From Thermoplasmatota archaeon (lineage in GTDB: Archaea > Thermoplasmatota > Penumbrarchaeia > Penumbrarchaeales > Penumbrarchaeaceae): a stretch of DNA of 27,111 nucleotides. Within the stretch, counting starts at the first letter, position 1. The number at the start of each line of letters is the position of its first letter. A program made the translations under genes and the position numbers. The DNA lies in NCBI GenBank assembly GCA_029762535.1, contig JARVGK010000040.1, forward strand, positions 1 through 27,111. The letters are read 5' to 3'. The notes under the pieces are model-generated. The model saw only the letters and a list, made by a program, of their open reading frames with translations. It did not search any database and was not told where the DNA came from. Shown one piece after another: positions 1 through 27,111 of this stretch.

Positions 1-3000
1 CTGGATCCATAGCGCTCGGGACTATTACCATGAGCGAACCCTGCACTCCCTCGATAATGACGGGCTTGCCCTCCTTGACGGTCAACTCATTGACGCGCAA
101 GAAGGAGGGGGGGTCGTTAACGGGGAGGACCGTGACGTTTATCTGGACGACGGGCCAATCCTCGCTTACGTGCACTTTGTTATCGATCGCCTCTATCAAA
201 ATATAATCGGTCCCGAAGAAGTCCTCGTCCGGGATTATGACATTGGCTCCTGATAGCGGGTCGATCTCCATGGTAAGATAGTTCTGACGCTTCACATTGA
301 ACGAGAGTTTGTCCCCATCGGCATCGAAGAAGAGCGAGTACAGGTCAACGAGGTCCACACCCGGCTCATCCTCGGTGAGCTCTACATGAACGTAGTCCAC
401 GATTGCCTCCGGCAGGAAGTTGATGACGTTGGTGTACACCATTACCTCAGGTCCGAACTCGTAACCGTCGAAGGGTTTGACGGTCGCCCTTATTCTGGTG
501 TTCTCCATCGTCATGGAATAAGGTAGTACCATATCGGTCCCGGATTGTATGAGCTCCCAGCTTCCCAGGCGCTCGATCTCGAAAGAGACGAAATAGCTGA
601 TCTCATCGATCGGATCCACGTCGATGTCCGTGCTGGGGGACACTATTTCCACCGTTATATCGTCCATGGTCGATGCCGGGATCGGTCCGATGGAGATCTC
701 GGGCGCCGTTGGCTTGTTGTTAACGGTCATGAAGGTGAAGACGTCGGATGAGGACATGCCCCATGGGTCGAAGGTCTCCACGGTGACGTAGAACTGATGG
801 TTGAACCTCAGGTTCCTCTCGAAGGTATAGGTCGGAGGAACGCTGCCCTGCTGGGGGTCATCGTTGACGTACAGCTGCCGAACGATCGCGTCCTCCAGTA
901 TGATGTTCGACGGGGATATCTCGTCCTGATATACGTTCAGCCTGTGCTTTATCACATCATTGTTCCAGTCCCAGGAGGCGTTCCACGTTATCGTCGGCCT
1001 CCTGTTGTGGGTCACGGCCGGTGATACCATCAGAGGGGTGAGCCAAACCGGAGCCAGGTTCACGGGCATCTCGATCTGCCTGAACAGGTACGACGTTACT
1101 GTTTCCGGACCTCCCCAATAAGGGATGTATCCGTCTTTAACAACCGTGATGTTCACTGGGTTGTTGTCATCGGAGTTCGGGCCTTCGAACGAATATTCCA
1201 GCATCCTGACCTTCCTCGCCCAGCCGTCCACGCTCATCTGCGCGTTGACTATCTCGTTGAGGTCCCTGTCATAGACGACCAGCGTGGGCATGGATATGAA
1301 ATCCCCGGTCATGTTGTCCATGGCGTAGATGTCCAGAAGCTGATAGTTCTCGAAAGTGGATTGCTGATCGTTTATGAACAACTTCGATATGGGTATAGTA
1401 GTGTTGACGGCTATCCCGGAGGAAGCATCGCCCAGGGTGAGGTCCCGGTTGTTGCCGGTGAAGGTCGAGTTCTCTATGACGAAGCTGGACCCGCCCTCGA
1501 TAATCGAGCCTGTGTTGGTGGATCCCGTTATGGTAACTCGCTCGATGTGGACAGAAGAGCCGTCGTCGAGACTTATCCCGATATTGTTGTTCTCGAAGTT
1601 GCCCCCCTCTATCATGCAATCCTTGGCCTCGAATAGGCGTATTCCAGCGCTTCCCGATCCGGAGATGGTATTGGCCTTGAGGTTCGTCCCGTCGGTCGAG
1701 GATTCGATCCCGATGAAATTGTCCACGATGACGTTCCCCTCAATGAGGTCGGGAGTGGAATCGATCAGGGATATGGCCTTGTTCGTCCCCGTAATGGTGT
1801 TGCCCGTGATACCGGCGGAGGACCTCCGGCTCTGTATGCCTATCTCGGTGTCGTTTATCTTGCATCCCCTCGTCGTCGATGTGGTCTGATTGTCGAGGAA
1901 AACGCTGCCGAGCCCGTTCTCGTAGATGAAGGAGTCGTAGAGCTCACCCTTGCTCCCGTCGAGGTATACACCCCAACCGGCGTTATGGTGGACCTTTGCC
2001 CCTTTGAGGGTGACGGACATCTTGCTGGAGTTCGTCCTGATGCCGTGTCTTCCGTTATCATATACCTCAACATCCTCTATGGTGGCCGTACAGTCGTCGA
2101 AGGTGGACCCGAACCCGTCCAGCACATTGTCCATCGCGACCCCCCTCTTGACGATGAGCTGGGGGTTCTCATCATCGGCCGTTATGCGATTCTCCCACTT
2201 CATATCGACGCCGTACTCCCCGTTACCGCTGAACTCGCAGTCGATGAGGGTCACCTGGCCGCCTCTCCTGGCAACGTAACCCGTCCCTATGTTGTTAATG
2301 AACTTCGAATCGTATATCGACATGTAGCGCATTCCGACGGAAGATTGTATGGGATCGAAGGAAAAACCGAAATATTTATTGTTCGCGAAGGTGCAGTTCT
2401 TCATCAGACCCGCCGCTCCGTAGTAGAAATTTCCCCCCTTGTAGCCATTTCCTATGAACGTGCAGTTCTGAATGTCGGGTACGATGTTGTTCCCTACGGC
2501 TATGAGTCCGGTGGCTGTGGTGTTTGACACCGTAACGCGGTGTATCCTGGGAGTGGCGCTGTGGGAGACGGTAACGGGGTAAGGGCCGATATATATCCCG
2601 GCCTGCTCGCAGTTGTAGATCTTCGTGTCCTCGACTATCACGGTCTTGTCCGAGGTGGACCTCAGTTGCAGTCCTCCATAGACATCCGTTAGATAGTTCG
2701 TATCGTCCGCCCCCCATATATACGAGAGATCACAGTGGCTGATGTGGAGATCGCCCGAGACCTCGAACTTCCAATGATATCCCCATGTATGGGTCCATGC
2801 CGAGGGGTTTCCGCTTCCAGGCCTCGAGATGTACGTCGTCTTGTCATAGGCGCTGAGGTTGCTGAACTTCATGTAGAGCGAACCGGTATTGTACACATAA
2901 ACGCCATACTCTCCGTCCTCCTCACCGCCGAACTCGATATACGTGTAGTTGATGTATAGAGTTCCGTACACGTGTATGCTGGCGTTCATGATGTAGCTCT

Positions 3001-3166
3001 CGTTCTCTATGGAATATACAGTTCCGGCACTGACGGTCAGATCGCTCGACACGTCGGTCCATCCCGCCTCGACGCCGTCGCCTCCGGCATCCTGCGCCCA
3101 AAGCATGGAAAAACCTGCTACCAACAACACCGAAACAAGCAATATAGCGACCCTTTTATCTCTCAT
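1..3166 (-). CDS. Large secreted/surface protein (>=1055 aa, 3' end outside window): signal peptide, right-handed parallel beta-helix repeats, then Ig-like and cadherin-like (tandem-95-type) domains
   Basis: Not in the ORF track because there is no stop in the window. Manual translation from ATG 3166 (GGTGG upstream): MRDKRVAILLVSVLLVAGFSMLWAQDA...; beta-helix repeats such as NCTFIGNG, CEFSGNGEYGV, ITGNTITGT, IEGNVIVDNFIGI, IENSTFTGN; cadherin-like motifs FFDADGDKLSF, PDEDFFGTD, INVTVLPVNDPP. The frame stays open to base 2. Confidence 0.85.
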   Translation of the reverse strand, partial: MRDKRVAILLVSVLLVAGFSMLWAQDAGGDGVEAGWTDVSSDLTVSAGTVYSIENESYIMNASIHVYGTLYINYTYIEFGGEEDGEYGVYVYNTGSLYMKFSNLSAYDKTTYISRPGSGNPSAWTHTWGYHWKFEVSGDLHISHCDLSYIWGADDTNYLTDVYGGLQLRSTSDKTVIVEDTKIYNCEQAGIYIGPYPVTVSHSATPRIHRVTVSNTTATGLIAVGNNIVPDIQNCTFIGNGYKGGNFYYGAAGLMKNCTFANNKYFGFSFDPIQSSVGMRYMSIYDSKFINNIGTGYVARRGGQVTLIDCEFSGNGEYGVDMKWENRITADDENPQLIVKRGVAMDNVLDGFGSTFDDCTATIEDVEVYDNGRHGIRTNSSKMSVTLKGAKVHHNAGWGVYLDGSKGELYDSFIYENGLGSVFLDNQTTSTTRGCKINDTEIGIQSRRSSAGITGNTITGTNKAISLIDSTPDLIEGNVIVDNFIGIESSTDGTNLKANTISGSGSAGIRLFEAKDCMIEGGNFENNNIGISLDDGSSVHIERVTITGSTNTGSIIEGGSSFVIENSTFTGNNRDLTLGDASSGIAVNTTIPISKLFINDQQSTFENYQLLDIYAMDNMTGDFISMPTLVVYDRDLNEIVNAQMSVDGWARKVRMLEYSFEGPNSDDNNPVNITVVKDGYIPYWGGPETVTSYLFRQIEMPVNLAPVWLTPLMVSPAVTHNRRPTITWNASWDWNNDVIKHRLNVYQDEISPSNIILEDAIVRQLYVNDDPQQGSVPPTYTFERNLRFNHQFYVTVETFDPWGMSSSDVFTFMTVNNKPTAPEISIGPIPASTMDDITVEIVSPSTDIDVDPIDEISYFVSFEIERLGSWELIQSGTDMVLPYSMTMENTRIRATVKPFDGYEFGPEVMVYTNVINFLPEAIVDYVHVELTEDEPGVDLVDLYSLFFDADGDKLSFNVKRQNYLTMEIDPLSGANVIIPDEDFFGTDYILIEAIDNKVHVSEDWPVVQINVTVLPVNDPPSFLRVNELTVKEGKPVIIEGVQGSLMVIVPSAMDP

Positions 3167-3255
3167 ATGCCCCACCTGTGTGATTATCTATCAGGAGATA
3201 GCCCGAAGGGAAGCTGGAGCGCTTCCCGAAGCGTTCGAAGTATCAACGTCTTTGG

Positions 3256-3268
3256 ATATTTATTTTTC
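3256..3268 (-). promoter_or_regulatory. Putative BRE/TATA promoter of the beta-helix surface protein gene
   Basis: Minus strand GAAAAATAAATAT, an AT-rich island ~90 nt upstream of the ATG. Confidence 0.45.
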
Positions 3269-3323
3269 CATGGTCCAAACTGCTATCTGGACGGCATTAT
3301 CGGAACTTCCGACAGGAATATCC

Positions 3324-4847
3324 TCATATCCCGATGTGGCCGACCGAGGCCTCAACCGCCTCTTCGATGCGTCTCGACCTGATGAGCCTGGACACCGCTG
3401 CGATGTCGGGATGCAGGGGTCTGTCCTCCTCCATGAACGAAACGGAATCCCTGATGACCTCATAGGCCGCACCCGTGCCTTTACCGGGCTTCAGAGGCTT
3501 TCGGAGGTCAAGGGCCTGAGCGGCGCAAAGCATCTCTATGGCCAGGACGTCGGATACGTTCCTGTGGATCTCCTTAAGATGCCTTATGGCCACCGGCCCC
3601 ATCGAGACATGGTCCTCCTGGTCCGCGGAGACGGAGATGGAGTCCACCGAGGCGGGATGGGACAGGACCTTGTTCTCCGACACCATCGCGGCGGCCGTGT
3701 ACTGTGCCACCATAAGGCCTGAGTTCAGACCCGCCCCCTCGACAAGGAAGGGGGCCAATCCTGAAAGCACCGGGTTGAGCAGCCTGTTCGCATGCCTTTC
3801 CGATAGGTTGGCCAGTTCGGACATGCCGATCTTCAACACGTCGGCCGCTATTCCCACTGGCTGTCCATGGAAGTTGCCGGCCCCGATATGATCGTCCTGG
3901 TCCGGGAAGAATATGGGATTGTCCACGACCGAGTTGAGCTCTGTCTCGACGACGTTCAACGCGTATTTGTACAGATCGAGGGTCGGTCCGATTATCTGCG
4001 GGGTGCATCTCATCGAGTATCCGTCCTGGACCTTGCCGGATGGCGAGGCCAGGATCTCAGAGGCCTCAAGGATCCTTCGCAGGTTCTCCGCCACGGTTAT
4101 CTGGCCAGGATAGGGCCTGAGAGCGTGGACCCTCGCATCGAACGGGCGCATGACCGTCTTTAGAGCGTCCAGGGACATCGCCGATGCGATGATCGCGTTC
4201 TTTATGAGCGATCTGGCATCATCCAGGAGCAGGCACATCTGACCGATCATCACCTGCGTTCCGTTCACGAGGGCAAGGCCCTCCTTGAAGGTCAGTTCGA
4301 CCGTGGGAAGGTCCGCCCTCTCCATCGCCTCCTTTCCGGGCAACAGCTCCCCTTCGTAGTGGGCCTGCCCCTCACCCAATATGACCTCGGCGATCTGAGC
4401 AAGGGGCGAGAGGTCCCCGGAGCATCCCAGGGATCCCTTTTCGAACACCAGTGGAGTCACACCCCGGTTGACCATATCGAGATACGTTCGGGCCGTTGAG
4501 AGCCTGAGACCGGAATGGCCTTTAGCCCAAACATTGGCCCTGCATGCTATCGCCGCCCTGACCTCCTCCTCTGGGAGTGGATCCCCGCAGGAGGCGCTGT
4601 GGGAGAACACGATCTTCCTCTGCAGCTCCAGCCCCTGTTCGGGGCTCAGGAAAACCGACGCGAGCTCGCCTATTCCAGTGGTCACTCCGTATATCTTCTC
4701 GCCCCTGTCGACCAGGGAGCGGACCATAGCCTCGCATCTTGATATCCTCCTCTGTGCCTCATCGGAGAACCGTGCCGGTTCCTTTCCTCTCGCTATGGAG
4801 ACGATATCCGTGGATCTAACATCATTGCCTTTCAGCTCTATAGCCAT
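3324..4847 (-). CDS. hutH: Histidine ammonia-lyase (MIO-dependent aromatic amino acid lyase), 507 aa
   Basis: YGVTTGIG, IVFSH (SH specificity motif of HAL), GSLGCSGDL (MIO triad Cys-Ser-Gly), KEGLALVNGT, QDGYSMRC, GNFHG, QEDHVSMG. Start moved to ATG 4847 (MAIELKG; GGTGG upstream; TTTATAAT at 4894..4887). Confidence 0.9.
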   Translation of the reverse strand: MAIELKGNDVRSTDIVSIARGKEPARFSDEAQRRISRCEAMVRSLVDRGEKIYGVTTGIGELASVFLSPEQGLELQRKIVFSHSASCGDPLPEEEVRAAIACRANVWAKGHSGLRLSTARTYLDMVNRGVTPLVFEKGSLGCSGDLSPLAQIAEVILGEGQAHYEGELLPGKEAMERADLPTVELTFKEGLALVNGTQVMIGQMCLLLDDARSLIKNAIIASAMSLDALKTVMRPFDARVHALRPYPGQITVAENLRRILEASEILASPSGKVQDGYSMRCTPQIIGPTLDLYKYALNVVETELNSVVDNPIFFPDQDDHIGAGNFHGQPVGIAADVLKIGMSELANLSERHANRLLNPVLSGLAPFLVEGAGLNSGLMVAQYTAAAMVSENKVLSHPASVDSISVSADQEDHVSMGPVAIRHLKEIHRNVSDVLAIEMLCAAQALDLRKPLKPGKGTGAAYEVIRDSVSFMEEDRPLHPDIAAVSRLIRSRRIEEAVEASVGHIGI

Positions 4848-4963
4848 TGAGACCACCCGGTGCTGTTGATGCCCCCATGGTGACGGATTATAAATAATGG
4901 TCGATTTGGGGTAATTTCCCATTCCGGAAAAGATTAAGTAAAGGCGAAGCGATGCATCGCCCC

Positions 4964-5164
4964 ATGCAGGCGACGGACAGAGCGATATCCAACGAGATCC
5001 CCCGATTCTCATTGGGAGGCGTCGTTAGGACCATAGCCCAGAAGGGGCCCCTCAAGGCGATGGACGATCCCGAACAAGGTCCACATGTCCATCTCACGCT
5101 TCTCATCATCACCATCCTGGTGGTATCGGGCATAATCATCGCCGCTACGTCCCTTTTCCTCTGA
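4964..5164 (+). CDS. Small membrane protein (66 aa, single C-terminal TM helix)
   Basis: Hydrophobic tail LTLLIITILVVSGIIIAATSLFL; GAAAAGATTAAGTA (4927-4940) is spaced as for a leaderless start at ATG 4964. ATG 4952 is an alternative start. Confidence 0.5.
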   Translation: MQATDRAISNEIPRFSLGGVVRTIAQKGPLKAMDDPEQGPHVHLTLLIITILVVSGIIIAATSLFL

Positions 5165-5193
5165 AGCAGAGTTACATGGAACCTACCCAATCC

Positions 5194-5201
5194 TTTTATA
5201 T
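5194..5201 (+). promoter_or_regulatory. TATA box for the zinc-ribbon microprotein gene
   Basis: TTTTATAT ~25 nt upstream of the GGAGG ribosome-binding site. Confidence 0.55.
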
Positions 5202-5237
5202 CCCTCGGGTTCTTATGACCATAACGGAGGCGGTAAA

Positions 5238-5366
5238 GTGGCGGAATCCATCTTCCCATCCTGCCCCAAATGCGAAAGGGGCAATATGGTACCCTTCTCA
5301 AGAGGGCAGGACATATTCGAGATCTGGAAATGCACGAACTGCGCTTACATCCTGAACAAGAGATGA
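5238..5366 (+). CDS. 42-aa zinc-ribbon microprotein (CPKC...CTNC)
   Basis: Too short for the ORF track. GTG start 7 nt after GGAGG; MAESIFPSCPKCERGNMVPFSRGQDIFEIWKCTNCAYILNKR*; own TATA box. Confidence 0.8.
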   Translation: MAESIFPSCPKCERGNMVPFSRGQDIFEIWKCTNCAYILNKR

Positions 5367-5403
5367 TGGGTCGGCATCCTTATGGGAGGGGACGTTTTAC
5401 GGA

Positions 5404-5823
5404 TCATTTCATGAATATCTGTGAGCTCCTTCCCTGTCTCTTCACGACCAGCATACCCTTTCGCTTCAGTGATGTTATGTGGTAGTTGGCCACCTGTCTT
5501 GTTATTTCCAACTTTCTCGCTATGCTGCTCTGGGAGATCCCCGGGTCCTTGAGTATCACGGCCCTTATACGCTCCTCGAGGTCCAATGGCACATCACCGT
5601 TGGCCGGGTAATAGCGCCTGAACACGCCCAACTTCTTCGATGCTATGAGGCCCTTCTTCTCCAATTTTATCAGGTGGTGCGATAGCGTACCGTTCTTTAT
5701 GTCGAGTATGTTCCTCAGCTCAGTGAAGCTGGCACCAGGATATGAGATCACCGCCTCGAATATCCTTGCCCTGTTCCTGTTCTCGAGAAGTCCTTCGACC
5801 GTCTGCAGTCTCTTGTATCCCAT
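5404..5823 (-). CDS. Tandem winged helix-turn-helix transcriptional regulator (ArsR/MarR-like, two HTH units), 139 aa
   Basis: Two repeats: RARIFEAVISYPGASFTELRNILDIKNGTLSHHLIKLEKKGLI and RIRAVILKDPGISQSSIARKLEITRQVANYHITSLKRKGML. Start probably ATG 5823. Confidence 0.85.
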   Translation of the reverse strand: MGYKRLQTVEGLLENRNRARIFEAVISYPGASFTELRNILDIKNGTLSHHLIKLEKKGLIASKKLGVFRRYYPANGDVPLDLEERIRAVILKDPGISQSSIARKLEITRQVANYHITSLKRKGMLVVKRQGRSSQIFMK

Positions 5824-5892
5824 TTTATCACTGTCAATAAATATCCATGAGAACATATATAGATTGTCCCAGAATAATTAACCCTTTGCTTT

Positions 5893-8166
5893 TCATCTCC
5901 TTTTCCGAAGATAGATATAGAGGACCGCGGAGACGGTCCCGAGCAAAAGCACTGCGAGTATTATATAGGGAAAGGCTCTGGAACCGCCTCCTTCCGGCCT
6001 TTCATCCTGCCATGGACCCGCGGCCCGGTCCAGGTCATAAAGGGTCAGGTCCAGGGTCGTTTCTATCGACACTCCGGAGGAAACGTCCGTCATGAGCGGC
6101 GCCCTCATGGCGTTCGAATAGACCGATCGGAACACCGTAGCGTTATCGCCTGATATCGTGAGTACCGCCCTCATGCTGTATGGTATCCTCAGCTCAACAT
6201 AGGAAGTGTCCCTCAACGGTTTGAGTATCCTTATCCCTTGCCCTCTGACGGTTATGCCGTAGAAAACACCCGTCGTCCTTATGGGTATCTCGTACGTGCC
6301 GGGCCTGCTGAACAGCGGTGAGTCCCCTCCGAAGTCCGCAACGCCGTCGAGGTCGTAATCGACCTCGATCGAGATCCCCCCCACGTGAAGGTCAGCCATG
6401 GATAGGGGAACGTAGCTTATGTCAATGGAGATAGCAGAGGTCCCGTCCGGAACGAACAGGTACCTGGTCTGGTTCTGGACGAGCAGCGGTTTGCCGTTCT
6501 GATCGTTGAAGCGGCTGTACTCGCCGTTCCATGATGTGACGAGCTTGTCGGACCTTCCCACGATCGATGTACGGGTGACATCGGCATCGGAGAACAGGGC
6601 GTCCATGACGCTCACCTTCCTGTGAGGGTTCTCCCGCCTCAGACGGTCCAATGTGAGGGCGATACCGACAGCCTTCTCGATGTCGATGAAACCGTATCCC
6701 TGGACGTAGTCGATGCTCCGGCCCCCCCATCCTGTCGAGGTGTCGTTGACATATATGTGCGTCTCGGACTCCTTGCCCTCAATATATGGGATCCTGGTCG
6801 CGGATGCCTCGAGTATCAGCTCCGCCTCGTGAACGAATCTATATGGGTGGAAGTGGAACCATTCATGGTCCCCGCCGGAATAATCCTCCGCCGTCTCCGA
6901 TATGCCGAGAGAGGGGCAGGCCTCGAACAGAAGCGCCACCGTCCCGGCGACGTGAGGCGTGGACATGGAGGTACCTGAGATAGCCAGATAGTAAGGGTTG
7001 GGGTTACCCCCAATCTTGGAACCAGCCGAGATACCCGTCCTCCTCGCGTGAGCGGCCCATATCCTCACCCCCGGGGCTCCGACGTCCGGGTATGTGTGGT
7101 TGAGGCCAACCTGCCCATGGGATGTGAATTCCGCAACGGACGTGCCGTCCCTCGCGTGCGCCGCCACCATTATCGCACAGGGGGTCGCGCCCTGCTGAGA
7201 GGTCCAGACCGTTGTGCCCTTGGGGTCCTGCCTTCCGTCGTTCCCTGCGGAGAACGTGCAGACCACGTTGTTCTCGTAGGTGAGGCGGTTTATGATTATG
7301 GACAGGGCCATGTTGGGATCGTATTCACCCTCCGTGGTATGCCAGGAATTGGTACATACCCTGATAGGTGGGTGAGGGTAGGTGGCCCCGGGCCTGGAGT
7401 TATCGAACACCCATTCCAGGCCGTAGAGGTAGTTCGCGGTGGACACCTCGACGCTGCCCTCGGAAAGGGATAGCCCCACCAAACTCGCTCCCGGAGCGAC
7501 CCCGCTCCTCCCTCCCGCCGAGGCGTCACCGTTCCCGGCCGCTATGCCGGCGCAGTGGGATCCATGGCCTACGGAGGTGTCCGTGTTCTCCATCTCGACC
7601 CAGGGGGATCCCGCCTGCGCGGCCTTGATATTCACCACGGTCTTCGATCCGTAGTCGAGGTCGGGATGACCGGCATCTAAACCGGAATCGACGACGGCTA
7701 TGGATACTCCAGACCCAGTCACGCCGTCCTTCATCGAGTTCCCTTCCTTGATGGCGGAGGACCATACCCTCGGGGCCTTGACGGCCTCGGTGGACACCTC
7801 GAGGTCCTTGACCACGGGCGCGTCGTATTCTATATGCATCACCCAGTCCATGCGGGTCAGCGAAGGAAGGAGGGATGCCCTGATCGTCGCCTGGTAAACG
7901 TCCACGTACGTGAAACGATGCCCGACCCGGAGCCCCAGATCGTTCAATCTGCCTCGATACATACCAGCTTGCGGCTCGGATACGTGAACGAGGACGGCAA
8001 GATCCGAATCGCTCAACCATTGCACCCGCCCTTTCTCCATATACACACCGCATCCCTCGAGCGTTCTTGAGAGCTTCCCAAGCACTGGCTCATCGATCGT
8101 TATGTCGGCCGGGGGAACGATGAGGGGCAGCATCACGATTGCCATTATCAGTAGCCTGTACCCCAT
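5893..8166 (-). CDS. Membrane-anchored extracellular S8 (subtilisin-like) serine protease, paralog 2, 757 aa
   Basis: Signal peptide MGYRLLIMAIVMLPLIV; catalytic VVDSG (D), GHGSHCAG (H), SAGN (oxyanion N), GTSMSTPHVAG (S); C-terminal TM + RKRR. Start ATG 8166 overlaps the upstream stop (TGATG), with GGAGG upstream. Confidence 0.92.
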   Translation of the reverse strand: MGYRLLIMAIVMLPLIVPPADITIDEPVLGKLSRTLEGCGVYMEKGRVQWLSDSDLAVLVHVSEPQAGMYRGRLNDLGLRVGHRFTYVDVYQATIRASLLPSLTRMDWVMHIEYDAPVVKDLEVSTEAVKAPRVWSSAIKEGNSMKDGVTGSGVSIAVVDSGLDAGHPDLDYGSKTVVNIKAAQAGSPWVEMENTDTSVGHGSHCAGIAAGNGDASAGGRSGVAPGASLVGLSLSEGSVEVSTANYLYGLEWVFDNSRPGATYPHPPIRVCTNSWHTTEGEYDPNMALSIIINRLTYENNVVCTFSAGNDGRQDPKGTTVWTSQQGATPCAIMVAAHARDGTSVAEFTSHGQVGLNHTYPDVGAPGVRIWAAHARRTGISAGSKIGGNPNPYYLAISGTSMSTPHVAGTVALLFEACPSLGISETAEDYSGGDHEWFHFHPYRFVHEAELILEASATRIPYIEGKESETHIYVNDTSTGWGGRSIDYVQGYGFIDIEKAVGIALTLDRLRRENPHRKVSVMDALFSDADVTRTSIVGRSDKLVTSWNGEYSRFNDQNGKPLLVQNQTRYLFVPDGTSAISIDISYVPLSMADLHVGGISIEVDYDLDGVADFGGDSPLFSRPGTYEIPIRTTGVFYGITVRGQGIRILKPLRDTSYVELRIPYSMRAVLTISGDNATVFRSVYSNAMRAPLMTDVSSGVSIETTLDLTLYDLDRAAGPWQDERPEGGGSRAFPYIILAVLLLGTVSAVLYIYLRKRR

Positions 8167-10511
8167 CAGGCCTTCCTCCGCTTCCTTCGGACATATCGGC
8201 TGTAGATCACGTAAAGGGCTATCGCGACCAACAAAACCATCGCCAGGATCCAGAACGGGAACGGCCTGGACGGGCGCTCGGGTTCGGGAGGCGGGATCGG
8301 GACCATCCTCTCCATATCGAACATCGTACCTTTCTGAACTACGGTCCCCCCCTGATAGGCGCTGGATGGAGCCGCCCCGCTCCACCGTGACAGCATGGAG
8401 TTGGATGGGGGCTCCATCAATTCGAGGGATCCGTTATCGGGGATCGCCACGCGCATAGAGGCGCCGATGACATACTCCATCCTGAACTCGAAATACTCAC
8501 CGTCCCTGAACGGCTGCAGGGCCTTGAATCCCCTGCCGTATATGCCTATCGCCCAGTACATGCCTGACCTTGAGGCATCGACGTTGATCGTCGCTGTCTT
8601 CGTTCCGCTGGTCCTGGAGCCGAGGAATGGGTGCTCGTAATCGAAGGTCCCATCCCAACCATAGTCTATGACGAAGGTGAGGTCCCCTATCTGGCCTTCC
8701 CTGAGTATCCAGGGATCGAACTGAAGCGTTATCGAGATCTCCTGTGCTCCCTCCGGGACGTATATCAGCCTGGTCTGGTTCTGCACCAGCAGCGGTATGT
8801 CCCTGTCCTGCGCATACCTTGCGAACTCGCCTTTCCATGAAGTATGCAGGGTGTCCGTCGAGAGGTTCCTGGTCGTCTCATGGAAAACCCCCCCTCCCTC
8901 GTAGACCTCGATGGCATCGTTAACGTTCCATTTCCTGTCGCCGTACCTGTCCCTGAGACGCTGGAGCGTCAATGCGATGCCCACGCATCTCTGCGCGTCC
9001 ACTATTCCGTATCCCTGAGCCCAATCGATCGGTTTTTGGTCCCATCCGATCTCGGTATCCCCCATGTCCTCAGGTTCCGGCACACCGTTGTCGTTGGCCT
9101 CGTCCGAGAGGGGGATCCCGTCCGGGGACAGGTAATGGGCCGACTGCTCCATTATCCACTCGATCTCGTGAATGCGGTTGAAGGTATTTGCGACCCATCC
9201 CTCCGGATCGTCTCCGGAATAGTCCTCGAACCTGTCCGATATCGTAAGAGAGGGGGCCGCCTGGAACATCAGTGCCGCGAGCCCGCTGACATGGGGGGTG
9301 GCCATCGAGGTTCCGGAGATCGCAAGATAATAGGGGTTGGGATTGCCCCTCATCTTGGACATCGCGGATATCTGCGTGATCCTCGCATGGGCCGACCATA
9401 TCCTGACTCCCGGGGCCCCGACATCGGGATATGTCTGGTTCTTTCCTTTCTCGCCTCTGCTGGAGAAGTCGGCCACGTAGGATCCGTCCCTTGCGAAGGC
9501 GGCGACCCCGATGTTCGATGGGATCAGGGATGTAGGGGAGGTGGTCAGGGTCTCCCCGGAATGATAGCCTCGGCCCGCATTACCCATGGCGAAGACCACC
9601 AGAACATTGTTGTCGTACGTGAGCTTCTGACAAATTTGGGACGTCGCGTCCTCGGGATCGTATTCCCCCGCCCCCCCGCCCCATGAATTGGATACCACTC
9701 TTATGTTGTGGGGATTCGGCGGTCGGGAGTTTTGATATACCCAGTCCAGGCCTTGAAGCGTGTTCGTAAGGGTGATGCCCACATCCCCAACGCACAGTCC
9801 AATGAGCTTGGAATCCGGCGCCACGCCCTTTCTGGCACCCGCCGAGGCATCCCCGTTCCCTGCTATGGTCCCCGCGCAGTGGGTTCCGTGGCCGTAGCTG
9901 GTGTCCGAGTTCTCGAGCTCGTACCAGGGGCCTCCGGGTATGTCGGATTTGATGTTGATGATGGTCTTTCTGCCGTAATCCAGGTCCGGATGCCCGGCAT
10001 CGATCCCCGTATCCACCACAGCGACCGTCACGCCTTCGCCGGTTATCTGCGGGAAATCATGATTAGCGGAACATATCCAGCTGTCCCATGCCAGCGTCGC
10101 GTTTATGGTGAGCAGCGATTCCTCCATGTCGAAGGTGACCTCATGGTCGTGCTCCATCCAAACGACCCTTGGATCCCCGCTAAGCCTCATTATCGTATTC
10201 GGATCGCCCTTGAGGGTCGCTACCGGAATGGTCTTCATGGTGGCGATGACATCGGTCCCGGACCTTCGGGCGAGTTCCAGGTCCCTATCGATCGGAAAGC
10301 CCCTGTACCTGACCAGGACCTGGATGGACGGCCCGGATGGATCCTCCAGCATGGGCCTGAGCTCCCGGTCGATCACCGGAAGGTAAACCTTCCGGGGAAG
10401 AATTTGGTCTCTCCCGGCCGATCCAAGAACGGGGATTATCAAAAGCGATATGACCATCAACAACAGCAGCAGAGCGGCCGGCCTTTCCTTCGGCGATCCC
10501 TCGGAGGGCAT
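8166..10511 (-). CDS. Membrane-anchored extracellular S8 (subtilisin-like) serine protease, paralog 1, ~781 aa
   Basis: Signal peptide, propeptide-like region, VVDTG, GHGTHCAG, AMGN, GTSMATPHVSG, Pro-rich linker, TM + RRKRRK. Start is ATG 10511 or GTG 10517; AATATATC at 10541..10534. Confidence 0.92.
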   Translation of the reverse strand: MPSEGSPKERPAALLLLLMVISLLIIPVLGSAGRDQILPRKVYLPVIDRELRPMLEDPSGPSIQVLVRYRGFPIDRDLELARRSGTDVIATMKTIPVATLKGDPNTIMRLSGDPRVVWMEHDHEVTFDMEESLLTINATLAWDSWICSANHDFPQITGEGVTVAVVDTGIDAGHPDLDYGRKTIINIKSDIPGGPWYELENSDTSYGHGTHCAGTIAGNGDASAGARKGVAPDSKLIGLCVGDVGITLTNTLQGLDWVYQNSRPPNPHNIRVVSNSWGGGAGEYDPEDATSQICQKLTYDNNVLVVFAMGNAGRGYHSGETLTTSPTSLIPSNIGVAAFARDGSYVADFSSRGEKGKNQTYPDVGAPGVRIWSAHARITQISAMSKMRGNPNPYYLAISGTSMATPHVSGLAALMFQAAPSLTISDRFEDYSGDDPEGWVANTFNRIHEIEWIMEQSAHYLSPDGIPLSDEANDNGVPEPEDMGDTEIGWDQKPIDWAQGYGIVDAQRCVGIALTLQRLRDRYGDRKWNVNDAIEVYEGGGVFHETTRNLSTDTLHTSWKGEFARYAQDRDIPLLVQNQTRLIYVPEGAQEISITLQFDPWILREGQIGDLTFVIDYGWDGTFDYEHPFLGSRTSGTKTATINVDASRSGMYWAIGIYGRGFKALQPFRDGEYFEFRMEYVIGASMRVAIPDNGSLELMEPPSNSMLSRWSGAAPSSAYQGGTVVQKGTMFDMERMVPIPPPEPERPSRPFPFWILAMVLLVAIALYVIYSRYVRRKRRKA

Positions 10512-10559
10512 GGCCACAAATAAGCTAGGATGGGATATATTGCTTGCGGCCCTCTGCCC

Positions 10560-13500
10560 TCACTCCTCCTTGTCGTCGATTCTGCTCTTCACCTTGGATA
10601 TGATCAAGACCAGTGCCACCAGGATTATGATTATCAGGATTATCGCCCCGCATAGTCCGAGGCATCCCAGGAAGCCGGGACCAACTGTCTCTTCATCATG
10701 GGAGATAGGAGGCATTGGCCTGTCCTGTAGCGGTGTGAGAATGTAACCTTTGTAAAGAGGCCACATGTCCGGCCCTCCATCCCGGTCCGAGAAATGATAG
10801 TCATACCTCATGTCCCAATCGAAGTTGAAAGGGGCTATGCTCCCATAGTATTTGCCCGGCTCGGTCTCATCCAGATTGAAGGATCCCACGCCATCAATGA
10901 CGATGTACACGCTCTGGCCTTGCCCTCCTTCGACGTTCACTATGACCGTCCTGTCCTTGATAACCTCGACCATGACATAGGTCAGATGCCATTCGGCTGC
11001 CCCCTCCCCGGTGGTGAAGTCCCAGGTCCTGACCTCGGAGGGATCGAGAACATGTCCTGCGTATGAGAGTACCATCGATGATATCTCGATGGTGTAGGTC
11101 GTGTTCGGGATAAGATCGGAATGGACCAGCGTCACCGTCCTTCCGTCTCCCGACCAGGTGAAGCCGGTCACGTTCAATTCCGGAGTTATGACGAAGCCCG
11201 ACTCAACGGTCGTCCTGTTCATCGAATGGGAGAAAGAGACGCGTATCCTCTGATTTATACCCACATCGCTTCCTGCAGGATACCGATCCACTATCGATAC
11301 GAACTCAGGGGCGGCGATCTCCTCGTATATCAGCGTGATGTCCATAGAGAGTATGGAAACGTCCAGTTCTATGTCCTCGATGGAGGCGTTCCCGTATCCC
11401 GAGCGGACCCCGTTCATGAACTCCATTCCCTCCGGAGGACGGGCGATTAGAAGGTATCCGGCCCCGTAGGGGACATCCTCGAACGCATATACCCCCTCTG
11501 GTCCCGAGACCGTGTCCAGGTGGATATCCAATATGGCGTTCTTCAAAGATACCGAGGCGTTCGGTATCCCGCTCGAGAATGGACCGCCTTGTGCCATCAC
11601 CGCGCCCGAGATGCTCCCGAACGTCCGGTTCCCGAGAACGAATTTGACATCGATCGATCCTGAGATGACCTCGATCTCCAGAGTTCCGGGGGCGTAGAGT
11701 TCGTTCCCTGCAAATGACAGTCGATAGCTCCCCGCGACCACCCTTAAGCTGAAAGAACCGTCGGCCCCGGTCGTGAGATGCAGGCTCGAGCCGTTATATG
11801 CTGGGGGGTATAGCAGTGAGGGTACCTCCATATCCAAAACGAGGTCGATCCCTTCCAGTGGGTCATCCTTCCAGTCGACGACCGTCCCGTTTATGTGATA
11901 CGTGGGCGCCAGAACGAGCTTCAATCCCTCTATCCCCTCCGGAGGCACCTCCAGGTCCAGCTTGTCCCACATCGATGGAGTTCCGAACACGGCCCGCAGC
12001 GATCCCGGATAACACATGAAGGAGAAAACGCCGGAGGGATCCGTATGGCCCTCATCCACGATGAAATGTTCCTTTTCCGGGTCCACCATTACTACGAAAC
12101 CCTCCAGCGGGTTATCGTCGATGTCCACGAGCGTTCCGTTAACCCAGGTGCTGAGTTCCGGAACGGGCTCCAGCATTATGTCCATCTGCTTTCCCGCCCT
12201 CGAGGTCATGTCCAACTTTTCCCTGTAGGGATAATAACCCTCTCGGTCGCAGTAGAGATCGACCGTGTCCCGACCCCAAGCTCTGTAATAGCCAACATCA
12301 TCACTTCCGATGCTGTACTGTGAGAACAGATGTACGTAATTCTCCTCCTCCCCCCATAGGCTCTCGAAATAGGGCATGATATAAGGCACCTGCCTTGTGG
12401 GGGTCATATCGAGATATCTTCTTGAGTACGCACCCAATTCCTGATTCGGGATCGCCATTCCGGTCGATGAATCCCTTATGAACCCTTCTACGCTATCTAG
12501 AGGATGGGTCGGATACATGACGATCTCTCCGAGAGAGCCTCCCTCGGGGGGGACCTCGAAATCGATCTCCTCGAACCTCCAATGACTGCGGGCGTTGGGC
12601 GATGACTCGTAGCCCTCATACATACTCACGAGATAGGACCCGGGCAGCACCTTTGCCCTGATCATACCCGTATTATCCGATACTGGCTTGTAGGTACTCG
12701 AGGGATGGTCAAGCGAATCCATCGTCACGGCCTGCCCCGCAACGGGCCCCCCCTCCGCTGAAACGAGGTTGAGGGAGATCTCGACGGGATCGGGCGGGAA
12801 CGTGTTCCTGATCAGGGATATGACCGCGCTTCCAGTCCCTCCTTCGGGGACGCTGAGGTTCTTGATGCTCCCGGAACCGATCGAGTAATAAGCCTTGACG
12901 ACTGGATAGGTGGCGGCCTTCACCGTCGCGTTGAAGTAGCCGTCGGTCCCGGCCATCCCGTAGAAGGATATCCATCGCCCGTGCTCATCACTGTATAGCG
13001 ATGCCGAGACCTGTGCTTTGGGAACGATGATCCCCGAAACCTCGTCAACGACCTTGATGGATACCTGGCCTTCGGGGATCGGGTCCGGAGCCGTTGGCTC
13101 CAGCGTGACGTCAAGATCCACGGGCTCGGATACAGGCCCGGGAGGGATCGTGATGTAAGAGGTGTCGTATCCCCATTCCCAAACATCCAGAACGACTTCC
13201 ATATCCGGAGGGATCCCTAGCTTCGTGTTCCCGGAGGCGTCGGTATAGGCGGACGCGGATATGCTCCGGTGCTCCCTCGGATCGTACAACGACATGTAAT
13301 AACCGACCGATGCGGAGGCGATCGGACCCATGCCGTCCTTGACGTGAACGTCCACTCTTCTCCACTCCTCGGGATAGGGGACCTCGGCATCGACGAACAT
13401 CTCCGTGCCGTTAACGATCGCAAATCTTTGGAATCTCATACTCACGTTCCATTCGATGTCCTTCTCCGTTTCAAATCCCAACCCGTACTCACCCGGACCG

Positions 13501-14351
13501 ACCATCAGGTCAAAGTATCCCGTGACCGGATCTCCGCTGTAGCTCCATGAGCTTTGTCTGGTATTCTCCCGATCGGCCGCATACCCTGAGGCGGAGGCAT
13601 AGTACAGAGGCAGTATGTCCGAGGAACCTTTCCTCAATGCCCTTACATGCAGGGGGACGGTTCCGGAATATTCAGGGCGCAGCTCTATGTCCAGATCGTA
13701 TGCGTCCTTTCCCTGAACGATATGCAGTTCGTTCGTGTACGTATCGTATCCTGCGACCGCTACCGTCACCTTGTAGGGCCTTGAGGCTTCTGGAAGGTAC
13801 ATGGTGTAGGAACCGTCCGCGGCCGTGAACTCCGTCAGTGAGATGGGAGCCCAGTTCTCGTCCTCGCCGTTAAAGCCCACAGGCTGGCCCGATAATGGGA
13901 GCCCGGTTGACACGTCCGTTACCTTGCCCTTCACCTCGTTAGTCCAGGGCAGGAAGGGCTTCAGCACGCCCACTATCGGATGGTTACCGTCCGGCTCCAC
14001 GAAGAGAGAGGTGTTCCACCAGTATACCTCCGCCGCATCGTAGGCCCATAATCTGCAGGGCCCCCAGTTGTTGGATTCCACGTATAGGGTGCACTCGCCG
14101 TTCAGGTCGGTGGTCCCGGAAACGGTATTGTACGATGCCTGACCGATATTGAGCAGGCGGACCTCGAACGACTCGGCAGGATCGCTGTTAGGGTACTCCA
14201 GGCTGATCTCCACCGTCGCCGAATACGGCCCGGGGATCCTGGATCCGGTTGGATGTCCGCCCCGGACCTCGAAATCCATCGCCAATGCCACTGTCAAGAA
14301 CAATGCCGCGACGCACAATGCTGCTATTGAAGAACGCTTGGCCCTTACCAT
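10560..14351 (-). CDS. Large cell-surface protein, 1263 aa: repeated carboxypeptidase-regulatory-like (prealbumin-fold) domains, an SbsA/Big_5-type Ig domain and a C-terminal TM anchor
   Basis: Signal peptide MVRAKRSSIAALCVAALFLTVALA; repeats of the GxVxDxxTGxPL...TxxDGxY type; YPAGSDVGINQRIRVSFSHSMN...NTTYTIEI...WDFTT; terminal PGF-TM-KVKSR. Confidence 0.85.
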   Translation of the reverse strand: MVRAKRSSIAALCVAALFLTVALAMDFEVRGGHPTGSRIPGPYSATVEISLEYPNSDPAESFEVRLLNIGQASYNTVSGTTDLNGECTLYVESNNWGPCRLWAYDAAEVYWWNTSLFVEPDGNHPIVGVLKPFLPWTNEVKGKVTDVSTGLPLSGQPVGFNGEDENWAPISLTEFTAADGSYTMYLPEASRPYKVTVAVAGYDTYTNELHIVQGKDAYDLDIELRPEYSGTVPLHVRALRKGSSDILPLYYASASGYAADRENTRQSSWSYSGDPVTGYFDLMVGPGEYGLGFETEKDIEWNVSMRFQRFAIVNGTEMFVDAEVPYPEEWRRVDVHVKDGMGPIASASVGYYMSLYDPREHRSISASAYTDASGNTKLGIPPDMEVVLDVWEWGYDTSYITIPPGPVSEPVDLDVTLEPTAPDPIPEGQVSIKVVDEVSGIIVPKAQVSASLYSDEHGRWISFYGMAGTDGYFNATVKAATYPVVKAYYSIGSGSIKNLSVPEGGTGSAVISLIRNTFPPDPVEISLNLVSAEGGPVAGQAVTMDSLDHPSSTYKPVSDNTGMIRAKVLPGSYLVSMYEGYESSPNARSHWRFEEIDFEVPPEGGSLGEIVMYPTHPLDSVEGFIRDSSTGMAIPNQELGAYSRRYLDMTPTRQVPYIMPYFESLWGEEENYVHLFSQYSIGSDDVGYYRAWGRDTVDLYCDREGYYPYREKLDMTSRAGKQMDIMLEPVPELSTWVNGTLVDIDDNPLEGFVVMVDPEKEHFIVDEGHTDPSGVFSFMCYPGSLRAVFGTPSMWDKLDLEVPPEGIEGLKLVLAPTYHINGTVVDWKDDPLEGIDLVLDMEVPSLLYPPAYNGSSLHLTTGADGSFSLRVVAGSYRLSFAGNELYAPGTLEIEVISGSIDVKFVLGNRTFGSISGAVMAQGGPFSSGIPNASVSLKNAILDIHLDTVSGPEGVYAFEDVPYGAGYLLIARPPEGMEFMNGVRSGYGNASIEDIELDVSILSMDITLIYEEIAAPEFVSIVDRYPAGSDVGINQRIRVSFSHSMNRTTVESGFVITPELNVTGFTWSGDGRTVTLVHSDLIPNTTYTIEISSMVLSYAGHVLDPSEVRTWDFTTGEGAAEWHLTYVMVEVIKDRTVIVNVEGGQGQSVYIVIDGVGSFNLDETEPGKYYGSIAPFNFDWDMRYDYHFSDRDGGPDMWPLYKGYILTPLQDRPMPPISHDEETVGPGFLGCLGLCGAIILIIIILVALVLIISKVKSRIDDKEE

Positions 14352-14389
14352 GATAATATCCCCAATGTTCAAGTGCATTTTTCTGCGGT

Positions 14390-14397
14390 TATATAAA
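14390..14397 (-). promoter_or_regulatory. TATA box of the large surface protein gene (divergent promoter region shared with the Cas4-like gene)
   Basis: Consensus TTTATATA on the minus strand; plus-strand AT-rich TTAAATATTAATAATA at 14441-14456 precedes ATG 14479. Confidence 0.6.
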
Positions 14398-14478
14398 CAA
14401 TACCCTGGATCCATCTTGAGTAATATTGCCGTTTCGACAATTAAATATTAATAATAGGTCCAGGGTCAAAGTGACGGG

Positions 14479-15978
14479 ATGCCAACGAATGCGAAAGATA
14501 GGCCGATATCCGCCTCGGAGGTCGAGAGATGGAGCTACTGCCCTCTCTCCTGGAAGCTGGACCGATCGGAACCACCTGTTCGTGACCACAGGTTCGCCAT
14601 AGGCGACAGGGTCCATGCCGATCACGCTGAGAAGGCATCGAAGGTCATCAAGGACCAGGAAAGGGCAATGGACGCACGAAAGACCACCTGGTCCTTCATC
14701 TTGATATCCGGCATACTGCTCCTTCTCGGAGTGTCCCTGGCCTTCCTCACGAGAGTGGGATTCATGAACATCGACGCATGGCGTCTCGTGGTGGTTTCCG
14801 CCTCGATACTGCTCGTCAGCGCGGGCCTCTTCCTCTACTTCAGGAGATCGGCCAAGGAGGGATCGATCATCAAGACGTTGATGTCCGGCAGGGATCTCCG
14901 AGAGATCAGGGGCAGGGTCGGTTTCACCCTCGAGCCGTTCCTCCTCTTCGCATTCGGTTCATACCTGCTCATCAACGGGATACTGATGCTCCAGCCTTTC
15001 GGCCTCTCGCTCGCCTCCCTCGCGAGCTTCATGACGATCTCGCTAGTGGTCATCTACTTCTTCCTGCTGATGTTCTTCATAATCTATCTGAGGGACCCTC
15101 AAAGGGGGCCGTTCAAGGGCAGGATATCCATGACGGCCCTTTTAATGGTCGGCCTACTCATCTTCATCACCGTGCTGTTCCTCTTCATATCAGAGATGTA
15201 TGAGATGGGGGATACCGCGGGATTCATCATACTCATCGCCTCCTTCATATGGTTCATCGGATCCCTGGTGTTCCATCTGTACAGGCAGAACAGGAGAGGC
15301 CCCAAATCCGCGAGGACCGGGTCCAGCGCCGACCTGCCGATGGTTGTCCTATCGATAATCGCCTCGATGTTCGCCGCATCGGCGTTCATGGCAACGAGCG
15401 AGAGGGTTGGGGATTATTACGTTATATCCGTGGCGCTTTCTATACTATGGCTCTTGGGTGCCGCCTTCTTCATGTTCAGGGCAACGACCCTGAAGAGGGG
15501 GGTGGAGGACGGGCTCGAGGATATGGGCATCGCCAGAACCTCGAGGTTGATCGGCTCCGACCCTGTGGTCAGGGGAAAAAGGGGCCGCCCCTTGATGTCC
15601 AAAAGGCATTACCTGATCGGGACACCTGACCTCATCATCGAGGAGGACGGAAAAAAGATACCGGTGGAGATCAAATCCGGCCGTGTTCCGAAATCCCCGC
15701 ATTTCAGCCACATAATGCAGCTGACCTGCTACATGATATTGATGGATGTGGAATACGGCAGCTCCCCTCCATACGGATACGTGGATTACAGGCCCCCCGG
15801 AGAGGAGACGAAAAGGTTCCAGGTCGATCTTGACCTCTTGACCAGGGCCATAGCCCTCTCGAAGGTGTCGGAGATCCGGGACTCCATACGCACCGGGGAG
15901 GCGCATCGGAACCATGACAATCCGGGCAAATGCCGCAACTGTTCCAGGCGCGGTTTGTGCCCGGAGAGGTTGGTTTGA
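14479..15978 (+). CDS. Solo Cas4-like PD-(D/E)xK Fe-S nuclease with an inserted 8-TM membrane domain, 499 aa
   Basis: N-terminal ISASEVERWSYCP and GDRVH; after the TM block GTPD (motif II), VEIKSG (motif III), QLTCY (QxxxY) and CRNCSRRGLC (three remaining Fe-S Cys). Confidence 0.85.
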   Translation: MPTNAKDRPISASEVERWSYCPLSWKLDRSEPPVRDHRFAIGDRVHADHAEKASKVIKDQERAMDARKTTWSFILISGILLLLGVSLAFLTRVGFMNIDAWRLVVVSASILLVSAGLFLYFRRSAKEGSIIKTLMSGRDLREIRGRVGFTLEPFLLFAFGSYLLINGILMLQPFGLSLASLASFMTISLVVIYFFLLMFFIIYLRDPQRGPFKGRISMTALLMVGLLIFITVLFLFISEMYEMGDTAGFIILIASFIWFIGSLVFHLYRQNRRGPKSARTGSSADLPMVVLSIIASMFAASAFMATSERVGDYYVISVALSILWLLGAAFFMFRATTLKRGVEDGLEDMGIARTSRLIGSDPVVRGKRGRPLMSKRHYLIGTPDLIIEEDGKKIPVEIKSGRVPKSPHFSHIMQLTCYMILMDVEYGSSPPYGYVDYRPPGEETKRFQVDLDLLTRAIALSKVSEIRDSIRTGEAHRNHDNPGKCRNCSRRGLCPERLV

Positions 15979-15980
15979 GA

Positions 15981-16595
15981 TCAGTGTATTGGGATCTTCT
16001 TTCCCGGCCTCTTCTTGTGAACGTTGGCGTTCACCGAGGGCCTCACCTTCTCGGCGCCTATGCCCTTCTTCCTCAGGCCCCTCCTCTTCTTACCGGATGA
16101 GGTCAGGCCCCTGAACACCCTTGACGTGTGCTGCCTGCCATCTATCCAGTTGATCTTCGGATCGCTGGTTATCGAGGGATGGTGCGGGTCCACCAGTATG
16201 ACCTCGTAGAACCTGTGCTGGCCGTCCTCGCCCACCCAATAGGAATTGAGGACCTCCATGTTGGTGTAGTGCTTCGCCACCCTCTCCTCACCTATCCTCT
16301 GGATGTTCTTGTTCACCCTCATTCGGATGATACCCCTTCTCTTAGCCCTTCGCCCCTTTCGTATTGCCCTCTTCCTCAGAGAGCCTTTCCGGACCTTGAC
16401 CCTGACGATGACGTAACCCTGTTTGGCCCTGTAACCCAGCTTCCTGGCGCGGTCGAGCCTCAAAGGCCTCTCCACCCTTACGATCGTGCCCTCGGCCCTC
16501 CACTGGATTAGCCTCTGCTTGTTCACCTCCCTGGTCTCTCCATCCAGGGGCCTGTTCCAGCTGTCGTTTATGTAAGAATATACGCTCTTGGACAT
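15981..16595 (-). CDS. rpl15e: 50S ribosomal protein L15e (eL15)
   Basis: RVERPLRLDRARKLGYRAKQG, EVLNSYWVGEDG, YEVILVDPHHP, RVFRGLTSSGKKRRGL; AAGGTGA RBS. Confidence 0.97.
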   Translation of the reverse strand: MSKSVYSYINDSWNRPLDGETREVNKQRLIQWRAEGTIVRVERPLRLDRARKLGYRAKQGYVIVRVKVRKGSLRKRAIRKGRRAKRRGIIRMRVNKNIQRIGEERVAKHYTNMEVLNSYWVGEDGQHRFYEVILVDPHHPSITSDPKINWIDGRQHTSRVFRGLTSSGKKRRGLRKKGIGAEKVRPSVNANVHKKRPGKKIPIH

Positions 16596-16607
16596 CTTTT
16601 CACCTTC

Positions 16608-16635
16608 CGGATTCGCCCTTGCGGGTACATTTCCA
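16608..16635 (-). promoter_or_regulatory. Putative eL15 ribosomal leader (cis-regulatory RNA in the rpl15e 5' UTR)
   Basis: UGGA-AAUGUA-CCC-GCAA-GGG-CGAA-UCCG: GNRA-capped hairpin on an internal loop directly before the RBS. It resembles, from memory, the described eL15-Euryarchaeota r-leader; not tested against the model. Confidence 0.6.
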
Positions 16636-16683
16636 TTCGCCCAATGGCGAGGTGAATGGCAGAATGGCCACTCCTATTTATTG

Positions 16684-16926
16684 CTATCTGTCCTCTGATG
16701 GCCCTCTTCCTGCCTTCTTTTGGGCCAGGGCCTTTCTCCTTCTGCCCATGCGGACTATCCTTCGCACGAGCACCATGACGAAGACGATCAGGAACAGGGT
16801 GATCGGGGCCATACAGCATATTGTACACACCCAGAGGCATGTCTCTCCCGCACCACCGGTCTGGGCCGACAGGTTCTGCATGGCGGATCCCACGGATATA
16901 CCGACTGACGAGAACGCATAGCCCAT
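16684..16926 (-). CDS. Small single-pass membrane protein with Cys-rich juxtamembrane segment and basic tail (80 aa)
   Basis: Starts 7 nt after the GT2 stop; CLWVCTICCMAPITLFLIVFVMVLV followed by RRIVRMGRRRK. Confidence 0.6.
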   Translation of the reverse strand: MGYAFSSVGISVGSAMQNLSAQTGGAGETCLWVCTICCMAPITLFLIVFVMVLVRRIVRMGRRRKALAQKKAGRGPSEDR

Positions 16927-16933
16927 GGGACGA

Positions 16934-17644
16934 TCACACCCCGGAATAGTCCTCTCCCTCTCCCAATGAGGAAGGGGATAACCTCTTCTTGAATAGGAAC
17001 GAAAGGTTCCTCCAGCCGTCCTTGAACGTGGAGAGCTTCTTCTCCCCCGCTCTCATGCGATATGGTACGGAGATCTCCATGCTCCTTATTCGATCGTTGG
17101 TGAAGACCTCTATCTTGATCTCCTCGGAAAGAGGCATCCCATCCGATGTCAGGGTAAGTTCACGCAGGACCTCCTTCCTGAATACCCACATCCCCGTCTG
17201 GGAGTCGCTGAGCCTTGTCCCGAACAGCACGTTGGTGACCGCTTTGAGCAACCAATTCCCGAAGGCATGTGTAAGGGTGAAAGCGCCTTTCTCCGCCTTC
17301 TTGATCCTGTCGCAAGAGATGAAATCCAGGTTCCCGGACTCGAGAGCGGACACCAGCTCCTGGATCATCTCGGCCGGATATGTCGTGTCCCCGTCAAGCG
17401 TCACTATGATATCGCCTTTCGCCTCCTTGAAGCCGGTCTTGTATGCGCGCCCGTATCCGCGACGGGTCTCCTCTATGACCCTCGCACCTTTGGATACGGC
17501 GATCTCTCTGGTGCGGTCCTTCGACAGACCGTCGATGATGGCGATCTCCATGTCGGGTGACCTTGGGACCTGGTCAAGAGTCTCCCCTATGGACTCTTCC
17601 TCGTTCAGCGTCGGTATGAGGACGCTTATGCGGACATTCTCCAT
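16934..17644 (-). CDS. GT2 glycosyltransferase, dolichol/polyprenol-phosphate glycosyltransferase (Dpm1-like), 236 aa
   Basis: ISVLIPTLNEE, IDGLSKDRT, GYGRAYKTG, TLDGD (DxD), DSQTGM, EISVPYRMRAGEKKL. Confidence 0.92.
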   Translation of the reverse strand: MENVRISVLIPTLNEEESIGETLDQVPRSPDMEIAIIDGLSKDRTREIAVSKGARVIEETRRGYGRAYKTGFKEAKGDIIVTLDGDTTYPAEMIQELVSALESGNLDFISCDRIKKAEKGAFTLTHAFGNWLLKAVTNVLFGTRLSDSQTGMWVFRKEVLRELTLTSDGMPLSEEIKIEVFTNDRIRSMEISVPYRMRAGEKKLSTFKDGWRNLSFLFKKRLSPSSLGEGEDYSGV

Positions 17645-17728
17645 CGGGTCCGATGTAACGTCAAAACCGATTTATACTTTGGCATGGCGCATCCGAAACA
17701 TAGAATTATCAAGGCGTTCTTTCAGCCG

Positions 17729-18967
17729 ATGATGAGCCCTGAGAAGTCCAAGCTGCGCATGTCCCATGTGCGTATCACGCTGCAGGGGCTCTTCTTCATC
17801 GTTGCGGTCCTCGGGGTCTTCGGCATCGCCATGACCGGATTCATCTATCCGTTCTTCTTCTGCCCGGCAAGCCCCGGCGCATGCGCGGGCTGCCCTATTT
17901 GGGTCCTCGAGCACGGCGTTCTGGAGATATCCTCCGGCTCCGTCAACGGCCCCTACATGATCTTCTATCTCATAGGGATGTTCCTCGTCATAGGCATTCT
18001 GGTGGGAAGGTCATTCTGCGGTCTGGCATGCCCAATGGGAACTCTCCAGGACATCTACTCCTTCTTGAAGCGCAAGGCAGCGAGCCGATACCGCATGGGC
18101 ATGCTGGCATTTGCATCGCTCCTGTTGCTGGTGATCGGTACGGCCGGCCCGTACATCGCCGATAAGACGGGCTTGGAGCCCTTGCTGTACATGTGGATGG
18201 GTTACGTGGGCGCCATAGGCTCCTTCCTCCTTGCCCTCTGGGGTTTCATCATCGTCATGCGCGGGCGGAGGATATGGGCTTCCTTATCATTCATCGCCGC
18301 CTCGATCATGCTCAGGGCCATGGTCTACGTGGCGGAACGCTCCGGGATCGAGGGAACGCCCCTCTCGAGCCTCGAGTTCATGGGCCTCCTTTCACTTATG
18401 GCCCTGATAATAGGCCTGGTCGGCCTTGTCCGCTTCGCCTTGAAGGACAGAAGGATACAACTGAGGTCCGGTGCGGGAGCGGACAGATGGCTGAGGCTCG
18501 TAAAGGTTGGCCTGCTCATAGCCGTCGCACCATCCACATACATATTCGACACCCTGGCGTTCACCGATATAGACCCGATAGGCGCCATCACGGCCACCAT
18601 CCCCGAGCTGTTCCTCAACCCGAACGCCTGGAGCGCGAACCAATTCTTCTGGCTGAAGATGGTCTTCGCGGTGACCGTCCTGGCCCTTGTGGCGGTCGTC
18701 GATCGCGGCTGGTGCAGGTACCTGTGTCCCATCGGAGCGATGTACGGTCCCACGAACAAGATATCGATAAGCGACATACATTTCGATGCCCAAAAGTGCA
18801 TACACTGCCAGAGATGCATATCTGCCTGCCCCATGGGGATCAACCCCAAGGAGGACAAGACCGATCCGGAATGCATCAGATGCATGAGATGTATAGACGC
18901 CTGCCCGGTCGCCGCACAGCGTCTCGTGCCGGTCAATGCAACGCTCGGGAGGTGGGCCTCACGATGA
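17729..18967 (+). CDS. Polytopic membrane 4Fe-4S-binding protein (NapH/FixG/RdxA-like polyferredoxin), ~412 aa
   Basis: CPASPGACAGCP; two CxxxCP motifs (GRSFCGLACPMG, RGWCRYLCPIG); C-terminal 2x CxxCxxCxxxCP; ~8-9 hydrophobic segments. Start uncertain (17684, 17729 or 17732). Confidence 0.88.
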   Translation: MMSPEKSKLRMSHVRITLQGLFFIVAVLGVFGIAMTGFIYPFFFCPASPGACAGCPIWVLEHGVLEISSGSVNGPYMIFYLIGMFLVIGILVGRSFCGLACPMGTLQDIYSFLKRKAASRYRMGMLAFASLLLLVIGTAGPYIADKTGLEPLLYMWMGYVGAIGSFLLALWGFIIVMRGRRIWASLSFIAASIMLRAMVYVAERSGIEGTPLSSLEFMGLLSLMALIIGLVGLVRFALKDRRIQLRSGAGADRWLRLVKVGLLIAVAPSTYIFDTLAFTDIDPIGAITATIPELFLNPNAWSANQFFWLKMVFAVTVLALVAVVDRGWCRYLCPIGAMYGPTNKISISDIHFDAQKCIHCQRCISACPMGINPKEDKTDPECIRCMRCIDACPVAAQRLVPVNATLGRWASR

Positions 18968-19608
18968 GGAACAGGGACCCGCTGCCGAGATACGGCTCCA
19001 GACCGGGGTTCAACGCTCTGGTCCCCATCATGCTCGTGGCATTGATGACCGGGGCCCCTGCGCTCGCCGTTTTTTCCTATTCGGGCGGCTACAGCGAGGT
19101 GCAGAGGCTTGCCACCATCAGATGCCTGGGCTGCCTGGGCCTTGATCCGCAGATCCCCGGATTCACTTCCTTCTGGACCGAATACCCCCAAGGACATATA
19201 AAGAAGGGGGAGGAGGTCCCCCACCCCCGATTCGTCACCCAGGTCCTGGACTCGGAAGAAGTGGACCTTCTCATACTGTTCTACTGGGCCCAGGGCTGCG
19301 TCCCGTGCTCCGAGCAGTGGGACGAGATGGTGGAGGAGGGAATAGCATCAGGCCCCGAGGATGGAGGCAGGGAAGGTACTAAATACGCCGGGTTGAGGCT
19401 CTATTCGATCGATGCCAACGAGGACCCGAACGGCCTTTACCCGACATACATCCCCACCGGAAGGGAGAACGGGGTTCCGATGACGACCTTCATATTCCGC
19501 ATGGATGATGATATAATTAGGTGGTACTCCCATTACGGAAAGATGGAGGTCGATGACGTTTCGGGGATGATGGACAGGATAATGTACGGCCACATATCCC
19601 ACGGATGA
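18964..19608 (+). CDS. Membrane-anchored thioredoxin-fold protein with an extra N-terminal CxxC motif, 214 aa
   Basis: ATGA overlap with the polyferredoxin stop; GGAGGTG RBS; TM ALVPIMLVALMTGAPALAVF; ATIRCLGCLGL; LILFYWAQGCVPC; GVPMT cis-Pro loop. Confidence 0.8.
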   Translation: MRNRDPLPRYGSRPGFNALVPIMLVALMTGAPALAVFSYSGGYSEVQRLATIRCLGCLGLDPQIPGFTSFWTEYPQGHIKKGEEVPHPRFVTQVLDSEEVDLLILFYWAQGCVPCSEQWDEMVEEGIASGPEDGGREGTKYAGLRLYSIDANEDPNGLYPTYIPTGRENGVPMTTFIFRMDDDIIRWYSHYGKMEVDDVSGMMDRIMYGHISHG

Positions 19609-19670
19609 GGGTGGCCAAGGCATTATAAAGATTAATATACGCTCAATGATTGTCCTTTCTGGTATATGGC

Positions 19671-21605
19671 ATGCGGGGAAGCGTCAAGGGCGAAGCGGGC
19701 ACACTGAAGAAGGACCTGGGACTTTTAGAGGTCTTCACCATAGCCTCCGGCGCCATGATCTCCTCAGGCCTTTTCATCCTTCCTGGAATTGCTTTCGCTC
19801 AAGCGGGTCCCGTGATATTCCTGTCGTATCTTCTGGCGGGATTCGTCATGCTGCCAACGATGCTGTCCATGGCCGAGCTCTCCACGGCTATGCCCAAGGC
19901 GGGAGGGGACTATTTCTACATTGACCGAAGCATGGGCCCGATAATAGGCACCATAAGCGGGTTCGCGTCGTGGACGTCATTGAACCTGAAGATAGCCTTC
20001 TCTCTTCTGGGGATCGGCATATTCACATCCCTGATACATCCAGCGATAGACGGCATCTACGTCAAGCTCATAGCGGTCCTCTTCTGCCTGGTCTTCATGT
20101 TCATAAACATCAAAGGGGTCAAGCATGCAGGCAAGAGCCAGGACCTGATCGTGATCGCTCTGCTGACTTTGTTGGCGATCTATATAGGGATCGGAATGTT
20201 CTTCTTGAAGCCCGGCAACTTCTCCCCCCTGGCGCCGGAGGGCCGTGCTGCGGTGCTGTCCACGGCCGGCCTGGTCTTCGTCTCGTACATGGGACTGACC
20301 AAAGTATGCAGCGTATCCGAGGAGATACGCAGCCCCGGACGCAACATCCCCCTTGGAATGATGCTCGCATGGCTCGTGGTCACACTGCTCTACGTTCTGA
20401 CCACGATAGTGACGGTCGGCTTGGCGGACCCATCGGAGCTTGCGGGTTCCAAGATCCCCATATCCCTCGGGGCGAGCGCTTTCCTCGGCCGCGCGGGCTT
20501 GATGGTCATGGCCGCGGCGGCCATACTCGCCTTCGTATCCACGGCCAACTCGGGGATACTCTCATCCTCGAGGTATCCCTTCGCCATGAGCAGGGACCAT
20601 CTTCTGCCTCCACGGCTCTCCGGAGTATCGAAGAACGGGATCCCGGTCCTCGCCGTGGTGGTCACCGCTTCGATCATGATAATCGTGATAATGTTCTTCG
20701 ACGTCGCCAGGATAGCCAAGTTCGCATCCGCCCTGGTCCTGCTCATGTTCTGCTTCGTCAACCTCTCAGTCATCATGATGAGGGAGGGCAGGATCAGATG
20801 CTACAGACCAAAGTTCAAAGCCCCCCTCTACCCATGGATCCAGATCGGAGCGGTGCTCGTGAACCTTACCCTGATCGTGATGATGGGATACACGGCCGTG
20901 GGATTGGTCGTGATATTCATACTTCTGGGGCTGGTGTGGTACTTTCTCTATTCCAGGGGTAAGATCAAGAGGGAGTATGGACTGCTGCACGTCATAGAGA
21001 GGGTGATGGGGATCAAGCAGACGAGCTATATGGTGGACGAGGAGCTCAGGGAGATCATTATCGAACGCGACCATATAAGCGAGAGGAATTTCGAGGACAT
21101 ACTCCGCACATGCGACATAGTGGACCTGTACAAGTTCCTGTCACCTGTCAGATTCGCCCATCTGCTTGCCGAAAGGATCGCCTACAGGTCGGGGGAGAGG
21201 GAGGCGAGCGTCTTCAAATATATTCTGAAGAAGGAGGCCGATTCGGACATCATGGTACATCCAGGCATCGCCATTGTGATGATCAGGCTCAGGGGCAGGA
21301 GAAAGTTCCACATGATGATGGCGAGGAGCAAGAAGGGATTCATCATATCCAGGGACCAGGACCCGATCCACGCCTTCATCGTTATGGCGGCGACGCGGGA
21401 CAGGAAGAGCTTCTATCTCCACGCGCTCATGTGGCTCCTTCAGATATCGGAGGGAAAGGATTTCCGCAGAAAATGGATCGATGCAAATAACACCGAGGAA
21501 CTTCGCCTGGTCGTGTTGGATTCGTGGAACGAAGCAGGGAGAGGGAGGCATATATCTGACCTTTCCCCCGAGGGCAGGGGAGTGGAATTCCCGATGCCGC
21601 CCTGA
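19671..21605 (+). CDS. APC-superfamily amino acid permease fused to a C-terminal PTS EIIA(Fru/Ntr)-like domain, ~644 aa
   Basis: LKKDLGL, GAMISSGLFILPG, AELSTAMPKAGGDY, SVSEEIRSPGRNIP, SRYPFAMSRD, ~12 TM; C-terminal EIIA-like segment GIAI...PIHAFIVM...YLHAL...DFRRKWIDANNTEEL. Confidence 0.9.
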   Translation: MRGSVKGEAGTLKKDLGLLEVFTIASGAMISSGLFILPGIAFAQAGPVIFLSYLLAGFVMLPTMLSMAELSTAMPKAGGDYFYIDRSMGPIIGTISGFASWTSLNLKIAFSLLGIGIFTSLIHPAIDGIYVKLIAVLFCLVFMFINIKGVKHAGKSQDLIVIALLTLLAIYIGIGMFFLKPGNFSPLAPEGRAAVLSTAGLVFVSYMGLTKVCSVSEEIRSPGRNIPLGMMLAWLVVTLLYVLTTIVTVGLADPSELAGSKIPISLGASAFLGRAGLMVMAAAAILAFVSTANSGILSSSRYPFAMSRDHLLPPRLSGVSKNGIPVLAVVVTASIMIIVIMFFDVARIAKFASALVLLMFCFVNLSVIMMREGRIRCYRPKFKAPLYPWIQIGAVLVNLTLIVMMGYTAVGLVVIFILLGLVWYFLYSRGKIKREYGLLHVIERVMGIKQTSYMVDEELREIIIERDHISERNFEDILRTCDIVDLYKFLSPVRFAHLLAERIAYRSGEREASVFKYILKKEADSDIMVHPGIAIVMIRLRGRRKFHMMMARSKKGFIISRDQDPIHAFIVMAATRDRKSFYLHALMWLLQISEGKDFRRKWIDANNTEELRLVVLDSWNEAGRGRHISDLSPEGRGVEFPMPP

Positions 21606-21634
21606 TCCTTTCGGCCATCCCCTCCCCACTCCGG

Positions 21635-21642
21635 TTTATAAT
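21635..21642 (+). promoter_or_regulatory. TATA box for a probably leaderless transcript starting at ATG 21665
   Basis: TTTATAAT ending 23 nt before the ATG; no RBS. Confidence 0.6.
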
Positions 21643-21664
21643 ATGGCCATCGGATAGCTGGTCC

Positions 21665-21892
21665 ATGGGAAGGACATGCCCAACCTACAGGATGCTCCTC
21701 GAGTTCGAGATCGACGGATGGAGAGACTATTCCAGATCGCTTGAGGGCAGGGACAAAGAAGCCCTCGAATGGCTCTTCGACGCGGCCAGAAGGCGCGCCA
21801 GCGCCTGCGGTGCCGCCTGCAGGCTAAACCCTTTCGAGGCCATGATCATGGCCTTTATGGTATCCATCGAGTCGCTTGAGATGGAAAAATAA
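21665..21892 (+). CDS. Small conserved archaeal alpha-helical protein resembling the PolB2-associated family (arCOG07300-like), 75 aa
   Basis: MGRTCPTYR...W..Y.RSL...DKEA...LFD.AR..ASA.G......PFEAMIM matches, from memory, the MGRTxPS/TY/FR family. Confidence 0.7.
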   Translation: MGRTCPTYRMLLEFEIDGWRDYSRSLEGRDKEALEWLFDAARRRASACGAACRLNPFEAMIMAFMVSIESLEMEK

Positions 21893-21934
21893 CATATAGG
21901 GATACCGCGTGGACCCACTGCAGGTCTGATATTG

Positions 21935-22378
21935 ATGTCCATCAAAAAAGGTGACAAGGTAAGGATAGAGTACGTCGGATGGCTGGAGGACGGAACGGTG
22001 TTCGACCGGGCCGACGACCCCGACGAGCCGTTCATCTTCACGTTCGGGACGGGGGAGGTCATACCCGCTTTCGAGGAATCGTTGAAGGACATGAAGGCTG
22101 GCGAGGAGAAGGATATCGTCCTTGAGCCAGAGGACGCCTACGGCGACCCCGACCCGAACCTGATAAGGTCCGTTCCCAGGTCGCAGTTCCCGCCGGAACC
22201 GGGCGTCGAGGAGGGGAGCATGGTGTTATTGACCCTGCCCGAGGGCGAGGAGATCCCCGCGGTCGTATGCGGGATGGACGAGGAGTCCATAGTTCTGGAC
22301 CTCAATCATCCCCTGTCCGGCATGAAATTGCGTTTCAAGCTGACGCTCAAGGAGATCATATCCTCGAAGAAGGATTGA
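21935..22378 (+). CDS. slyD: FKBP-type peptidyl-prolyl cis-trans isomerase (SlyD-like, with insert-in-flap domain, no His-rich tail), 147 aa
   Basis: KKGDKVRIEYVG.LEDGTVFD, GEVIPAFEE, PEDAYG, LDLNHPLSG.KLRF. Confidence 0.92.
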   Translation: MSIKKGDKVRIEYVGWLEDGTVFDRADDPDEPFIFTFGTGEVIPAFEESLKDMKAGEEKDIVLEPEDAYGDPDPNLIRSVPRSQFPPEPGVEEGSMVLLTLPEGEEIPAVVCGMDEESIVLDLNHPLSGMKLRFKLTLKEIISSKKD

Positions 22379-23882
22379 CGGCCTGGAACACGATCTCATC
22401 GTGCCTATTCCCGTCCACAACATGATGGTCCTTCAGCACACCCACCTCGGCGAATCCACAGCCTTTCATGGCCTTTATCGAGGCAGTGTTCTCCACGGCC
22501 GCAGTGGCCGTGACCGAACGTAGCATCTTGCGTTCGAAGGCGATCCCCAGAAGCATGCTGACCATCCTTTTCCCGTAACCCCTGCCCCGATCCCCGTTCC
22601 CACCCACCAGGCAGGATAACTCCGCGGTCGAGCTTTCCTGGTCGATGGAATATAGTGATCCGAACCCTATCGGACGGCCCGATGACTTCTCTTTTATGAA
22701 AAGGTCCACATCCCCCCTATCGGCAACAAGCATGTCCTCTACGAGATCGTCCATGTTCACGATCGTCTTCGGGGAATCCATGTACCTCGACACTTCAACA
22801 TCGTTGAACCAGTCGCGGATCGTGTTCAGATGCTCGTAGCGGGGGGCGATCCCCAAAAGAACGCCGTCATCGATGATCACCCTCTCCCCGGAGGAGGTTA
22901 TCGGCGTGATGGAATACCTCTTCAGGGCCGTATCGAGAATGCGGTTGACCATCGCCTTGTAGTCCATACCCGCAGCCCTGGAGCTCCTTGCGAACCCGGA
23001 ATCCGCGTTGATCCCCGGGTTGGGGTTGGCCTCGAGAACGTAGGGGGTACCGTCCTTCAATCGTATGTCCACCCTCGCATAGTCGTTGAGGCCCATGATC
23101 CTGAACACTTCCATGGCGGTCTTCTTGACCCTGGCCTCGGTCTCCCCTGTGAGGTCGGCCGGGCAGACCCCCCGGGTCGCCCTGTACGAGGCGGAATCCT
23201 CCAGCCATTTGGATTCGTAATCAACGATCTTCGGTTCGCCCCTTGGAATGTCGAACACTATCTCCGATACGGGCAGCGGCATCAGTTCTGACCCGTTCCC
23301 GATGACCGAGACGTTCAGCTCTCGACCGTCTATGTATTCCTCAACGAGAGCCGGCTGGTCGTAATTGGATATAACGTGATCGATCCTCTTCAGCAGGTCC
23401 AGGCGGTTAGTGACGATGGATTCCTTGGATATCCCCACCGAGGCGTCTTCCCTTATAGGTTTGACTATCAGGGGGAATACAAGTTCGGGGTTGAGCTTCT
23501 GGGAGGAGGCGAAGAACACCTGATAGTTGGGCGTCGGGATGCGGTTCGCGACCAGGACCTGCTTCGTCCTCATCTTGTTCAGGCTCATGCCCAGGGCCAG
23601 AGGTCCGGACCCGGTATAGGGAATGCCCATCAATTCGAGAAGGCCAGCGATCCAAAACTCTCCCTGCGCCCTCTCTCCATACCCCTCACAAAGGTTGATA
23701 ATGATGTCGAAGCTCGACCTGTCCAGTTTTCCGAACAGCTTTTGCCTGACCCGGACCGGAACGACATCGTGTCGATCGAGGAGGGATTTCCTTACATGAC
23801 CGACGGTCTGGAGTATCTCGTTGACGGATACGGCCTCATCCCCCGCATCATCAACTACATTGTAAAGGACGCCTATCTTCAA
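22356..23882 (-). CDS. Fusion: D-Ala-D-Ala-ligase-like ATP-grasp + RimJ/RimL/SpeG-type GNAT acetyltransferase, 508 aa
   Basis: TTG start 23882 (MKIGVLYN) after GAGGGGGG, 11 nt downstream of the previous stop; NLCEG, IPYTGSG, PLIVKPIREDASVGI, LVEEYIDGRE, DYESKW, YARVDIR, LEANPNP; GNAT motifs RGRGYG and ENTASIK...GF..VG. Confidence 0.9.
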   Translation of the reverse strand: MKIGVLYNVVDDAGDEAVSVNEILQTVGHVRKSLLDRHDVVPVRVRQKLFGKLDRSSFDIIINLCEGYGERAQGEFWIAGLLELMGIPYTGSGPLALGMSLNKMRTKQVLVANRIPTPNYQVFFASSQKLNPELVFPLIVKPIREDASVGISKESIVTNRLDLLKRIDHVISNYDQPALVEEYIDGRELNVSVIGNGSELMPLPVSEIVFDIPRGEPKIVDYESKWLEDSASYRATRGVCPADLTGETEARVKKTAMEVFRIMGLNDYARVDIRLKDGTPYVLEANPNPGINADSGFARSSRAAGMDYKAMVNRILDTALKRYSITPITSSGERVIIDDGVLLGIAPRYEHLNTIRDWFNDVEVSRYMDSPKTIVNMDDLVEDMLVADRGDVDLFIKEKSSGRPIGFGSLYSIDQESSTAELSCLVGGNGDRGRGYGKRMVSMLLGIAFERKMLRSVTATAAVENTASIKAMKGCGFAEVGVLKDHHVVDGNRHDEIVFQAVNPSSRI

Positions 23883-23893
23883 TCGATCCCCCC

Positions 23894-27111: not shown

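What the first reader, a model, noticed from the sequence alone, without database searches (positions are those of the whole stretch)
14479..15978. Cas4-like Fe-S nuclease split by an eight-helix membrane domain, with no CRISPR context
Seen: the Cas4/AddB-type N-terminal segment (ISASE...YCP, G..VH) is separated from the catalytic core (PD, EIK, QxxxY, CxxC-x5-C) by ~265 aa containing 8 hydrophobic helices. The even number and the basic loops after helices 2, 4, 6 and 8 place both halves in the cytoplasm, so the 4-Cys iron staple could still close. All catalytic residues look intact. No cas1/cas2 or array is in the window; the neighbour is rpl15e. Established: solo Cas4 genes exist in archaea and are normally soluble. 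Inference: a membrane-embedded nuclease that processes DNA at entry or exit (nutrient DNA uptake, anti-viral defence) or is gated by a membrane signal.
Basis: partly seen in the sequence, partly recalled or inferred. Interest (0 to 1): 0.8.

Follow-up and report, generated by a model that had tools for sequence, protein, structure and literature searches.

The report
Membrane-embedded Cas4-type nuclease, eight helices
This archaeal gene encodes a Cas4-type iron-sulfur nuclease whose single catalytic domain is interrupted by eight membrane-spanning helices; it is a conserved, CRISPR-independent core gene of its lineage, I found no paper describing this design, and its cellular role is unknown.

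Summary
ORF 14479-15978 (+) encodes 499 aa. It has an N-terminal Cas4 segment (C21, H46), eight hydrophobic helices (aa 71-335), then the Cas4 core (D384, E397, K399, Q414, Y418, C485/C488/C494). All these residues are invariant in 51 relatives. Loop charges put both halves in the cytoplasm. The predicted model reunites them into one Cas4 fold (Z 18.2 to Cas4-Cas1, 7mi4).

The insert is four tandem copies of a ~60-aa helical hairpin. Relatives carry one, two or four hairpins, or are split into two genes in Chloroflexota.

The gene is full-length in 22 of 23 genomes of its family, mostly in one copy, and in conserved synteny. Only 4 of those 23 have Cas1. The window's genome has a separate Cas4-Cas1 fusion.

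New lead: in a sister family the same protein ends in TRAM domains, which bind RNA.

Best reading: an active nuclease held at the inner membrane face that acts on single-stranded or linear nucleic acid. The biological role is inferred only.

I found no publication describing this architecture. This scan has already met the family on other DNA at least 20 times.

The parts
14479..15978 (+). Whole ORF, 499 aa plus stop: membrane-embedded Cas4-family nuclease (P0001)
   Evidence: Full-length orthologues at 37-74% identity and in 22 of 23 genomes of the family.
14440..14458 (+). AT-rich box about 20-40 nt upstream of the ATG; possible archaeal TATA element (inference only)
   Evidence: Sequence read. 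Not tested.
14500..14658 (+). N-terminal Cas4 segment, aa 8-60. It carries the first cluster ligand C21 (14539-14541) and the metal-binding H46 (14614-14616).
   Evidence: S11, Y20, C21, P22, G42 and H46 are invariant in 51 sequences. The segment aligns weakly to the N-termini of 4r5q and 8d3l and is part of the structural match to Cas4.
14689..15483 (+). Eight-helix membrane insert, aa 71-335 (TM1-TM8)
   Evidence: Hydropathy, positive-inside loop statistics, helices in the predicted model.
14668..14856 (+). Hairpin repeat 1 (aa 64-126, TM1-TM2)
   Evidence: Profile-profile scores between the hairpins are 28-52 over 53-59 columns, against 7-13 for column-shuffled controls.
14911..15102 (+). 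Hairpin repeat 2 (aa 145-208, TM3-TM4). It holds the nearly invariant N166-G167 and the conserved outer-loop motif RPFG.
15112..15294 (+). Hairpin repeat 3 (aa 212-272, TM5-TM6), with invariant W258
15319..15504 (+). Hairpin repeat 4 (aa 281-342, TM7-TM8), with invariant W324. It is the copy closest to the hairpins of the 4-TM relatives.
15484..15573 (+). Basic linker or stalk, aa 336-365, between TM8 and the nuclease core
   Evidence: The TM8 helix continues to aa 348 in the model. Pairwise identity is 31%.
15574..15975 (+). Cas4 / PD-(D/E)XK catalytic core, aa 366-499. Motif II-III (GxPD384 ... E397xK399) lies at 15619-15675. QxxxY (aa 414-418) lies at 15718-15732.
   Evidence: Pfam and NCBIfam matches cover aa 364-495. 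These residues are invariant. pLDDT is about 90. Foldseek and VIA-align matches are to Cas4, Dna2, AdnAB, MGME1 and Exo5.
15931..15960 (+). C-terminal Cys triad C485-xx-C488-x5-C494. It is preceded by the clade-specific HRNH motif (aa 476-479).
   Evidence: The Cys are invariant. The HRNH motif is conserved in the split bacterial forms too.

Best explanation
**What it is.** The gene encodes one polypeptide that folds into a single Cas4-type PD-(D/E)XK nuclease domain with a four-cysteine iron-sulfur site. The chain leaves that domain right after the helix carrying the metal-binding His46. It crosses the membrane eight times as four tandem copies of a ~60-aa helical hairpin, then returns to build the catalytic sheet and the Cys triad.

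**Topology.** Both halves lie in the cytoplasm. The active site is therefore held on two helical stalks just under the inner face of the membrane. In the predicted model the His46 helix runs straight into TM1, and TM8 runs on towards the core.

**Shown or strongly supported here:**
- the architecture and topology;
- intact, invariant catalytic and cluster residues;
- the hairpin-repeat origin of the insert;
- vertical, mostly single-copy inheritance in conserved synteny;
- independence from CRISPR adaptation.

**Inferred.** It is an active, constitutive nuclease whose tether confines it to nucleic acid that reaches the membrane.

My preferred role is trimming or degrading single-stranded or linear nucleic acid at the inner membrane face. 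The most likely substrate is DNA ends that appear there, whether incoming DNA or membrane-proximal breaks. Tethering would keep a potentially self-toxic exonuclease away from the bulk chromosome. I give this specific role roughly 0.3-0.35. It is untested.
For: **Domain and residues.** Pfam PF12705 and PF01930 score above their cut-offs on aa 367-495. PADLOC Cas4 models reach 1.3e-16. In 51 sequences these residues are invariant: C21, H46, D384, E397, K399, Q414, Y418, C485, C488, C494.

**One fold from two halves.** VIA-align to the Cas4 part of 7mi4_A gives Z 18.2, rmsd 3.2 A and 184 aligned residues, model 4-496 against chain 5-198. Matches to 8d3l_I (Z 17.1) and 4ic1_D (Z 13.2) are similar. 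pLDDT is about 90 in both nuclease parts.

**Topology.** Eight helices. Cytoplasmic loops carry 4.5-8.0 K+R and outer loops 0.3-0.7. In a sister family TRAM domains, which bind nucleic acid inside the cell, follow the C-terminus.

**Rigid coupling.** The model has continuous helices 37-93 and 310-348.

**Hairpin repeats.** Relatives have 2, 4 or 8 helices. Two-gene split forms have one helix on each half.

**Core-gene behaviour.**
- 22 of 23 genomes of the family carry a full-length copy, 19 of them a single match.
- 13 of 13 genomes in the other families of the class carry it.
- 282 of 401 sampled genomes of the phylum match the profile.
- The order subtilase - gene - rpl15e - glycosyltransferase - polyferredoxin is kept at 38-40% identity.

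**CRISPR independence.**
- Cas1 is found in only 4 of 23 genomes of the family and 2 of 13 in the rest of the class.
- It is found in 22 of 48 genomes of a family that almost lacks this gene.
- The window's genome has its own Cas4-Cas1 fusion.

**Self-toxicity rationale.** The section list of the paper on soluble solo-Cas4 of M. mazei has a results heading that overexpression reduces growth; I did not read that section (PMC12501428).
Against: - No biochemical or expression data exist for any member.
- The membrane part of the model has low confidence, pLDDT 45-60. Helix packing and any pore are therefore unknown.
- I could not read coordinates, so the Cys21-to-triad distance is not measured.
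- TIGR00372 is below its equivalog cut-off.
- No conserved partner gene or operon points to a pathway.
- The helices are moderately conserved, 36-53% pairwise identity. They hold invariant Trp residues, a nearly invariant Asn-Gly and an almost fixed total length of 499 aa. This suggests the insert does more than anchor.
- The TRAM fusion points to RNA as much as to DNA. Archaeal TRAM proteins bound RNA but not ssDNA or dsDNA in PMC5572242.
I did not check it. If true, catalysis may not be the whole story for the family.
Confidence: 0.7

Rival explanations
1. Antiviral or anti-plasmid defence. In one version it is a membrane-resident nuclease that destroys injected linear DNA at the entry site. 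In another, the helix array senses membrane disturbance during infection and switches the nuclease on through the helices that continue into the active site.
For: - The insert sits exactly between the His46 helix and the core, with continuous helices into TM1 and out of TM8. That gives a plausible mechanical switch.
- Membrane-embedded sensors coupled to DNA-binding effectors exist, for example Kiwa (PMC11785009).
- A 2026 survey reports a low prevalence of CRISPR-Cas in Thermoplasmatota (PMC12988326), so another barrier would be useful there.
- Cas4-family domains match defence models weakly (DruK).
Against: - The gene is near-universal, mostly single-copy and syntenic. Defence genes are usually patchy and sit in variable islands.
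- No defence gene is nearby.
- No partner gene is conserved.
- Outer loops are only 7-9 aa, so there is no outer sensing domain.
Confidence: 0.2
2. A membrane-tethered ribonuclease, or an RNA-guided or RNA-binding nuclease, working on transcripts at the membrane. It would be an archaeal analogue of membrane-bound RNase E or RNase Y.
For: - In a sister family of the same class, all four genomes sampled encode the 8-TM protein with one or two C-terminal TRAM domains. PF01938 E-values are 7.7e-18, 6.6e-12, 7.3e-10 and 4.7e-7.
- Archaeal TRAM proteins bound RNA but not ssDNA or dsDNA (PMC5572242).
- The gene behaves like a housekeeping gene.
- Neighbours in several lineages are translation or RNA genes: rpl15e, Nop, the CCA-adding enzyme and RNase HII. 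Such genes are common, so this is weak.
Against: - All characterised Cas4-family enzymes and the closest structural matches act on DNA: Cas4, Dna2, AdnAB, Exo5 and MGME1.
- The TRAM fusion is confined to one family, and the window's protein has none.
- TRAM genes of this genome are unlinked to the gene.
Confidence: 0.15
3. A self-contained DNA uptake or export device. The hairpin array, alone or as an oligomer, forms the conduit, and the nuclease processes the strand as it passes.
For: - Some Cas4 proteins form rings. SSO0001 is titled a toroidal structure in a reference list, and M. mazei solo-Cas4 runs at 318 kDa.
- The protein stands alone, without partner genes, in archaea and bacteria.
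- Polar residues are conserved inside the helices: Asn in the odd helices of the 530-600-aa subfamily and N166 here.
Against: - The hairpin number varies between 1, 2 and 4, so there is no fixed channel architecture.
- The membrane part of the model has low confidence.
- No competence or pilus genes are linked.
Confidence: 0.08
4. It serves CRISPR adaptation in trans, like ordinary Cas4.
For: The residues and fold are those of Cas4. The genome does have Cas1.
Against: - The genome's Cas1 is already fused to its own Cas4.
- 19 of the 23 family genomes searched showed no Cas1, yet 22 of the 23 carry this gene. Four of those without Cas1 are 90-97% complete.
Confidence: 0.03

Closest known systems
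CRISPR-associated Cas4 (PF01930 / TIGR00372; structures 7mi4 Cas4-Cas1, 8d3l type I-C Cas4, 4ic1 SSO0001, 4r5q Pcal_0546)
   Same: - The same PD-(D/E)XK core motifs: His, GxPD, ExK and QxxxY.
- The same one-plus-three cysteine pattern for an Fe-S cluster.
- The predicted fold superposes over the whole Cas4 domain, with Z 13-18.
   Different: - A 265-aa, eight-helix membrane insert replaces the short connector between the N-terminal helices and the sheet.
- It is not next to cas1, cas2 or an array and does not co-occur with Cas1.
- It scores below the TIGR00372 equivalog cut-off.
- It has a clade-specific HRNH motif before the Cys triad.
Solo-Cas4 of archaea (Hudaiberdiev et al. 2017, PMC5704561; M. 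mazei Solo-Cas4, PMC12501428)
   Same: It is a Cas4-family gene outside any CRISPR-cas locus, with the four Cys kept. The M. mazei enzyme is a metal-dependent DNA nuclease with a [4Fe-4S] cluster.
   Different: The described solo-Cas4 proteins are soluble. The 2017 survey never uses the word 'transmembrane'. This protein is an integral membrane protein and a lineage core gene.
Fe-S ('iron staple') nuclease domains of AddB, AdnAB, Dna2, Exo5 and MGME1
   Same: The fold matches with Z 10-14. A cysteine cluster ties an N-terminal segment to the C-terminal end of the domain.
   Different: Those domains are soluble and fused to, or working with, helicases in end resection or flap processing. No helicase is fused or adjacent here.
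Membrane-located nucleic-acid enzymes: EndA and ComEC of competent bacteria, and RNase Y or RNase E of bacterial RNA decay (analogy from general knowledge; search hits for EndA and ComEC)
   Same: A nuclease is confined to the membrane, so that it meets only substrates that arrive there.
   Different: - The folds are unrelated.
- EndA faces outward.
- ComEC has a dedicated channel domain.
- RNase Y and RNase E are tethered by one terminal helix or an amphipathic helix, not by an insert inside the catalytic domain.
Kiwa (KwaA four-helix membrane tetramer plus KwaB), PMC11785009
   Same: It is a membrane-embedded helix bundle coupled to a cytoplasmic DNA-directed effector.
   Different: It has two proteins, unrelated folds, the distribution of a defence gene, and an effector that is not a Cas4-type nuclease.

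Membership tests
Cas4 family (PF01930 / COG1468) | Sequence profile match above the curated threshold | tested here: met
   PF01930 scores 33.4 bits against a cut-off of 22.7. PF12705 scores 40.3 against 22. Both cover aa 367-495.
Cas4 family (PF01930 / COG1468) | RecB-type catalytic motifs (His, GxhD, ExK, QxxxY) | tested here: met
   H46, D384, E397, K399, Q414 and Y418 are invariant in 51 sequences. They align to the motifs of 4ic1 and 4r5q.
Cas4 family (PF01930 / COG1468) | Four cysteines, one N-terminal and three C-terminal (CxxCx5C), that bind an Fe-S cluster | tested here: met
   C21, C485, C488 and C494 are invariant. Actual cluster binding cannot be tested here.
Cas4 family (PF01930 / COG1468) | Cas4 three-dimensional fold | tested here: met
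   The predicted model against 7mi4_A gives Z 18.2, rmsd 3.2 A and 184 aligned residues over model 4-496. Foldseek's top hits are Cas4. One side is a predicted structure.
Cas4 family (PF01930 / COG1468) | Metal-dependent nuclease activity on DNA | not testable with these tools
   This needs purified protein.
CRISPR-associated Cas4, equivalog (TIGR00372) | Score above the equivalog cut-off | tested here: not met
   56.7 bits against a cut-off of 65.
CRISPR-associated Cas4, equivalog (TIGR00372) | Encoded with cas1 and cas2 or an array, and co-occurring with them | tested here: not met
   The window has no cas gene or array. Cas1 occurs in 4 of 23 family genomes, against 22 of 23 for this gene.
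Solo-Cas4 (as surveyed by Hudaiberdiev et al. 2017) | Cas4-family gene outside CRISPR-cas loci | tested here: met
Solo-Cas4 (as surveyed by Hudaiberdiev et al. 2017) | Contiguous soluble domain of about 170-220 aa | tested here: not met
   There is a 265-aa insert with eight membrane helices.
Membrane-inserted Cas4 clade (not a published family; defined here) | Helical-hairpin insert at the same site, an even helix number, and both halves cytoplasmic | tested here: met
   The crude hydropathy count gives mostly 2, 4 or 8 helices among about 160 relatives; the odd counts (3, 5, 7) look like under-counts of an even number. Loop charge bias supports the topology. Hairpin repeats are detected. The 499-aa forms are one starred clade in the core tree (FastTree on few columns, so weak elsewhere).

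The most novel reading that the evidence does not exclude
The hairpin array is not just an anchor. It could be a working membrane module, either a sensor of membrane state or an oligomeric conduit. It would be mechanically wired to the Cas4 active site through the helices that run from His46 into TM1 and from TM8 into the core. The protein would then be a one-gene machine that processes nucleic acid as it crosses or touches the membrane. One example would be the missing DNA-uptake or entry-exclusion nuclease of these archaea. Given the TRAM fusions, another would be the first membrane-bound RNA-decay nuclease known in archaea.
Probability: 0.15. Interest if true: 0.85.

Novelty: new variant of a known kind. 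Interest (0 to 1): 0.66.

Why it matters
Cas4 is a well-studied nuclease fold, known as a soluble protein in CRISPR adaptation, in viruses and as solo copies.

Here the same catalytic domain is built around a membrane domain inserted in its middle. This form is a core gene of large, environmentally abundant archaeal lineages that mostly lack Cas1.

That gives three things:
- a natural example of a catalytic domain that must assemble from two halves across a polytopic insert, together with natural two-gene split versions;
- a candidate for an unassigned housekeeping function in nucleic-acid handling at the archaeal membrane, where no dedicated nuclease is known;
- a caution for annotation, because these genes are routinely labelled 'CRISPR-associated exonuclease Cas4' in genomes without CRISPR.

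The TRAM fusion gives a concrete, testable hint about the substrate.

Tried and rejected
- **Homodimer prediction** (two copies, alignment A1): the verdict was 'no answer', with score 0.00 in both runs. This counts neither for nor against oligomerisation.
- **Protein-atlas search with the membrane part (aa 60-345):** the best score was 0.80, below the level that means anything.
- **Word-based search for stand-alone copies of the membrane module** among shorter proteins: none found.
- **Word-based search for longer fused forms:** none found. The tool itself calls this weak evidence.
- **Profile search of the PDB:** the membrane part gave only chance-level matches.
- **Pfam on the membrane part:** only sub-threshold hits, Phage_holin_2 at 20 bits against a cut-off of 32, and DUF2157. 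I rejected these as composition matches.
- **A 906-aa open frame in one relative (G113)** looked like a fusion. It is only a long stop-free frame in a GC-rich genome, and the real protein is a 2-TM form.
- **Locus search with the alignment of split forms:** it failed for lack of a conserved stretch. A single protein found two Chloroflexota loci.
- **Mapping the four hairpins onto the two hairpins of 4-TM relatives:** there was no clean one-to-one pattern. Both ancestral hairpins resemble hairpins 3 and 4 most, so the order of duplications is left open.
Subscription-only papers are not covered.
Full report
**1. The observation**

Local G+C is 0.55, the same as the rest of the window.

Pfam matches the last 130 residues to PDDEXK_1 (40.3 bits, cut-off 22) and Cas_Cas4 (33.4 bits, cut-off 22.7). 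NCBIfam's Cas4 equivalog model scores 56.7 bits, under its cut-off of 65. PADLOC's Cas4 models reach 1.3e-16.

- ISASE at aa 10-14, YCP at aa 20-22 and G42..H46 in the N-terminal segment;
- GTPD384, E397-I-K399, Q414..Y418 and C485-xx-C488-x5-C494 in the core.

A 19-residue hydropathy scan gives eight helices between aa 71 and 335. Cysteines lie at 21, 417, 485, 488 and 494.

**2. A conserved gene, not an assembly artefact**

A search of 5.8 billion proteins found 38 clusters of about 499 aa that cover the whole length at 37-74% identity. Those that carry a source name are from Thermoplasmatota genomes, and sources often label them 'CRISPR-associated exonuclease Cas4'.

In an alignment of 51 eight-helix relatives the following are invariant: S11, Y20, C21, P22, G42, H46, W258, W324, G381, P383, D384, E397, K399, Q414, Y418, R477, H479, C485, C488 and C494.

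Pairwise identity by region:

| Region | Pairwise identity |
|---|---|
| Nuclease core | 65% |
| N-terminal segment | 61% |
| Membrane helices | 36-53% |
| Cytoplasmic loops | 14-19% |

Total length is almost fixed: 21 of 37 sequences are exactly 499 aa.

**3. Topology, and reunion of the halves**

Across the 51 sequences the loops after helices 2, 4 and 6 are long (16-31 aa) and carry 8.0, 4.5 and 6.5 Lys+Arg on average. The four alternate loops are 7-9 aa with 0.3-0.7. By the positive-inside rule both nuclease parts are cytoplasmic.

AlphaFold2 on the alignment gave mean pLDDT 69.5. Both nuclease parts reach about 90, but the membrane part reaches only 45-60.

Foldseek's best PDB matches are Cas4 (8d3l, 4ic1, 7mi4), followed by Dna2, MGME1 and AdnAB.

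VIA-align superposes a whole Cas4 domain on the model:

| Chain | Z | rmsd (A) | Aligned residues | Model range | Chain range |
|---|---|---|---|---|---|
| 7mi4_A | 18.2 | 3.2 | 184 | 4-496 | 5-198 |
| 8d3l_I | 17.1 | 3.4 | 187 | 2-497 | 2-202 |
| 4ic1_D | 13.2 | 2.9 | 169 | 1-498 | 17-200 |

The N-terminal 60 residues and the C-terminal 140 therefore pack into one Cas4 fold. That places Cys21 with the triad as in Cas4. I could not read coordinates, so this is inferred from the superposition, not from a measured distance.

The model also shows continuous helices 37-93 (His46 into TM1) and 310-348 (TM8 towards the core).

**4. What the insert is**

Profile-profile comparison of the four helix pairs gives full-length matches. 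Scores are 28-52 over 53-59 columns, against 7-13 for column-shuffled controls. The insert is therefore four tandem copies of a ~60-aa hairpin.

The odd helix tends to carry an Asn-Gly/Ala. The even helix carries a Trp-x-x-Gly-Ala..Phe-Phe motif. Copies 3 and 4 keep this motif best.

The two hairpins of the 4-TM relatives are also repeats of each other (score 68.5). They resemble copies 3 and 4 most.

The crude hydropathy count gives mostly 2, 4 or 8 helices among about 160 relatives with an insert, always at the same site. The few odd counts (3, 5, 7) look like under-counts of an even number.

About 57 representatives of ~175 aa have one N-terminal helix plus the core and lack the N-terminal segment. 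In the three loci examined, a small upstream gene that overlaps the start encodes the missing part: the Cys/His segment plus one helix in two loci, and in the third, cut at the contig end, only the helix and a His-containing stretch. These are natural two-gene split forms. The two loci that carry an organism name come from Chloroflexota genomes.

In a quick tree of the core, the 499-aa forms are one strongly supported clade next to a 4-TM clade, and the split forms are basal. The tree used FastTree on 137 columns with one long outgroup, so it is weak outside the starred branches.

**5. Distribution and context**

In 401 sampled genomes of the phylum, 282 match the profile.
- In the window's own family, 22 of 23 genomes carry a full-length copy, 19 of them as a single match. 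The genome without one is 79% complete.
- In the other families of the class, all 13 genomes have an eight-helix form.
- The gene is rare or not found in a few families: f11 has 2 of 48, and f20, f24 and f34 have none.

The gene order lyase - HTH regulator - subtilase - this gene - rpl15e (convergent) - glycosyltransferase - polyferredoxin is kept in relatives at 38-40% identity. It is partly kept in a third relative.

The 2-TM and 4-TM relatives lie in other, ordinary contexts with no cas or defence genes.

The window has no repeat array, and the neighbours match no PADLOC family.

Cas1 was found in only 4 of 23 genomes of the family and 2 of 13 in the rest of the class. It was found in 22 of 48 genomes of family f11, which almost lacks this gene. 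The window's genome has a separate 555-aa Cas4-Cas1 fusion on another contig. The gene is thus independent of CRISPR adaptation.

**6. A new lead on the substrate**

In one sister family of the same class (f3), all four sampled genomes encode the eight-helix protein with a C-terminal extension. Pfam identifies that extension as TRAM (PF01938), above its cut-off of 21 bits:

| Locus | TRAM copies | E-value |
|---|---|---|
| L018 | 2 | 7.7e-18 |
| L020 | 1 | 6.6e-12 |
| L021 | 1 | 7.3e-10 |
| L022 | 1 | 4.7e-7 |

TRAM is a small nucleic-acid-binding barrel. Its position after the C-terminus independently supports a cytoplasmic nuclease.

In the one experimental study I read, stand-alone archaeal TRAM proteins bound RNA without sequence preference and did not bind ssDNA or dsDNA (PMC5572242). 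This raises the possibility that RNA is a ligand or substrate.

The fusion is confined to one family, and the TRAM genes of this genome are unlinked to the gene.

**7. How it most likely works**

Shown or strongly supported:
- an integral membrane protein with a complete, conserved Cas4 active site and Fe-S ligands on the cytoplasmic side;
- an insert built from hairpin repeats;
- vertical inheritance as a core gene;
- no dependence on CRISPR.

Inferred: the enzyme is active, and its tether restricts it to nucleic acid at the inner membrane face.

My preferred role is trimming or degrading single-stranded or linear nucleic acid there, most likely DNA ends. The tether would keep an exonuclease away from the bulk chromosome.

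Rival roles:

| Rival | Confidence | Main point for or against |
|---|---|---|
| Defence function | 0.2 | Weakened by the core-gene distribution |
| Membrane RNase | 0.15 | Rests on the TRAM lead |
| Self-contained DNA conduit | 0.08 | Weakened by the variable hairpin number |
| CRISPR adaptation in trans | 0.03 | Contradicted |

Three observations remain unexplained. The Trp residues are invariant. The Asn-Gly with the outer RPFG loop is nearly invariant. The total length is fixed. Together they suggest that the insert is more than a passive anchor.

**8. Comparison with what is known**

By sequence, residues and predicted fold this is a member of the Cas4 family.
- It fails the tests for CRISPR-associated Cas4: the equivalog score, gene context and co-occurrence with Cas1.
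- It differs from the described solo-Cas4 proteins in being polytopic.
- The 2017 phylogenomic survey of Cas4 does not contain the word 'transmembrane'.
- The characterised solo-Cas4 of M. mazei is a soluble 318-kDa oligomer.
- Seven completed literature searches found no description of a Cas4 with an internal membrane insert (with read-throughs); the eighth concerned TRAM. Papers outside the open library are not covered.

This scan has met the family before on other DNA at least 20 times, including one eight-helix case, with the same structural conclusion. I re-derived those points independently. I add the following:
- the four-fold repeat statistics;
- the direct Cas1 co-occurrence test;
- the conserved synteny of the eight-helix clade;
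- the TRAM fusion.

**9. Verdict**

The finding is a new variant of a known kind. Interest is 0.66.

Noticed in passing
L018 467-934 (-), L020 1985-2284 (+), L021 2007-2306 (+), L022 582-911 (-): Eight-helix Cas4 proteins of a sister family (f3, same class) end in one or two TRAM domains (PF01938). Archaeal TRAM proteins are reported to bind RNA.
   Followed up: partly
L001 1441-3108 (own genome, contig C5 about 61003-62670): The genome encodes a 555-aa Cas4-Cas1 fusion next to other CRISPR-type genes. The organism therefore has a CRISPR adaptation module with its own soluble Cas4.
   Followed up: partly
L016 4127-4390 and 4387-4914 (+); L014 302-559 and 559-1104 (+); L013 3-149 and 146-685 (+): Two-gene split versions exist; L016 and a related locus (L015) are from Chloroflexota bacteria, L013 and L014 are unnamed metagenome contigs. 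In L014 and L016 an ~85-aa gene encodes the Cas4 N-terminal segment plus one helix; in L013 the upstream gene is cut at the contig end and shows only the helix and a His-containing stretch. It overlaps the start of a ~175-aa gene that encodes one helix plus the Cas4 core. No further conserved partner gene was seen.
   Followed up: partly
window 15904-15915 (aa 476-479): An HRNH motif just before the Cys triad is invariant or nearly so in the membrane-inserted clade, including the bacterial split forms. It is absent from the genome's own Cas4-Cas1 fusion. Its role is unknown.
   Followed up: no
window 14974-14979 and 14995-15006 (N166-G167 and the RPFG loop): A nearly invariant Asn-Gly lies near the outer end of TM3, and a conserved Arg-Pro-Phe-Gly lies in the short outer loop after it. 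This is the only conserved feature that would face the outside.
   Followed up: no
L018 2402-2647 (-): In one relative (G077) the N-terminal Cas4 segment is in frame upstream of the first ATG, GTG or TTG of the ORF. The real start may be a non-canonical codon, or the sequence may have an error there.
   Followed up: no
window 15976-15983: The stop codons of this gene and of the convergent rpl15e gene are only two bases apart, so the two transcripts probably overlap at their 3' ends.
   Followed up: no
window 5893-14414 (-): Upstream lie two large subtilases (830 and 783 aa) and a 1284-aa protein with CarboxypepD_reg and Big_5 domains. This is a secreted-protease cluster. The annotated start of the 1284-aa ORF probably lies upstream of the true start, because a signal-peptide-like stretch begins 22 residues in.
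   Followed up: no
Fold search atlas rows 2-3: Clusters of 264-270-aa Cas4 proteins from Methanobacteriota resemble the model over residues 9-499. The short membrane-inserted form may therefore extend beyond Thermoplasmatota into lineages with cultivated members.
   Followed up: no
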